IMG/VR virus record: IMGVR_UViG_3300025872_003406
Span: 1-64,000 of that record
Reading direction: 5' to 3' (one strand)
From: a virus
Length of the DNA stretch: 64,000 bases
Shown one piece after another: positions 1 through 64,000 of this stretch. Every line of letters begins with the position of its first letter. Positions within the stretch are counted from its first letter, which is position 1. The position numbers and the translations under genes are program-made. The notes under the pieces are model-generated. The model was given only the letters and a program-made list of their open reading frames with translations. It ran no database searches and was not told the origin of the DNA.

Positions 1-229
1 TCTAAATAGAAGAATAGGCCTAGTGCGGCAGATGCATCAGTGCGTAGCGCGAAGTGCATCTGCGACTTGCCACGCCACAGTTCCGTTGGATCCCGGATTA
101 AAGCAAACGCGCTGTGTGAATAAACACGAGGACAAAGATCTTTCAGCACATATCTTGCTGATCGATAAATAAATCTCGTTGCGGTTAAAGATATCCGCCA
201 GCGTGGCGCCTCTTTCTTGTTCTTTTTAT

Positions 230-304
230 TGCAGTGTAGAGCATTGGTAGCTCGTCTGGCTCATAACCAGGAGGTAGGTGGTTCGATTCCATCCGCTGCA
301 CCCA
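230..304 (+). tRNA. tRNA-Met (CAT), initiator-like
   Basis: Cloverleaf: acceptor TGCAGTG/CGCTGCA, D-arm GAGC..GCTC, anticodon arm TCTGG-CTCATAA-CCAGG, T-arm GGTGG-TTCGATT-CCATC, encoded CCA at 302-304. D/anticodon arms resemble bacterial tRNA-fMet. Confidence 0.93.
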
Positions 305-305
305 A

Positions 306-551
306 TTTTTCTTAGACCACACTTACAACCGGCAATTGCGCCGTTAGTGGTCGTATTCATCGAAGCCAGCAACGTCAGAACAGCAGGACAGCTATGACGC
401 CGAGTGACTAATTACGATGCAATGGCAATGCGAAGCCCGGATGTTAAGACCCGCTGTTATCTAGAACGGTCTCATCCGGTACCGGTGTACCGGAGACAGT
501 AATGTCGTAGCATATCCTAAACAACATCGATGAGCAGTGGTCTAAGGAAAA
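306..551 (+). ncRNA. Candidate structured non-coding RNA of unknown class
   Basis: TTTTTCTTAGACCAC (306-320) pairs with GTGGTCTAAGGAAAA (537-551); nested TTCATCGA/TCGATGAG helix; internal hairpin TCCGGTAC..GTACCGGA; no ORF; starts 1 nt after the tRNA CCA. Confidence 0.5.
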
Positions 552-689
552 GCAGATACTGCACCCGTAGTTAACTATGGGAAGCTTTCTGATGGTCTGA
601 ACCTCGCGCCAACAACGCCTTTGTTGGCGGTGTAAGCAACCGGTTGCTATATACGAGGCTATGAAAGTTCACAAAGACCTTATTTCCAG

Positions 690-697
690 GATAAATA
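690..697 (+). promoter_or_regulatory. T4-type late promoter variant (GATAAATA)
   Basis: One mismatch to TATAAATA, 9 nt upstream of ATG 707. Confidence 0.5.
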
Positions 698-706
698 CGT
701 CTCCCT

Positions 707-2215
707 ATGAGAAACACAAACCTAACCACAAACCTGAAGAACGGATTGCTTCAAGCAGTTCTATTCTTCATCTTTGCAGTCTCGGCAGTTGCCCTTCCAG
801 GAACTGGCCCTACAAATCTCCAGACAAGTACTGGAGTAACGTTCACGCAGTCGGGTTCGACGCTGGCGTTCAACGCTCCGGATCGTGCGATCCTGAATTG
901 GAACAACTTTGGTTCCGGTGCAGACCAGATCGCCGTCGCTGACACCATCAGGTACAATCTTCCTGGTGCTGCAGCCTCGGTCCTAAACATCGTTTCCGGC
1001 GGTGCACAGACCACGATCAACGGAACGATCGAATCAAATGGAAAGGTCTACGTACTGAATCCAAATGGCATCGTGATCGGCGGTACTGCTCGCATCGACA
1101 CCAATGCATTTGTGGCCAGCGCAGTGGACAATCCATTCGCCGCACAGTTCAAGTACATGACCGATGGAGTTATTCCTTCGGAGGTCGGTGGACAGCGTAC
1201 CGCTAGCGGTAATGTCGTTGCACAGAACGGTGCGATCTTCGCTACTCCTAACGTAGTCATCCTCGGCAAGGACATCACCATTGGTGGAGTCTTGACTGCT
1301 GGAAACATGGCTCTGAACGGCGACGGCGCAGTCACAGTTGGTGCTCCTGCCTTTACCACCTGGATTTCTGGTGACCTAAGCATCACGAATCCTACCGGTA
1401 CAACCACGATCGGTGTTCCTACCGCCAATGTTGGAACAAACAATGGTATCTCTGTGATCTCCACATCTGGCGATATCACCAATGCTATTGGTTCTCGTGT
1501 TGTTGGAAAGAACCTGGTTGTTAACACAGTCAGCGGTAATGTCACGCTCGCCGCTGTTGCCACAAATGCAGTCACTGCAAACGGCAAGAACGTCACCGTT
1601 GCTTTTGATACCGGCGCTCTTACGCCAAGCTTCTCAGGATCTGCGGTCAACGGCCTGACGGTCACTGCTCCTGCTTATCTCCTCTTGGCCGATGTCAAGG
1701 GCGATGCTGCCAATAACAGCTTCACGGCTGGTGGCACGCTGACCATCGGTAAGGTTCATCTGGGCGGCAGCGCATCCTTCACTGGATCTCGTGTCGTTGA
1801 CTCGGTCGACAACGTATTCGTTTATGACCGTGCTTCGTTCACGGCTACCGCTGGTGACGTTGCAGTCACCAAGGCTGGTCACAGCTTCGGTCCTTTGTCG
1901 ATTTCGGCCACGGGTAATGCTACCGTCTATGAGAATGCCGCGATCAATCTGAATGGCGTGAACGTCAAGGAACTCGTCCTTAAGACTAAGGAAGGATTCT
2001 TCCAGACTCCTAACACGTTTGCACTGACCGCCACGAAGTTCTCGCTCGATACTCTCGGCGCAGTCACCTTTACCGGCGGTACGGTCTCGAATGGCCTGAC
2101 GATCAATGCCGGATCTGGTAACGTCGACCTGAGCAAGCTCAGCCTCGTCACCAATCTGAATAGCGTTGCTCCAGTTGTTACCACAACCGGTACGGTTGCT
2201 AACCCAGCTCAATAA
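707..2215 (+). CDS. Filamentous haemagglutinin N-terminal (TPS secretion domain) beta-helix protein
   Basis: Signal peptide, then AILNWNNF..., VLNIVSGG..TTINGTIESNGKVYVLNPNGIVIG (NPNG motif); G/T/N/V-rich beta-solenoid composition. Confidence 0.85.
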   Translation: MRNTNLTTNLKNGLLQAVLFFIFAVSAVALPGTGPTNLQTSTGVTFTQSGSTLAFNAPDRAILNWNNFGSGADQIAVADTIRYNLPGAAASVLNIVSGGAQTTINGTIESNGKVYVLNPNGIVIGGTARIDTNAFVASAVDNPFAAQFKYMTDGVIPSEVGGQRTASGNVVAQNGAIFATPNVVILGKDITIGGVLTAGNMALNGDGAVTVGAPAFTTWISGDLSITNPTGTTTIGVPTANVGTNNGISVISTSGDITNAIGSRVVGKNLVVNTVSGNVTLAAVATNAVTANGKNVTVAFDTGALTPSFSGSAVNGLTVTAPAYLLLADVKGDAANNSFTAGGTLTIGKVHLGGSASFTGSRVVDSVDNVFVYDRASFTATAGDVAVTKAGHSFGPLSISATGNATVYENAAINLNGVNVKELVLKTKEGFFQTPNTFALTATKFSLDTLGAVTFTGGTVSNGLTINAGSGNVDLSKLSLVTNLNSVAPVVTTTGTVANPAQ

Positions 2216-2889
2216 TGAATAAGCTCATCGCACTATTGCTCGCCACTGCAGCCATTTCACAGGCTGCTCTGGCTCCTGCCAATAACGGTACCCTGACCGT
2301 TGGTTACCGTGAGAAGGACATCACCTTCGGAAAGGTGACAAGCCGCCAGGGTGCTTATGTGGCCAATGCCGAGTTCACCTGGCAGAGCTTCCGCGCTGCT
2401 GCAGTAATGCAGAACAACGTTTCCCTCAAGGATTCCGGCCTTTATCAGGCTGACCTCGTTGGTGGTTACTCGTTCTTCTCCACCCTGGCAAACGTCGAGG
2501 TTGGAACAAAGTACGTCACAAAGTTCAAGGCAGATCCAAAGGATCGGATGAATCACTGGCGTCCATTTGTTACAGTCGGTAACTCCTGGTTGTCTGTCAC
2601 TGCGACAGCCGATCTTGAGGCTCAGACCACGAACATCGAGGGCAAGGTCTCAAAGACCATCCCTCTGTTCCTGGGAATCAAGAGCACGACGGCTCTATCG
2701 GCAGGTTACACCGATGTCAACGACGCACTTCCTCGTACCCTGAAGGAAGTCAAGTACACCAATGCGTACTACGGTGGGTCCTTCGATATCACCTGGAAGA
2801 TTGCCACTGCTGGAATCTACGTCCTGCGTGATGGCATCAAGAATGAATGGTCTGCTGGCTGGAGAGCCGGAACCACAATTCGCTTCTGA
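2215..2889 (+). CDS. Putative outer-membrane beta-barrel protein
   Basis: Signal peptide, amphipathic beta-strands with aromatic girdle residues, C-terminal ...AGTTIRF (BAM-type terminal Phe); stop/start overlap with the upstream gene. Confidence 0.7.
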   Translation: MNKLIALLLATAAISQAALAPANNGTLTVGYREKDITFGKVTSRQGAYVANAEFTWQSFRAAAVMQNNVSLKDSGLYQADLVGGYSFFSTLANVEVGTKYVTKFKADPKDRMNHWRPFVTVGNSWLSVTATADLEAQTTNIEGKVSKTIPLFLGIKSTTALSAGYTDVNDALPRTLKEVKYTNAYYGGSFDITWKIATAGIYVLRDGIKNEWSAGWRAGTTIRF

Positions 2890-2909
2890 TAAACTAACTA
2901 ATTCCTAGC

Positions 2910-2940
2910 AAAAGGGTGACTTCGGTCACCCTTTTTTATT
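2910..2940 (+). terminator. Rho-independent terminator
   Basis: AAAAGGGTGAC-TTCG-GTCACCCTTTTTT. Confidence 0.9.
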
Positions 2941-2966
2941 TACAGCAACCACACATAGTGTATGAT
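2938..2966 (+). promoter_or_regulatory. Early promoter
   Basis: ATTTAC-N17-TATGAT, 6 nt before ATG 2973. Confidence 0.6.
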
Positions 2967-2972
2967 CAACCA

Positions 2973-3548
2973 ATGACCATGAAGTACGTATTTGTTGACC
3001 TAGATGAGACGTTAATCCACTGCTCATTCCTGGGCAGCAGCGAGAAATCGAAGAAGTTTTCCCGAAAGGGATCTGAGATAATCAACCTGAGCCTGGGAGA
3101 CGAGACTCCGGAGTACTACCAATGCACCCTGAGAAACGGTGCGATCGATCTGTTGTCCAGGTTAAGAGACCTGCCGAATGCAGAGGTCTACATGCTGACC
3201 GCTGCCACGAAAGACTACGCCCTGGCCAACAGCGAGACGTTCAACCTGCGGTTCACCGGCGATCGTGTTTTCTCTCGAGAGGATACCAACCTGCTGGCAT
3301 CTCGAGTCGCCGATCGTTTTAAGCCTGAAGGTGACTTCGATATGTTCTTGCTGGATAATCTGCCCTACAGCGATAATAACATCAAGATCGATTGGCTGAC
3401 TTCGCTGGCACGTGCCATTGGGGATTCTTCCAAGAGATTCTCTCGTTCTCATTACATTCAGGTCCCGGACTACTATGGAATGAAGAATAGCCGGGCGTTC
3501 AAAGACGAATACATCACCGATATCATCGAGCAAATCAAGAATTCCTAA
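2973..3548 (+). CDS. HAD-superfamily phosphatase (NIF/FCP1-like)
   Basis: VFVDLDETLIH (DxDxT motif), MLTAA motif II, LLDN motif IV. Confidence 0.75.
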   Translation: MTMKYVFVDLDETLIHCSFLGSSEKSKKFSRKGSEIINLSLGDETPEYYQCTLRNGAIDLLSRLRDLPNAEVYMLTAATKDYALANSETFNLRFTGDRVFSREDTNLLASRVADRFKPEGDFDMFLLDNLPYSDNNIKIDWLTSLARAIGDSSKRFSRSHYIQVPDYYGMKNSRAFKDEYITDIIEQIKNS

Positions 3549-3552
3549 GACC

Positions 3553-3798
3553 ATGTCCTCCGCAACTGATTATGGATACGACCGCCGGTACGCCGAGCAA
3601 TCAGCCGCGGCCGTTCTACGCCTCAAGAAAGGCGTTGACAGCGTTTCTCTGAACGAAGCCTGGAGAGCAGCTCAGGCATACGATCAGATGTGTTGGAAGA
3701 TCAACAAGTTACATCTCACCAAGGAAGAATACGACGAATGGATGGGTTTCATCACCGCCCTTCGTCCAGTTTTCCCGGCAATGATTGACAATCAATGA
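3553..3798 (+). CDS. Hypothetical protein
   Basis: ORF closely packed behind the previous gene. Confidence 0.6.
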   Translation: MSSATDYGYDRRYAEQSAAAVLRLKKGVDSVSLNEAWRAAQAYDQMCWKINKLHLTKEEYDEWMGFITALRPVFPAMIDNQ

Positions 3799-3845
3799 CT
3801 TAGGTAATTCTAAGCTGTTTACTTTTGGGTGAACATTGCTAGGAT
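3791..3845 (+). promoter_or_regulatory. Early promoter cassette (24-bp box + -35/-10)
   Basis: ATCAATGACTTAGGTAATTCTAAG, GTTTAC-N17-TAGGAT, 6 nt to ATG 3852. Confidence 0.8.
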
Positions 3846-3851
3846 ACTGAC

Positions 3852-4952
3852 ATGATGAAGCTACCCACACTCTACGCTCGCACCGGTACCGGTGCCGTAC
3901 AGCAATGGACCATTGAGATCGATGGTGACCGCTACCGTACTATCCACGGACAGACCGATGGCAAGAAACAGACGACCGAGTGGATGGTTGCTTCTCCCAC
4001 AAACGTGGGTCGTTCGAACGAACGAGATGGCAATCAGCAGGCGGAGTTCGAGGCGAAGGCGGCCTGGAAAAAGAAATCCGAGTCAGGTTACTATCAGGAC
4101 CTGAAGGATATCGACAAGCCTGCATTCATCGAGCCGATGCTGGCCCAGAAGTACGAGGACCGTAAGGACGAGATCACCTTTCCCGTCTGGAGTCAGCCGA
4201 AGCTTGATGGCATCCGCTGCATCTGCACAAAGGATGGCATGTTCAGCCGGCAAGGCAAGCGGTTTGTCTCGGCTCCCCATATCCAGAAGGCGCTTGAGAG
4301 CTTCTTCCAGAAGCACCCAGATGCCATCGTCGATGGCGAGCTGTACTGCGACAAGCTGGCAAACGACTTCAACAAGATCTGCTCGCTCGTCAAAAAACAG
4401 AAACCGACCGCAGATGAACTCCTCGAGTCGTCGAGGACGATCGAGTATCACGTATACGATATCGTGGATGCCACGATGACGTTCTCTGAGCGGTACCGCT
4501 GGCTTGAGGAGAACCTTCCTGTGGATCGAAACAAGGAAATTCGACTGGTCATGACGGTAGAGGTCGTGCATCATAAAGAGCTCGACCACATCTACGGTGG
4601 TTACGTTGAGGACGGCTACGAAGGCCAGATGGTCCGCATCGATGCCCCGTACGAGCAGAAGCGGTCGAAGTACCTGCTCAAGCGCAAGGAGTTTCAGGAT
4701 GCCGAGTACAAGATCATTGAGATCGGCGAGGGCACTGGCAATCGCACCGGTACGGCTGGATTCGCGATCCTCGAGAACAAAGACGGTAGTCTGTTTCGCT
4801 CGAACATCAAGGGCAGCCACGAGTTCCTGGCAGATCTTCTTAAGAATCGAGAGGATGTTATCGGAGAGAAAGCCACGGTTCAGTACTTTAACCTGACGCC
4901 GGATAACGTTCCGCGTTTCCCATTTGTTATCGCAATCCGCAACTACGAATAA
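3852..4952 (+). CDS. lig: ATP-dependent DNA ligase
   Basis: Motif I QPKLDGIRC, IVDGELY, YHVYDI, GYEGQMVR, KRSKYLLKRK, C-terminal VPRFP. Confidence 0.95.
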   Translation: MMKLPTLYARTGTGAVQQWTIEIDGDRYRTIHGQTDGKKQTTEWMVASPTNVGRSNERDGNQQAEFEAKAAWKKKSESGYYQDLKDIDKPAFIEPMLAQKYEDRKDEITFPVWSQPKLDGIRCICTKDGMFSRQGKRFVSAPHIQKALESFFQKHPDAIVDGELYCDKLANDFNKICSLVKKQKPTADELLESSRTIEYHVYDIVDATMTFSERYRWLEENLPVDRNKEIRLVMTVEVVHHKELDHIYGGYVEDGYEGQMVRIDAPYEQKRSKYLLKRKEFQDAEYKIIEIGEGTGNRTGTAGFAILENKDGSLFRSNIKGSHEFLADLLKNREDVIGEKATVQYFNLTPDNVPRFPFVIAIRNYE

Positions 4953-4955
4953 GCC

Positions 4956-5189
4956 ATGCCATCATACACCGATACGCCATCCATCACTAAGCAGCCGGTA
5001 TTTCGTCCAGAGATGACACGAGATGTCACCATGGAGGACATCATTGCCGCGCAATGCGCTTTTTACGATGTTCTCGAGAAGAGGGGTCTGTGCTTTGCCT
5101 CGGTTGAGAATGACGACAAGTTCTTCGAAAGCCATCGTCTCTTCCTCGAGGAAAGTTTCAACTGGCCGGACTACAATTCCTACAACTAA
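4956..5189 (+). CDS. Hypothetical protein
   Basis: ORF in an operon-like arrangement. Confidence 0.6.
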   Translation: MPSYTDTPSITKQPVFRPEMTRDVTMEDIIAAQCAFYDVLEKRGLCFASVENDDKFFESHRLFLEESFNWPDYNSYN

Positions 5190-5190
5190 C

Positions 5191-5466
5191 ATGAGTGCTA
5201 GAAGCATCAAGATCTTATTCATCAGCTGGACCGCTCTGGCTGGATTCATGAGTTTCACTGGTTTCCTCGTCGGAGACACCTGGCAGGTTCTGGCTGGATT
5301 CTGGGGACTTCTCTGGGGTATCACGGTTCTGGATCTGAGGGATGAAATCAAAGAAAACCGAGAGCTCCGCGAGGAACTAAAAGAATCCCGCAAACAGGTG
5401 GCTATCGTAGCGGAAGAACTTCAGAAAGTTCGTCAGATCCTGGATCTCGAACAGAAAGTCCGATGA
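5191..5466 (+). CDS. Small membrane protein (2 TM + coiled coil)
   Basis: Two hydrophobic segments followed by a charged helical tail. Confidence 0.6.
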   Translation: MSARSIKILFISWTALAGFMSFTGFLVGDTWQVLAGFWGLLWGITVLDLRDEIKENRELREELKESRKQVAIVAEELQKVRQILDLEQKVR

Positions 5467-5627
5467 ACGGCAAAGGCTCAAAACCTCGTCCCCTGAGCAT
5501 CTCCTACCAGGAGTTTGCCGATAATTGGGAGAACATTTTTGGTCGGAAGGACGCGTCTGTTCCATCCGGTCAACAACACACAGACACACAGACACAACCC
5601 AAGAAAAGGAAACCAAAACATGGCTAA
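5463..5627 (+). CDS. Small conserved phage protein
   Basis: MNGKGSKPRPLSISYQEFADNWENIFG, a motif familiar from T4-like phages; 54 aa, below the ORF-track cutoff. Confidence 0.6.
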   Translation: MNGKGSKPRPLSISYQEFADNWENIFGRKDASVPSGQQHTDTQTQPKKRKPKHG

Positions 5628-5853
5628 CACAACAGGAAAAAACGCCTACGAGATTCGTCTCGAGGTTCTTCAGATCGCAGTCAACCAGGCCGACAGCGCC
5701 TACTTCCATCAGATCGATTCGGCGCGGGCCGCAGCGGGCGACGGAAAGCCGTATGAACTGCCAGAGGACAATCGTGTCCGTCAGGCCCTCAAGATTGCCA
5801 AGAAGCTCTACGCCTTCGTCGAAGGTGAAGGTGATTCTGAGGCAGCCGAATAA
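5620..5853 (+). CDS. Hypothetical phage protein
   Basis: KNAYEIRLEVLQIA...AKKLYAFVE motif; AGGA upstream. Confidence 0.7.
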   Translation: MANTTGKNAYEIRLEVLQIAVNQADSAYFHQIDSARAAAGDGKPYELPEDNRVRQALKIAKKLYAFVEGEGDSEAAE

Positions 5854-5896
5854 TTCATAAACTGTTGATGGTCAACATCTTTCATCAGTGTTGACC

Positions 5897-5951
5897 ATCA
5901 ACAACTTACACAATTTTTAGTGCTGTACTTTTTCTCGTACCGGTGTAGGAT
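5897..5951 (+). promoter_or_regulatory. Early promoter cassette
   Basis: ATCAACAACTTACACAATTTTTAG, CTGTAC-N17-TAGGAT, 6 nt to ATG 5958. Confidence 0.8.
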
Positions 5952-5957
5952 ATTGAC

Positions 5958-6293
5958 ATGATGAAGATCCTACTCCAAACTCAGATCCACGAGAACTACG
6001 GCGCCCATGATTGGGACGGTACCGGCAAGTGCCCCCAGTACTGGAAGGCCAAGGGCGGCAATGACATCGAGATCGACCGCGAGCTGACCTGGAACGAGGC
6101 GGCTGACACCGAGCTCGTCAAGTCGCTGGTCAAGGCGGCTACCGCCAAGGTCAACCGTAAGGACGATTACTACGAGGAGCACGTGATCGGCTGGGACCTC
6201 GTCACCACGGACCACAAGACGTGGTTCGAGCAGTCGCAGCTTGAGATGGACGGCGTGATCCGCTGGCCGCGCATCAAGATCTCTGTTGCCTGA
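5958..6293 (+). CDS. Conserved hypothetical phage protein
   Basis: ENYGAHDWDGTGKCPQYWKAKGG motif seen in T4-like phages. Confidence 0.8.
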   Translation: MMKILLQTQIHENYGAHDWDGTGKCPQYWKAKGGNDIEIDRELTWNEAADTELVKSLVKAATAKVNRKDDYYEEHVIGWDLVTTDHKTWFEQSQLEMDGVIRWPRIKISVA

Positions 6294-6297
6294 TCCC

Positions 6298-6591
6298 ATG
6301 TCCTCACCCTTCACATCTGATCTCCCCATGAGTACCGCAATGCACCACTTCAGTTCGAACCAATTTGCCTGGAAAGGCAACAAAGGCACCGCCGAAATGT
6401 CGGAGCTTCTAGGTCCTGGCGTTTATTCCTCCATCGGACGGTTCTCCATCACCTCGACTCGTACCGGCAAGACCCGGTTCTACGAGCTCGATTCCTCTGC
6501 TCCTGGCTACGAGGATGGCTGGGACGGCGAGTATAAGGTCTATACCGACAACCTATTCGACGGTACCCGTATCGTCATCCTCAACGACTAA
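6298..6591 (+). CDS. Hypothetical protein
   Basis: ORF packed in the early operon. Confidence 0.65.
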   Translation: MSSPFTSDLPMSTAMHHFSSNQFAWKGNKGTAEMSELLGPGVYSSIGRFSITSTRTGKTRFYELDSSAPGYEDGWDGEYKVYTDNLFDGTRIVILND

Positions 6592-6592
6592 C

Positions 6593-7192
6593 ATGAATCG
6601 CGATCTGCAACAAAAACTTTTTGACAAGTACCCAAAGATCTTCCAGGAGACCAAGCTCGGCGTATCCCAGTCTTGCATGGCCTGGGGCCTCGAAATTGGA
6701 GAAGGCTGGTATTCCATCATCGATCTTCTGTGCGATGCCGTGACGTATACGTATTCCACCTCCGTAATGATCGATGAGGAGGATGGAAAGCGTCTCGGAA
6801 TCAGTCCTACCACTGACTTCAAGGGGAACGATCCGAGGTACTTTCTTCCCATAGAACCTCCTCAGTTCGTGGCCACTCAGGTCAAAGAAAAGTTTGGCGG
6901 CCTTCGCGTCTACTACCGTCTGGAATTCGATCCTCAGGTACAAGAGCTCTTCAAACAGACCGGTAAATACCCAGACCTCCAGAAAATCGTGGAGAGGTAT
7001 TCAGCATACATGGACGGAATCGTGCACTGTGCTGAGGCGCTTTCTTATCGTACCTGCGAAGTGACCGGTGGCCCTGGAGAGATGCACATCCGCTCAGGCT
7101 GGTATAAGGTTCTGAACCGGGCAGTTGCCAAGACGGAACCATACATCGGTTATGAACCTGCCTCTGAAATCAAGAAAAACAATCTTCCGTAA
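6593..7192 (+). CDS. Conserved hypothetical phage protein
   Basis: GEGWYSII...QVKEKFGGLRVY...TCEVTG motif family. Confidence 0.8.
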   Translation: MNRDLQQKLFDKYPKIFQETKLGVSQSCMAWGLEIGEGWYSIIDLLCDAVTYTYSTSVMIDEEDGKRLGISPTTDFKGNDPRYFLPIEPPQFVATQVKEKFGGLRVYYRLEFDPQVQELFKQTGKYPDLQKIVERYSAYMDGIVHCAEALSYRTCEVTGGPGEMHIRSGWYKVLNRAVAKTEPYIGYEPASEIKKNNLP

Positions 7193-7193
7193 C

Positions 7194-7445
7194 ATGTACC
7201 TCTCATTTGACCTATTCTCTCTCAGCATGTGGAGAGCTCCTAGCCACGACTTTAACCTCCACATCGGTTATGTGACGATGTGGCCGAAGAACATGCCGGA
7301 CGTCAACTCCAGGGGATTCAACGGATCACTGTTGACGATCTCCTACAGTAACAATGTGGACGACTCAAGCCCGTTCTATTTCGACTTCCTCTACATCAGA
7401 GGCATCATCGGCTTCTTCCGTAAACAAGACAATGACATCAAATAA
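7194..7445 (+). CDS. Hypothetical protein
   Basis: ORF packed between neighbours. Confidence 0.55.
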   Translation: MYLSFDLFSLSMWRAPSHDFNLHIGYVTMWPKNMPDVNSRGFNGSLLTISYSNNVDDSSPFYFDFLYIRGIIGFFRKQDNDIK

Positions 7446-7920
7446 GAAAGACCTTCTCGAGCACTACAAAAACGAGGCTGAACGCTGGCGGCATCTGGCA
7501 AGCTCGCGGCTGTCGGCTGACCCCGTATCGGCACGAGTTGCGTTCAAGGAGGATCAACGGCTGTACCGTAAGGTCGGCAAGAAGTTCGTTCCGGTCAATG
7601 ATCCCTACGCATACGATGGTCTGAGCAACGGATTCTGGCTGATCAGGATCTCGAATGGCTGCACATCGATTCGCCAGCAGATCTTCCCAGACAAGGCTCC
7701 GATTCATGCAGCGGCGCGAGATCTGGAGGACAAGCTTGTGGACATCATTCGTGCCGCTAGCGAAGCCCGTCCATCGAAGCAGCCGCTGACTCCGGCAGAG
7801 AAGAAGGACTGGGATGCCTTCATTAAGAAGCACGGTGAAAGCTTCAGCACCCTGCAGTATCCATCCATGCAGGAGAACGCCGAGAAGATCATCAAGGCCT
7901 TGATCGGAGAATCAAGGTGA
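7432..7920 (+). CDS. Hypothetical protein
   Basis: ORF overlapping the previous stop. Confidence 0.7.
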   Translation: MTSNKKDLLEHYKNEAERWRHLASSRLSADPVSARVAFKEDQRLYRKVGKKFVPVNDPYAYDGLSNGFWLIRISNGCTSIRQQIFPDKAPIHAAARDLEDKLVDIIRAASEARPSKQPLTPAEKKDWDAFIKKHGESFSTLQYPSMQENAEKIIKALIGESR

Positions 7921-8898
7921 TGCAGGAGGTGGCGCTGGAGGTACTTCCGGCGCCTTCTTCTTTGAGAGCAGATCGATCTTGCCAGTCTTTGGATTGACCA
8001 CAATCATCACCACGATGAAGAGTCCCATGACTGTTGCTACGATCCAGAACGGAATGGTTGCAGCCACATAGGCCAGACCTAGCATTGCCACACCGGCAAT
8101 GATGAACGTCGGGCTCTTCATGAGGAAGCCGACCAGCAGGAGAAGGATGGACACGCCAAGAAGGGCCTTGACGATCATACTGACCATCTCCTGCCGTTGC
8201 TTTTCCTTGGCAATCTCCACGGCATCCTTGGCTTCCTTGAGCATGCGCTCGCGTTCTGCGGCCTGCTCATCCTGAATCTTCTTCAGAGCGCTTGCCTGAT
8301 CCATGCGAAGCTTTGCTTTCTCGGCCTCCTTCTTCTTGACCAGAGCATCGGCTTCCTCGTAACGCTTTGCTGCAGCCTGGGCTTCCTTGGTCTTCTGCTC
8401 GTACTTCTTCGTAATCTCGGCGAGTTCTTTCTTTACATCCTCTAGGATCTCGGCATCGATGGCTTTCTTTTTTGGATCCGGCACCGGCATGAGCATCTCT
8501 GCATTCTCTTTAGCCTTCAGGTTTGCGATCAGAACTCTCTTGTCCAAGCCCACGACTTCTTCCGTGGCAGAGATGATACCATAGTTGATCTCAGAGATCT
8601 TGTCAAAGTTCTCGTTGTCGACCTTCTCTCGAGCAGCATACGCTGCAGCCAATTCTTGGCGGAACTTCTCGTACTGGGCCTCCAGAGCTCTGCGGGCCTC
8701 CGCCTCGCGTCTGGCGATCTCTGACATACGGTCAATTGCTCCAGCAGTTGCCTGCGCACCTGCCACTGTTCCGCTGGTGTCTCCTGGTTTCTTGTTCAGT
8801 CTATCCCCTAGACTTCCAATCTTACTACCCAGCCCACTCAGCATCTGGCAGCCGGTTAAAAGCATTGATAAAGCAATAGCTGTAAGTACTCGCATCAT
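7912..8898 (-). CDS. Lipoprotein with long coiled coil and C-terminal TM helices (spanin-like topology)
   Basis: Lipobox LLTGC, long A/K/E-rich helical region, three hydrophobic helices, basic tail; late promoter upstream. Confidence 0.75.
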   Translation of the reverse strand: MMRVLTAIALSMLLTGCQMLSGLGSKIGSLGDRLNKKPGDTSGTVAGAQATAGAIDRMSEIARREAEARRALEAQYEKFRQELAAAYAAREKVDNENFDKISEINYGIISATEEVVGLDKRVLIANLKAKENAEMLMPVPDPKKKAIDAEILEDVKKELAEITKKYEQKTKEAQAAAKRYEEADALVKKKEAEKAKLRMDQASALKKIQDEQAAERERMLKEAKDAVEIAKEKQRQEMVSMIVKALLGVSILLLLVGFLMKSPTFIIAGVAMLGLAYVAATIPFWIVATVMGLFIVVMIVVNPKTGKIDLLSKKKAPEVPPAPPPASP

Positions 8899-8901
8899 CC
8901 G

Positions 8902-8919
8902 AGCTATTTATAAATAGCT
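8902..8919. promoter_or_regulatory. Palindromic bidirectional late promoter
   Basis: AGCTATTTATAAATAGCT contains TATAAATA on both strands between divergent genes. Confidence 0.75.
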
Positions 8920-8956
8920 ATTCCCACGAATCTCAATCTCAATAAATAGGAATACT

Positions 8957-9211
8957 ATGGTTGCAACAATTATTCAAGTTCTCGGTTCAGAAGCCTCTGT
9001 TAACGCATCCGGAAGTGCTTTTTCCGGTAATCAGCTCATCCGCGTTTACAACAATAACGCCACGGATGTTGTGATTTCTCTGCTCACTGCGGCAGACGCA
9101 ACGGTCGGTACGTTCACTCTTCGTTCGTACGAAACCGCCTATGTCCGCAAGTCCCCAACTCAGAAAGTCGCAGCTGCCACTGCCTGCAAGATGACACCTG
9201 TCGCATTCTAA
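8957..9211 (+). CDS. Hypothetical late protein
   Basis: Beta-rich ORF preceded by AATAAATA (8941). Confidence 0.7.
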   Translation: MVATIIQVLGSEASVNASGSAFSGNQLIRVYNNNATDVVISLLTAADATVGTFTLRSYETAYVRKSPTQKVAAATACKMTPVAF

Positions 9212-9212
9212 C

Positions 9213-9746
9213 ATGGCTGACAAGAACTACATCTCATACGCCGACGTGGACGGCGAGACAATCGAGAACACGGTATTCCCGGCCGCTGGTACAAACCAGT
9301 CCGAGTTCTCGGATATCCTGAAGCTTTCTCATGCCAAGAACACAGTTGTCCGTGGTTGCCACATTTACGGTGGGAAGGAAGACTGCGTCGACATGAATCG
9401 CAATTGCGAAAACATTTTGATTGAGAACTGCACCGTTTACCCGTTCGGGTCATACGGATTTACGATCAAGGGCGGAGCAAAGAACATCACGCTTCGTAAT
9501 GTCATTTTTGACGGCCATGGTAGAGAGGCCGATATTGATCTGGGCAACTGGTCAGATCAATCGATGGAGCAGACCAAGAACGTCGTACTCGAGAACGTAC
9601 GCACGCTCGATGGATCTCCTGTCAAGGTTCGAGTGTTGTGGGCCGAAAAGCCAACGATCGTCGACAGCAACGTCAAGCTGTTGGTGATTCCAAAGCCTAT
9701 CATCTGGGCTTATCGTTGGCTACGAGTTCGCAAGCTCGTGCCATGA
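9213..9746 (+). CDS. Right-handed beta-helix (pectin-lyase-like) protein
   Basis: GGKEDCVDMNRNCENILIENCT, FTIKGGAKNITLRNV repeats. Confidence 0.7.
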   Translation: MADKNYISYADVDGETIENTVFPAAGTNQSEFSDILKLSHAKNTVVRGCHIYGGKEDCVDMNRNCENILIENCTVYPFGSYGFTIKGGAKNITLRNVIFDGHGREADIDLGNWSDQSMEQTKNVVLENVRTLDGSPVKVRVLWAEKPTIVDSNVKLLVIPKPIIWAYRWLRVRKLVP

Positions 9747-9747
9747 A

Positions 9748-10224
9748 ATGACGAAGATCCAGGTACTCGTACTAGCACCAGATAAACACAGTTCGTTGCC
9801 TCGAGCAATCAGGCACTACGAATCTTTTGCGGACCGTATCACGGTCTATGACCTACCGATACACAAGCCGGTATCTGATCACATCAAGAGCACCGGCTGG
9901 ATCAATGACCATCAATCAGATTGGGTCATAGCTGTTGATGCAGATGAATTGGTGCACTTCCCATTGGGAGCGAAGGAAACATTGGCCAAGTACGATGAAC
10001 AGAATGCCCCACTAATTACGGCAAAGGGATTTTCAGTTAAAGGCGGCGTCAAGATCTACACGCCGAAGTATTCGAAGCCTGCTATCTTCTCTCCTCGCCG
10101 GCTCATGAACATTAGTTTCAGCCGTAATGGTGAAGAGTGCACAGCAATCGACCTGAATATGCATGAGGTCCGAACTCCGGATGAGTCAACGGAACCTCCG
10201 GCGATCCTGCTACGGTACATTTGA
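9748..10224 (+). CDS. Glycosyltransferase family 2-like protein (short)
   Basis: DWVIAVDADELV (DxD) motif, YSKP. Confidence 0.55.
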   Translation: MTKIQVLVLAPDKHSSLPRAIRHYESFADRITVYDLPIHKPVSDHIKSTGWINDHQSDWVIAVDADELVHFPLGAKETLAKYDEQNAPLITAKGFSVKGGVKIYTPKYSKPAIFSPRRLMNISFSRNGEECTAIDLNMHEVRTPDESTEPPAILLRYI

Positions 10225-10238
10225 AATAGCTAGAAATC

Positions 10239-10246
10239 TATAAATA
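10239..10246 (+). promoter_or_regulatory. T4-type late promoter
   Basis: TATAAATA at the head of the curli/cyclase operon. Confidence 0.8.
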
Positions 10247-10282
10247 AAGGTGGTACTGCCCCGCGGTACCACCTTTTCTTTC

Positions 10283-10447
10283 ATGCCCTCAAGAACACCC
10301 CATGAGGAGAAGGCTTGGGCAATGGCCGTAGAATCCCTACAAGGACGCTACTGGACGTCGCGCGAACTTCTCTACACAACGATCATATCGGCGATCATCG
10401 GATTCGTCGGGGGCATGGCATTTCAAATACTTATTACCCATGGCTGA
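10283..10447 (+). CDS. Small membrane protein
   Basis: C-terminal hydrophobic helix; overlaps the next start. Confidence 0.5.
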   Translation: MPSRTPHEEKAWAMAVESLQGRYWTSRELLYTTIISAIIGFVGGMAFQILITHG

Positions 10448-10694
10448 CGATCCTATTTTCGATTTTGGTTTTACCGCAGTTGACGAGAACGAGCTGGAGG
10501 TCACAAAGCAAGTGGATGTGGCATACCAGCGTGTTGCAGAACACGAGGACAAACTCAACCGCCTCTACAATGCAATCCTTCCGCTCCTGCACAATCTGAA
10601 GAAGAATCCTGAGAAGGAATACATCAAGTGGCCTAATCGCGTCAAGAAGGTAGAGGAGTTCGAGACGTTCATCGCGAAGATCATCACTGAATGA
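10440..10694 (+). CDS. Conserved hypothetical phage protein
   Basis: FDFGFTAVDENEL...NLKKNPEKEYIKWPNR motif. Confidence 0.8.
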   Translation: MADDPIFDFGFTAVDENELEVTKQVDVAYQRVAEHEDKLNRLYNAILPLLHNLKKNPEKEYIKWPNRVKKVEEFETFIAKIITE

Positions 10695-10975
10695 ACTTCG
10701 AGACCTTCAAGTCAATAATGGATCTGGGCTTCTCGGTGGCCGCAGTGGCCGTCGGTGGGGTCTTTATCGTTATTTTGCTGAAGTACATTCTGGCTGGAGT
10801 TGTTTCTGATGTGGAATCGCTCAACGGTCTAGCCACGATGCTGAACAATCGTATCCGTACCATGAACAACGATCTGATCCGGATCGACGCTCTTGTATCT
10901 TCGCGCTTCGGTCTGAGAGTCGATCTGGAAAGATTGGCACGTACTGACGGAAAGACCGATGCAAGAAGAGATTAA
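10691..10975 (+). CDS. Membrane-anchored small protein
   Basis: N-terminal TM, RIRTMNNDLIRID. Confidence 0.75.
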   Translation: MNFETFKSIMDLGFSVAAVAVGGVFIVILLKYILAGVVSDVESLNGLATMLNNRIRTMNNDLIRIDALVSSRFGLRVDLERLARTDGKTDARRD

Positions 10976-11315
10976 CACTTTCAAGAATGCAGTAAACCAA
11001 TATGGTCTGCCCATCATGGCTGCAGGCGGTATGGGCTACTTCATTTACTTCGTCTGGAAATTCGTCACAGAGAACATCAATTCGAAGCTATCAGAGGCCA
11101 AGAAGACGATGATTGCTCTGATCGATCGAATTCGCATGCTCGATAATGATCTGATTCGCCTCGAGCAGAAAATAAATACTGCGATAGAAATGCAGCGTGG
11201 AGATAATCCAATCCAACGTACTAACCCTCCAATACCTAAACCAGATGAAACAAGACCGCAACAAGTCGTCGGACGTGTGGATGCTCCTAACGCTAGCAAT
11301 AATCCTGTTTCTTAG
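10959..11315 (+). CDS. Membrane-anchored small protein (paralogue of the previous gene)
   Basis: QYGLPIMAAGGMGYFIYFVW TM, RIRMLDNDLIRLE. Confidence 0.75.
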   Translation: MQEEINTFKNAVNQYGLPIMAAGGMGYFIYFVWKFVTENINSKLSEAKKTMIALIDRIRMLDNDLIRLEQKINTAIEMQRGDNPIQRTNPPIPKPDETRPQQVVGRVDAPNASNNPVS

Positions 11316-11745
11316 CATAATGCCATCGTGTGTCCGTGCGTCGGACATGGTGCATGCATTTAAGTCTCCGGCGTTCAACGGTATTGGATATTCATCTCAC
11401 GTATTCACGCAGGAGAATCTGGCACGTACTCGTAAGCAGACGATCAAGGATGTTGCAAAGGCAGAGGCCGAGAACCTGAAGCTAGCCAGTCAGAACACCC
11501 CTCTCAATAACTTTATCGTCAACCTGCAGGCACGAATCTACTCGCAGCTCGCGTCTCAGGTCACCGACGAGATCTTCAATGCATCAGGCGCCACATTCGG
11601 TGTGATTAATCTGCAGGGAGGTGCGACTGTCACCTGGAATCGATCTGGTGACTTCGTGACACTTTACATCGTGGATCCTTCGACCGGAAACATGACCTCG
11701 ATTCAGGTACCGGTTGGTTCACTCACACCTCCACCCACGGGCTGA
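11245..11745 (+). CDS. csgF: Curli assembly protein CsgF-like
   Basis: Signal peptide, then SDMVHAFKSPAFNG, matching the CsgF N-terminal F.F.nP.F.G motif; directly upstream of csgG. Start could be 11281. Confidence 0.75.
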   Translation: MKQDRNKSSDVWMLLTLAIILFLSIMPSCVRASDMVHAFKSPAFNGIGYSSHVFTQENLARTRKQTIKDVAKAEAENLKLASQNTPLNNFIVNLQARIYSQLASQVTDEIFNASGATFGVINLQGGATVTWNRSGDFVTLYIVDPSTGNMTSIQVPVGSLTPPPTG

Positions 11746-12557
11746 TGAGATCGATACTGGCAATCCTACTTGGAGTGTCTTTGGCCGGTTGCGGTTCGCT
11801 ACCGAAATCTCCTCGTATCATCGAGGCTCCGCTCGCCCAGCAATCACCTCTGCAGAAGCAACTCAACTCTCTGCCGACTGTGGATGGCAACCGAATCACC
11901 ATTGCAGTCTACACATTTGCCGACAAGACCGGTCAGAGAAAGACGGTTGATCAGTATGCATCTTTCTCATCGGCCGTCACACAGGGTGCAGAATCCTGGC
12001 TAATCGACGCCCTTCGTATTGCCGGCCAGGGTTCATGGTTCCAGGTTCTGGAGAGGGCATCTCTGGATAATCTCATCAAGGAACGTCAGCTGATCGCACA
12101 GACGCGTGAATCCTTCTTTGGTAAAGAGGCTGAGAAACTATCACCGCTTCTCTTTGCTGGAATCATCGCAGAGGGTGGCATCATCGGTTACGACACAAAC
12201 GTCCTGACCGGTGGTGCTGGTGCCAGCTTGCTAGGAATCTCTGGTAGCACTCAGTACCGCAAGGATGTGGTCACTGTTTCCCTTCGATTCATCTCGGTTC
12301 AGACCGGCGAGGTTCTGCTCTCCGTGGCGGTCACGAAGACCATCACGAGCGTAGCGACCTCTGGAAACCTTTTTAAGTTTTATGAGCATGGAGTAACTCC
12401 CGCAGAATCAGAAATTGGCCTGACGGCGAACGAACCCAACACAATTGCGGTTCGAAGCGCTATCGACCAAGCTGTGATTGAAATCATACATCAGGGAGCC
12501 AAAACTGGATTATGGAAATTCGTCACAGCTAACAACCAACCCACAACAGAAAAATGA
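11745..12557 (+). CDS. csgG: Curli secretion channel CsgG lipoprotein
   Basis: Lipobox LAGC, AVYTFADKTGQRK, SSAVTQGA, VLERASLDNLIKERQLI, EGGIIGYDTN, GEVLLSV. Confidence 0.93.
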   Translation: MRSILAILLGVSLAGCGSLPKSPRIIEAPLAQQSPLQKQLNSLPTVDGNRITIAVYTFADKTGQRKTVDQYASFSSAVTQGAESWLIDALRIAGQGSWFQVLERASLDNLIKERQLIAQTRESFFGKEAEKLSPLLFAGIIAEGGIIGYDTNVLTGGAGASLLGISGSTQYRKDVVTVSLRFISVQTGEVLLSVAVTKTITSVATSGNLFKFYEHGVTPAESEIGLTANEPNTIAVRSAIDQAVIEIIHQGAKTGLWKFVTANNQPTTEK

Positions 12558-13360
12558 AGACCTCAGTCGTAGCACTCACACTGCTTCTGCTCTCAGCTGC
12601 GACAGCACTGGCTCAGAATCAGATCTACATCAATCAGATAACAACTGGTGGAAACACCACTCTCGTTCAGGTCGGAAGCCTGAACAAAATCGGCACTTCG
12701 GCTGCAGCCCAAAGTGACATCACAGGAGACAACATCGTGTTCGAGATGCGCCAGATCGGCAACAGTAACGACACGAAGTTCTCCATTGCTAGCGCAAACA
12801 ATCTGAAACTTCTGACCGTTGCTACTGGCAACAGCAACAATCAGCAGTACTATTTCAGTGGCGCCAGCAACAACGCAAACATACTGCTGAATGGAAACTC
12901 AAACAAGTTCTTGCTCAACGGGGACACCTCGGTGGATCACACGTCGAATTCGGACACCACTAAGGCTACCTTCACAAACTCGGACCTTATCTTCAACGTT
13001 CAAGGTAATTCCAACGACCTTCGCTTTGGAATTAGTTCCGGCAAATACAACTATCTGGACTTCTCGATCACTGGTGACTCCAATAACATCAAGTCCACCC
13101 AGATCGGAAACCCAGGTGGCGCTGCTGCAAAAACTGGCCACGAACAGACCGTTGTGCTTACAGGCTCCAGCAACAACCTGACAATCTATCAGGCAGGACT
13201 GGAAAAGCAGACGCTGAACTATAACCTGACAGGTTCCACAAACACCGTCCAGATCGTTCAGACGACTGCCGGTTATGCTCCCGTCATGACAACGACTGGA
13301 ACAAACGGACCAACTGGACCATCACAGACAACCAACTCGATCACTCCTCCAGGAAATTGA
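12554..13360 (+). CDS. Secreted curlin-like repeat protein
   Basis: Signal peptide; N/G/S/T/Q-rich repeats (QIGNSN, TGNSNN, NGNSNK, QGNSND, TGDSNN, TGSSNN). Confidence 0.65.
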   Translation: MKTSVVALTLLLLSAATALAQNQIYINQITTGGNTTLVQVGSLNKIGTSAAAQSDITGDNIVFEMRQIGNSNDTKFSIASANNLKLLTVATGNSNNQQYYFSGASNNANILLNGNSNKFLLNGDTSVDHTSNSDTTKATFTNSDLIFNVQGNSNDLRFGISSGKYNYLDFSITGDSNNIKSTQIGNPGGAAAKTGHEQTVVLTGSSNNLTIYQAGLEKQTLNYNLTGSTNTVQIVQTTAGYAPVMTTTGTNGPTGPSQTTNSITPPGN

Positions 13361-13375
13361 TCTAGTCTTTAGATC

Positions 13376-14530
13376 ATGAAGTTACCACGGACAGCCGCTA
13401 TTGCTCTGGCTTTAGCGGCTGCTTCGTCTGCAAAGGCCTTCATCGGAAAGATGATGGAGGTCACCGGCCCTACTCAGATCGTACGAGGAAAAGACAAGAT
13501 CGAAGGAAAGGTAGAGGTCGGAGTCGAGATGAACGACTCGGTCGAGACCCTGAAGTCCCGCGTCTCCATCACATTTGAGGACAACACCAAGATGCAGGTG
13601 ACCGAGTTCTCGAAACTCAAGATCGACGAGTTCGTCTACGATCCGAAGAGTGGAAAGGGATCTCTGTCCGTCAAGGCGGCATTCGGTACCGTACGGTATG
13701 CATCCGGAGCCATTGCCAAGAACAGCAAGGAGAACGTCAAGGTTCAGACTCCAACGGCCAAGGTGTCGGTTCGTGGCACTGACTTCTCGATGACAGTATC
13801 CGAGGATGGCAAGAGTCTGATCGTGCTGTTGCCATCGAAACCATTAGCGGCCGGAGGACCTCCTTTGGTCGGAGAGATCTCGGTGTCGAATCTCTCCGGT
13901 ACGGTACTATTGAATCAGGCTTATCAGGCCACCTTCGTGGCATCATCCACGATTGCACCGACAGTACCAGTGGTACTAGACTTTCAGGACGAATCTAAAA
14001 TCAATAACATGCTCATCGTAGAGACACCGCGACAGGTAACGCAGGCAGTCAAGGAGCAGAAGAAAGAAAAGCAGACACAATCGAGCAATGAAGAAGATAC
14101 CAAGCCGAAAAAAGGCACAAGCACAAAGTCTGAGAGCAACAAGACTGCGGTTTCTCAGGTCGATACGCCACCAGCTGCTGAAGCAGTGGCTCAGGCAGAA
14201 GAAGCACCTCCTGTCGAAACTAAGCTAGAGCTTGCAGCAATACAACCTGCAGTTCTTCAGGCAGCTGCTGCAGCAATTGAGAAGGTTGTGGCACCGGCTG
14301 CACCAGCGGCACCGGTTGTTCCTGTTCTGGTGAGCATGACCACCAATCCTGGATGGTCCACGGATGGAGTGAATGCCGTGTTGTCTCTGGATAATAGTGG
14401 TCAGATTCTGTACTACAGCACGAAGGCAAACGCCAGCCTGACGGTCGAGGTCACAACAAATTCAGGAACGAAGTCATATCCACTCAACTTCGGTGATAAA
14501 TTAAAGGTGAACGTCACACAAAAGAAATGA
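13376..14530 (+). CDS. FecR-domain periplasmic protein
   Basis: Signal peptide; ITFEDNT, SKLKIDEFVYDP, VQTPTAKVSVRGTDF; low-complexity linker and small C-terminal domain. Confidence 0.85.
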   Translation: MKLPRTAAIALALAAASSAKAFIGKMMEVTGPTQIVRGKDKIEGKVEVGVEMNDSVETLKSRVSITFEDNTKMQVTEFSKLKIDEFVYDPKSGKGSLSVKAAFGTVRYASGAIAKNSKENVKVQTPTAKVSVRGTDFSMTVSEDGKSLIVLLPSKPLAAGGPPLVGEISVSNLSGTVLLNQAYQATFVASSTIAPTVPVVLDFQDESKINNMLIVETPRQVTQAVKEQKKEKQTQSSNEEDTKPKKGTSTKSESNKTAVSQVDTPPAAEAVAQAEEAPPVETKLELAAIQPAVLQAAAAAIEKVVAPAAPAAPVVPVLVSMTTNPGWSTDGVNAVLSLDNSGQILYYSTKANASLTVEVTTNSGTKSYPLNFGDKLKVNVTQKK

Positions 14531-16572
14531 AGAAACATACTTTGAAGACTCTCCTGGTCGGATTCTCCGTACTGGCAATCGCGGTTGTCCTGCGTATCTG
14601 GGATCCGTATCCCATCGAGGTACTGAGACTCAAGGGTCTGGACTATTACCAGAGAGTCCAGGAGAAGAAGCCGTCGGATAACATTGCCGTCATCGAGATC
14701 GATGAGGATTCGCTGGAGGCCAATGGCCAATGGCCCTGGAAGCGTGATGTTCTGGCAGCCGGGATCAACCGGGCATTCGAGGCCGGTGCTTCGGCCGTGG
14801 TTCTTCCGATCATCTTTGCAGAACCTGACCGTCTGGGAGGAGACTCGGCTTTCGTTGATCAGCTTGGCAAAGCTCCGGTCATCATCGCACAGTCTGCTGC
14901 CCAGAAGGGTAAAGGAGAACCGGTACCGCGTGGATTGGCTACTATCGGTGGTGGAGCCGAGGATTGGCTATTCGATTATCCAGCGGCAATAGGACCTATC
15001 AGTGACGTTGGTAAATCGGCTGCTGGGGTCGGAATGTTGCTGACCGCACCGGAGCTTGATGGAGTCGTTCGCCGGTTGCCTCTGATCGTGCAGGTCAAGG
15101 GAGAGAAGTATCCGACCCTGCCGCTCGAGGTGCTTCGTGTCTTCGGCGGAGAGGCAAGTAACCAGGCCAAAGTCACCGAGGCCGGAATCAAGATGATCCG
15201 CGTCGCCGGCATTCCTCCGATCAGTACAGATGCGAATGCACGCGTCTGGCTCAATTTCAAGTACACCTTCCCATCAGTTTCGTATGCATCCAAGGACTGG
15301 AGTGCAGTGAAGGGCAAGATCGTGGTGATCGCTCCGACCGCTGAAGGTCTGGCGAACACCGTGGCAACTCCTCTTGGGACTAGCTACGGATACGAGGTGA
15401 ACATCCAGGCTCTCCAGATGCTCATCGATTCGGCCCGACTGGATCGCCCGGCAGAGTTCGATCTGTACGAACTGGGAGCCGGATTCCTGATCTCTGCAAT
15501 CGCCGTCATCACGATCTGCTATCTCGGTTATTCCTTGGCCGGTCTGATCTTTGCAGTGCTGATGGTGGCTCCGATCTGGACAGGCTTTCACCTGTTCTCG
15601 AACTATGGATTTCTGGCAGACTTCACCTGGGCCTGCGGTGCTCTGGTTGTGGCCTGGGGATCCGCTCTCTTCATGAGATTCGTCATGGAGTTCAAGCTGA
15701 AGCAGCAGATCAAGAAGCAGTTCGAAACATACCTTTCACCAGACCAGGTCGCTCAGCTCCAGAAGAACCCGGATGCCCTGAAATTGGGTGGCGAGGAACG
15801 CGAGCTGTCCATCATGTTCACCGATGTTCGTGGGTTCACTGCCATCTCGGAGCACTACGGAAAGAACGTGCAGGGACTGACTCAGATCATGAACCGTTAC
15901 ATGACGGCCATGACTCGGTCGATCATCGAGAAGAAGGGAACCCTGGACAAGTACATCGGTGATGCTCAGATGGCCTTCTGGAACGCACCTCTGGATGATA
16001 GCTCTCATGCCATCCATGCGGTCGAGACCGGACTGGAGATGATGGGCAGTCTGAAAGCTTTCAACGAGGAGATCGCCAAGGAAGGTGTTCCGGCCTTCGG
16101 AATGGGTCTCGGCATCAACACCGGAGTCGTGGTGGTCGGCAACATGGGATCCGAGCAACGGTTCGATTACACCTGCCTCGGTGACCACGTCAATCTGGCC
16201 TCTCGCCTCGAGGGTCAGTCAAAGCCGTACGGCGTCAAGATCGTCCTCGGGCCTCTCACACGTGAACGCGTGAAGGACGTGTTCCCGACCCTCGAGCTTG
16301 ACTGCATCGCGGTGAAGGGAAAGAAGGAAGGAGTCAAGATCTACACGGTCTTCGACAAGGGCACCAAGATCTACTCGGAATCCCACGACCAATTCCTGCA
16401 GCTCTACCGCGGCCAGAAATGGAAGGAGGCGATCAAGCTCGCCAAGGATCTATCCTCCCATATGGACTTCATGTCCGGCTACTACGAGATGATGATCGAG
16501 CGCATCGAGTACCTCAAGGACAACGATCCTGGCGCGAATTGGGACGGAGTTTACAGAGCAACTTCGAAGTGA
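14527..16572 (+). CDS. CHASE2-domain class III adenylate cyclase
   Basis: IDEDSL..GQWPWKR, DGVVRR (CHASE2); TM helices; MFTDVRGFT, LDKYIGDA, YTCLGDHVNLASRLEG, VKGK catalytic motifs. Confidence 0.95.
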   Translation: MKKHTLKTLLVGFSVLAIAVVLRIWDPYPIEVLRLKGLDYYQRVQEKKPSDNIAVIEIDEDSLEANGQWPWKRDVLAAGINRAFEAGASAVVLPIIFAEPDRLGGDSAFVDQLGKAPVIIAQSAAQKGKGEPVPRGLATIGGGAEDWLFDYPAAIGPISDVGKSAAGVGMLLTAPELDGVVRRLPLIVQVKGEKYPTLPLEVLRVFGGEASNQAKVTEAGIKMIRVAGIPPISTDANARVWLNFKYTFPSVSYASKDWSAVKGKIVVIAPTAEGLANTVATPLGTSYGYEVNIQALQMLIDSARLDRPAEFDLYELGAGFLISAIAVITICYLGYSLAGLIFAVLMVAPIWTGFHLFSNYGFLADFTWACGALVVAWGSALFMRFVMEFKLKQQIKKQFETYLSPDQVAQLQKNPDALKLGGEERELSIMFTDVRGFTAISEHYGKNVQGLTQIMNRYMTAMTRSIIEKKGTLDKYIGDAQMAFWNAPLDDSSHAIHAVETGLEMMGSLKAFNEEIAKEGVPAFGMGLGINTGVVVVGNMGSEQRFDYTCLGDHVNLASRLEGQSKPYGVKIVLGPLTRERVKDVFPTLELDCIAVKGKKEGVKIYTVFDKGTKIYSESHDQFLQLYRGQKWKEAIKLAKDLSSHMDFMSGYYEMMIERIEYLKDNDPGANWDGVYRATSK

Positions 16573-16580
16573 CGTTAGGT

Positions 16581-16635
16581 ACCAACAACTTAGGTAATTC
16601 TTAGTTGTTTACGTGTGCGAGGTATTTGGTAGGAT
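16581..16635 (+). promoter_or_regulatory. Early promoter cassette
   Basis: ACCAACAACTTAGGTAATTCTTAG, GTTTAC-N17-TAGGAT, 6 nt to ATG. Confidence 0.8.
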
Positions 16636-16641
16636 ATCCTC

Positions 16642-16899
16642 ATGATGAAAAATCTAAAGATCAACGACGTCTTCGAGATTGCTGGACGCGAGTCCCTTTA
16701 TGTGGTAACTGGAGTTGCCATGACCGGTGGTGGTACCGGCCACGGTCACTATGACGTCTACCCCGATCGCCGTGAGATCACTGCGGCCAAGATTCTGGTC
16801 GATGGAATCGGTCGTCCGATTCGCTTCTACGAAGGTACCAAGAAGGTGACCAAGGTCGGTCGTGCCAAAATCGCCGTCACTGAAATCACCCTTTCGTAA
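16642..16899 (+). CDS. Hypothetical early protein
   Basis: ORF behind promoter cassette; MTGGGTGHG..DVYPD motif. Confidence 0.75.
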   Translation: MMKNLKINDVFEIAGRESLYVVTGVAMTGGGTGHGHYDVYPDRREITAAKILVDGIGRPIRFYEGTKKVTKVGRAKIAVTEITLS

Positions 16900-16953
16900 T
16901 CAACAACTTAGGTAATTCTTAGAGCTGTACATTTCACTCGAATTTGGTAGGAT
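16899..16953 (+). promoter_or_regulatory. Early promoter cassette
   Basis: ATCAACAACTTAGGTAATTCTTAG, CTGTAC-N17-TAGGAT, 6 nt to ATG. Confidence 0.8.
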
Positions 16954-16959
16954 ATTGGC

Positions 16960-17205
16960 ATGTTGAGCAACACTACCTTCAAGACGTACAAGTCTAGCGT
17001 TACCGATCTCGAACAGTTTGGCGTCCGTGACATCAATGCGTGGTACGCGCAGGAGTCGGAATACCGCACGACCGCTCAGGACATCGTGATGTCGATTGCC
17101 TCTGACATCCAGCATGTGCTCGGCGACTCCGAATTCGAGCAGAGTATCCGGTGGAGGCTCAACCGCATCAAGTGGATCACTCTCAACAAGTTGAGCAATC
17201 GCTGA
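16960..17205 (+). CDS. Hypothetical early protein
   Basis: ORF behind promoter cassette. Confidence 0.7.
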   Translation: MLSNTTFKTYKSSVTDLEQFGVRDINAWYAQESEYRTTAQDIVMSIASDIQHVLGDSEFEQSIRWRLNRIKWITLNKLSNR

Positions 17206-17228
17206 GCATCAACAACTTAGGAATCATC

Positions 17229-17501
17229 ATGAGAGAATCTACTACTCGTAAGCACGGCAAGAAGTACCTAGCTGTCACATCAGATGGTGCATTCGGGCCG
17301 ACGATCTACTACTTCAACTCGATCAAGGAGCTGTCGAAGTTTGATCGAGAAGACGTAAAGCGTAAGCGCTTGGCAATCTGGCGGGCCCACAATGGAGCGA
17401 TTTACCGAGTAGGTGCGGATGGTAGGTTACCCGCGGACGTCCTAAAGCGCGATGCCGAGCTCAATGTTCTAGTCGATTCTTCGGATCCTCGGCTAGCCTG
17501 A
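17229..17501 (+). CDS. Hypothetical protein
   Basis: ORF preceded by a truncated box (ATCAACAACTTAGG at 17208). Confidence 0.6.
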   Translation: MRESTTRKHGKKYLAVTSDGAFGPTIYYFNSIKELSKFDREDVKRKRLAIWRAHNGAIYRVGADGRLPADVLKRDAELNVLVDSSDPRLA

Positions 17502-17503
17502 CC

Positions 17504-17568
17504 ATCAACAACTTACGTAATTCTTAGAGTTATTTAGAGTTGTACATTTACTGAGAACTTGCTAGGAT
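17504..17568 (+). promoter_or_regulatory. Early promoter cassette
   Basis: ATCAACAACTTACGTAATTCTTAG, TTGTAC-N17-TAGGAT, 6 nt to ATG. Confidence 0.8.
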
Positions 17569-17574
17569 ATCCCC

Positions 17575-17856
17575 ATGATGAAAGCTATCACCCACAAAGG
17601 TACCTACTCCCCGATCGTCCGCAACAACGGCTGCGAAGTGACCCTCCTCCTGAAGAAGGGCAAGACCACGTTCGAGCAGGTCGTGTCCTACTCCGAGTTC
17701 TCCAAGCGCCAGCAGAAGATGCTGGCCCGCAACAAGACCGTCACGGAGTACCGGACGACCAAGAGCTACATGAACCCCACCGGCCCTGACATCCTGGTGG
17801 CCGTCGATGCTCCGCTCTCCTGCGATCCCTCCTCCGAGACCTACTGGTCGATGTGA
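17575..17856 (+). CDS. Hypothetical early protein
   Basis: Ends ..PLSCDPSSETYWSM, a recurrent phage motif. Confidence 0.75.
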   Translation: MMKAITHKGTYSPIVRNNGCEVTLLLKKGKTTFEQVVSYSEFSKRQQKMLARNKTVTEYRTTKSYMNPTGPDILVAVDAPLSCDPSSETYWSM

Positions 17857-17963
17857 TTCGCAACCTAAGCTCTTCTTTATCATGGACTACCAAAACATAC
17901 CTGAGAACCTGTCGGATGTCATCCGTGACGCGATGCTGGAGGAAGATTTCAGCCTCGTTGAGG

Positions 17964-18018
17964 ATCAACAACTTACGTAATTCTTAGTTGTTTACGCTGG
18001 CTCGGTTTTTGCTAGAAT
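17964..18018 (+). promoter_or_regulatory. Early promoter cassette
   Basis: ATCAACAACTTACGTAATTCTTAG, GTTTAC-N17-TAGAAT, 6 nt to ATG. Confidence 0.8.
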
Positions 18019-18024
18019 AATAGC

Positions 18025-18456
18025 ATGAAAGTCAAGCTCACCCTCGCCCTCCTCGCCACCGCGATCTCGGCCACCGCCGACACCCCGCGCCTGATCGAGG
18101 CTCTGGTCCGAGTCGAGTCCAACGGTAAGGCCAACGCGGTCGGTGACTCCGGCAAGGCCTTCGGCATCCTGCAGATCCATGAGATCACTGTGAAGGAAGC
18201 CAACCGTTTGGCCCAGACGCGCTTCACCCATGCGGACATGATGAATCCTACCAAGTCCCGTGAGGTCGCCACGATCGTCCTGAACCACTACGCCAAGCAC
18301 ATCCAGAAGACCACCGGACGCGAGGCGTCCGAGCAGGAACTGGCCTACATCTGGAACGGTGGAGCGTCATCCTGGAAGCGCGTGGCGGCTCCTCAGAATG
18401 ACACCAAACAGAAGAACCTTGAGCGTTACTGGAGCAAGGTTTCCCGAGTTCTCTGA
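18025..18456 (+). CDS. Secreted lysozyme-fold / lytic transglycosylase-like protein
   Basis: Signal peptide; LVRVESNG (catalytic ES), AFGILQI, IWNGG, YW.KV. Confidence 0.8.
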   Translation: MKVKLTLALLATAISATADTPRLIEALVRVESNGKANAVGDSGKAFGILQIHEITVKEANRLAQTRFTHADMMNPTKSREVATIVLNHYAKHIQKTTGREASEQELAYIWNGGASSWKRVAAPQNDTKQKNLERYWSKVSRVL

Positions 18457-18464
18457 TACCTACC

Positions 18465-18701
18465 ATGAATGACACACCCCTAACAGAGGCCAGAGTCGTA
18501 TTCTTCGGCTACAATCCTGACGAAGGGGACGAGTTCGTTCAGGCAGACTTTGCTCGAGATCTGGAGCGCCAGAACACCGCGCTGCTGAACGCTATCAAAG
18601 ACATCGCCTTGCTTACAGCAAACGGTGACGCGGAAAGAGCCAGCTGGGTTGCTCTTGGTATCCTCAATGACCCACGCGCCGCCATCGACGCAGCACGATA
18701 A
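18465..18701 (+). CDS. Hypothetical protein
   Basis: DTP.T...VQADFARDLER motif common in small phage ORFs. Confidence 0.65.
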   Translation: MNDTPLTEARVVFFGYNPDEGDEFVQADFARDLERQNTALLNAIKDIALLTANGDAERASWVALGILNDPRAAIDAAR

Positions 18702-18832
18702 ACGAGTCGGGCCTGTTTAAGTTCGACTAAAACGCATAGGATTTTCTGGCATTAGTAGAAAAACTGCGGTATTACAAAAGATCAACCATGACGGAACAGA
18801 GATAAAATATATTGTTAGTGGAGATTGATACT

Positions 18833-19156
18833 ATGAACCAAACCAAACAAAGAACCGCTATTGCTGAACATCTTGGCTATATTGATGTGCGTGATTATGT
18901 TGAAGATATGGATAATGACTATCTTTCTTTGATGGGAAGAAAGTATAAGAAGGGTCCGCTAATCCGCATTCCAGATTATCTAAATGATTTAAATGCTATG
19001 CACGAAGCGGAAGAGCATCTATCTACAGAAGAGATTAAGACATATATGGGGCATCTTCTTGATATTATGGGAATATCTGTGTGGTGCATTACTCATGTTA
19101 GTGCCGAACAGAGAGCAGAAGCATTTCTAAAAACTATCGGTAAGTGGAAAGAATAA
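18833..19156 (+). CDS. Phage ABA-sandwich-like domain protein
   Basis: IPDYLNDLNAMHEAE...RAEAFLKTIGKW. Confidence 0.65.
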   Translation: MNQTKQRTAIAEHLGYIDVRDYVEDMDNDYLSLMGRKYKKGPLIRIPDYLNDLNAMHEAEEHLSTEEIKTYMGHLLDIMGISVWCITHVSAEQRAEAFLKTIGKWKE

Positions 19157-19160
19157 TACT

Positions 19161-19487
19161 ATGGACAAGAATAAACAAATCATTGCTATTGCCGAATATT
19201 GCGGATGGCAACAAGTGATGGAACTTCACGGTTACATTAAGGGCATTCGACCCCCCACCCGAGGATGGATAACTGTGCCAGATTATCTAAATGATTTAAA
19301 TGCTATGCATAATGCGGAAAAGCATTTGCTGAACAGAGAGGGTGATGATTGGGGAATATATTGTGATAATCTAATGGACATTATTGTGTCGGCGGCAGGG
19401 TATAGTGCTGCTGATCTATATTGCCACGCATCCGCAGCAACCAGAGCAGAAGCATTTCTAAAGACCATTGGAAAGTGGGAAGAATGA
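19161..19487 (+). CDS. Phage ABA-sandwich-like domain protein (tandem paralogue)
   Basis: VPDYLNDLNAMHNAE...RAEAFLKTIGKW. Confidence 0.65.
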   Translation: MDKNKQIIAIAEYCGWQQVMELHGYIKGIRPPTRGWITVPDYLNDLNAMHNAEKHLLNREGDDWGIYCDNLMDIIVSAAGYSAADLYCHASAATRAEAFLKTIGKWEE

Positions 19488-19518
19488 GATATGGACAAAA
19501 TCAAACAGATTACTCATT

Positions 19519-19848
19519 ATGAAATCAGACCTTGATGTTCTTGGTTTATCAGACAAAGAAAAAATTGCTTTTCTTGAGCATCGCCACGAAATGATTATCA
19601 AATGGATTGAGCGTGAAAAACAAAGAGCGATTGATGCCAGAAAGCCACTACCAAGCCCGATGGATTTCCAAATGTCAACACCCGAAGAACAAGAAAAGGA
19701 AACTCGTGCAATCATGGAAAGTAATTGGCACCACGATGCTGTTAAAGGTGCATATTCATATCTGTTGACAGCAATCGAAGTTGGCGATGAACGAATGATT
19801 GCGAAACTTTACAAAGAAAAGTTTCCGAATAACGAATACTCGATTTGA
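19519..19848 (+). CDS. Hypothetical protein
   Basis: ORF in the AT-rich block. Confidence 0.6.
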   Translation: MKSDLDVLGLSDKEKIAFLEHRHEMIIKWIEREKQRAIDARKPLPSPMDFQMSTPEEQEKETRAIMESNWHHDAVKGAYSYLLTAIEVGDERMIAKLYKEKFPNNEYSI

Positions 19849-19851
19849 TTT

Positions 19852-20001
19852 ATGCCAAAATACATTGTAGAGTTGTATCTTGACGGTTATGACTCCGAAA
19901 AAGAAATGGAAGCAGCTTGTGATGAGTTTATCTATGAGCAGCTAAACATGACTGCCAGTTCTGTTAAAGTTACAAAGATTCCAGATGAGCAAGCATCGTA
20001 A
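19852..20001 (+). CDS. Small hypothetical protein
   Basis: MPKYIVELYLDGYDSEKEMEAACDEFIYEQLNMTASSVKV; fills the gap between neighbours. Confidence 0.6.
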   Translation: MPKYIVELYLDGYDSEKEMEAACDEFIYEQLNMTASSVKVTKIPDEQAS

Positions 20002-20218
20002 ACTATATAAAATCGAATATCTATTTGAGCATCCAAACTTTCCCAATGGTAGTAAATGGATGGACTTTACCATGTTCACCTGTATGCAAAAATCATTTGC
20101 TGAAGGAGCTTTTGCTATGTTAAAAGCTCATTATGGCGGTGAGAAGAAATATCGCTTAGTAGATAGTGAAGGTACTATTGTTGATCAATGGAACACTGGT
20201 AAAATAGTAGTTAATTAA
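19985..20218 (+). CDS. Hypothetical protein
   Basis: ORF in the AT-rich block. Confidence 0.6.
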   Translation: MSKHRKLYKIEYLFEHPNFPNGSKWMDFTMFTCMQKSFAEGAFAMLKAHYGGEKKYRLVDSEGTIVDQWNTGKIVVN

Positions 20219-20224
20219 CTCAAA

Positions 20225-20947
20225 ATGAACAAATTCCTAAAACTAATTGGCTATCAGCACAACTATGGTGGTAGAGAACCCTCATATAAGTTCAAGTGGG
20301 GCGAAATTGCTCTATGGTCAAAAGGCATTTCATTTAGATGGAGTGGGCCTCATTATTCTTATGAGCCGAAACTGATTGTCGCTTTATATTTCATTACTTT
20401 CTATATCAACACTCCATCGTTTGGAGTAGAAGCCGCGCAAATGTGTTCCGAAGATGAACGTAATTACGGCTTTTATCTTTTTCCTAATCTCAATAACTGG
20501 GAAACAACAGTTTTTGAGTTTCATAACAAATCAAAGCACATCAACATGCCCTGGACATATAAATGGAAACGCACTGAACTGCTTGATTGGGATATGAATA
20601 CAGTGTTGAAGGAAGAAGCGGGAGAAAGAGATTTTGATAAGTGGTATCGCGAAAGTCAGGCTTGGGTAGCAATCAACGCTAAGACTTACGACTATTTATA
20701 TGTTTTAGAGAATGGCGTTATACAATATCGCAAAGCTACTTGTCATATTGAACGTCGCACTTGGACTGTAAGATGGGCTCCTTGGATCAACAAAGTCAGC
20801 ACTACATTGGAAGTAAAGTTTGATGATGAAGTCGGTGAACGCAGTGGCTCTTGGAAAGGTGGAACGATTGGCTGCTCTTATGAAATGCTGCCAAATGAAA
20901 CCCCTGAACAAACTCTACGCAGAATGGAAAGGGAAAGAGAGTTTTGA
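20225..20947 (+). CDS. Conserved hypothetical phage protein
   Basis: FDDEVGERSGSWKGGTIGCSYEMLPNETPEQTLRRME motif. Confidence 0.75.
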   Translation: MNKFLKLIGYQHNYGGREPSYKFKWGEIALWSKGISFRWSGPHYSYEPKLIVALYFITFYINTPSFGVEAAQMCSEDERNYGFYLFPNLNNWETTVFEFHNKSKHINMPWTYKWKRTELLDWDMNTVLKEEAGERDFDKWYRESQAWVAINAKTYDYLYVLENGVIQYRKATCHIERRTWTVRWAPWINKVSTTLEVKFDDEVGERSGSWKGGTIGCSYEMLPNETPEQTLRRMEREREF

Positions 20948-21014
20948 TTAAAAACTTGACCTTTAACGGAACTGTACCATAATAATACAATTCATTCGTC
21001 TACAGAAACTATTC

Positions 21015-21389
21015 ATGAAATCAAAGTCCGTATTTCTATCAAATCTACACTATTTCTATGCTCAAACGGATGGATCATATGCCATTCCGAATAGTGCCGA
21101 AGGTGATTTACTAAAAACTGCCAAGAAAGAAATAGAAGAGTTGATGGAAGAAAAGCAGTGGCTACGAGAAACTTTATCCGATGAGGCCAAAAACTATTTT
21201 GATATGGCACAAATCAGATTGCCTGAACTATTGCGAGAAAACGAAAAACTGCGTGAGGCACTAAAAGAAATCAGCACCGAGGCTCATTGTATTGCCAAAG
21301 CAGGTCCATTGAATACACCAACATTACATGATGCTTGGGGTAAGTTTATGGCAATAGACGCTATGGCAACGAAAGCATTATCAAAATGA
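21015..21389 (+). CDS. Hypothetical coiled-coil protein
   Basis: ORF preceded by a TTGACC..CATAAT promoter-like sequence. Confidence 0.6.
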   Translation: MKSKSVFLSNLHYFYAQTDGSYAIPNSAEGDLLKTAKKEIEELMEEKQWLRETLSDEAKNYFDMAQIRLPELLRENEKLREALKEISTEAHCIAKAGPLNTPTLHDAWGKFMAIDAMATKALSK

Positions 21390-21712
21390 GCGATACACCA
21401 CATACTCAAAAAGTACAAGTAGATAATCTTGGCAAGCCTTGGCATTATGCTTATAAAGAGTTGTATAATCACGCCTGTGAACAAGAAAAGGAGATTAACC
21501 AGTTGAAGGCAGATTTCGTAAACATTACTGGGCGTTATATGAAAGAAAACGCTAAACTAAAAACACTATTAAATCAAATACGCAATGAACCAAAACTTTG
21601 GAAATCGGGTCGTGCTGGAAGACAAGACCAGTATGCTGGAATGCCGCCATTTGTTCCTATGATTGACGCTATTATGAAACAGCATCTTGACGAAGGAGGT
21701 ACACCGACATGA
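21386..21712 (+). CDS. Hypothetical protein
   Basis: ATGA overlap with the previous gene; MSDTP start motif. Confidence 0.6.
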   Translation: MSDTPHTQKVQVDNLGKPWHYAYKELYNHACEQEKEINQLKADFVNITGRYMKENAKLKTLLNQIRNEPKLWKSGRAGRQDQYAGMPPFVPMIDAIMKQHLDEGGTPT

Positions 21713-21900
21713 GTGTTGAAGGAAAAGAGATCCGTAGCCTTGAGCTCGTTGATTCGAGCGATCCGCGTCTCACGACTACGTGTAAAACCGCCAAGAAAAG
21801 CCACAAAAAACCACAAAGAGCGAAGACTACGAGGATGATCGTCCGAGTATGCTCAAGTGGGTTATGGAAAATCGCTTGAGAATAAATAACTCTGCAATTA

Positions 21901-22034
21901 GTTCTTTTCAGTGAGCCTACTTCTAACAAAGTAGACCAAGACTACGTTTCGGCCAATGTCCATACGACTAAGATGGCCTAAATACCATAAAGCATACTTC
22001 AAGACACAATTGGAGTAGGCTCACTGAAAAGAAC
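21901..22034. repeat. 21-bp perfect inverted repeat enclosing a 92-nt spacer (candidate ncRNA)
   Basis: GTTCTTTTCAGTGAGCCTACT (21901-21921) / AGTAGGCTCACTGAAAAGAAC (22014-22034). Confidence 0.85.
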
Positions 22035-22042
22035 ACTTTTTG

Positions 22043-22071
22043 ATTTACTTCCTGACCGAACACGGTAGGAT
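22043..22071 (+). promoter_or_regulatory. Early promoter
   Basis: ATTTAC-N17-TAGGAT, 7 nt to ATG 22079. Confidence 0.7.
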
Positions 22072-22078
22072 CTACACT

Positions 22079-22351
22079 ATGAACACGACTGACAAGTATT
22101 CCCGAGCCGATCTGCTCGAGGCCCTCCGCAACAACAAGGTTGTTGTGACCTTCACGAAGGTCGATGGTACCGTGCGTGACCTGTATTGCACGCTGAAGAA
22201 CGACCTGATCCCGGCCGACAAGGTTCCGAAGAACGAGAAGCCGATCAAGGAGAATGACTCAGTCATCCGAGTCTTCGGCCTCGACCAGTCCAATGGATGG
22301 CGTTCGTTCCGCGTGGCTTCTGTCACCGGAATGACCATCATCAACGACTAA
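22079..22351 (+). CDS. WYL_2 / Sm-like SH3 beta-barrel protein
   Basis: VTFTKVDGTVRDLYCTL...GWRSFR motif. Confidence 0.8.
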   Translation: MNTTDKYSRADLLEALRNNKVVVTFTKVDGTVRDLYCTLKNDLIPADKVPKNEKPIKENDSVIRVFGLDQSNGWRSFRVASVTGMTIIND

Positions 22352-22355
22352 TCCA

Positions 22356-23576
22356 ATGGCTGTCGAAGACATACTCAAGAACGCCAAGAAGCGCACCAAG
22401 AAGGCCCGCAAGCACATCGGTGGTGTTGATGCCACTGATGAGCGTTACACCGGTCTCGAACCGGTCTGGGACAATTGGTCCTCGTGGCCCAAGGAAAAGT
22501 TCCATGCGGAACGCTCTCGCGCGTTCAATTTCTACAACTACTACCAGGACTCGAAGGCCATGAAGCCTCGTGTGCTCGAGTGGATGGAGGCCAACGGCTA
22601 TTCCAAGGAGGACGTCTCCGCGGTTCGCCGTACGGCTGACTACCTTCCTGGTGTGACCACCGGCACGCTGTGCACCTGCATGCTCCGTGGCATGCCGGAG
22701 AAGCACCCAGAACTCGATTATACGAGCGATCGGGAGTTCGTGGATACCAGCATTCGCAACACAATCTCGATCGGCCGTAGCATGGCCCGGGAGGCATCCA
22801 AAGGTGACTCTGGAAGCCCTGCAGCACCCTCGGTTTCTCCGATGGAGCTGCTGCGGAACAAGGCCACGCGTACGATCATCCGTGACCTCGATGAGATGAT
22901 CGACCTGTGGGTCCTCAAGAAGGACTATGATCCGATCGATATCTATGCCAGGATGCAACACCATGGCCTCTCTGCCATGGCCTGTGCGACCGTGGAGAAC
23001 TTCCTGACGCGTCATATGACCGAGATCCAGAAGGCTCTGGATGGTTCGGATCCTTACCTCGTGGAGGTCTACCAGAACGAACCGAAGCCTGCCCTCAAGA
23101 AGAAGGTACAGGCATTCGAGAAGATGCTGGCCGATCTGGAACGCTTCCGTCATGCAGCCAAGGCCACTCGTGCTCCTCGTGAGAAGAAGCCGATCTCTGC
23201 TCAGAAGCAGATCGCTAATCTGAAGTACTGCAAGGAGAACGCCGAGCATAAGATCGCCTCGATCGATCCTCAACGGATCGTCGGTGCCTACCGCCTCTTG
23301 GCCTTCAATGTCAAGTACCGCATGCTGATCGATTACGTGGCCCAGAACGAGAAGGGTCTTTCCATCAAGGGTACCACACTGCAGAACGTGGATGAGGTCA
23401 ACACTCGGTCCATCCGCCTGCGCAAACCTGACGAGTTCCTGCCTATCGTACTCGGTAGTACACCAAAGCAGATCAACAAGGCCTGGGAGAAGCTGACCAC
23501 CAAGGAAAGCAAACCCAATGCTCGTATCGGATCTGAGGTCGTGCTCCTACGAGTCTTCGAGAGGAGGGACGTCTGA
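22356..23576 (+). CDS. Conserved hypothetical protein (usual upstream neighbour of gp33)
   Basis: AFNFYNY, FNVKYR, IKGTTLQN, LRKP, PNARI motifs; synteny. Confidence 0.8.
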   Translation: MAVEDILKNAKKRTKKARKHIGGVDATDERYTGLEPVWDNWSSWPKEKFHAERSRAFNFYNYYQDSKAMKPRVLEWMEANGYSKEDVSAVRRTADYLPGVTTGTLCTCMLRGMPEKHPELDYTSDREFVDTSIRNTISIGRSMAREASKGDSGSPAAPSVSPMELLRNKATRTIIRDLDEMIDLWVLKKDYDPIDIYARMQHHGLSAMACATVENFLTRHMTEIQKALDGSDPYLVEVYQNEPKPALKKKVQAFEKMLADLERFRHAAKATRAPREKKPISAQKQIANLKYCKENAEHKIASIDPQRIVGAYRLLAFNVKYRMLIDYVAQNEKGLSIKGTTLQNVDEVNTRSIRLRKPDEFLPIVLGSTPKQINKAWEKLTTKESKPNARIGSEVVLLRVFERRDV

Positions 23577-23806
23577 TGTTAGACAATATCCTGACCAAAG
23601 CATCGCTGGCCGAGAAGGTCGAATCTCTCGTCAAATCCGAGAAGATGTCCTACATCGAGGCGGTCATCCATATCTGCAACGAGATGGGAGTCGATCCGGC
23701 CGACATCGGTAAGCTGATCGCACCCTCCATTAAGTCCAAGATCGAGGCCGAGGGAATGGCCTCCAATCTTCTTCCAAAAACCAATACACTGAAAGGGTTC
23801 CTATGA
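23576..23806 (+). CDS. gp33: Late promoter transcription co-activator gp33
   Basis: MSYIEAVIHICNE..DPADIGKLI...KSKIEAE...NLLPK. Confidence 0.9.
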   Translation: MLDNILTKASLAEKVESLVKSEKMSYIEAVIHICNEMGVDPADIGKLIAPSIKSKIEAEGMASNLLPKTNTLKGFL

Positions 23807-23997
23807 GCACAGATCAAACCGTAAACATTAGCGCCAATCCCGATGGTACGCTGGCTGCCAAGCCTGCCAAGATCCCGTTGAAGTACCGTCCTCGTCGCGG
23901 CCGTCATCCTGAGGTGACAGCCGGTGCATTCGGCAACGGCCGCAAGCACAATGGCATCAAGTACCGTCGTAGCTCCCTGATCCGTCGCTTTCGATGA
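23803..23997 (+). CDS. Small basic hypothetical protein
   Basis: ATGA overlaps on both sides. Confidence 0.55.
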   Translation: MSTDQTVNISANPDGTLAAKPAKIPLKYRPRRGRHPEVTAGAFGNGRKHNGIKYRRSSLIRRFR

Positions 23998-24245
23998 TGA
24001 AGGTCTACACACTCGATCAGAACGATCTGCAGAGGACCGGTCAAGCGGCCACCACTGCATTTCTGAATACGGCTCTGGCTGATAAGGTCATCACTCAGGA
24101 GCAATACGATGAACTCTCGAAGTACTGTATGATCTGCCATACCCCAAATGGATTCATTGAGCGGCTGAAAAACGCCATCGGATTCAACAAGGAAGAGAAT
24201 GGGTATGAGAAGATCTACTGGACTGCGCATCAACTCACAAGGTAA
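23994..24245 (+). CDS. Hypothetical protein
   Basis: Translationally coupled ORF. Confidence 0.6.
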   Translation: MMKVYTLDQNDLQRTGQAATTAFLNTALADKVITQEQYDELSKYCMICHTPNGFIERLKNAIGFNKEENGYEKIYWTAHQLTR

Positions 24246-24859
24246 TGCAGCCCTGGGAGGCATATCAGATATATACTGCACTGAAGCTACACTTTGAGTC
24301 AGAGTCCTACGACGCCTTAAAGTATAACTTCAGAACTTCTGCTAGCCAGAAGTCGTTCCTTCAAAGACGGGATCGCTTTCACTTCGCCAAGCTGGCCAGG
24401 AAGTATCCCGAACAAAAAACTTTGGTCGAATTCCTGGTTGCCAATTTCTCTAAAAACGGAAAGGGCATCTGGGCTGGAGACCTACTCGATAACGAAGGTG
24501 AGGAGACGTACCGAGACTGGCTGAAGAAGCGAGACTCGTTCACGTACTTTTTTACTGGAGAAGTCGATAAACTTGCTGACTATTGCAGGAGCCATTCGCT
24601 CTCGTTCGATCAATTATTTGCTCGGACCGGAGAGGATCATCCTGTGATCGTCAAGCTTTTCGGACAAGGCGAAATCTCAAAGGAGACGGTCACCGTCCTC
24701 GATGAGCTACTCAACTTCCTGAAGCATCAGAACGTAACAGAGACGATCTTCTGGCCAGAATTTGAGAAGTCAGTCCGAAAATACCGGCCATTCCTAAGGC
24801 AGAGCGTGGATCTCGCAAAGTGCAAGCAAATTGTGCTTTCGAGATTTACATCCGCCTAG
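24245..24859 (+). CDS. gp59: Helicase loader gp59
   Basis: AYQIYTALKLHF..YDALKY, RRDRFHFAKL, FLVANF, KYRPFL; upstream of gp32. Confidence 0.92.
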   Translation: MQPWEAYQIYTALKLHFESESYDALKYNFRTSASQKSFLQRRDRFHFAKLARKYPEQKTLVEFLVANFSKNGKGIWAGDLLDNEGEETYRDWLKKRDSFTYFFTGEVDKLADYCRSHSLSFDQLFARTGEDHPVIVKLFGQGEISKETVTVLDELLNFLKHQNVTETIFWPEFEKSVRKYRPFLRQSVDLAKCKQIVLSRFTSA

Positions 24860-24913
24860 TGTCAGCATACAGTCATACATTGTTACACATACTAACCATA
24901 CATCGCACATACT

Positions 24914-25840
24914 ATGTCATTCGCAAATCTAAAGAACAGTCGCTCTCGCGACATCGAGTTCATGAAGCAGCAGGCGCTCAAGGCCGGCGGCAATACGCCT
25001 AACGAGAAGTCCTATGAGGACAATCGTTTCTGGACGGCTGGAGTAGACAAGGCTGGTAACGGTTATGCCGTCTTCCGCTTTCTGCCTGCCGGTGAGGGAG
25101 AAGAACTGCCCTGGGTCCGTTATTGGGACCACGGCTTCAAGGGCCCGACGGGTAAGTGGTACATCGAGAACTCTCTGACCACGATCGGTCAGAAGGATCC
25201 GGTCTCGGATATGAACTCCAAGCTCTGGAACAGCGGTCTGGAGTCCGACAAGGAGCTGGTGCGTGCACGCAAGCGCCGTCTGCACTACGTCTCCAATATC
25301 CTGGTCATCTCTGACCCGGCCAATCCTGCCAATGAGGGCAAGGTGTTCCTCTTCAAGTACGGCAAGAAGATCTATGACAAGATCCTTGACTTGATGCAGC
25401 CTCAGTTCCAGGACGAGAAGCCGGTCAATCCGTTCGACTTCTGGACCGGTGCCGACTTCAAGCTGAAGATCCGTAACGTTGAAGGCTACCGCAACTACGA
25501 CAAGTCTGAGTTCTCGACTCCGGCTCCTCTGTTCGGTGGTGATGATGCTAAGCTCGAGGCTGTTTACAAGCAGCTTCACAAGCTGGCTGACTTCATCGAT
25601 CCGAAGAACTTCAAGTCCTATGCAGAGCTTGAGAAGCGCCTGAGGGACGTACTCGGTGAGGAAGGTCAGATCCTGACCACCGCCGAACGTACTCAGCTGG
25701 ATGAGAAGGTTGCGGCTCCTCGCCGTGCCTCTGCTGAAGCTCCGGCTCCTCGTGAGGTTGCAGCTCCAAAGGCTCCTGCAGCCGATGAAGAGGAAGAAGA
25801 GACGCTCAGCTACTTCGCCAAGTTGGCCAAGGAAGGCTGA
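24914..25840 (+). CDS. gp32: Single-stranded DNA-binding protein gp32
   Basis: DKAGNGYAVFRFLP, GKWYIENSLTTIG, NEGKVFLFKYGKKI, NPFDFW.GADFKLKIR, acidic tail LSYFAKLA. Confidence 0.97.
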   Translation: MSFANLKNSRSRDIEFMKQQALKAGGNTPNEKSYEDNRFWTAGVDKAGNGYAVFRFLPAGEGEELPWVRYWDHGFKGPTGKWYIENSLTTIGQKDPVSDMNSKLWNSGLESDKELVRARKRRLHYVSNILVISDPANPANEGKVFLFKYGKKIYDKILDLMQPQFQDEKPVNPFDFWTGADFKLKIRNVEGYRNYDKSEFSTPAPLFGGDDAKLEAVYKQLHKLADFIDPKNFKSYAELEKRLRDVLGEEGQILTTAERTQLDEKVAAPRRASAEAPAPREVAAPKAPAADEEEEETLSYFAKLAKEG

Positions 25841-25862
25841 TCTTTCTCTAGTCTATCTCAAA

Positions 25863-25895
25863 ACAAGAGCGGTCGAAAGGCCGCTCTTTTCTTTT
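25863..25895. terminator. Intrinsic terminator between convergent genes
   Basis: AAGAGCGGTC-GAAA-GGCCGCTCTTTTCTTTT. Confidence 0.85.
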
Positions 25896-27834
25896 ACAGC
25901 GACCAGTTCGCCAGAGGAGTGGTCATCCAGCTGGTACGGTCAGGAATGTTGTTGCTGTTGTATGTGACAGACTGGGCAGAGACGTTCGTGGTCTTCTTTC
26001 CGGAACCGCCTGACATCGATGGGATCATCGCCTTGGCAAGCTCGGCATTATCCTCAAGATCTCTGGTATTTGAGACCAGAGCAGACATCTCGGAACCAAT
26101 CGTAGAAGGTACTGCGCCAATCTTCGCCTGTGTCTGGCCTCCGTTAATGTTTTCCTCAAGAGCCTTGTAGAAAGCGTCCTGTGCACTCTTGAGCAGACCC
26201 CAGATTCCAGATTCTTCGCCCTCTGGCTTATTTGGGTCACCTAGTGTTTTTTCGGTAGCCTTATCAGTGACCGTTTGTGCCTGCTCTGCGATTTTCTTTG
26301 CTGCAGTTCTTTCCTGCGATGCAGCCACGATACTTTTTTGAGGGCTAGTAGCAGACTCTGCCTCAGTGATGGTATTTGTACCACCTAGGAGTTTCTTGAA
26401 GCTGAACTTTCTCAGTTCACCCATGTCAGCACCGAACCATTCTCCGACGTTTGCAATGGCGTTCTTCACGAGATCCATCGGCAGTGCTAGAAGGTACTTT
26501 GCTAGACCTCTGAAGATCTCAACCACTCCTCCCAGAATATCTCCGGACGAGAACTTGTCTGCGATATCGCCCCAAACATCGACGAGGGTCTGAAACACCA
26601 TCTCAAAGGTCTGACGTCCCCAGGCGACCAGACGACTTACGAATTCTTGGATGATATCGGTGAAGCTGAACGAATCGAGGAACGACTCGGCCTCGCTAAA
26701 TCCAAATTTACCGAGTATCCAGGAAACGGCACTCTTCAATAGATCCAGAGGAGCTCCGATGACTCGTCCTAGAAGTTCAGAAACTCCAGTCTCGAGGGCG
26801 GCTCCGATGTCTCCAGTTTTTCCAAACTTGTCGAATGCGGCCTGAACAGACTTGAATATGTCCCAGACGACTAGAAGTTTTCCGAAGATCACACCGAATA
26901 ACTTGCCGATCCCGAAGAACTTCTTGAAGCTACCGAGGAATGGCTCAATGGCCTTCATCAATGTGTTCTTCATGTTGGCAAAGAACTCACCAACCTTACC
27001 GAGAGATCCTCCCTTGGAGAATAGATTGCCGATCTTGCCGAACGTATCACCGATGAAGTCAGTGACGGGCTTGATAAAGTTCTTGATCTTACCAAATACC
27101 TCCTTGAATGGGGCAGCCAGTTTTGTCAGGAACTCACCGTTCAGACCGATCTTAGAAAGAAACTTTCCGACACCCAGGATCTTCGATAGTGACGAAAGTA
27201 TGCCGGTGAAGAGCTTGGTGAAATATCCTACGACGCCAGCCACAAATCCTGCCAATAGACCTCCGATGATAGCCAGCGGTCCTAGCAGTTTGGCCAGAAT
27301 ACCATCTTCTTTCGGTGCAGTTGGAGCTGTCGGCTTACTCTCAGGGCGGGCTCCCAGGCGCGCCAGAAGCTTCATCATCTCCGAGTCTCTTTCTTGCTGT
27401 TGTAGATCCTTCGTTCTCTGCGCAGATGCCTGTCTTCTATCGGATTCAACTAAGTAATTATAGGTAGCCGAAAGATCATTGGCAATGATCGACAGAGCGT
27501 TTCTCATCAGGCCGGAATAGTCTGACAACATCACGACTCCGGCCTCGACCGACTTCATCGTGGTCAGTAACTCCTCAGCTACCAGAAGTATTCCGTTAAG
27601 AGGCTGAAGTAGAACGGACAAATCACTACCACCCTGCACAAGTCCTTGGGCCTGAGCTGTAGCCGGAGCCTCCGAAGCCTCCTTTAGCGATTCCTTCGAG
27701 GCCTCAGAGACTGGTGTCAATAGATCGACAACCTTCAGCGCACTCGTCTGAATCTTGTCGAGTGTCTCATTCTGGACCATCAGTTCCAGAAGTATGTCGT
27801 CGAATGTGCGCTGTTGTTTGTCTTTTTCGTTCAT
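25894..27834 (-). CDS. Tape-measure-like / baseplate hub protein (gp29-like)
   Basis: Long amphipathic helical G/F/K-rich repeats; located after gp26/gp51. Confidence 0.65.
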   Translation of the reverse strand: MNEKDKQQRTFDDILLELMVQNETLDKIQTSALKVVDLLTPVSEASKESLKEASEAPATAQAQGLVQGGSDLSVLLQPLNGILLVAEELLTTMKSVEAGVVMLSDYSGLMRNALSIIANDLSATYNYLVESDRRQASAQRTKDLQQQERDSEMMKLLARLGARPESKPTAPTAPKEDGILAKLLGPLAIIGGLLAGFVAGVVGYFTKLFTGILSSLSKILGVGKFLSKIGLNGEFLTKLAAPFKEVFGKIKNFIKPVTDFIGDTFGKIGNLFSKGGSLGKVGEFFANMKNTLMKAIEPFLGSFKKFFGIGKLFGVIFGKLLVVWDIFKSVQAAFDKFGKTGDIGAALETGVSELLGRVIGAPLDLLKSAVSWILGKFGFSEAESFLDSFSFTDIIQEFVSRLVAWGRQTFEMVFQTLVDVWGDIADKFSSGDILGGVVEIFRGLAKYLLALPMDLVKNAIANVGEWFGADMGELRKFSFKKLLGGTNTITEAESATSPQKSIVAASQERTAAKKIAEQAQTVTDKATEKTLGDPNKPEGEESGIWGLLKSAQDAFYKALEENINGGQTQAKIGAVPSTIGSEMSALVSNTRDLEDNAELAKAMIPSMSGGSGKKTTNVSAQSVTYNSNNIPDRTSWMTTPLANWSL

Positions 27835-28031
27835 GTCAACTGTTTGTTCTTACGCTTGGCGCGTTCGTTTTCTTCCTTGATGTGTTCAACCAGCAAGGAA
27901 ACGTAGATCTCCCTCTCCCACGGAATCATGTTATCCAGCTCGGTCAGACTGTACTTGTGATGCTGCATTAGAGCAAAGTTGGTCTGGTAGTGGTTGACGA
28001 GACTATCATGAGAGAGGCCTACGAGAAAAAA
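27831..28031 (-). CDS. gp51: Baseplate hub assembly protein gp51-like (probably reached by -1 frameshift from gp26)
   Basis: YQTNFALMQHHKYSLTELDNMIPWEREIYV motif; no ATG immediately before the conserved block. Confidence 0.8.
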   Translation of the reverse strand, partial: FFLVGLSHDSLVNHYQTNFALMQHHKYSLTELDNMIPWEREIYVSLLVEHIKEENERAKRKNKQLT

Positions 28032-28729
28032 TTCTGGAGTCCTGTGAGAGTCAGGCTGTTGTCGGCACCACAGTGAGAACACTTGTACTCGATCTTGTGC
28101 TCTAGCTTCGGAGTCGATTCAATGAACTTCCTGATCTTATTGAATTGAGTCTGGTTCAGGGATTCGATGAACTGGTGGAGCTCCTCGGTGGTATGATCAG
28201 AGGCACGGTGCACGACCTTCTCATCGAAGATCGAATCGATACAACCGACGATGACTGACATGACCACCTTGCCGGTGTCTGACTTGTCCTGTTCGGCGAG
28301 CTCGGAGATGAGGTTGACGTTTGGCCAGTTCATCACGACGCCGATCTTATCTGTCAGCTGGATCTTGGCATCTGGCAGGTTCTCGGTGTTGACGGAGACT
28401 TCTTCCAGATTGATCTCAAGTGGATTCGGCTTCTCGCACTTCTCGCACTTCAATGTCAGCTTCGATACCTCTCCTACCGACTTGGCGCGTAGTTTCAGGA
28501 AGATGTACTCCAGGTCAAACACCGACAGTTTGTCAGGATCGATCTTTCCAAATGTGCAGGACGCGATCGTATCCTTGATGGCCTGGGTGATCTGTTTCTG
28601 ATCGTTCGACTCACGAGCGACCATCAGGATCTTCTCTTCCTTGACGAGGTATGGGCGATACTGAATTCGCTTGTTGCTGGACGGAAGTCTCAGCTCATAT
28701 TTTGGGGTCTCAATGACTGGTAATGGCAT
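28019..28729 (-). CDS. gp26: Baseplate hub assembly chaperone gp26-like
   Basis: MPLPVIETPKYELRLPS, YRPYLVKEEKIL, DLEYIFLKLRAKSVGE, two CxxC, GLQNFF. Confidence 0.9.
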   Translation of the reverse strand: MPLPVIETPKYELRLPSSNKRIQYRPYLVKEEKILMVARESNDQKQITQAIKDTIASCTFGKIDPDKLSVFDLEYIFLKLRAKSVGEVSKLTLKCEKCEKPNPLEINLEEVSVNTENLPDAKIQLTDKIGVVMNWPNVNLISELAEQDKSDTGKVVMSVIVGCIDSIFDEKVVHRASDHTTEELHQFIESLNQTQFNKIRKFIESTPKLEHKIEYKCSHCGADNSLTLTGLQNFFS

Positions 28730-28760
28730 AATGTTATCCTATAGGTTGATTTCGCTTGTC

Positions 28761-29423
28761 TCAAAAGATCTTCTTGATTCCTCCAATTGCTGTTTTGACC
28801 GAGGAGAGCGCCGATGCGACTGCACCCTCTTCCTCGAAGTTCTCATAGGTCATCGTGACCGAGAACTTCTGAATTGAATTCTCTGCGGTGTTGTCCAGCG
28901 GAATCGAAACAAATGTGATCGGATATGCATTCTTCAGCTTGATGCCGTAGACCGGAAGGTTCTCCTTGTTCAGCTGCTGTATGACGATGTCGGTGGTGTA
29001 TTCGTTCTGGTAACGAACACGATATGCATTGGCATCGATGACCAGGTTCGACCATTTGTCGAACATCTTCTTGACGTAGTAGTCATGGGTCAGCAGGAAA
29101 GTAAATGTGACGTCCTCATTCATGAAGCCGTACGGGATCTTGATCGCCTGGCGGTTGCTCTGATAATCCATCGTCATGATCTGACGGCCTGGTAGCGAGC
29201 ACGACTCGCACAGGATTCCGACATCTCGAGGATCATTGATGAGAGAGCTGGCCTTGAAGCTACGAGAGACCAGTGAAACCAGTATGTTCTGGATATCGAT
29301 GTTCAGAAGGCTTGCAGCTGGTGGCTGCATGTAGATCGCAAACCGATTTGTATGGGCCAGGCCACCATGCTTCGTGATGGTGCCTTTCATGTCGTTGATG
29401 CTTTTTCCGATGAGTGTGGCCAT
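28761..29423 (-). CDS. gp54: Baseplate tail-tube initiator (gp54-like, tail-tube fold)
   Basis: GLAHTNRF, LCESCSLPGR, LKNAYP, FSVTMTY. Confidence 0.7.
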   Translation of the reverse strand: MATLIGKSINDMKGTITKHGGLAHTNRFAIYMQPPAASLLNIDIQNILVSLVSRSFKASSLINDPRDVGILCESCSLPGRQIMTMDYQSNRQAIKIPYGFMNEDVTFTFLLTHDYYVKKMFDKWSNLVIDANAYRVRYQNEYTTDIVIQQLNKENLPVYGIKLKNAYPITFVSIPLDNTAENSIQKFSVTMTYENFEEEGAVASALSSVKTAIGGIKKIF

Positions 29424-29429
29424 AATAGT

Positions 29430-30026
29430 TTAGGCTTTCTGATAGATCTTCTTCGATTCGCTCCAGACCTTGGTCTTCTGGGCACCGCGGAAGTGTTCCG
29501 TCGGAAGGAAGATCGCGATCTCCCAGTCGGGAGCCAGGACCTGTGAAGGACGTGTCTTCATCTGGTCAAATAGGTAGTGCTTCAGGCAGGGCTGAAAGTA
29601 GCGGTGTTTTCTGGCACGTGCGAGCGTCTCGTACCTAAGTCTTAGCTTGGATCTCTCTGTCAGATTATCATCAGTGAACGACTGCATTAGGCTGTCCAGG
29701 AAGATCGCCCTGGTGTTTGGATGCAGGTAATGCAGGTTGAGCCCCAGGAAACCACCGGGAGCCGGAGACAACATGATCACCAGCGGAAAACGATCGTAGT
29801 ACGGTAGAGTGTCCTTGTGCAGAGCATCGTACACAAACATGTACATAAATCCCCATCTCGGGATATTCTTCTGCTGAAGAGCTTCATCCTTCAGGAGTTT
29901 ATTGCGATTGATTCTCCCGTTGAGCTCTTTGATCTTCTCTGTAAACCATTCTCTGGCTTCCTTGGACCTGCGCTCAAACCCAGTGCTGGCCAGCTCTGAA
30001 CTTAGCGTTTTGAATAGTGAAGCCAT
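29430..30026 (-). CDS. gp2: DNA end protector protein gp2
   Basis: MYMFVYD..HKDTLPYYDRFPLV, FLGLNLHYL, PCLKHYL, FLPTEHF. Confidence 0.93.
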   Translation of the reverse strand: MASLFKTLSSELASTGFERRSKEAREWFTEKIKELNGRINRNKLLKDEALQQKNIPRWGFMYMFVYDALHKDTLPYYDRFPLVIMLSPAPGGFLGLNLHYLHPNTRAIFLDSLMQSFTDDNLTERSKLRLRYETLARARKHRYFQPCLKHYLFDQMKTRPSQVLAPDWEIAIFLPTEHFRGAQKTKVWSESKKIYQKA

Positions 30027-30033
30027 AGTTCAC

Positions 30034-30041
30034 TATTTATA
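30034..30041 (-). promoter_or_regulatory. T4-type late promoter
   Basis: TATAAATA on the minus strand, 7 nt before the gp2 start. Confidence 0.8.
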
Positions 30042-30050
30042 GAGAAATTT

Positions 30051-30491
30051 CTAAAGTATCTTGATGCCCAGTCCACGCAGAGTCTCTTCAGTCCATACCT
30101 CGAACGACCAACCACGATCTGCGGCATATTCCTTGGCCGCTTCCCACTTGCTGATGTTCTTCGCGTAGGTCATGACCTCGGTGATGTACTTACGTGTCTT
30201 CTTGCCAGGATTCTTTGGAGGCTGAGATTCCTTCTTCGGCTTCACCTCGATCAGTATGACCCTGCCATCCGTGAACTCAGCCTTGACATCGACGAAGTAG
30301 CGATGGATCTTGCCATCCGTCTTACACCGGTATGGCACCACAACCTCCTCCGAGGACCATGATTTGATGTGAGATCCCTCGTCTAGCCACCGAAAGAGTT
30401 GACGCTCCCACAGCGACCGATAGACGATGTTTGTGATATCGCCTCGGTACTTCGAAGGGTTCTGTGGAAGGAATTTACCTCGGTAACTCAT
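30051..30491 (-). CDS. gp4: Head completion nuclease gp4
   Basis: YRGKF.P.NPSKYRGD, IVYRSLWE, WSSEE, HRYFVD, IEVKP, N..KWEAA. Confidence 0.93.
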   Translation of the reverse strand: MSYRGKFLPQNPSKYRGDITNIVYRSLWERQLFRWLDEGSHIKSWSSEEVVVPYRCKTDGKIHRYFVDVKAEFTDGRVILIEVKPKKESQPPKNPGKKTRKYITEVMTYAKNISKWEAAKEYAADRGWSFEVWTEETLRGLGIKIL

Positions 30492-30498
30492 ATAAATA
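30491..30498 (+). promoter_or_regulatory. T4-type late promoter
   Basis: TATAAATA upstream of gp48. Confidence 0.8.
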
Positions 30499-30513
30499 TC
30501 CAATCACATATTT

Positions 30514-31386
30514 ATGTCACTTATCGACACAGCACAAAATATAGCTAGAGTAACGAATTCAGAGACATTGGTGATGCCTCAATTTAGAGTGTTCGGTTCG
30601 CAATCGAATGCTCTGACCTTCCCAGATACTCTTCGGAAGAACCCTCTACCATTTGTTCTTTTTACTGCTCTCGGTAAGTCTCAAAGCCCGGCGATTAGTT
30701 TACCAATACCTCCAGGATTGACGATCGGCGACGGAATGTCGTACTCATCAATGAACCTAGGTATTATTGGCACTATCATGGCTGAAACGATGACTCAGAT
30801 GGGAAAACAAACATCTGTTTCTGGAGTGATTGGAGCCGGAGTGGGAGGGATGGTAGGTTCAGTGATCAATAAAGCGGGTCAGTTGAATGCCGCAGCGGCC
30901 GCATCGATATTGGCCAGAAAATTTGGATTCGAAACCGTTGCCGACACAGTTGACTTCAGTCAACGACAGGTCATCGCTCCAAATACGAATACAACTTTTC
31001 AGAACTCGAATATCCGATCATACTCTTTTACATTTAAACTCGTTTCTCGATCGAAGAAAGAAGCTGAGACGATCAAGAGGATCGTAGACATGTTCAGAGA
31101 ATATATGTACCCAGAGGGTAAAGATGTAGTCCTATCGTATCCTCCGATATGGAACATCTCTTTCTATGATAAAGATGCCGTGGTTAATCCATATCTTCCT
31201 AAGATCTATGATTGCTATCTGACCGGAATGACTGCGACATTCAACGCTTCCACGAATATCTTCCACGAAGATGGAAGCCCGGTCGAGACCGATGTGGCTT
31301 TATCGTTCCAGGAAACTCGTGCCCTGACGAAGAAGGATATTCAAGATTTGGAAAGAGGAGAGACGAGAACAACCGAATCTGTATAA
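30514..31386 (+). CDS. gp48: Baseplate tail-tube cap gp48
   Basis: RSYSFTFKL..RSKKEA..I..I...FR..MYP, YPP, CYLT, DGSPV...LSFQE. Confidence 0.85.
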   Translation: MSLIDTAQNIARVTNSETLVMPQFRVFGSQSNALTFPDTLRKNPLPFVLFTALGKSQSPAISLPIPPGLTIGDGMSYSSMNLGIIGTIMAETMTQMGKQTSVSGVIGAGVGGMVGSVINKAGQLNAAAAASILARKFGFETVADTVDFSQRQVIAPNTNTTFQNSNIRSYSFTFKLVSRSKKEAETIKRIVDMFREYMYPEGKDVVLSYPPIWNISFYDKDAVVNPYLPKIYDCYLTGMTATFNASTNIFHEDGSPVETDVALSFQETRALTKKDIQDLERGETRTTESV

Positions 31387-31389
31387 TCC

Positions 31390-32196
31390 ATGGCATTCTT
31401 TCGACAATTTCCAAAGACCGGGTATGACTTCGAGTCTAACGGTGTCATCACGAAGATCATCGACATCTTTCGTACGGTTAGAGCCGATTCAGTATTCCTG
31501 GATGACATGTCCACGTACCAGTATTTTCAGGTACGAAATGGTGAAAGACCTGATGTCATATCAAACATTCTCTATGGAACTCCAGAATACTACTGGACGT
31601 TTTTCGTTATCAATGAACACCTAAAGACGGGACTCTCTGGATGGCCAATGGGTACGGCGGAGTTTGAGGATTACATCCGTCTAGAGTATTCTGGAACTGT
31701 GATCGACACTGAGCCAGTCGTGGTCAAAACTCCCGATGGAACAGTAGCGAGATATGACAACTCATTGGCTGGAAGATTTACGATCGGAGAGACGATCACT
31801 GGAGCAACATCGCTTGCGACGGGAATATTGAAGGAAAAGAACGTCCCGATGAGTCAGCTGATACTGGGATCAGTATCTGGTAACTTCAGAGAACCAGAAA
31901 GCATCACGGGTGCTACCAGCGGTAGTTCGGTCGTTACGAGTCAGGTATACCTGCATCGCGATGCCCCTCACCACTACGAAGATCCGAATGGGCTGGAAAT
32001 GTACAACTCTCGATTTATCGATGAGGATCTGACCATTGCTGGAGTCCAGCCAAATGCTGCCGACTTTAGTCTCACGCCAGTATCCTATTACGAGTACGAA
32101 CTACAATTGAATGAAGAGCGCGGAAACATCCGAATCGTGAGACCGAATATGATCTACCAGTTCGCTCAGGTGTTCGGAAAACTCATCAATGAGTAG
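31390..32196 (+). CDS. gp53: Baseplate wedge subunit gp53
   Basis: FFRQFPK..YD, GERPD.IS..LYG.PEYYW, WPM, YEYE..LNE. Confidence 0.9.
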   Translation: MAFFRQFPKTGYDFESNGVITKIIDIFRTVRADSVFLDDMSTYQYFQVRNGERPDVISNILYGTPEYYWTFFVINEHLKTGLSGWPMGTAEFEDYIRLEYSGTVIDTEPVVVKTPDGTVARYDNSLAGRFTIGETITGATSLATGILKEKNVPMSQLILGSVSGNFREPESITGATSGSSVVTSQVYLHRDAPHHYEDPNGLEMYNSRFIDEDLTIAGVQPNAADFSLTPVSYYEYELQLNEERGNIRIVRPNMIYQFAQVFGKLINE

Positions 32197-33529
32197 ACAA
32201 AACAACGTTGATCTTAATTCATCTAAGATCTTTGTACCATCGGCGTACAGAGCCTCGGAGATCGTAATCAGAAATCATGCAGGTAAGGAATACGACATCA
32301 AGAGAATTGTAGCCGATTTTACCATCACTGAGAGCATATATCGATCGACTCTCACCCTGAATATCGGAATCCGTGATGATGGAAATTTCATGGAGCAGGC
32401 TGCTCTTACCGGGCACGAATGGATCTATGTTGTACTCGACCGAACTTTACCGAATGGAACATCTCAGAACATCAGTCTATGGTTCCGAGTGACAGAATAT
32501 CCGGTATTTGCCAAATACAATAACAATGTCCAGGTGTATCGCATCGGAGGAATATCCGATCATGCGTTCGTCTCAAAGTTCAAGAAGATCTCCCGGGCAT
32601 TCAACGGTAAAATATCGGATTTTATTCATAACGTTTTCCGTAATGATCTTGGCTACGATAATCTAGAATTCGGATCAGATACCACCGGCACGGCGGCATT
32701 CATTGTTCCGAACATGGAGCCGATCGATGCTATGCATTGGGCACTCCGTAGAGCCTTTACTCAGGAAGGAAGTCCGTTCTATCTTTACCAGACACTCGAT
32801 GGGAAGATACACCTCAAATCTCAGGCGGATATCATCAGACAAGATCCGTACAAAGAATACCGAGACGCAAAGTTTTTTCAATACGATATTAATCGCGACC
32901 CAGAGGAGGCATACGAAGAAAGGGCGCTACGCATTCTGAGCATCAATTCTGATCTTAGTCTCTCGAAGCCGGCTCAGGGAATGAACGGAGCTTTTGCCTC
33001 CCGCAGCGAATACATCGATATTGCCACGAAAACCGCCTCAGCATTCAAATTTGATTACCTCGAAAACGTCTCAAGGTTTCCTACAATAGAGGCATATCCG
33101 TTCGTTGCGCCTAATTTCGAGATCGACAATCAGAAATACATCAATTCCTACGATAGGACCAAGATTAACTACATACCTATCAATTCCGCTGCATTCTCAA
33201 ATGTCGGAAACTATCACGCCCCGACATCCAGAGGCATCATAAACTATGCTCAGTCTCAGCTGGAGACACTAGATACACAGCAGCATACTATCGTTTTGAA
33301 TGGAGATCTAGAGCTTAACTGTGGAAAGGTTGTTTCTTTACGAATCCCTCCGGCAGTAGATCCGAAACCAGCGAAGAAAAATTCACATTCCTCCGATAAC
33401 AATCAGGTTGATGATTATCTTTCCGGAAACTATGTGGCGGCATCGGTCGTCCATAATTTTGCTGAGGAATACTTTATCGACATGAAGGTGAAACGAGATA
33501 CATCACCAGTGACACCATTTGCATCATGA
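32189..33529 (+). CDS. Baseplate hub protein (gp27-like)
   Basis: ITESIY, IVPN..PI.A..W, FYLYQT, YLSGNY motifs; lies between gp53 and gp5. Confidence 0.7.
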   Translation: MSRQNNVDLNSSKIFVPSAYRASEIVIRNHAGKEYDIKRIVADFTITESIYRSTLTLNIGIRDDGNFMEQAALTGHEWIYVVLDRTLPNGTSQNISLWFRVTEYPVFAKYNNNVQVYRIGGISDHAFVSKFKKISRAFNGKISDFIHNVFRNDLGYDNLEFGSDTTGTAAFIVPNMEPIDAMHWALRRAFTQEGSPFYLYQTLDGKIHLKSQADIIRQDPYKEYRDAKFFQYDINRDPEEAYEERALRILSINSDLSLSKPAQGMNGAFASRSEYIDIATKTASAFKFDYLENVSRFPTIEAYPFVAPNFEIDNQKYINSYDRTKINYIPINSAAFSNVGNYHAPTSRGIINYAQSQLETLDTQQHTIVLNGDLELNCGKVVSLRIPPAVDPKPAKKNSHSSDNNQVDDYLSGNYVAASVVHNFAEEYFIDMKVKRDTSPVTPFAS

Positions 33530-34887
33530 ACGCTACATCACAGGACCAACTACTATCAAAGTCATTTTCTTGGTTTACTGGTGTCGTAGAAGATATCAGC
33601 GATCCCATGCAGATGGGTAGAGTACGTGTACGATGCTTCGGCTATCACACCGAGGATAAAAGTCAGATCGAGACAAAGGACCTACCATGGGCATTTGTAG
33701 TTCAGCCTGTCACTTCTGCGGCGATGGGCGGAATCGGAACATCGCCAACTGGAATACTACCAGGATCCTGGGTTGTTGGTTTCTTCCGTGATGGTCCATC
33801 GGCGCAGGATCCTCTGATCCTCGGCACGATTGCGTCGATGCCGGTTGCTCCTGATACAGCTAGAGGATTTTCCGATCCATCCGGTCAGTATCCTAGATCA
33901 AGTCGACTGGGTAGTGTGGATATTCCGAAACAATCGACAGGAGAATATACTCAAGCACCATCGTATGTTCGTAGGAATGATCTACGTGCTCAAAATATCG
34001 AAACAGCCGTTCCCCCTAAAGTTAGCAGCGTGGCGGTCGATGAACCAGATTCGTACTACACGAGAAGCACCTGGAGCAATCTAGAAATAGACCAGGTGGT
34101 ATCGCCGTCATATCCTAACAATCATGCACGGGAAACGACCTCAGGTCACGTGTTTGAGGTGGATGACACTCCGAATTATGAGCGCATTGCTGAAATGCAC
34201 GCATCAGGCACATACCGTGAGATCGATGCCACCGGTAACATTACCACCACAGTCGTTGGAAATCGATATACGGTGGTCTTTGAGTCGGATAACATCTACA
34301 TCATGGGATCCTGTAACATCACCGTGGATGGAGACCTGAAGCAGCTAGTAAAGGGCAACTATCACCTAGAGGTCGAAGGAAATAAGACTGAGTACATCAA
34401 GGGATCCAGACAGTCAAAGATTGGTCAGTCCGAGCAGACCGAGATCGGGAAAGAATGGGCCACAAACGTCACGAGCAATAAGATCGAACGTGTCGGTGGC
34501 AATACAGTCATCACGATAGACGGTGACAAGGTACAAACGATTGCTGGGAACAGTGACCTGACTGTGGCCGGAAACAACGGGCTCATCGTGGTTGGCAAAC
34601 ATCAAGAATTTTCTGGAGGTCATCACGAGACATCTTCATCCGGGCATCTCTTCCTGACATCCAAGGAAAACATTGAATTTGAGTCCCTGGCAGCGATGAA
34701 GATCACTGTCGACGGTAATCAGGATATCAGCGCAGCTGTCACCAATATCGCCAATAACGTGAACGTCACTGGAACAGTGGATGCAACAGTTGAGGTCGAG
34801 GCTGGATCGAATAACATCAAGCTCACCACGCACCGCCACTCCGGTGTTCAGGCCGGACTCTCGAATACTGCTACGCCAATACCATAA
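33526..34887 (+). CDS. gp5: Baseplate central spike gp5 (OB-fold + beta-helix, no lysozyme domain)
   Basis: WFTGVVED..DP..MGRVRVRCFGYH, LPWA, VVGFFRDG, SGHVFEVDDTP, C-terminal HRH. Confidence 0.93.
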   Translation: MNATSQDQLLSKSFSWFTGVVEDISDPMQMGRVRVRCFGYHTEDKSQIETKDLPWAFVVQPVTSAAMGGIGTSPTGILPGSWVVGFFRDGPSAQDPLILGTIASMPVAPDTARGFSDPSGQYPRSSRLGSVDIPKQSTGEYTQAPSYVRRNDLRAQNIETAVPPKVSSVAVDEPDSYYTRSTWSNLEIDQVVSPSYPNNHARETTSGHVFEVDDTPNYERIAEMHASGTYREIDATGNITTTVVGNRYTVVFESDNIYIMGSCNITVDGDLKQLVKGNYHLEVEGNKTEYIKGSRQSKIGQSEQTEIGKEWATNVTSNKIERVGGNTVITIDGDKVQTIAGNSDLTVAGNNGLIVVGKHQEFSGGHHETSSSGHLFLTSKENIEFESLAAMKITVDGNQDISAAVTNIANNVNVTGTVDATVEVEAGSNNIKLTTHRHSGVQAGLSNTATPIP

Positions 34888-34893
34888 TCTGCC

Positions 34894-35844
34894 ATGTCAT
34901 TACTTTGTGGAAAGAATCCGGCACTTGATGCGGTCAATGCGATCCGCGATCAGATCAAAGCCAAGCTTGCTGACAAGAAGAGCGCTCTGGGAGGTCTGGC
35001 TTCTCAGGTATCTGCTATCACATCAAAGATTTCCGAGCTCCAGGCGAAGGTCACGAACCTTGATTCATTCCAGGCAGAACTTGCTGCACTCGTAGGAGCA
35101 GATGCAGCAAAGATCGCTGCCTTTAAGGAGAAGTGGAAAGGTAAGGTGGCAGAACTGGATGCACTCGTGGCAAAAACTACAAGTGGAATCGCCGATGCTC
35201 TGGACTTCTGTAAAGACGTTCCAAATGTCAAGATGAATCCGGCTACCGGCGCAACAGTCCAGGAGGCCAAGGAGTCTCCCACACCAAACACCGCACCGGT
35301 TGAAGTTGAACCAGTCAAGGAAACGGTAGTTGATAATTCTCAGAAAGTATCAACTGGAAACTCCGGTGTTATACTGGCAGAAGCGGAGAGCAAATTCGAT
35401 GAATTCATACGTCAGCCATACCGTCAACAAATAACAATTCCGCTCTCAAAGAAAGTAACCTCCGCGGTCGATGAAGAGGCGGCAATACTCCTGTCTGATG
35501 AATATAAGAAAGCACGATCGTCGATTTCTATTTTTGGAGGAACAGATGATAAGCCTGAGGTGTTTAACACATTGGAGCAGGCAAAGCTTAAGAGAAATGC
35601 TGCGTCTGAATTATCGAGTCAGGTTGACAAGTACTATGAGATCAGGCTACAGGAAGTATCGCAAGATACCGGTGTATTTACCACTATTGACTATTTTTCA
35701 ATTAAAGTAGAAAGCCTGACCGATAGGTCCATCTACCAGTATATGGAAGACATCAAACCTTGGCTAGAAAAGGTGAATAGCATTCTTACTTCCAATTCTG
35801 ATGCGGCGAAGGACTACTACCGGTACAAGAATAATACCTCGTAA
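34894..35844 (+). CDS. Hypothetical virion-associated coiled-coil protein
   Basis: Long ORF between gp5 and gp25. Confidence 0.7.
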   Translation: MSLLCGKNPALDAVNAIRDQIKAKLADKKSALGGLASQVSAITSKISELQAKVTNLDSFQAELAALVGADAAKIAAFKEKWKGKVAELDALVAKTTSGIADALDFCKDVPNVKMNPATGATVQEAKESPTPNTAPVEVEPVKETVVDNSQKVSTGNSGVILAEAESKFDEFIRQPYRQQITIPLSKKVTSAVDEEAAILLSDEYKKARSSISIFGGTDDKPEVFNTLEQAKLKRNAASELSSQVDKYYEIRLQEVSQDTGVFTTIDYFSIKVESLTDRSIYQYMEDIKPWLEKVNSILTSNSDAAKDYYRYKNNTS

Positions 35845-35850
35845 TTTGCC

Positions 35851-35858
35851 TATAAATA
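35851..35858 (+). promoter_or_regulatory. T4-type late promoter
   Basis: TATAAATA 7 nt before gp25. Confidence 0.85.
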
Positions 35859-35865
35859 ACAAACC

Positions 35866-36309
35866 ATGGCCGGAATCCTTGTAGCAAGCGATAGGAATAT
35901 ACTGGGACGAAAATCAGCAATCGTTTCTCAGCGAAAGCCGTATTCTGACCTGGATGTATCCCTGTCCAGAGATGTGACAAACGATATCGCTCCATTAAAA
36001 GATATTGAAGCAGTAAAAGCTGCGGTCAAAAACTTAGTTCTTACTTCATTCGGAGAAAGACCATTCCAGCCAAACCTTGGATCGGCCATCAAGGGATTAC
36101 TCTTTGAACCTGCGGATCGAATTTCGATAGCAGTACTGAGGAAGTCCATCGTTGATGTTCTCAGGAAAAACGAACCTCGTATCGATTCTATCACCATTGA
36201 GGTCAAGGATGAATCAGAGAACAACCGTTACGTGGTCGACCTAGGATTTAGGGTTATATCTCTGAACCAGGAAGTAGACATTTCATTTTATCTCCAGAGA
36301 GTTCGATAA
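35866..36309 (+). CDS. gp25: Baseplate wedge subunit gp25
   Basis: YSDLD, AVKNLVLT..GERPFQP.LGS, LLFEP, NEPRI. Confidence 0.93.
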   Translation: MAGILVASDRNILGRKSAIVSQRKPYSDLDVSLSRDVTNDIAPLKDIEAVKAAVKNLVLTSFGERPFQPNLGSAIKGLLFEPADRISIAVLRKSIVDVLRKNEPRIDSITIEVKDESENNRYVVDLGFRVISLNQEVDISFYLQRVR

Positions 36310-36321
36310 CCTTTTACGACA

Positions 36322-38199
36322 ATGGCTCAATTCGACGTTACAGAACTAGACTTTCAAAACATCAAGGATTCCATCAAGGATCACTTTAAATCACAGTCAA
36401 AATATAATGACTTTGATTTCGATGGATCAAATCTGTCTGTGCTGCTGGATATTCTGGCCTACAACACGCACTACAACGCGATGGTGGCTCATTTTAGCAT
36501 CAATGAGTCGTTTCTCGATTCTGCACAGATTCGTGGTAATGTTGTATCCCATGCCAAGATGCTTGGATATGTACCACGTTCGGTGCAGGCATCCAGCGCA
36601 AAGTTAAACATTACCGTTACCGGAACAAGCGTTTCTCCCGCCACGCTGACAATGGAACGTGGTACTCGTTTTCAGACCGCTTCTCCGATAAGTGGATCTC
36701 CTTATGTGTTCTTAACGCTGGAGTCAGCTACCGCCTCAAAGAATAGTTCGAATAACTATGTCTTTTCTGGAGTGACTGCAAAGCAAGGTGTTCTCAAACG
36801 CATGCTTTATCTGGTAGACAACTCGATCGAGAATCAGAAATTCGTCATACCTGAGGCGAATGTGGATACTTCCACAGTTCGCGTTCGAGTCAAGACGAAT
36901 CAAGATTCCGATGACTACGAGGTATTCACACGATTCACAAGTCTTTCTGGCATCAGTGCTACATCATTGGTGTACTTCATTCAGGAAAATGCCAGTGGTA
37001 AATTTGAAGTTTTCTTCGGCGATGGAATCCTTGGCAAGAAGCCAATCAACAATAACATCGTAGAGGTAGAGTATATCTACACTCAGGGGGCTGAGGCCAA
37101 TAATTGCCGCGGAGCATTTACTGCACTCGATTCGATCGGATCGTTCAGCGGCGGAAGCATTTCAGTCTCTTATTCGAACGGGACCTCTTCGACTTTTGGA
37201 GGAGCTGATCCCGAGACCATCGAGTCAATTCGATACAATGCTCCTTTGACCTATCTTTCACAGAACCGAGCAGTTACAGCAGACGACTATCGCTCACTCA
37301 TCATACGTGAGTTTGGAAACATCGATTCGATCTCAGTTTGGGGTGGCGAAAAGAACACTGAACCTGACTATGGCAAAGTCTATATTGCTATCAAGCCAAC
37401 TGGTGCAGCTGCACTGAATGCAGCTGAGAAGAACAATATCATCACAGCGATCGAGAATAAAAACATTGTTTCGATTACTCCCACGATCGTCGATCCAGAC
37501 TTCACCTACATCAAGCTCGATGTTTTCTTCAAGTATAATCCGAATCTGACAGACAACACAAAGATTGCTCTGGAGGGATTGGTTCGAAACCGTCTACAGA
37601 CATACGCTCAGACATATCTGCAGAGATTCGACGGAGTGTTTCGTTACTCCAAGCTTCTGGCAGAAGTTGATTCTGTCGATAAGGCGATTCTAAACAGCGT
37701 CACGCGTGTTTACATGTTCAAGGACATAACTCCTTCGAACGTGACTGCAAATAGCATCGATATTACATTTGCATCTCCGATCTATGCGACATCTTCAAGC
37801 TCATCTATTCTAAGTTCTTCCGAATTTAAGATTGGTGGCGTGGTACATTACCTGAGAGATGCTCCGATAACCGGTTCTGTCAATCGTAACATCTTTCTTT
37901 GCCGTAGATCCTCAGGGGCTGAAGTGAGAGTTGCAAATCTAGGAATACTATATGCAGCAGCCGGACGTATCGTTATCAATAAACTTCTGCCAGATACGAC
38001 TGATATTATTCGCCTGACGGTTCTTCCAAATTCCTTCGACCTGGCACCAAAGAGAAATCAGCTTCTGGATATCGCGTTGTCCATTCCTTCTGGTCGCGGA
38101 GATCTTGAACCATCGACGGTTACTGGTGAGATCGATACGATTGCGGTGTCTGGATCATCCGGTGCAGTAAACTACACAACTGTTTCACGTCACGAATAA
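36322..38199 (+). CDS. gp6: Baseplate wedge subunit gp6
   Basis: ELDFQNIK, DFDFDGSNLSVLLDILAYNTHYN, QNRAVTADDY, WGGE...P.YGKV. Confidence 0.95.
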   Translation: MAQFDVTELDFQNIKDSIKDHFKSQSKYNDFDFDGSNLSVLLDILAYNTHYNAMVAHFSINESFLDSAQIRGNVVSHAKMLGYVPRSVQASSAKLNITVTGTSVSPATLTMERGTRFQTASPISGSPYVFLTLESATASKNSSNNYVFSGVTAKQGVLKRMLYLVDNSIENQKFVIPEANVDTSTVRVRVKTNQDSDDYEVFTRFTSLSGISATSLVYFIQENASGKFEVFFGDGILGKKPINNNIVEVEYIYTQGAEANNCRGAFTALDSIGSFSGGSISVSYSNGTSSTFGGADPETIESIRYNAPLTYLSQNRAVTADDYRSLIIREFGNIDSISVWGGEKNTEPDYGKVYIAIKPTGAAALNAAEKNNIITAIENKNIVSITPTIVDPDFTYIKLDVFFKYNPNLTDNTKIALEGLVRNRLQTYAQTYLQRFDGVFRYSKLLAEVDSVDKAILNSVTRVYMFKDITPSNVTANSIDITFASPIYATSSSSSILSSSEFKIGGVVHYLRDAPITGSVNRNIFLCRRSSGAEVRVANLGILYAAAGRIVINKLLPDTTDIIRLTVLPNSFDLAPKRNQLLDIALSIPSGRGDLEPSTVTGEIDTIAVSGSSGAVNYTTVSRHE

Positions 38200-38203
38200 G
38201 GCC

Positions 38204-39916
38204 ATGCCTCACTCGATAGAAACAATCGCGAGCACTCGTAGAAAGACAAAAGAATCGATCCGCGTCGATTCACTTGTTCCTAGCGATCTGCGTCAGCCAG
38301 CCGAAAAGTTAATCGATCTACTCGAGGATTACTATACCCATATCAATGAGGTCGGTCAACCGAGCGCCGAGATCAACTCGATGGTCGAAGCTCGCGATAT
38401 CGATGTAACGAAGGCAGCCTATCTTGACCTCATACAGAAGGAGATCGCCAGCGTAATTCCAAAGAACACCGTTGCGAATCGAGTCAATCTCTACAAGAAT
38501 CTCGCCAGATACTACAATGTCCGTGGATCGAAAGAATCGATCGAATTGTTCTTCAAGATTATCTTTCAGGACAACGCCGAGGTCTATTTTCCTAGAAAGG
38601 ACATGCTGATCGCCTCGGATGGCGTCTGGCTAGCCAACGTTCAGCGACCGGTTTATTCCGCGGCTCCTCTCCTGGGAGTGATCGGTAATGGTACAGGCGC
38701 GAAGGCGACGGTGACAACCTCAAACGGAGCAATTCGCCGTATCACTGTATCAAACGGAGGAACTCTATATCCCTGTCCCACGGCAAGTATCACTGGTAAT
38801 GGAACAAACGCTGTTTTAGAATTATATGTGGCCGGAGGCATTGTTCGATCGATTAAAGTTTTAAACGGAGGATCTGGATATACGAACGCGACAGTTGTAA
38901 TTACTGGTACAAATACCACAGTTGCAACAGCGACAGCCGAGATTGTGGCAGGAGCAATTTCATCAGTCACGGTGACTGCCGGAGGTGGCGGATATGCAAG
39001 TCCTACGGTAACAATCACTGGAAATGGATCTGGTGCAACTGCCATAGCATATTGCGCCGGTGGAGTGATCAAGCACATCCAGATGTTGACCTACGGATCC
39101 GGATATTCGACTGCAAATATTGCGGTTAGTGGTGCGACAGGATCTGGAGCCGTCACAGCCGCTACCATTGTAAATGGAGCAATCACTCAGGTCAATCCGA
39201 CATCTTATGGATCTGGATATACAACCGCAAAGGTAGCAGTAAATGGAATTGTACTCGATGAATCGGCTCCTAATTCAACCTACGCTCAAATTATACCAAA
39301 CGTAGATCGTACTGGAAACGATTCAGGTCAAATTGCATCATACATCATTGCCGATTGTGGGCAGGGATATACGGTCGCAGGCAATTTTCTAGGATACTCT
39401 ACCGGAACATACAACGAATCCCGGGGATTTCTTTCCGATAACATCAAGCTTCAGGATTCGTATTTCTACCAGAAATTTTCGTATGTTATCCGTACCGGTA
39501 ACAACTTTGATGTCTGGTCAGATACATTCAACAAATTAGTGCATCCCGCTGGAATGATATTTTTTGGTGAGATCTTGATTTTGCTGCAATTGCTTGATAG
39601 TAAGTCGATCATGCCATTGTTGCAGCCCGGTCTTATTTCCGCTGAAGACTTGGCCAGAATCATTATACTGCAGGCTGCAAATAATCTTACGATGAGCCTG
39701 GAGGCATCGTATTACCGAATGGCTCTGAATGTTCCTACTGGTACAAATACTTCGTTCATGCTTAAATTCTTCGACGATAACCCGGTGAATATCTACGGTT
39801 CGATGACAATCGAACAGGCGGAAACGCTATATCCGTATGATGATTATACCATCTCAACAGTTATAAATACAGCACCGACGTGGAATGGGACGACTCTCGG
39901 AGTCAATTACGTCTAA
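38204..39916 (+). CDS. gp7: Baseplate wedge subunit gp7-like
   Basis: RGSKESIELFF, LQDSYFYQKFSYVI, VHPAG; internal GSGY/GTGA repeats. Confidence 0.8.
   Translation: MPHSIETIASTRRKTKESIRVDSLVPSDLRQPAEKLIDLLEDYYTHINEVGQPSAEINSMVEARDIDVTKAAYLDLIQKEIASVIPKNTVANRVNLYKNLARYYNVRGSKESIELFFKIIFQDNAEVYFPRKDMLIASDGVWLANVQRPVYSAAPLLGVIGNGTGAKATVTTSNGAIRRITVSNGGTLYPCPTASITGNGTNAVLELYVAGGIVRSIKVLNGGSGYTNATVVITGTNTTVATATAEIVAGAISSVTVTAGGGGYASPTVTITGNGSGATAIAYCAGGVIKHIQMLTYGSGYSTANIAVSGATGSGAVTAATIVNGAITQVNPTSYGSGYTTAKVAVNGIVLDESAPNSTYAQIIPNVDRTGNDSGQIASYIIADCGQGYTVAGNFLGYSTGTYNESRGFLSDNIKLQDSYFYQKFSYVIRTGNNFDVWSDTFNKLVHPAGMIFFGEILILLQLLDSKSIMPLLQPGLISAEDLARIIILQAANNLTMSLEASYYRMALNVPTGTNTSFMLKFFDDNPVNIYGSMTIEQAETLYPYDDYTISTVINTAPTWNGTTLGVNYV
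39862..39869 (+). promoter_or_regulatory. T4-type late promoter
   Basis: TATAAATA within the 3' end of gp7, upstream of gp8. Confidence 0.6.
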
Positions 39917-39936
39917 AATTTTACATACCATAACTC

Positions 39937-41295
39937 ATGCCAGCCATCATTACTTCTAGATTCCGTCTCGAAAATGCCTCAAATTTTAAGGAGGCGGTCG
40001 GGTCGGACAGCGTGTATCTTTCCATCGGTAAGTCCGATAATTGGAATTCGGCACTTGGCGGAGCCGAGACCACAGCACCGACTCCTGTTGATACTCTGGT
40101 AGAGAGGAACGATTTCTGGCAGAACGCGATCGCCCTGAAGAAGATCGATTCTTCTCTTGTCACACATATCATTCCTCGCTATAATTGGACATTAGGACAG
40201 ACGTATATTCCATGGGATGACGCGTCAGATTCTATCTTTACGCAGGCATTTTACGTTATCACGAGCGAATTCAAGGTATATAAACTCATCAATAAGCTTC
40301 ATACCGCCACCACGGTACAGCTCGAACCAACGCACACTACACAAGCTCCAACGAACGCTGGCGATGGTTATATCTGGAAGTACATGTACACGGTGACTGC
40401 CGCGGAAGCCACTGCATTCATGACCAATCTTTATATGCCAGTGAAGACTGCTGTGATTCCTGCTGGTGGAGTTATCGGAGACCTGTCACCAGAAGATCAG
40501 ACGCGCTATAACTATCAGAACAATTCGGCCTCGGATGTCGGCAAGATTTACCGCATTCAGGTGACAGCCGGTGGAACTGGATATGCTACGCCTCCAACCG
40601 TAGTGATCAACGGAAATGGATCCGGCGCAACAGCAACTGCTGTCGTTTCTGGCGGAGTTGTTACTAGAATTGATGTTGATACGAATGGCGCGAATTATAG
40701 CGTAGTTTCAATATCATTCACTGGTGGCGGTGGTTCAGGTGCCGCTGCTCGCGCAATCCTTTCACCAAAGGGCGGACATGGTACCGACCCAGTTTCTGAA
40801 CTCGGCGGATTCTACATCGGAATGCGAGTCGTTCTGAATGGACCAGAAGGTTCTGGTGACTTTATTGTAAACGGTGCAACATTCCGCCAGATCGGAGTCA
40901 TCAAGAATCCATATAATCACGGTACCACCACAATTGCCACTGGCACGACTCTTTCGGCTCTTAAGTCTCTCACACTCGCCGGTGGATCTGCCGGTGGATT
41001 CCAGGTCGGAGACTATATCACAGACAGCGGTGGATCCGGAGCTCGCGCATATGTCGATGCATTTGATTCTACAGCCGGTGTCCTAAAGTATCACCAGAAT
41101 GACAAGACTGGATACGTTGCATTCACGGTCGGAATGACTATTACCGGCGCATCTGCAGGATCCGGATCAATCGGATCGCTGGGGAATCCAGAGGCAGATC
41201 GATTCAGCGGAGACGTGATGTTCGTTGAAAACCGCGCAGCCATCATTCGCTCGGCTTCTCAGCTCGAAGACATCAAGATGATTCTGGAGTTCTAA
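39937..41295 (+). CDS. gp8: Baseplate wedge subunit gp8
   Basis: MPAIITSRFR, IPRYNW, DGYIWKYMYT, GGHG.DP..ELG, FRQIG..KNP, EDIK.ILEF. Confidence 0.9.
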   Translation: MPAIITSRFRLENASNFKEAVGSDSVYLSIGKSDNWNSALGGAETTAPTPVDTLVERNDFWQNAIALKKIDSSLVTHIIPRYNWTLGQTYIPWDDASDSIFTQAFYVITSEFKVYKLINKLHTATTVQLEPTHTTQAPTNAGDGYIWKYMYTVTAAEATAFMTNLYMPVKTAVIPAGGVIGDLSPEDQTRYNYQNNSASDVGKIYRIQVTAGGTGYATPPTVVINGNGSGATATAVVSGGVVTRIDVDTNGANYSVVSISFTGGGGSGAAARAILSPKGGHGTDPVSELGGFYIGMRVVLNGPEGSGDFIVNGATFRQIGVIKNPYNHGTTTIATGTTLSALKSLTLAGGSAGGFQVGDYITDSGGSGARAYVDAFDSTAGVLKYHQNDKTGYVAFTVGMTITGASAGSGSIGSLGNPEADRFSGDVMFVENRAAIIRSASQLEDIKMILEF

Positions 41296-41313
41296 GATTT
41301 AATTTAACCCGTC

Positions 41314-44300
41314 ATGGCAATCAAGAATTATAATATCCCTCCGTACTACGACGACTTTGATCAGTCAAAGAACTACCTGCGTGTTCTGTTTCGCCCTGGC
41401 TATGCTGTACAGGCCCGCGAGCTGACTCAACTGCAGACCGCAATACAAGCACAGATCGATCGTTTTGGAAGCCATGTATTCAAGGAAGGATCACCGGTTC
41501 TGGGCGGTCAGGCATCTCTAGACACTAATTACGAGTTCGTAAAACTAGAAAGCACATTCACCGATGGCGGTAGCACGTACTATCCTGAAGGTGACGGCGG
41601 CAGTAATCTTTCCTATTACACATCAGCTGTAGGACTCACCGTCACTGGTGTCACGAGTGGAGTCATTGCGGATGTCCTTGAAGCAACGGCATCTACCACA
41701 TCAGATGCTCTCACTATTTTTGTTCGCTATACGCGTGCCGATACTGCAAATACATCCCATAGATTTTCTCCCGAAGAGATTTTGACATTTACTGTCAATG
41801 GTTCTACGAAGAAGTTTAAGGTTAAATCAGAAGTTAATAATCCTGTAGGAAGAGGAACCCGTGTTTCTGTCAACGAAGGGGTGTACTTTGTAAAAGGAAA
41901 TTTTGTCTATGCAGCGGCTGATTCAGTAATTGTATCAAAATATACCACAAACCCATCAGCGCGTGTAGTCTATAAGATTTCAGAGAATATCGTTACCTCA
42001 ACAGAGGATGCATCTCTGGTAGACAACTCAATAGGAACGCCGAATGAATCTGCTCCAGGAGCACATCGCTATCAGGTTGCTCTCGATCTGGTCGTAGAGC
42101 CATATCTCCTCTCGAACAGAACAGAGGACAATATCATTCAGGTACTGCTGATCAATGGTGGTCAAGTAACAGGACGTGCCCGTACAGAGTATTCAGAACT
42201 TGCACGCACTCTGGCCACTCGTACCTATGAAGAGTCTGGCAATTACACAGTTCGTCCGTTCCAGATCAACGTTCGCGAGTATTACAACAGCGGCACGAAC
42301 GGAGGATTGTTCACGCAGGCACAAATTCAGTCAGCAAATCCAGGATTCACGAGCCAACAAGCTCTGGATTATGGAAAAGCCAGATTGGCAGTAGGACTTG
42401 AACCCTCGGTTGCATATGTTAATGGGTATCGCATCGAGACTCTCGATACTACATATGTCACTGTGGAAAAAGCTCGAGATGAGGCATTCATCAATGGTGC
42501 ATCGATCTTTACTCCGCTCGGAGGATATGTCTATATCGATACGGTTGTAGGACTTCCAGATACTGCTACTTTTAGTCCGATAAACCTCAAGAATTCTGGA
42601 GGTACCACGATTGGTACCGCCCGCGCTCGTGCCATGGAATATGTTTCCGGCACAATTGGATCAGCAGCTTTCTATAAGCTATACCTGTTCGATATCGTAA
42701 TGAATTCTGGACAGTCATTCTCTAACGTCAGTACACTTCAAGATACATCTGTCCCAGGATACGACTTCACTGCAACGGTCAATGATATCGATTCGAATAT
42801 CACGTATGCAGTTCTATATGATCCATCAAATAGTTCGTTGCTGTACAAGCTTCCTGTCAGTGCTGTACAGTCTCTGCGCTCTTCTGATGATGTGACGTGC
42901 GACTTCTTCTACTACGTCAAGCGCAAGTTTGATAACGTCCAGGCAAACGGAAGTGGTCAACTGACGCTTACAGCAAGTTCCGAGAATTTCTACTCGGTTA
43001 CCTCTACGGATTATGTGGTCGTTAAGGCGAGTGACGGAACTCAGGTCACTCAGGCAGTAACTCCTGTTCTGAACAGTGGTGGAACATCTGTCACCCTCTC
43101 GCTCGGCGGTGGAAATGCAAATCTGTACTTCTACGTCATTGCATCGACACGTCGAAACCTGATCGAAAAATCAAAGACTTTCGTATCTGGTGTTACGACT
43201 TGGACCTCCGGCGCCTACGGTAATGGTCAGAAGGCATTCTCATCACCAAACACCACACCCGGTGGTTATGATTCTCTAGCTCAGACCGACGTCCTGAGAA
43301 TCAAAGCGGTGTATATGTCTGCCAATGCTTCGACGGACGCCACGACCAACGACACGAATATCACCAGTCGTTATACACTGGATGACGGTCAACGAGAAAA
43401 CTTCTACGATGTGGCCCGCATGCAGTTAAAGCCAGGAGCAAGTGCTCCTACAGGTCGTATTCTAGTAATCTTTGATTATTTCACTCACAATCCTGGTGAC
43501 TACTTCGGCGTCAATTCCTACTCTGGCGTTGACTACGGAGATATTCCTACATTCAATTCCATCAAGGGAGCGATCGCTCTCCGCGATGCGGTCGACTTCC
43601 GCCCGACCAAGAGTAACGACGGTTCTGGATTCACGGCCGCTGGTGCTTCGACCTCGAACTGCATTGTTCCAAATTCTACGATTCTGACAGATATTCAATT
43701 CTATCTGCCGCGCATCGACAAGATCTTCGTCAATAAGAATGGAGAGTTTGCCTCAATCAAGGGTATCTCGAACGTGATTCCAAAGGCGCCGGAAGATCCG
43801 GAAGATTCGATGGTACTATACTCGATTAACCTGAATGCCTATACATTCAGCACGATCGACCTCTCGGCAAAGATGATCGACAACAAGCGCTATACGATGC
43901 GTGATATCGGTCGTCTGGAGAAGAGACTCTCGAATGTTGAGTACTACACCTCGCTGTCGCTGCTCGAAAAGTCCGCAGCGAATACCCAGATTCTGGATGG
44001 TACAGGTAACCAGAGATACAAGAACGGGTTCATCGTTGATTCGTTTGTGGACCATGGAATCGGTGCCCTCAATCATCCAGACTATCACTGCTCGATCGAG
44101 GCCGAGAAGGGAATCCTTCTGCCAGAATTTACTCAAAAGTACGTCAACCTTGTTCCTAATATCGCAGGATCGGCTAATATCAAGCAGACCGGATCTTTAG
44201 TCACTCTTAACTATACAGAAGTACCATTGATCGAACAACCGTATTCGTCATACTCCGAATACGTTAACCCACACGCGGTATATGGATGGCAAGGAAGGTT

Positions 44301-45447
44301 AGAGCTATCTCCTCCATCCGATGAATGGAAAGAAGTCACCACAAAGCCTCAGCTGGCTGCAAATGCTTCTAACAGCTATAGTTGGTTCAATGAAGCCGAT
44401 GCCGATACTGCAAATGGTGGATTGTTTAACGATTGGCAGGTCAATTGGTTCGGTGTTTCCCCTGAGGAGGAAGAAGAACTCCGCAATCAACTATCCGAGG
44501 GAACATTAACCGCTCGCGGAGGATCGATCATTGCCTCGAATGGTGATGTTGTTGGACAATACACGAAGCCATCGAGTGGTGTCTACAATAACACACAGAC
44601 TTCTCAGGTATCTGATACGGTCGTCAATAATACCGTTGTTCCATACATTCGTTCCAGAAAGATATATTTTAGAGCTACTGGTCTAAAACCTCTCTCGAGA
44701 GTTTACGCATTTTTCGATGGCGTAGATATGACGAACTATGTTCGTACAGAGGTTGCGATGACCAACTACACCACGAATCCGGACGATAAAAATTATGCTG
44801 GACTGACCGCGCATCCATCTGGCGCCACAACCCTGACGACGGACTCTTCTGGACAGGTGATCGGATCATTCATCATTCCTCATAATGATGCTATCAAATT
44901 CCGCACCGGCGAAAGAACATTCAGAATCATCGATAATTCCCTGAATAACTCGGATTCAGCCTTTACATATGCCGAAGGCATTTACCGTGCAACTGGAATC
45001 TTTGTGCCGGCTCCTACACCTGCTCCTCAGCCACCGGTAGTGATTCCAACGCCAAAGCCTGGTCCGGCTCCTTCCGTGCCTCCGTTTGTTGGTATCGCAG
45101 TCCAAGGGCTCACTCCGAAGTATAACGGAATTCCGTTCAACTTTACCGCTGTCACATCTGCGACCGGATATGGATCTCTCACATCCCTCGTGATGGAAGA
45201 AAGATCCAATGCATCGGATCCTAACTTCGGATATTGGGTGCCTCTGGCATATCAGAGCGGAACAACTTCCGGAATATCTGGTAATGCGGTGTTTAGAATT
45301 TCTCCGGCTCTGCCTGGTACATATCAGGTACGTGCAAGAGCAGTTTGGAGCGGCGTAACGTATTATTCGAATACGATTTCGTTTACCGTAGCATCGGCTC
45401 CTCTGGATATTTCAACTCTACCTGAAGCCGAACGTTATACACAATAA
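41314..45447 (+). CDS. Large virion structural protein (VrlC/DUF4815-like), N-terminal part
   Basis: PYYDDFD..K...VLFRPG..VQARELTQLQ, APGAHR, RTYEESGNY, YTMRDIG.LEKR, KNGFIVD. Confidence 0.85.
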   Translation: MAIKNYNIPPYYDDFDQSKNYLRVLFRPGYAVQARELTQLQTAIQAQIDRFGSHVFKEGSPVLGGQASLDTNYEFVKLESTFTDGGSTYYPEGDGGSNLSYYTSAVGLTVTGVTSGVIADVLEATASTTSDALTIFVRYTRADTANTSHRFSPEEILTFTVNGSTKKFKVKSEVNNPVGRGTRVSVNEGVYFVKGNFVYAAADSVIVSKYTTNPSARVVYKISENIVTSTEDASLVDNSIGTPNESAPGAHRYQVALDLVVEPYLLSNRTEDNIIQVLLINGGQVTGRARTEYSELARTLATRTYEESGNYTVRPFQINVREYYNSGTNGGLFTQAQIQSANPGFTSQQALDYGKARLAVGLEPSVAYVNGYRIETLDTTYVTVEKARDEAFINGASIFTPLGGYVYIDTVVGLPDTATFSPINLKNSGGTTIGTARARAMEYVSGTIGSAAFYKLYLFDIVMNSGQSFSNVSTLQDTSVPGYDFTATVNDIDSNITYAVLYDPSNSSLLYKLPVSAVQSLRSSDDVTCDFFYYVKRKFDNVQANGSGQLTLTASSENFYSVTSTDYVVVKASDGTQVTQAVTPVLNSGGTSVTLSLGGGNANLYFYVIASTRRNLIEKSKTFVSGVTTWTSGAYGNGQKAFSSPNTTPGGYDSLAQTDVLRIKAVYMSANASTDATTNDTNITSRYTLDDGQRENFYDVARMQLKPGASAPTGRILVIFDYFTHNPGDYFGVNSYSGVDYGDIPTFNSIKGAIALRDAVDFRPTKSNDGSGFTAAGASTSNCIVPNSTILTDIQFYLPRIDKIFVNKNGEFASIKGISNVIPKAPEDPEDSMVLYSINLNAYTFSTIDLSAKMIDNKRYTMRDIGRLEKRLSNVEYYTSLSLLEKSAANTQILDGTGNQRYKNGFIVDSFVDHGIGALNHPDYHCSIEAEKGILLPEFTQKYVNLVPNIAGSANIKQTGSLVTLNYTEVPLIEQPYSSYSEYVNPHAVYGWQGRLELSPPSDEWKEVTTKPQLAANASNSYSWFNEADADTANGGLFNDWQVNWFGVSPEEEEELRNQLSEGTLTARGGSIIASNGDVVGQYTKPSSGVYNNTQTSQVSDTVVNNTVVPYIRSRKIYFRATGLKPLSRVYAFFDGVDMTNYVRTEVAMTNYTTNPDDKNYAGLTAHPSGATTLTTDSSGQVIGSFIIPHNDAIKFRTGERTFRIIDNSLNNSDSAFTYAEGIYRATGIFVPAPTPAPQPPVVIPTPKPGPAPSVPPFVGIAVQGLTPKYNGIPFNFTAVTSATGYGSLTSLVMEERSNASDPNFGYWVPLAYQSGTTSGISGNAVFRISPALPGTYQVRARAVWSGVTYYSNTISFTVASAPLDISTLPEAERYTQ

Positions 45448-45455
45448 TTTAAAGC

Positions 45456-47042
45456 ATGAGCAACGTATACCTATCACCAACACAAACGTCAGCTCTGCAG
45501 CAGGCTAAGACCTACGTCGATCCTGTTGCACAGAGTTTTATCGTCGATAGTCCAGGTGGAGCATTTTTGACGTCGATCGATCTATACTTTGCATCTAAAG
45601 ATTCTACCCTACCGGTTACTCTTGAGATTCGAGAGATGGAAAATGGAATTCCTACCGGAATCATTGTTCCATTTTCAACGGTGACAGTCAATGCCGCTGA
45701 CGTCGCAACGAGTTCTAGCGCATCGTTGCCTACGAAGTTTGCGTTTTCTGCTCCGGTTTTTCTACTTGATACGTCAGAATACTGCTTCGTGGTGAATGCT
45801 AACTCTCGTAACTATAAGATCTGGGTTGCAGAGACCGGAAAAAACGATGTGACAAATACGTCGTTCTCTATCACCAAACAGCCATATGCTGGAGTGATGT
45901 TCAAGTCTCAGAATGCATCGACCTGGATCCCTGAGCAGAATCTAGATATCAAGTTCGTGATTCGTCGCGCTGAATTTGTTTCCACTGGTGACATCATCCT
46001 GAACGAAGCAACACTTCCAGTCATTACACTTGAATCAAATCCTCTTTATACCTATAGCGGAACAAAGAAGGTCAGAGTGTTCCAGAAGAACCACGGTCAC
46101 ATCGCCGGGACATCAGAAGTTACAATCGCAGGTCTGACGGCAGGTACCAGTTACAACGGAGTCCTGGGAAGTGATATCAACGGCACCCGAAACGTTGTTG
46201 ATGCCGAACAGGATTCTTATACGTTTTTGGCTGGAGGCGCCTCAAACTTTACTGCCTCAAGTCGTGTTGGTGGAACGGTCGTGACTGCCACCGAGAATAA
46301 GACATACGATATTCTATACCCGAATGTACAGCAGCTTGTGTTCAAGAACACCAGAGCTGACTGGTACGCTCGTACCACGACAGGAAAGTCATTGGCCGGA
46401 TCTGAGATTCCTCACTCACTGAGTCAATATTATCAGGTTCCGGTCAATCAGAATGTCGAGATGAATCATCCTCAGATCGTTCGTGCGGTGAACAGCGCAA
46501 GTCCGACCTCAAAGAGCCTGTATCTCAAGGGCACGTTTACCACAACCCAGTCTACACTTTCTCCGGTCATTGATCTGAATCGTACCTCGGCGATTGCCAT
46601 TTCGTACCGTCTCGATCGTCCAATCGGATCTGCCGCAACTGGATATAATGTGGTGGAGGGATACCAGGCAGAAACAGCGGCCAGCGGTTCTTCTTCCCTT
46701 TCGAAGTATATCACCCGTCGAGTTGACCTGGCGACGGCTGCGTTGGCCCTTCGTATCTTCCTGGCAGTAAACCGTCCAACTGGATCGTATATTAATCTCT
46801 ACTACAAGGTAACCAATAACATCGATGCTAATTTTGATTCATTACCATGGGTGGCTGTCAATCCAATCGATACCGTTCCGATCAATGACAATGCAGCAGA
46901 ATATGCCGATGTTGAGTATGCTGTCACAGAATCAATGTTATCTGGGCCATTTGTGGCCTTTGCATTGAAGATCGTCTTTACCTCGGAGAACAGCTCAGCA
47001 GCTCCTTCCTGCTCTGACCTGAGAGCCATCGCTGTGACATGA
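45456..47042 (+). CDS. Virion structural protein (VrlC-like C-terminal part)
   Basis: DPVAQSF, FLTSIDLYF..KD, FKSQNASTW, LSPVIDL, DLRAIA. Confidence 0.8.
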   Translation: MSNVYLSPTQTSALQQAKTYVDPVAQSFIVDSPGGAFLTSIDLYFASKDSTLPVTLEIREMENGIPTGIIVPFSTVTVNAADVATSSSASLPTKFAFSAPVFLLDTSEYCFVVNANSRNYKIWVAETGKNDVTNTSFSITKQPYAGVMFKSQNASTWIPEQNLDIKFVIRRAEFVSTGDIILNEATLPVITLESNPLYTYSGTKKVRVFQKNHGHIAGTSEVTIAGLTAGTSYNGVLGSDINGTRNVVDAEQDSYTFLAGGASNFTASSRVGGTVVTATENKTYDILYPNVQQLVFKNTRADWYARTTTGKSLAGSEIPHSLSQYYQVPVNQNVEMNHPQIVRAVNSASPTSKSLYLKGTFTTTQSTLSPVIDLNRTSAIAISYRLDRPIGSAATGYNVVEGYQAETAASGSSSLSKYITRRVDLATAALALRIFLAVNRPTGSYINLYYKVTNNIDANFDSLPWVAVNPIDTVPINDNAAEYADVEYAVTESMLSGPFVAFALKIVFTSENSSAAPSCSDLRAIAVT

Positions 47043-47269
47043 GCCAAACGGATCCCAAATACGCAGTTGTCAAAGAAGATCCTTCTCTTGTCAGAGATAG
47101 CTATTCGAAAGCTATAATAAATAGAAACACTAAAGACTATCTCCGTCGCCTGGTTGCGAAAAAGACCTTCGATGACAAGGAAGCGGAGATTCAAAGGCTC
47201 AAGTCGGATGTTGATGAGCTCAAGTCAATGGTGCAATCTCTACTGTCCTCTACTCAGAATTCTAAGTAA
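47039..47269 (+). CDS. Small conserved protein
   Basis: LVRD..SKAIIN + coiled coil; typical follower of VrlC-like genes. Confidence 0.75.
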   Translation: MSQTDPKYAVVKEDPSLVRDSYSKAIINRNTKDYLRRLVAKKTFDDKEAEIQRLKSDVDELKSMVQSLLSSTQNSK

Positions 47270-47281
47270 TCTCATACTTCC

Positions 47282-50200
47282 ATGGCCCTCACTGAAGTCC
47301 TACGTTCCGATACATTTGAGCAATGGCGCACAAAGACGAACACTGTTTCGTCTGACCTAGGCGACAGAGCGACGCTTTCGGCCAATATCACCGCGAACAC
47401 ATCGTTGGTGGGTGCCATCAACGAGCTTCAGAGTGACATTGGAGTCATCGGTAGCCTTTCCACTTTTGCTGCATCAAACATCGTTGCCGCTCTGAACGAA
47501 CTGAAGACAGGATCAAGTGTCACGATCTCTGGGACGAAGACCTTTTCGTCGAATCTCAACCTTTCTTCTGGTCAGGCATATACGATCGACGGAACATCGG
47601 TCCTGAACGCCACAACATTAGGATCCGGCGTGGTCACCTCCTCTCTGACCACGGTCGGTACAATCGGTACGGGTGTATGGCAGGGAACAATCGTTTCTCC
47701 GACATACGGTGGAACAGGCATCAACAATGGTAGTCGTACTCTGACGATCTCTACGGGAAATCTGGCCTTGACGACAGCGGCCGGGGGATCATCACTGACT
47801 CTTCCTGCAAGCGGAACGGTTGCTACTTTGGCTGGAAGCGAAACGCTCACCACGAAGACCATCAACCTGGCGAACAATACGCTGACCGGTACTCTGGCTC
47901 AGTTTAACACAGCTCTGACCGATGACGATTTCGCAGCCCTGAATACAGCTCAGACCCTGACGAACAAGACGATCGCTCTGGGTTCAAACACGATCAGCGG
48001 TACTCTGGCTCAGTTTAACACAGCTCTGACCGATGACGATTTCGCAGCCCTTGCCGCAACTCAAACTCTGACGAATAAGAGCCTGCAGGATTCTACCACA
48101 TTCTTTATCGATGATGTAACACCGACAAAGAGGCTGCAATTTCAGTTATCAGGTATTACCGCGAACACTACTCGCACACTGACGATCCCGGATAATTCTG
48201 GAACGATTGCTCTCACCTCAGATACGACATTCATTGGTACCACATCAATAACTCTGAGCCGTGGATCTGGTAATCTTGCCTTGGCTGGTATTTCATCGGT
48301 CACTCTTCCTGGTTCAACATCTGGAACAGTTCTACTCCAGCCTACGGCGATTGCTGGAACAACTACAATCACTCTCCCTGCAACAAGCGGAACAGTTGTT
48401 ACCACAGGAGATACTGGAACCGTTACGAACACGATGCTTGCCGGAAGCATTGCAAATGGAAAGCTTGTCAATAGTTCTGTCACATTCAATGGTGTTACTG
48501 TTGCCCTCGGATCATCTGGAACTATCACTTCGACGACAACAAATGCGCTGACAATCGGTGATGGACTTAGTGGTACGAGCTTCAATGGATCTGCAGCAGT
48601 CACAATAGCTGCAGATGCAACTATTGCTCGTCGTGCTGATACTTTCTCTATCGGTACAACATCGGTCGCGCTGAACCGTACGTCTGGAAATCTTGCACTC
48701 ACCGGAATTTCTTCGATTGATTTTCCAACAGCAGGAACCAACGTAATTAAGCTTACTCCAGCATCAACAAATGCTCTGGTGACTTTGACGATGCCGGCAC
48801 AAACCGGTACAATCGTGACAACTGGAGATACCGGTACCGTAACTAACACCATGCTTGCCGGAAGCATTGCAAATGGAAAACTGGTCAATAGTTCCGTTAC
48901 GATCGGATCTACTGCGGTATCTCTCGGATCTACGGTTACGACATTCACTGGTCTGGCTTCTGTCACATCCTCGGCATTTAGCGGACCTCTGACCGGTAAC
49001 GTCACTGGTAATCTGACTGGAAATGCCGATACGGCAACAAAGTTGGCAACTGCCAGAACAATCAATGGAGTCAGCTTTGACGGTACCGCAAATATCACAG
49101 TCACTGCTGCGGCCGGAACGCTTACTGGAACTACGCTGAATAGCACGGTTGTTACATCCTCCCTGACATCTGTTGGTACTATTGGAACCGGAATCTGGCA
49201 AGGAACATCGATCGGTACCGCATATACCGATGCAAAGATCGTATCGGTTACCGGCACCGCAAATCAGATAACGGCCACAACGACGACCGGAGCTGTTGCC
49301 CTTTCTCTGCCTCAGAACATTCATACCGGGGCAACACCAACGTTTGCCTCTGTTACAGCAAATAATGTTGTTCTTGGGAGTGCAGCGAATACGATTTCAA
49401 CGTCTACCGCTTCGACTAATCTTACGCTTACTTCTACAGGAGGAACCGTTGCGGTCACTGGAAATGAAACGGTATCTGGAACGTTGGATGTTTCTGGAAA
49501 GACACAGGTTTTAACAACTCTTGCAAACAACACCGTTGTACTTGCCGTAGTCAATAATAATTCAACGTATACAAATGGTTTTCCCACGGCGCAACAAGGA
49601 GCAAATCGTTTTACAGTTGGTGCTGATGGCTCGGTGGAAATTAAGGGAGATCTAACAGTTCGTGGCGCAACGACGATTACTGGTGCTGCTACGATTTCTG
49701 CTAATTTTAATACACTGATCAACAAGCCTTCACCGGTTGTTGGTGTTACCCTATCTGGTGAGCTTTCTGGATCAGCATCCACAACTCTAACAGAATTGGG
49801 TGCCGGAACATATACGATTGCTCTGGCATCCACTATCATTGATAACGCTGTGATTGCTAGCAAAATTGCAGCAGACGCAGTAACCACCGCAAAGATTCTA
49901 AACGGAAATGTAACAAATGCAAAACTTGCAAACAGCAGCATCACTGTTACAACGGCCGGAGGATCTGGATTAAGTGGAGGTGCTGTAGTAAATCTGGGTG
50001 AAACTGTCACCCTGACAAATAGTGATAAAGGATCATCGCAGAGCATTTTCAAGAATATCGCAATTGCCGGCACTACGGCGTTAACTGCCAATGCAAACAA
50101 CGATATTCTGAACTTTGCGTCGGATGGTACGATATCACTTACTTCTTCCACGGCAGGTGGAAATAAGACGGTTAATATCGTCCACGCCACCATGGGAAGT

Positions 50201-53200
50201 CAGGCATCGGTTGATAATAGCGGTGGAACTGTTATCCAAGACGTCACACTGAATAATGGCCACGTCACAGGATTGACGAGTGTCAATCTTGATACTCGTT
50301 TCGCTCCTATCAACACAGAGACACTTGATTCTGTAACTACCAGAGGCTCTACAACATCAAACGGTATTACGGTCGGTTCTCTTACGACGAGTGGCGCCAT
50401 CAGTGCAGCGACCCTGACACTTTCGGGGGATTTAATTGTAAATGGCACAACGACTACGATCAATAGTTCTACGGTGACGGTTGACGATAAGAACATTGAG
50501 CTTGGAAGTGTACCTGTAAAAACAGGAATGGCTGCGACTCTCACGAGCGGGTCGATCGTCGTAAATCTTACGAGCGGAAATACTACCGGATTAATTCCTG
50601 GACAACGTTTAACGGATATAAACTCAAGCGGGGGTATATTTGGTTCTGCTTCAATTGCTGTTGCTGCAATTAACAATTTAACTCAATTTACTGTCACGAG
50701 TCCACACCTAGGATCTGGTGGAGTTACATTTGGTGCCGAGGCCGCCAGCGACTCAACTGCAAACGGCGGTGGTATTACTCTGAAAGGCGCCACTGACAAG
50801 ACGATTACCTGGGATTCTGCCAACACGAACTGGACATCCAGCGAACATTGGAACCTTCCGACTGGAAAGCAGTTTAAGATCAATAATACTGCCGTTCTGA
50901 CATCAACCGCTGTTCTTGGAATCGCAGGGACTGACATTGTTACTCTTACCGGATCACAGACTCTGACTAATAAGTCTATCAGCGGTGAACAGATTACTAG
51001 CGGTACAATCAATTCTGCCCGCCTTGATGCCGATCTTGCCGCCATCGCAGGGATCTCCGGAACATCTGGATTACTCAGAAAGACCGCAGCCGATACCTGG
51101 TCATTAGATACAGCGTCTTATCTGACCGGAAATCAAAGCATTAGCCTTACAGGTGATGTAACAGGAACCGGTGCAACAAGCATTTCAACGACAATCGCCA
51201 ATAATGCTATCACAACCGCGAAGATTGCTAATTCTAATGTTACCCTTGGAAAGATTGCAGATATTGCAGCACAACGAATTCTGGGAAATAATAGTGCTAG
51301 CACCTCAGCGGCTCCAGCAGAATTAACTGTCGCACAAGTTCAGGTTATGTTAGGTCTGGGTACTGCGGCATATACTGCTTCGACAGCATATCAACCTATT
51401 GGAACATACGTCACATCTGTTGGAGCCACAGCTCCAATTTCTTCCTCTGGAGGAACAACCCCGAATATAAGTCTTTCTGCCAGTTACGGCGATACTCAGA
51501 ATCCATATGGTACAAAGAATGCAAATACGGTTCTGGCAGGTCCTCCGAGTGGTGTAGCGGCGGTTCCGACATTCAGAGCTCTTGTTGCAGCAGATATTCC
51601 ATCACTAGATGCTGCTAAAATTACCACGGGAACGTTTGATGCTGCTAGAATTCCATCACTAGATGCTGCTAAAATTACCACGGGAACGTTTGATGCTGCT
51701 AGAATTCCATCGCTGAATTACCAGCCATTTGATGCTGATCTTGCAGCAATCGCTGGATTGACCGGAACAAGCGGACTACTTAGAAAGACTAATACTGATA
51801 CCTGGTCATTAGATACATCATCGTATCTGACATCTAATCCAAATCTGCAAACTGTCTGCAATGTTGGAAACACAACGACGACTAGCATTACTGCTGGATC
51901 ATTTGTTAAGTCTGGCGCATTCTCAACCGATATTCTGAAGGGTGACGGATCAACAGAAAGTGATAGCAATTACGTCAAAACCTCGGGCAATCAGACTATT
52001 GCTGGAACTAAGATATTCAGCCAGAAGATGGGCATCGGCTCTAATTCGAGCTCGACTGCTGCTCTAAACCTTGACCTAGGATTTGATTCAATTTCTGCCG
52101 CTCAGCCAACACGAGCGATTTGGTTGCGTCCAACGTTTCGACCAAACAGCATCGGCGGAGGTGTGATGGAAGGCATTGGAATTGTTCCAATCATTGACTC
52201 GAGCTTCTGGAGTGAATCTACGCCAGCGATGACGTACAGCGCCATTCGAATCGGCGCCGTTACACGTACTGGTACTACAGCAGTCACCGAAACGCGCGGT
52301 CTTTATATCGATAACTGCACGCTGGGTACTACAAATTATGCGATTTACAGCGCTCATACTGGAGCATCTGTTTTCTCTGGATCACTTACAGCGACATCCT
52401 TTATCGGTTCAGCTGCTTCATTAACAAACTTCCCTACGCTCAATCAAAATACGACTGGTACTGCCGCAAACGTAACCGGTACCGTTGCAGTCGCAAATGG
52501 TGGTACTGGAGCGACAACATTCACTGCCGGATATCTAAAGGCTAACGCACAGAATGCGTTCACTACTGTGGCATCTGTTCCGTGGAGTGATGTTTCATCT
52601 AAGCCTGAAAGTTCGATTGTAAGCAGCCTGGCTCTTTCTGCTCAAACTGTCACCGGAGGCGCCTATCTTAACTCTACAGTTTATAAGCTGGATTCAAGCT
52701 CTGGAACATCATCGCTAAAGATTTCTAATGGTACAGGAGTTACTGTAGCTTATGTAAATGCCGGCGAAATTTCAGTGTCCATTCCTCAGGCTGTAGCAAC
52801 AACATCGAATGTCCAGTTCGGTTCTATTGGAGTTGGTACCGCTGCATCTGGAGTGTCTGGCGAGATCCGTGCGATCGATAACATCACTGCATATTACACC
52901 TCAGACGAACGCCTCAAGACGAACGTCCGCAAGATTGAGAATGCACTGGACAAGGTTACTCAGATCAATGGTGTGGTCTATGACTGGAATGATACCTACA
53001 AGAAGTCTCACGGTGATGTGGATGGTTACTTCGTTCGTAACGACAACTCCGGCGTCATCGCCCAGGAGGTCGAGAAGGTCTTCCCGAACGTTGTGGGTGA
53101 ACGTCAGGATGGATTCAAGGCAGTTCGTTACGAGCTCCTGGTTCCTCTCCTGATCGAGGCCATCAAGGATCTCAAGGCCGAGATCGAGTCATTAAAGGCA

Positions 53201-53209
53201 AATAAGTAA
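47282..53209 (+). CDS. Long tail fibre with C-terminal intramolecular chaperone (peptidase S74-like)
   Basis: DTFEQWRTKTN start, T/G/S/A-rich repeats, SDERLKTN...GVIAQEVE.VFP...VRYE.LVPLLIEAIK. Confidence 0.88.
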   Translation: MALTEVLRSDTFEQWRTKTNTVSSDLGDRATLSANITANTSLVGAINELQSDIGVIGSLSTFAASNIVAALNELKTGSSVTISGTKTFSSNLNLSSGQAYTIDGTSVLNATTLGSGVVTSSLTTVGTIGTGVWQGTIVSPTYGGTGINNGSRTLTISTGNLALTTAAGGSSLTLPASGTVATLAGSETLTTKTINLANNTLTGTLAQFNTALTDDDFAALNTAQTLTNKTIALGSNTISGTLAQFNTALTDDDFAALAATQTLTNKSLQDSTTFFIDDVTPTKRLQFQLSGITANTTRTLTIPDNSGTIALTSDTTFIGTTSITLSRGSGNLALAGISSVTLPGSTSGTVLLQPTAIAGTTTITLPATSGTVVTTGDTGTVTNTMLAGSIANGKLVNSSVTFNGVTVALGSSGTITSTTTNALTIGDGLSGTSFNGSAAVTIAADATIARRADTFSIGTTSVALNRTSGNLALTGISSIDFPTAGTNVIKLTPASTNALVTLTMPAQTGTIVTTGDTGTVTNTMLAGSIANGKLVNSSVTIGSTAVSLGSTVTTFTGLASVTSSAFSGPLTGNVTGNLTGNADTATKLATARTINGVSFDGTANITVTAAAGTLTGTTLNSTVVTSSLTSVGTIGTGIWQGTSIGTAYTDAKIVSVTGTANQITATTTTGAVALSLPQNIHTGATPTFASVTANNVVLGSAANTISTSTASTNLTLTSTGGTVAVTGNETVSGTLDVSGKTQVLTTLANNTVVLAVVNNNSTYTNGFPTAQQGANRFTVGADGSVEIKGDLTVRGATTITGAATISANFNTLINKPSPVVGVTLSGELSGSASTTLTELGAGTYTIALASTIIDNAVIASKIAADAVTTAKILNGNVTNAKLANSSITVTTAGGSGLSGGAVVNLGETVTLTNSDKGSSQSIFKNIAIAGTTALTANANNDILNFASDGTISLTSSTAGGNKTVNIVHATMGSQASVDNSGGTVIQDVTLNNGHVTGLTSVNLDTRFAPINTETLDSVTTRGSTTSNGITVGSLTTSGAISAATLTLSGDLIVNGTTTTINSSTVTVDDKNIELGSVPVKTGMAATLTSGSIVVNLTSGNTTGLIPGQRLTDINSSGGIFGSASIAVAAINNLTQFTVTSPHLGSGGVTFGAEAASDSTANGGGITLKGATDKTITWDSANTNWTSSEHWNLPTGKQFKINNTAVLTSTAVLGIAGTDIVTLTGSQTLTNKSISGEQITSGTINSARLDADLAAIAGISGTSGLLRKTAADTWSLDTASYLTGNQSISLTGDVTGTGATSISTTIANNAITTAKIANSNVTLGKIADIAAQRILGNNSASTSAAPAELTVAQVQVMLGLGTAAYTASTAYQPIGTYVTSVGATAPISSSGGTTPNISLSASYGDTQNPYGTKNANTVLAGPPSGVAAVPTFRALVAADIPSLDAAKITTGTFDAARIPSLDAAKITTGTFDAARIPSLNYQPFDADLAAIAGLTGTSGLLRKTNTDTWSLDTSSYLTSNPNLQTVCNVGNTTTTSITAGSFVKSGAFSTDILKGDGSTESDSNYVKTSGNQTIAGTKIFSQKMGIGSNSSSTAALNLDLGFDSISAAQPTRAIWLRPTFRPNSIGGGVMEGIGIVPIIDSSFWSESTPAMTYSAIRIGAVTRTGTTAVTETRGLYIDNCTLGTTNYAIYSAHTGASVFSGSLTATSFIGSAASLTNFPTLNQNTTGTAANVTGTVAVANGGTGATTFTAGYLKANAQNAFTTVASVPWSDVSSKPESSIVSSLALSAQTVTGGAYLNSTVYKLDSSSGTSSLKISNGTGVTVAYVNAGEISVSIPQAVATTSNVQFGSIGVGTAASGVSGEIRAIDNITAYYTSDERLKTNVRKIENALDKVTQINGVVYDWNDTYKKSHGDVDGYFVRNDNSGVIAQEVEKVFPNVVGERQDGFKAVRYELLVPLLIEAIKDLKAEIESLKANK
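47887..48051 (+). repeat. 54-bp exact direct repeat within the fibre gene
   Basis: 47887-47940 identical to 47998-48051 (GTLAQFNTALTDDDFAAL). Confidence 0.9.
51596..51711 (+). repeat. 54-bp exact tandem repeat (two copies plus a partial third)
   Basis: IPSLDAAKITTGTFDAAR encoded twice with identical DNA. Confidence 0.9.
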
Positions 53210-53211
53210 GT

Positions 53212-53219
53212 TATAAATA
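53212..53219 (+). promoter_or_regulatory. T4-type late promoter
   Basis: TATAAATA. Confidence 0.85.
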
Positions 53220-53228
53220 CACTGACTT

Positions 53229-53567
53229 ATGGCTGTCTACGCGAATATCTCGATTGACCAGGGATCAGATTTTACCTCAACTGTGACTGTCGAGGGTTCT
53301 GATGGTATCGCATTTAACCTGACGGGATATACTGCTCGCGGCCAGATTCGCAAGTCATATACCTCCACTACTGCGATCAACTTCTCGACGGCGATCAACT
53401 CACCTACTGCCGGAACAATTCAGCTCACACTGACAGCAGTGCAGACAGGTGCAATGAAAGCAGGTCGGTACCTTTATGACGTGGAGGTAGTACAGACCTC
53501 AACTGGTAAAGTCACTCGTGTCGTAGAAGGTCAGGTCGAGGTCAATCCTCGTATTACTCAGCCATGA
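53229..53567 (+). CDS. Virion structural protein (fibre adaptor, BppU-like)
   Basis: NISIDQGSDF, NLTGYTA..QIRKSY, GRYLYDVE, RVVEG. Confidence 0.75.
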   Translation: MAVYANISIDQGSDFTSTVTVEGSDGIAFNLTGYTARGQIRKSYTSTTAINFSTAINSPTAGTIQLTLTAVQTGAMKAGRYLYDVEVVQTSTGKVTRVVEGQVEVNPRITQP

Positions 53568-53809
53568 GCAACATTGTAGGATCAGTCCTTCCTGCACCAG
53601 CAATCAAGTCCACAGTACGTGGTTTGCAGAACGTTCAGGCACGCACTGTTGCGATTGGTGCACCTAAGTCGATGGGAGATCTGTCGGATGTCGACCTTTC
53701 TGCAGTCGGTGACGGCGCGCTTTTAATTTACAACGGAACACTTCAAAAATTCGTGGCCAACACCGAGGTCAATAACTCGAACACGAAGATCGTTGGCGGC
53801 AGTTTCTAA
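53564..53809 (+). CDS. Small structural protein
   Basis: DLSDVD....DGALLIYN..., ends GGSF. Confidence 0.7.
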   Translation: MSNIVGSVLPAPAIKSTVRGLQNVQARTVAIGAPKSMGDLSDVDLSAVGDGALLIYNGTLQKFVANTEVNNSNTKIVGGSF

Positions 53810-53832
53810 CCTAGAGCATCTACCTTACTATC

Positions 53833-55512
53833 ATGCCCGGCACAATCATCAAAACCAAGTATAGCGATATCACGAATCAGCCAGCACCAGATGCATTGGC
53901 ACATTCGGAGCAAGCATACTCATTCGCATCAAATCGCCTTTTCATCGGTAAGACCAGCGGGGCCACGGTAGATCCGATCATCATCGGTGGTAAGTACTAC
54001 ACCGACATGATGGCCCAGACGCCGGGAGTGCTGACAGCAAGCTCGACGATCATCGTTGACCAGTACAAGTGGGTCGATCACCTGATCACTGGTGGACTGA
54101 AGCTGACTACATCCAACGGCGCAGGTCAGGAACTTACGACGGTTGTTACGACGATCGGTGGAGGTGCCGCGAATAACGAACTTCCGACGGCTCTGGCTGT
54201 CAAAAACTATACTGACTCCGTTGCTGCTGCTCAGACGCTCACATCTCTGGCCGATGTCACTATCTCGAGCGTGGTCAATGCTCAGGTGCTCATCTATGAT
54301 AGTACTGCTCAGCAATGGCTGAATCAATCTCTTTCTGGTGATCTGACGATCAGTAAGACCGGTGTTGTCACTCTTGCTAATACTGGTGTTACTGCTCAGA
54401 CCTACGGATCGACGACAGCAATTCCTGTTCTGACAATCGACAGTAAGGGTCGCATCACGAGCGCTTCTACCGCTTCTCTGGCAACTTCTCTTTCAATTGC
54501 TGGTGACACAGGAACTGATTCGGTTGCGCTACTGACAGACACACTGACATTCGTTGGTGGAGCGGGCATCACATCAGCCGTCACCAACAATACTGTCACT
54601 CTGGATGTCGATAATACTGTTGCGCGTAGCACTGACACGCTCAATTACTTCAGCTCCACGACGTCTGCTCAGCTTGCCTCTGTCATCTCGGATGAGACCG
54701 GCACGGGAGCTCTGGTATTTGGTACAAGCCCTACATTCACCACATCAGTTGTTACTGACAGCCTCACATTCGCAGTATTCAATACAACTGCAACAACAGT
54801 TCAGGCATTTGGTGCTGCAACCGATCTTGCGATCGGTGCAACATCTGGTAATACGACGGTTCGTAACAACCTGATCGTCTCTGGCACACTGACAGTCAAC
54901 GGCAACACATCGACAGTCAACTCGACAGTTACGACCCTGACAGATCCAGTCATCATGCTGGCCCAGGATGCCCTGGCTGCAGGTGACTCAAATGATCGTG
55001 GCGTCAAGTTCAACTACGGTGATGGCTCGCAGGTTCAGACCGGATTCTTCGGTATGGACATGCAGACCGGCCGCTTTGTGTTCAAGGCGACTGGGGCGAC
55101 TGCCACAAATCCTGAGAACTTCAGCAGCCCATGGTCCGATGCCCAGTTCGGTGAGATCTATGGTACCGGCGGTACATTAGGCAATGTCACTGTTGGCGTA
55201 GCGACAGATAACAAGATCACGACAACGAGTGGCACTCTGGTCATCGATGCAGCCAATAATACGGTTCAGATCGATGCTGACGCTTCAGTCACTGGTACGT
55301 TCGGCGTCACCGGAGCGGTTACTCTAACGACTGCTCTGGGTGTTTCATCCGGTGGTACTGGAGTCTCAAGCTATACTGGCAAAGCGGTGTTCGTATCAAA
55401 TTCTGGAGGAACAGCCACAAACTTCCTGACCGGAACTCAATACCAGATCGTTCAGTTTGATGCTACTGGCACTCCGATTGCCTCTGCCACGATTGACGGC
55501 GGCACGTTCTAA
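53833..55512 (+). CDS. Tail fibre-like structural protein
   Basis: IIGGKYYTD, YGSTTAIPV.TIDSKGRIT, DRG..F.Y, ends IDGGTF. Confidence 0.8.
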   Translation: MPGTIIKTKYSDITNQPAPDALAHSEQAYSFASNRLFIGKTSGATVDPIIIGGKYYTDMMAQTPGVLTASSTIIVDQYKWVDHLITGGLKLTTSNGAGQELTTVVTTIGGGAANNELPTALAVKNYTDSVAAAQTLTSLADVTISSVVNAQVLIYDSTAQQWLNQSLSGDLTISKTGVVTLANTGVTAQTYGSTTAIPVLTIDSKGRITSASTASLATSLSIAGDTGTDSVALLTDTLTFVGGAGITSAVTNNTVTLDVDNTVARSTDTLNYFSSTTSAQLASVISDETGTGALVFGTSPTFTTSVVTDSLTFAVFNTTATTVQAFGAATDLAIGATSGNTTVRNNLIVSGTLTVNGNTSTVNSTVTTLTDPVIMLAQDALAAGDSNDRGVKFNYGDGSQVQTGFFGMDMQTGRFVFKATGATATNPENFSSPWSDAQFGEIYGTGGTLGNVTVGVATDNKITTTSGTLVIDAANNTVQIDADASVTGTFGVTGAVTLTTALGVSSGGTGVSSYTGKAVFVSNSGGTATNFLTGTQYQIVQFDATGTPIASATIDGGTF

Positions 55513-55533
55513 TAGCTAGTCGATTTATCCACT

Positions 55534-55541
55534 TATAAATA
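55534..55541 (+). promoter_or_regulatory. T4-type late promoter
   Basis: TATAAATA followed by a hairpin. Confidence 0.85.
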
Positions 55542-55602
55542 GGTGGTCTGGGTTTTTACTCGGACCACCTATTCTGTTTTATAACTCGGAGTTTTTACTC
55601 AC

Positions 55603-58176
55603 ATGGCCAATAACATTCTACTCAAGAAGTCTTCGGTTGCCGCCAAGGTTCCTACCACTGGCGATCTGGATTACGGTGAACTCGCGCTCAATTACGCAGA
55701 CGGCGCGCTGTATTACAAGACATCGGGTAATGCAATTGCTCGTCTGAACCCGCCCGAGTCGATTGGATTTGCGAATGTAGCAGTTAGCGGACAGAGCACA
55801 CTTGTGGCTGACACAGCTACTGGAACATTGACAGTTGCTGCTGGAAATGGCGCAATTACTGTTACTACAAATTCTGGGACCGATACTTTAACAATTTCGC
55901 ATACTGACACCTCATCCGTGGCGAATCTTTCGTCCGATAATTCTGCGGGAGTAGTGCTGCAGGACATCGCATTTACATTTGATACCTACGGACACGTTCA
56001 AACTGCCACAGTTGCGACAACAAATCTAGATAGCCGTTACTTACAAACGGAATCTGATACTCTCGCAACAGTTACCACTCGTGGAAATACCACTGCCAAT
56101 TCCATTACTATCGGAGGCCTGACAGTCAACGGTGCTTCTTCACTGGCAGGCGATGTTACTAATGTCGATTCTATCTCATTCGACCTGACAGCAGCAGCGG
56201 CCACCGGCATCGGTAAACTATACTGGGATGCTGGATTCGGTCAATTGCGCTACGGACTAGGTGGAGGAAATGTCGAGGTTGCGATCGGACAGACTCAGGT
56301 AACATATGTCCGCAATGCTGAAACAAGCACAATCACAAAGGGTCAGGTAGTTTACCTGTTCGGCGCTCAGGGTGATCGTCCTTCAGTCAAGCTGGCATCA
56401 AATACAGCCGATACAACATCGAACAAGACTTTTGGTATCGCAGCAGAAAATATCGCTGCAAATAGCGATGGCTATGTTATCAACACTGGTATACTCAGCG
56501 GCGTTGACACTTCTGCTTATACTCCTGGAGATATTCTCTGGCTAGGATCGGCTGCCGGAACATACACAACGACAAAAGCTGTCGCACCAAATCACTTGGT
56601 CTTTATTGGAGTAGTAGTCAAGGCAAATCAAGGCGGAGGACAGATCTACGTCAAGCCTCAGAACGGATATGAGCTTGATGAGATTCACGATGTTCTGATC
56701 AGTGGAATTGGCCTGAATCATAGCCTGTTCTATGATAGCTCTGTCAATGTCTGGAAGAACTATGCTCCTTCTGCAGCACGCACAAACCTAGGCCTAGGAA
56801 CGATTGCAACGCAGAACGCAAATTCTGTTGCGATCACGGGCGGAGCAATCGATGGAACTCCGGTTGGTGCAACGACTCCAAGCACGGGCAAGTTCACAAC
56901 TCTGCAGACAACGGGTGATGCCACGATTGGCGGTAATTTGACAGTGAGCGGAACGACCACGACAGTCAATGCTCAGAACCTGAACATCACTGATAATCTG
57001 TTCTACCTGAACGCTGGATCGACAAACACGAATCCAGACATCGGTTTTGCTGCGAATTACAATGATGGAACATACCGCCACGCTGGATTCTTCCGCGATG
57101 CGACGGATGGTTACTGGAAGGTGTTCAAGAACTACACACCTGAGCCAGATGCCAGCATCTACATCGATACCTCTCACGCATCATTTGCTCTGGCCGACAT
57201 TCAGGCGGCTAACTTCCGTGGTGCTCTGGTGGGTAATGCCACGACAGCATCCACACTGGCAGGCACGCCGACGATCAATGGAGTTACATTCAATGGTGGA
57301 TCGAACATCACTATCACTGCCAGTACCACGAATGCTCTGACGATCGGTGATGGCCTGAGTGGTACAAGCTTCAATGGATCTGCTGCCGTCACAATTGCTG
57401 CCGATTCTACGATTGCACGACGCTCTGATGTTCATTATATCGGAACAACTAGTATCGCTCTGAATCGTACCTCGGCTGCTCAGACACTGACCGGCATCAA
57501 TGGATTGACGGCTGTTGGTACTGACCAAAGCATCACGCTGACTCCAACTGGGACGGGTGGAGTCGGTATTGGTACTTCAAGCCCGAATGAGTTGCTATCT
57601 ATCGGATATATCGATGGGTCATACGGAAGGATTGAATTCAGAAGCGCATCGTATGCTCGCCAGGCAATCATCGAGGGTGTAGATGATGCATCCGGTGGAA
57701 ACGGACACCTCGCAATCTATACTCGAAACAGTGGAAGTGTTTTTGAAAGACTGAGAGTTACAAGCACTGGTAGACTTGGAATTGGAACAACCAATCCAAC
57801 AGCAAAAATCCATGCGATGTCTGGCGCTGCTTATTTACGCGCTACGCTTGAATCGGAAACAACTCCGCAGATCATTATATCAAACGGAACGCAGATCATT
57901 AATTTTGGTATTAACGGCGACGTTATTCCTTCTGTCACAGCCCAAAGCAATGATCCGCTAGTATTTGGCACAAATAATATCGAGCGCGCACGTTTTACTG
58001 CAGCTGGTAATTTTGGTATTGGTACCACAAGTCCATCAGCAAAATTAAGTGTTGTCGGTACTTCTGATCAGACTCAGTTTTTAATAAAAATTATTCTTCT
58101 CAAGGAAATTATGCGTTTCAGCTTCAAAACAGTAGTGGAAATGCTGTACTCGCATTTGCTGCATCCGGAAGTATAG
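55603..58176 (+). CDS. Tail fibre protein, 5' part (frame breaks near 58086)
   Basis: ILLKKSSVAAKVP...L.YGELALNYADG.LYYK (Mtd-N-like start); GIGTTSP repeats; last ~30 codons look out of frame. Confidence 0.8.
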   Translation: MANNILLKKSSVAAKVPTTGDLDYGELALNYADGALYYKTSGNAIARLNPPESIGFANVAVSGQSTLVADTATGTLTVAAGNGAITVTTNSGTDTLTISHTDTSSVANLSSDNSAGVVLQDIAFTFDTYGHVQTATVATTNLDSRYLQTESDTLATVTTRGNTTANSITIGGLTVNGASSLAGDVTNVDSISFDLTAAAATGIGKLYWDAGFGQLRYGLGGGNVEVAIGQTQVTYVRNAETSTITKGQVVYLFGAQGDRPSVKLASNTADTTSNKTFGIAAENIAANSDGYVINTGILSGVDTSAYTPGDILWLGSAAGTYTTTKAVAPNHLVFIGVVVKANQGGGQIYVKPQNGYELDEIHDVLISGIGLNHSLFYDSSVNVWKNYAPSAARTNLGLGTIATQNANSVAITGGAIDGTPVGATTPSTGKFTTLQTTGDATIGGNLTVSGTTTTVNAQNLNITDNLFYLNAGSTNTNPDIGFAANYNDGTYRHAGFFRDATDGYWKVFKNYTPEPDASIYIDTSHASFALADIQAANFRGALVGNATTASTLAGTPTINGVTFNGGSNITITASTTNALTIGDGLSGTSFNGSAAVTIAADSTIARRSDVHYIGTTSIALNRTSAAQTLTGINGLTAVGTDQSITLTPTGTGGVGIGTSSPNELLSIGYIDGSYGRIEFRSASYARQAIIEGVDDASGGNGHLAIYTRNSGSVFERLRVTSTGRLGIGTTNPTAKIHAMSGAAYLRATLESETTPQIIISNGTQIINFGINGDVIPSVTAQSNDPLVFGTNNIERARFTAAGNFGIGTTSPSAKLSVVGTSDQTQFLIKIILLKEIMRFSFKTVVEMLYSHLLHPEV

Positions 58177-60341
58177 TTAGACCTGCTACAGTTGCCGGCG
58201 ATTTAACTCTTGAACAGCTTGGAGCTAATAGTATAACTTTCAATACAAATGGATCGGAAAAAGTCCGTATTACCAGTAGTGGTGATATTGGTGTTGGAAC
58301 TACGAGCCCAACCGCCAAACTTGATGTTTACGGCGGCGCTTCCGCAACACCTCAGACATATATTTTAGCTCGCGCTGGATCATTTACTACAGTTCTTGGA
58401 GCACAGGACAGTGCAGGAGTTGCACAAGAATCATTTGTTGGATCTCTGACAAACAACGATTTTAAGTTCAAGACGAACAATATCGAGTATATGCGTCTGA
58501 AGTCAGACGGAAACTTTGGCATTGGTACTACATCGCCGTCACAAAAGCTTGAGGTCACTGGTAATATAAAGCTGACAAATGGCGGATATATCTACGGAGA
58601 TGGCGCAAATGCTCAGTTACATTTAAGCAATGCGATGGGATCGCAGCTGATCTATGGAAGTGTAGCGGTACGCGCTCTGGCAGCATCCGTTAAACTTGTT
58701 GCAACTTCAGAAGAAATCTCTCTGGTTAATAATAATGGGTCGCTATGGCTTACTGGTGCAGGTAACGTCGGCATTGGTATTAGCGGTCCATCAACAAAAC
58801 TCCATGTGTATGGTGCAGATCAAAGAATGTCGATTTCTACGTCGACTGACTCAGCTTCTATTACACTAGGACAATGGGACGGAACTACAAATAGAATTGA
58901 ATCGTCAACCAGAAAACTATTTCTTACATCATATGCTGGAGGAATATCGCTGGGAGCGAGCGGCAGCGAACATTTTCACGTTTCTACTGCCGGTAACGTC
59001 GGTATCGGAACAACAACTCCATCTCAAAAATTGCATATAAGCGGAGGTAATTTATTAGTAAATAATAATGGAAGTGGAGATACAAATTCTGGAATAAGAA
59101 TAGTCTCATCAATAGGTACTACGCATTATAATTGGATGTTAGCCGCACAACAGAATGTTAATGCGGCATTTGAAATTACTCCTTCAACAGCAGTTGGAGG
59201 CACGACATTTAGCGCGCCGGTTGCAGTATTTTTACAAAGTGGTAATGTTGGCATTGGTACCACAACTCCTGCTTCAAAACTTGATGTGAACGGTAGCATT
59301 GCAGCTGCAGGGCCGATCTATGTTACCACCTCAAATCAGTCAAGCCTGCGTCTGATCAACAGCGCCACAAATGGAAAAGACTGGAACATCAATAGCTACA
59401 CAGATGGAGTACTTTACATTGGTGTCCAGAACGTAGCAAATTACCTGACAGTTTCATCGAGCTATACCTCAGTAAATGGAAATCTTGGAGTCGGTACTTC
59501 ATCCCCGTCCTACAAGCTCCATGTTATCGGTGATGCACGAATGGGCGCGAATGGACAGCGCCTATACTTCTTTGATGATGGTAATGCTCATATTCACTCC
59601 ACAAGCACTCCACTCTGGATAAATGCAGAGGATAATAGCAACATCTATATCAATCACCAGTATAACGGAGGAGTAATTCTCACGAAGTCCGGTGGCGGTA
59701 ATGTGGGTATCGGAGAAGGAAGCCCAACGCAGAAGCTCCATGTCGCAGGTAACGCTCGTATTACAGGTGCGCTTTATGATTCTGCAAATTCTGCAGGAAC
59801 AAACGGTCAGGTTCTGACATCAACAGGAACCGGTACAGCATGGTCTTCATCCGGAGTCGCAGTGTCTGGCACTGGTACTGCAGGAAAGATCGCAAAGTGG
59901 TCAGCAACGACTGCTCTGGCTGATTCTGTCATCACTGAATCTTCTGGCAATATCGGTATTGACACCACACCGACACAGAAGCTCGATGTCAATGGAAACA
60001 TCGGATGGGGTACGGATTATGTTCTGTCTTCGTCTACAATCACTACAACTGCCACAACAGCAAACCAGGTCATCACCTCCGTTGCTGCTACATCCTTCCG
60101 TACGTTCAAGTTCATCATTCAGGCGACCGATGCAACAGCAGGTAAGTATCAATCTCAGGAGATTCTGGCGGTTCACAACGGATCGACAGTGGCTCACACG
60201 GAATACACTGCGATCAACGTCGGTGGTGCGGTTGCCACATACGATGTGGACATCAGCGGAAGCACAGTTCGACTGCTCTGTACTCCACTCTCTGCGAACA
60301 GCACCGTTTTCAAGGTCTCGATGCAGCTGATCAAGGTTTAA
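58089..60341 (+). CDS. Tail fibre protein, 3' part (continuation in the -1 frame)
   Basis: Frame open from 58089 (NYSSQGNYAFQLQNSSG..) through ATG 58491 to the stop; GNVGIGTTTP.KL repeats. Confidence 0.75.
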   Translation, partial: NYSSQGNYAFQLQNSSGNAVLAFAASGSIVRPATVAGDLTLEQLGANSITFNTNGSEKVRITSSGDIGVGTTSPTAKLDVYGGASATPQTYILARAGSFTTVLGAQDSAGVAQESFVGSLTNNDFKFKTNNIEYMRLKSDGNFGIGTTSPSQKLEVTGNIKLTNGGYIYGDGANAQLHLSNAMGSQLIYGSVAVRALAASVKLVATSEEISLVNNNGSLWLTGAGNVGIGISGPSTKLHVYGADQRMSISTSTDSASITLGQWDGTTNRIESSTRKLFLTSYAGGISLGASGSEHFHVSTAGNVGIGTTTPSQKLHISGGNLLVNNNGSGDTNSGIRIVSSIGTTHYNWMLAAQQNVNAAFEITPSTAVGGTTFSAPVAVFLQSGNVGIGTTTPASKLDVNGSIAAAGPIYVTTSNQSSLRLINSATNGKDWNINSYTDGVLYIGVQNVANYLTVSSSYTSVNGNLGVGTSSPSYKLHVIGDARMGANGQRLYFFDDGNAHIHSTSTPLWINAEDNSNIYINHQYNGGVILTKSGGGNVGIGEGSPTQKLHVAGNARITGALYDSANSAGTNGQVLTSTGTGTAWSSSGVAVSGTGTAGKIAKWSATTALADSVITESSGNIGIDTTPTQKLDVNGNIGWGTDYVLSSSTITTTATTANQVITSVAATSFRTFKFIIQATDATAGKYQSQEILAVHNGSTVAHTEYTAINVGGAVATYDVDISGSTVRLLCTPLSANSTVFKVSMQLIKV

Positions 60342-60371
60342 TAAATAGGTAAAACCGGACTTTAACTACCA

Positions 60372-63300
60372 ATGGCAATCAAATCATTTCTTTCCGAGGG
60401 CGGATTTTCGGTCGGTTCTGTAGGATCGGCACCGATCGAGGTCATCGACTCGTCCGGCAATATCACTGCAGTGGGACTGACAGTCAGCGGCAACCTGACG
60501 GTCAATGGATCGACGACAACGATCAATTCCACGACAACCACGCTGGATGACCCGATCTTTACTCTGGGCGGTGATACGGTACCCGCATCAGATGACAACA
60601 AGGATCGTGGTATTGAGTTTCGCTGGCACGACGGATCGCTGGCCAAGGTAGGATTCTTCGGATTTGATGACAGCACGGGCAAGTTTGTATTCATCCCAAA
60701 TGCCACAAATACCAGTGAGGTTTTCAGTGGCACTATTGGGGCTATCGATCTGAGCGGATCTCTATCAGGCGGAACGGGTATTAACTTTAATGGTAGCACA
60801 GGAGCAATCACTAACACCGGCGTTACGTCGATCACCGGGACAAGCAATCAGGTTACTGCATCTGCGAGCACTGGGGCGATTACACTATCGCTTCCTCAGA
60901 ATATTCACGTTGAGGCACAACCGACATTTAGTAGTCTTACTGCGTATAACTTCTATCTAAGGAATAATAATACCAACTATATTGACGAAGGTTATGGATT
61001 TAGATTTCACCAACCATCGGGAGCTCATCCTGTTCAATTTGAAAAATCTATTCGTATAGGTGCAATCAATGCTAGTGGTACTGATTATGGATCTGGAAAT
61101 GTGTATGCACTTGGTAGTGGATATTTTGGATCTAGTACTGCCGCAACATCTACAGTAATCATTAATGCAGCGCAGGGTGCTGCACAGGGTGGCGCGTTCG
61201 GTATTCAAGGCGCAGGAACATGGCTGACTGGTTTAGGTACTCGAGCCGCGATCATCGGCAGTGGGACAGATCAGTCCACGATGCTGCAATCATATGCAGA
61301 TAACGTGTTTATCCATGCTGTTGGATCTACAAAAGCTGTATATCTGCAGATCAATAGCACGAATAAGCTGACAGTTGACAACACTTCTACTACAGTCGCT
61401 GGTAATTTAACAGTGCAGGGAACCGGTGATAGCACAGTTGCCGGAACTCTTGGCGTCGGTGGTGCTGCATATTATTCAGCAAAATTTACTGTTGACGGAA
61501 GTTCTATCGGATATAGTTGGGGCGTGACAAATACTCGTGGCGGTCATATCACAACAATCTCAAATCCTGATGGCGGAACAACCGCAAGTAATATAGCATT
61601 CCGCGTAAACAATTCTTCTGGTACTACACTGCTGCAATCCACATACGGTGGCGCAGTAACAATTCCTAGCACACTGACTGTTAATGGCGCTGAAGCTGCA
61701 ATATACGGTGCTGATGGATATCAGCTTAAATTAGGTTATAGCAGCGCTTATTTTTGGAAAATTGGAAGAAGTAGTTCTGGAACACTTATTTTCAATGATA
61801 GCGCAACAGATCAGATTTCTTTCACAAATACTGGTCGTCTAGGTATTGGTACTATTACTCCTGGAGCTAAGCTTCACGTGGCAGGACCACACGCAGATGA
61901 AGGTGCAGATCGTGCTGCTACAACAGCTTTGATTGTAGATACAAAAACTGATGGCACCGGAGACGGCAAGACTTATATTAAAACAGGATGGATTAATACC
62001 GGTAACTACGGAGTTTCTACGCTAGGTGTAGGATATTATGCATCAGGATCTCAGGTCAGAGATGTAATTACAATGCTTGGTACTGGTCGCGTTGGAGTTG
62101 GTACTACTACTCCAACGCAAAGATTACACCTGAACGGTGGTGTTCTACGTATTTCTGGTGGAGGCGCAAGCAGCAACGGCGAAATCAATCTTGACAGCGG
62201 CACGGAATACGATGGATGGCAGGTCAGAAAAGAATCATCCACAATGTGGGGCGTCAAATCCGTCACATCTGGTAATGATCTGGCAATCTTCGTAGATAAC
62301 ACAACAGCACGCGGTGTCTATATCAAGACTGGCGGCAACGTTGGTATCAATCAGACAAATCCTCAGCATAAGCTTGATGTTGGCGGCGCGATTCGTACTA
62401 CAGACTGGTTATACATTGAGAATTCAAATTTTGGTATCTACAGTAACGCGAGTACGGCATATTTCTCAACATCTACGAATAATTGGGATATCTCTTCTGG
62501 CCCAGGCCAAACGTGGTCGGGCTTGAGATTGTATTCAGGCGGCAGAGGTAATACGTGGCGCGGCCATTTTTATGGGGATGCTGATGGTCAAGGGTTCCTC
62601 AATTCTGCTGGAAACTGGCAACTTACTGTAGATTCATCGTCCAGACTTCGTGTCTATGCCGGTGTGTATAATATGGATTCTGGTATCCGCATTGTTAATC
62701 CTGGCGGTGCAGCATATACCACAGTTACTTCTTCAGTAACTGGCGCATTTAAGATCAAGCTGCCGACAAATCGTTTCAAGTCAGAAACGATGATGAGAAT
62801 GACAGTAAAGATTTACCAATATACAACTGGTCAATCTCACGAATTTGAAATTGGTGGTTATAATTATAGCAACGCAGCAGCTGATTGGTTAAATATCTTT
62901 GCAGAACAAAAGAGCGATGCTGCAACAGCACCGTTTACGATTCGCTTTGGTAATGATGGTACATCGCAGTGTATCTGGATCGGTGAAACTACTACTGTAT
63001 GGTCATATCCGCAGGTATATGTCACTGAGTTTCAAGGCGGATTTAGTGGCACAACTTCTTCTTGGGCATCTGGATGGACTATCTCGCCAGTCACCACACT
63101 TGATACTGTTACACAAAGCCGTACTGCAGCGCTAGTCGTCAATAGCAACAACATCGGTACGTACGGAGTAAGCTCGATAACTGGTACAGCAAATCAAGTT
63201 ACTGCATCGGCAAGCACTGGAGCTGTCACTCTGTCACTACCGCAGAACATCCATACTGGAGCAACTCCGACGTTCGGCGGCGGTACGCTGAATGGCACAC

Positions 63301-64000
63301 TGACGGTTGTCAAGAGTAATGGCGGTAATGTGAATGGATCCGCTAACGCTGCGATTTATCTGTCGCAGGATGAAAGCTCGATTCAAGGCCCAGGTACGAA
63401 TACAGTTATTCGTATGGGCGGCAATCTTGTATTAGGAGCAAATAGCACCTGGATTGCTGCGACGAACGGCACAGCAGCGATCACTGTCAATAACTCTCAG
63501 AATACGACGCTTGCCGGCAATCTTACTGTCCAGGGAACAGGAACCTCGAGTGTTGCCGGATCTGTTAATGTCGATGGAAGTATTAATTTCTTGCGCGGTA
63601 GTGGTGATTATAGCACTTATATTAAATCTAGTGATTATATCGATGCTGGATATAATTCATCTACATTAAGATATTGGATCGAACTTGGAGCAAAAGGCGG
63701 AACGCACATTGTTCTCAATACCGATGGCTCCGCTACAGCGGCAGAAAACTCATATGACCATTTTACGATCTGGCAATATACGAATGGATCCGGAGCAATT
63801 GCTGCTGGCGCCCGGAAATTCTGGATCACTAACACCGGTCGAGTTAATTTAATTAATGGCCTTTGGCATAAATCTGCCGATGGAATTGAAAGATTTTATT
63901 ACGATACAAGTGGAACTTCGTATTATAAAGGTGGCGGGACTGGAAGTATTCACGTTTTCCGAAATGCAAGTGATGTAGATATCTTAACTCTCAGTAATGC
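60372..64000 (+). CDS. Tail fibre protein (runs off the window end)
   Basis: AATAAATA upstream; MAIKSFLSEGGFSV..., DDNKDRGIEF, GIGT.TP..KLHV repeats; same frame at the points checked up to 64000. Confidence 0.85.
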   Translation, partial: MAIKSFLSEGGFSVGSVGSAPIEVIDSSGNITAVGLTVSGNLTVNGSTTTINSTTTTLDDPIFTLGGDTVPASDDNKDRGIEFRWHDGSLAKVGFFGFDDSTGKFVFIPNATNTSEVFSGTIGAIDLSGSLSGGTGINFNGSTGAITNTGVTSITGTSNQVTASASTGAITLSLPQNIHVEAQPTFSSLTAYNFYLRNNNTNYIDEGYGFRFHQPSGAHPVQFEKSIRIGAINASGTDYGSGNVYALGSGYFGSSTAATSTVIINAAQGAAQGGAFGIQGAGTWLTGLGTRAAIIGSGTDQSTMLQSYADNVFIHAVGSTKAVYLQINSTNKLTVDNTSTTVAGNLTVQGTGDSTVAGTLGVGGAAYYSAKFTVDGSSIGYSWGVTNTRGGHITTISNPDGGTTASNIAFRVNNSSGTTLLQSTYGGAVTIPSTLTVNGAEAAIYGADGYQLKLGYSSAYFWKIGRSSSGTLIFNDSATDQISFTNTGRLGIGTITPGAKLHVAGPHADEGADRAATTALIVDTKTDGTGDGKTYIKTGWINTGNYGVSTLGVGYYASGSQVRDVITMLGTGRVGVGTTTPTQRLHLNGGVLRISGGGASSNGEINLDSGTEYDGWQVRKESSTMWGVKSVTSGNDLAIFVDNTTARGVYIKTGGNVGINQTNPQHKLDVGGAIRTTDWLYIENSNFGIYSNASTAYFSTSTNNWDISSGPGQTWSGLRLYSGGRGNTWRGHFYGDADGQGFLNSAGNWQLTVDSSSRLRVYAGVYNMDSGIRIVNPGGAAYTTVTSSVTGAFKIKLPTNRFKSETMMRMTVKIYQYTTGQSHEFEIGGYNYSNAAADWLNIFAEQKSDAATAPFTIRFGNDGTSQCIWIGETTTVWSYPQVYVTEFQGGFSGTTSSWASGWTISPVTTLDTVTQSRTAALVVNSNNIGTYGVSSITGTANQVTASASTGAVTLSLPQNIHTGATPTFGGGTLNGTLTVVKSNGGNVNGSANAAIYLSQDESSIQGPGTNTVIRMGGNLVLGANSTWIAATNGTAAITVNNSQNTTLAGNLTVQGTGTSSVAGSVNVDGSINFLRGSGDYSTYIKSSDYIDAGYNSSTLRYWIELGAKGGTHIVLNTDGSATAAENSYDHFTIWQYTNGSGAIAAGARKFWITNTGRVNLINGLWHKSADGIERFYYDTSGTSYYKGGGTGSIHVFRNASDVDILTLSN

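What the first reader, a model, noticed from the sequence alone, without database searches (positions are those of the whole stretch)
306..551. ~245-nt stem-closed RNA of unknown class immediately after the tRNA
A 15-bp terminal helix (306-320 with 537-551, one G-U) and a second nested helix (356-363 with 527-534) close a multibranch domain with further hairpins (CGTCA/TGACG; TCCGGTAC-N-GTACCGGA at ~476-494). It has no coding capacity and none of the tmRNA, RNase P or SRP signatures I can recognise. T4 carries stable RNAs of unknown function in its tRNA cluster, so this may be an undescribed phage ncRNA family.
Basis: partly seen in the sequence, partly recalled or inferred. Interest (0 to 1): 0.7.

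Follow-up and report, generated by a model that had tools for sequence, protein, structure and literature searches.

The report
New folded RNA beside phage tRNA
Right after a tRNA gene, this lake-water T4-like phage carries a gene for a large, intricately folded RNA that codes for no protein, matches no catalogued RNA family, is kept far more strictly than the neighbouring protein gene and turns up in river RNA samples, but its job is still unknown.

Summary
The 15-bp helix 306-320/537-551 (one G-U), the nested helix 356-363/527-534 and the CGTCA/TGACG hairpin are all there. The 476-494 hairpin sits in a 14-nt insert found only in this window.

I found six distinct homologues, all from uncultured freshwater T4-like phage contigs. 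They keep the fold through compensatory changes. The terminal helix has four different sequences, all paired. G-U pairs fit the + strand only.

No Rfam family matches, at E up to 10 in the window and up to 1 in two relatives. The conserved, structured unit is larger than reported, about 305-680. It has the stem-closed domain D1, two linker hairpins and a second domain D2.

Contigs from three river metatranscriptomes lie inside this stretch and bridge D1 and D2. A diverged relative gives 380-387-nt contigs at high depth.

In relatives the RNA ends an RNA island: tRNA array, tmRNA, pistol ribozyme, tRNA-Met. This mirrors T4 RNA D and RNA C, but no homology to them was found.

Verdict: a real, expressed RNA of an uncatalogued family with a narrow known range. 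Its function is not established. This scan has noted similar uncatalogued RNAs in tRNA arrays of other lake phages (e1-6108888).

The parts
165..171 (+). ATAAATA motif, a candidate late-type promoter about 60 nt upstream of tRNA-Met
   Evidence: The motif occurs 18 times in the window against 5.4 +/- 2.1 in shuffles (0 of 100 shuffles reach 18). Most copies lie just upstream of + strand ORF starts. This copy is conserved in L003 and L004 and in a near form in L008. Promoter function is inferred, not shown.
230..304 (+). tRNA-Met (CAT) with encoded CCA, directly upstream of the RNA
   Evidence: ARAGORN; Rfam tRNA, 58.6 bits. Present before the RNA in 5 of 6 distinct homologues and absent in L008.
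306..551 (+).
   Evidence: Fold z -3.43. Six distinct homologues. Covariation in helices P1, P1a, A, C and D.
306..320 (+). P1 5' strand; pairs with 537-551
   Evidence: 15 bp in the window. 14, 14, 13, 12 and 12 bp in L003, L004, L008, L011 and L014, with four different sequences, all paired. The wobble pairs are allowed only on the + strand.
330..343 (+). Hairpin P1a (330-333 with 340-343)
   Evidence: Predicted in all six. One pair changes on both sides in L008.
343..348 (+). P2 5' strand; pairs with 407-412. It crosses helix 356-363/527-534, so one of the two is a pseudoknot or an alternative pairing
   Evidence: 100% of cells paired. Pair 348:407 reads U-G in 4, C-G in 1 and U-A in 1. The rival pairing 364-368/405-409 is broken in the window itself. 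Unresolved.
356..363 (+).
   Evidence: 8 bp, invariant in all six. A diverged relative in river RNA differs in this strand, but its partner strand was not visible (table 7).
373..399 (+). Hairpin A: 373-377/395-399 and 382-384/391-393, with the invariant loop AGGACA
   Evidence: 3 of 5 lower-stem pairs change on both sides; 100% paired. It lies within 367-406, one of the two stretches that also match the diverged river homologue.
415..432 (+). Hairpin B, variable in detail
   Evidence: The closing pairs 415-416/431-432 are invariant. The interior differs between the window and the others.
437..479 (+). Hairpin C: 437-443/473-479 and 447-451/468-472
   Evidence: One pair changes on both sides in L011 and L014. 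There is one C-A mismatch in L008.
481..494 (+).
   Evidence: Absent from the 5 other distinct homologues. On its own it folds as a 4-bp hairpin.
495..506 (+). Hairpin D with a GUAA tetraloop
   Evidence: The stem changes on both sides between groups and has a wobble in L011 and L014. The loop is invariant.
552..581 (+). Linker hairpins E (552-555/559-562) and F (564-570/575-581)
   Evidence: In E, 3 of 4 pairs change on both sides. F has one-sided changes and entirely different sequences in L008 and L011 that still fold.
583..679 (+). Domain 2 (D2): helix X 583-589/663-669, helix Z 602-606/654-658, helix Y 594-598/675-679 (crosses X), and variable hairpins G 607-629 and H 636-647
   Evidence: X and Z each have one pair changed on both sides. 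Y varies on one side only. The interior has 2 hairpins in the window group and 3 in the L008 and L011 groups. GGTCTGAACC 594-603 is invariant, and 591-609 also matches the diverged river homologue without a mismatch.
691..697 (+). Second ATAAATA motif, 10 nt before the ATG (707) of the TPS-domain gene; marks the likely downstream limit of the RNA unit
   Evidence: Conserved as a close variant in L003, L004, L011 and L014, and more altered in L008.

Best explanation
Window 305 to about 680 (+ strand) is the gene of a stable, structured, non-coding RNA of an uncatalogued family. The family is carried by a small clade of freshwater T4-like (Kyanoviridae-like) phages.

The RNA has two domains. D1 (306-551) is closed by a 12-15-bp helix and holds four to five hairpins and a probable pseudoknot. 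D2 (583-679) has a conserved core with variable peripheral hairpins. Two small hairpins join the domains.

Proposed mechanism, all steps inferred. The RNA is transcribed with tRNA-Met from a late-type promoter (ATAAATA at 165-171). It is freed at its 5' end when the host machinery matures the tRNA 3' end. The terminal helix protects it from exonucleases, so it accumulates. It then acts in trans, as a protein-binding or self-assembling RNA aimed at the host or phage translation and RNA-processing machinery. It does not act as a leader of the downstream gene.

Shown: the structure, its conservation, the strand, the absence from Rfam, and presence in RNA libraries. Not shown: promoter, ends, processing and target.

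My confidence that this is a real RNA of a new family is about 0.85. My confidence in the trans-acting stable-RNA mechanism is about 0.4.
For: Structure and covariation:
- P1 has four sequence versions, all paired.
- Hairpin A has 3 of 5 pairs changed on both sides, and the D1 core has 99.4% of cells paired against 17-45% when partners are slid.
- Hairpins E and F and helices X and Z covary.

Strand. Wobble pairs sit in P1, P2, Px, F, X and Y. On the - strand they would be mismatches.

Constraint. The D1 core is 85-93% identical to the window, while the adjacent TPS gene is 53-85% at the nucleotide level. For L008 the figures are 86% against 53%, with 47% at the protein level.

Expression. Contigs from three river metatranscriptomes of three studies lie wholly inside the unit and bridge D1 and D2: 325-657, 323-617 and 428-642. 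A diverged homologue forms 387- and 380-nt contigs at depth 44.5 and 134.5, whose offsets correspond to about 301-685 and 324-701.

Context. In relatives the order is tRNA array, tmRNA, pistol ribozyme, tRNA-Met, then this RNA. T4 has the same layout: last tRNA, then rnaD, then rnaC. Those two T4 RNAs are late RNAs of unknown role (passages read in PMC3014915 and PMC9697503).

Not tied to the downstream gene:
- 0 of 17 more distant TPS loci carry it.
- 0 of the 14 records of those loci that are held match the D1 or D2 model at E below 0.1.
- 14 of those 17 genes follow a coding gene with a short spacer.

The motif ATAAATA is enriched (18 against 5.4) and stands before both the tRNA and the TPS gene.
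Against: - Only six distinct sequences in three or four lineages, so many helices never vary (Px, most of P2, the inner stems of A and C) and no statistical covariation test is possible.
- Within the clade the RNA is always next to the TPS gene, so a cis role is not excluded.
- No intrinsic terminator follows D2.
- Contigs cannot give ends, strand or level, and one RNA-library contig (X15, 4033 nt) runs through the whole region.
- Fold stability is unremarkable in L008 (z 0.01) and L011 (z -1.66).
- Nothing points to a particular partner. GGA motifs are not enriched and antisense matches are at chance level.
Confidence: 0.55

Rival explanations
1. Two separate small RNAs rather than one. D1 (about 246 nt) and D2 (about 100-130 nt) would be cut apart after transcription, as T4 makes RNA D and RNA C side by side after its last tRNA.
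For: Each domain closes on itself. T4 has two adjacent stable RNAs of 119 and 139 nt in the same position. D1 has its own long terminal helix, typical of a processing or protection stem.
Against: RNA-library contigs of three runs bridge the D1/D2 border by far more than 31 nt. The diverged homologue's contigs (380-387 nt) span both domains. D1 and D2 always occur together, and neither model finds a lone copy at E below 0.1. Contigs can still come from precursors.
Confidence: 0.2
2. A cis-acting leader, riboswitch-like or a processing and stability element, that controls the downstream TPS-domain and beta-barrel genes. D2 would be the sensing or regulatory part.
For: The RNA lies directly upstream of the TPS gene in all six homologues. 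D2 has a conserved core with variable peripheral hairpins, as aptamers do. No terminator separates it from the gene.
Against: A motif enriched in this phage before ORF starts lies between D2 and the ATG. 0 of 17 more distant TPS loci have the element, and 14 of them have only a short spacer. No Rfam riboswitch matches. River RNA contigs of the close homologue end at 617-657, and none was laid on 701-1500 in those three runs. That absence is only a weak hint.
Confidence: 0.15
3. A ribozyme or RNA-processing module of the tRNA operon. It could be a new self-cleaving class that frees the tRNA 3' end, like the HDV-like theta ribozymes next to phage tRNAs, or it could help mature the island's transcripts.
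For: It starts 2 nt after the CCA of a tRNA. A pistol ribozyme lies upstream of it in the 5 relatives' loci that reach that far and were scanned. It has pseudoknot-like crossing helices and invariant joining strands.
Against: No hit to any Rfam ribozyme family at E up to 10. L008 has the RNA without the tRNA. At 375 nt it is far larger than small self-cleavers. No cleavage evidence of any kind.
Confidence: 0.08
4. A DNA-level element, not an RNA gene: a miniature inverted-repeat transposable element, or a recombination or replication site flanked by 15-bp inverted repeats.
For: A 246-bp unit bounded by 15-bp inverted repeats, next to a tRNA gene.
Against: One copy in the 81.6-kb record and one per related locus. 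The repeat arms change together to keep pairing, and they tolerate G-T only in the + strand sense. Internal hairpins covary too. The stretch is present in RNA libraries. The position is syntenic in all relatives.
Confidence: 0.02

Closest known systems
Phage T4 RNA C and RNA D (rnaC, rnaD; species 1 and 2 stable RNAs)
   Same: Stable non-coding RNAs placed right after the last tRNA at the end of a T4-type phage tRNA cluster. T4 rnaD begins 1 nt after tRNA-Arg; this RNA begins 2 nt after the CCA of tRNA-Met. Their function is unknown and they are classed as late RNAs (passages read in PMC3014915 and PMC9697503). A late-type motif stands upstream here.
   Different: No detectable homology: blastn, R1 and R2 give nothing on T4. 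Sizes are 119 and 139 nt against about 246 + 125 nt. T4 rnaC folds with a tRNA-like T arm, and I saw no such arm here.
ROOL and GOLLD large ornate RNAs
   Same: Large, multi-helix, pseudoknotted RNAs of unknown function. They are encoded by phages and prophages, often near tRNA islands, and are abundant (passages read in PMC12286853).
   Different: No Rfam match to either. About 375 nt against more than 550-800 nt. Cage formation is not testable here. Known range is six sequences.
Pistol self-cleaving ribozyme (RF02679)
   Same: Member of the same phage RNA island. It lies about 170-250 nt upstream of the RNA in relatives. Window 1-68 is the 3' part of one, by homology.
   Different: It is a separate, much smaller element. 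The RNA studied here does not match the pistol model.
Theta (minimal HDV-like) ribozymes next to phage tRNAs
   Same: Structured RNA adjacent to a phage tRNA gene (abstract of 10.1101/2023.06.13.544163, seen in the listing).
   Different: Those are small. No Rfam HDV-type family matches here. The RNA persists in L008 without the tRNA. No theta-specific model was available to me.

Membership tests
T4 RNA C / RNA D | Sequence or structure homology to T4 rnaC or rnaD | tested here: not met
   R1 with filters off on the T4 tRNA region: best E 0.33, in a coding region, nothing on rnaC or rnaD. R2 on the whole T4 genome: no match at E up to 1. blastn of window 1-700 against GenBank phages: only tRNA-Met matches among the 20 rows listed, and no place covers 80% or more of the query.
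T4 RNA C / RNA D | Position directly after the last tRNA of the phage tRNA cluster | tested here: met
T4 RNA C / RNA D | Late, stable transcript | tested here: inconclusive
   A late-type motif is enriched and stands upstream. Contigs are present in RNA libraries. No timing or half-life data can be had.
ROOL / GOLLD (Rfam) | Match to the family covariance model | tested here: not met
   No hit at gathering thresholds, at E up to 10 on window 1-900, or at E up to 1 on L007 and L008.
ROOL / GOLLD (Rfam) | Phage-encoded, near a tRNA island | tested here: met
ROOL / GOLLD (Rfam) | Homo-oligomeric cage | not testable with these tools
   Needs native gels or cryo-EM.
tmRNA, RNase P RNA, SRP RNA, 6S RNA | Match to the Rfam models or ARAGORN tmRNA | tested here: not met
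   The relatives' tmRNA is a separate gene upstream.
Known self-cleaving ribozymes (pistol, hammerhead, twister, HDV-like and others in Rfam) | Match to a family model on 305-680 | tested here: not met
   The pistol hits lie upstream, not on the element.
Known self-cleaving ribozymes (pistol, hammerhead, twister, HDV-like and others in Rfam) | Site-specific self-cleavage | not testable with these tools
   Needs in vitro transcription assays.
Riboswitch or cis-leader of the TPS operon | Recurs upstream of the same gene family beyond close relatives | tested here: not met
   0 of 17 distant TPS loci by nhmmer. 0 of 14 held records by R1. R2 gives only E of 0.1 or more. Upstream regions were inspected.
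Riboswitch or cis-leader of the TPS operon | Match to a known aptamer class | tested here: not met
MITE or DNA inverted-repeat element | Multiple dispersed copies | tested here: not met
   One copy in G000 and one per related locus.

The most novel reading that the evidence does not exclude
This is the founding member of a new class of large, two-domain, pseudoknotted phage RNA. Like ROOL and GOLLD it would work as an RNA machine in its own right, either a self-assembling particle or a new ribozyme, acting on the translation or tRNA-processing apparatus late in infection by freshwater T4-like phages. The diverged, highly abundant 380-nt relatives in river metatranscriptomes would show that the class is much wider than the six sequences retrieved here.
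Probability: 0.15. Interest if true: 0.8.

Novelty: new variant of a known kind. Interest (0 to 1): 0.5.

Why it matters
Phage tRNA islands carry many RNAs whose roles are unknown. T4 RNA C and RNA D are still without a known role (PMC3014915, PMC9697503), and ROOL and GOLLD were recently shown to form cages (PMC12286853).

This is a well-delimited new example. It has covariation support, evidence of expression in nature and stronger conservation than the neighbouring gene. It belongs to the phage group that infects abundant streamlined freshwater and marine bacteria; the closest cultured relatives are Melnitz and the pelagimyophages (PMC9004378).

It gives a compact target of about 375 nt for structure probing, cryo-EM, self-cleavage tests and pull-downs. 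Those could show what this kind of RNA does for a phage.

The limits are plain. The known range is narrow, there is no cultured host, and no function can be assigned from sequence.

Tried and rejected
Homologue searches that added nothing:
- Five further IMG/VR pattern scans and one protein scan found only the four related contigs, apart from chance hits L009 and L237, both coding.
None of them was a true match by nhmmer, so that collection is not excluded.
- The metagenome scan gave 79 stretches. nhmmer kept 10 of them as true matches (L011, L013, L014, L026, L063, L064, L068, L073, L076, and, after 17 further hits, none), which add three distinct sequences (L011, L014, L026 partial).
- blastn against GenBank phages found tRNA-Met only among the 20 rows listed.
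- R1 found 0 of 4 cultured Kyanoviridae genomes and 0 of 14 distant phage fragments. R2 gave only E of 0.1 or more outside the clade. Fragments prove no absence.

Ideas rejected:
- CsrA-type sponge. The AGGAC-type motif recurs 2-3 times, but GGA is not enriched: 5-7 observed against 6-8 expected.
- Antisense regulator. Complementary 10-mers in the window are at about chance level.
- Hammerhead-like core in D2. The letters are not conserved among homologues.
- tRNA-like decoy. I saw no T-arm, unlike T4 rnaC.
- RNase P-like layout. The helix order does not fit, judged from my recollection of the RNase P layout, and Rfam is silent.
- Retron-type RNA. No reverse transcriptase downstream; Pfam gives a TPS domain.
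- Host identity. The cluster look-up gave no organism names.
- No depth on 701-1500 in runs X17-X19. This is only a weak hint and is not used as proof.
- The contig starts at 323-326 in three runs. They could reflect a 5' end, strain variation or thin coverage. No conclusion drawn.

Supplementary files of papers were not consulted. Those of PMC9004378 and PMC2864571 might list RNA elements of related phages.

Full report
**What is in the sequence.**
The window is the first 64 kb of an 81.6-kb IMG/VR virus record. ARAGORN and Rfam find one tRNA, tRNA-Met(CAT), at 230-304 with an encoded CCA.

- 356-363 with 527-534
- CGTCA 373-377 with TGACG 395-399
- 475-482 with 487-494

As + strand RNA, 306-551 folds at -77.3 kcal/mol against -62.4 +/- 4.4 for shuffles (z -3.43; 0 of 200). 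No ORF of 40 aa or more lies inside 373-570.

**Known families.**
Rfam 15 at gathering thresholds on the whole window gives only the tRNA. At E up to 10 on 1-900 it adds two chance-level hits away from the element. At E up to 1 on two relatives' loci (L007, L008), nothing falls on the homologous stretch.

**Relatives.**
- A protein scan with the downstream gene and DNA pattern scans of IMG/VR gave four related contigs.
- One metagenome scan plus nhmmer filtering added more.
- After removing duplicates there are six distinct full-length sequences (window, L003, L004, L008, L011, L014) and two partial ones.
- Further scans, GenBank phages by blastn, and two covariance models added none. The models were run on 14 distant phage fragments, 4 complete cultured relatives (Melnitz, Mosig, HTVC008M, C48C1) and T4.

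**Structure and covariation in D1.**
- P1. The inner half of the terminal helix differs in four ways among the six sequences and stays paired in all, at 15, 14, 14, 13, 12 and 12 bp.
- Hairpin A (373-377/395-399) has 3 of 5 pairs changed on both sides.
- Hairpin C has one such pair, plus one C-A mismatch in L008.
- In the D1 core, 99.4% of cells are paired, against 17-45% when partners are slid by 1-3 columns. No shuffle of 500 reaches the observed covariation score.
- Hairpins P1a and D each have a compensatory pair. D carries an invariant GUAA loop.
- A 6-bp pairing 343-348/407-412 is fully kept, with pair 348:407 reading U-G, C-G or U-A. It crosses the invariant helix 356-363/527-534.
- The nested alternative 364-368/405-409 is broken in the window itself. 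So a pseudoknot or alternative conformations are likely but not resolved.

**The unit is larger than reported.**
Conservation continues past 551.
- Two small hairpins follow. E has 3 of 4 pairs compensatory. F has different sequences in each group, all folding.
- Then comes a second domain. Helix X (583-589/663-669) and helix Z (602-606/654-658) each carry a compensatory pair.
- Helix Y (594-598/675-679) crosses X.
- The interior has two or three variable hairpins.
- The ATG at 661 lies inside this domain and is CTG in four of the five other distinct homologues.
- Folding 305-685 gives z -4.14. The same stretch of L008 and L011 gives 0.01 and -1.66, so thermodynamics alone would not single it out.

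**Strand.**
Wobble pairs occur in P1, P2, Px, F, X and Y. On the - strand they become mismatches. Only the C-A in hairpin C of L008 points the other way. The tRNA, the relatives' tmRNA and pistol ribozyme, and the downstream gene are all on the + strand.

**Selection.**
The D1 core (338-480) is 85-93% identical to the window in the five other sequences. The adjacent TPS gene is 53-85% identical at the nucleotide level. For L008 the figures are 86% against 53%, with 47% at the protein level.

**Expression.**
Fourteen DNA runs and six RNA runs hold part of window 1-1500. I laid contigs from four RNA runs.
- Three river metatranscriptomes from three studies have contigs that lie entirely inside the unit and bridge the two domains: 325-657, 323-617, and 326-457 with 428-642.
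- Two of these runs also hold a diverged homologue as 387- and 380-nt contigs at depth 44.5 and 134.5. It matches only 367-406 and 591-609. By offsets these contigs correspond to about 301-685 and 324-701.
- The letters printed beside these matches agree with the window at 22 of 30 positions upstream of 367. Downstream of 609 they read as a 7-bp hairpin where hairpin G lies.
- A fourth run holds a 4033-nt contig of a close relative in which 309-591 is replaced by 282 other letters.

Contigs cannot give ends, strand or abundance, so this shows presence in RNA libraries and co-transcription of D1 and D2. It gives only a weak hint of the limits.

**Context.**
PHROG hits to the single-strand DNA-binding protein, baseplate hub and wedge subunits mark a T4-like myovirus. 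The closest cultured relatives, at about 35% protein identity, are Methylophilales phage Melnitz, the pelagimyophages and the cyanomyoviruses. Melnitz-like phages also carry tmRNA and curli genes (passages read in PMC9004378), and the window has CsgG.

In relatives the RNA closes an RNA island: 10-25 tRNAs, a tmRNA, a pistol ribozyme (36.9-52.1 bits against a 34.5 threshold), then tRNA-Met. L008 lacks the tRNA-Met but keeps the RNA. By homology, window 1-68 is the 3' part of the pistol ribozyme, cut by the contig end.

The motif ATAAATA is enriched (18 against 5.4 expected). It lies mostly before ORF starts, with copies at 165-171 before the tRNA and 691-697 before the TPS start.

T4 has the same layout: last tRNA, then rnaD 1 nt later, then rnaC. 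Both are late RNAs of unknown role (PMC3014915 and PMC9697503, passages read). ROOL and GOLLD are likewise phage RNAs near tRNA islands (PMC12286853, passages read).

**Is it a leader of the TPS gene?**
Among 21 loci with TPS homologues, the four from the known clade carry the RNA and 0 of the 17 others do. In 14 of those 17, the gene follows a coding gene with a short spacer. In three it follows a tRNA and an AT-rich spacer with no match. This argues against a general link with the gene, but within the clade the two are never apart.

**Reading.**
I take this as the gene of a stable RNA of about 375 nt from an uncatalogued family. It is most likely made with tRNA-Met from a late-type promoter, freed by tRNA maturation and protected by its terminal helix, and it acts in trans.

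What it binds or does is unknown. A protein-binding or self-assembling role aimed at the translation and RNA-processing machinery is my best guess from the company it keeps.

Rivals are two separate RNAs as in T4, a cis-acting leader, a new ribozyme, or a DNA element. The last is practically excluded.

**Earlier notes of this scan.**
The scan reports similar uncatalogued RNAs in tRNA arrays of other lake phages, including a roughly 360-nt RNA abundant in lake metatranscriptomes (e1-6108888). A sequence look-up found no look-alike of this RNA in other windows, so I cannot say whether it is the same family.

Noticed in passing
window 1-68: By homology to relatives, this is the 3' three-quarters of a pistol self-cleaving ribozyme, cut off by the start of the contig. 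The relatives' pistols are L008 9453-9520 (52.1 bits), L014 5762-5829 (46.3 bits) and L007 3551-3610 (36.9 bits). The window copy has a longer internal hairpin. Rfam does not report the truncated copy.
   Followed up: partly
L008 9170-9445; L007 3112-3389: Weak matches, below the gathering score, to the manA RNA motif (32.5 and 23.7 bits against 55.2). They lie just upstream of the pistol ribozyme in relatives and may be another structured RNA of the island.
   Followed up: no
L007 72-2867; L008 5994-8800; L014, L026, L013: Relatives carry 10-25 tRNA genes and a one-piece tmRNA upstream of the pistol ribozyme. The tag peptides end in LAA. The window's contig starts too late to show them.
   Followed up: partly
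window 77-229: The spacer between the pistol ribozyme and tRNA-Met is conserved among relatives. It holds the ATAAATA motif (165-171) and a terminator-like hairpin at 196-208 followed by a T-rich run.
   Followed up: no
window, 18 sites (e.g. 691, 8942, 10240, 30492, 55535): ATAAATA is over-represented (18 against 5.4 expected) and lies mostly a few bases before + strand ORF starts, as expected of a T4-type late promoter.
   Followed up: partly
An ATAAATA copy lies at 21882-21888. Not examined.
   Followed up: no
window 707-2889 and 11745-12557: The phage encodes a TPS-domain (haemagglutinin-like) protein followed by a 224-aa ORF with no Pfam hit, and a CsgG curli-pore homologue. TPS homologues of 40-92% identity are common in metagenomic phage contigs.
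   Followed up: partly
window 309-591 (run X15): A close relative in an RNA library has the flanks at about 92-95% identity, but 282 other letters stand in place of 309-591. So D1 can be swapped for a diverged or different version while the tRNA and the 3' part of D2 stay.
   Followed up: no
window 3852-4952 and 2916-3548: ATP-dependent DNA ligase and an NIF-type phosphatase-like protein lie downstream of the TPS unit.
   Followed up: no
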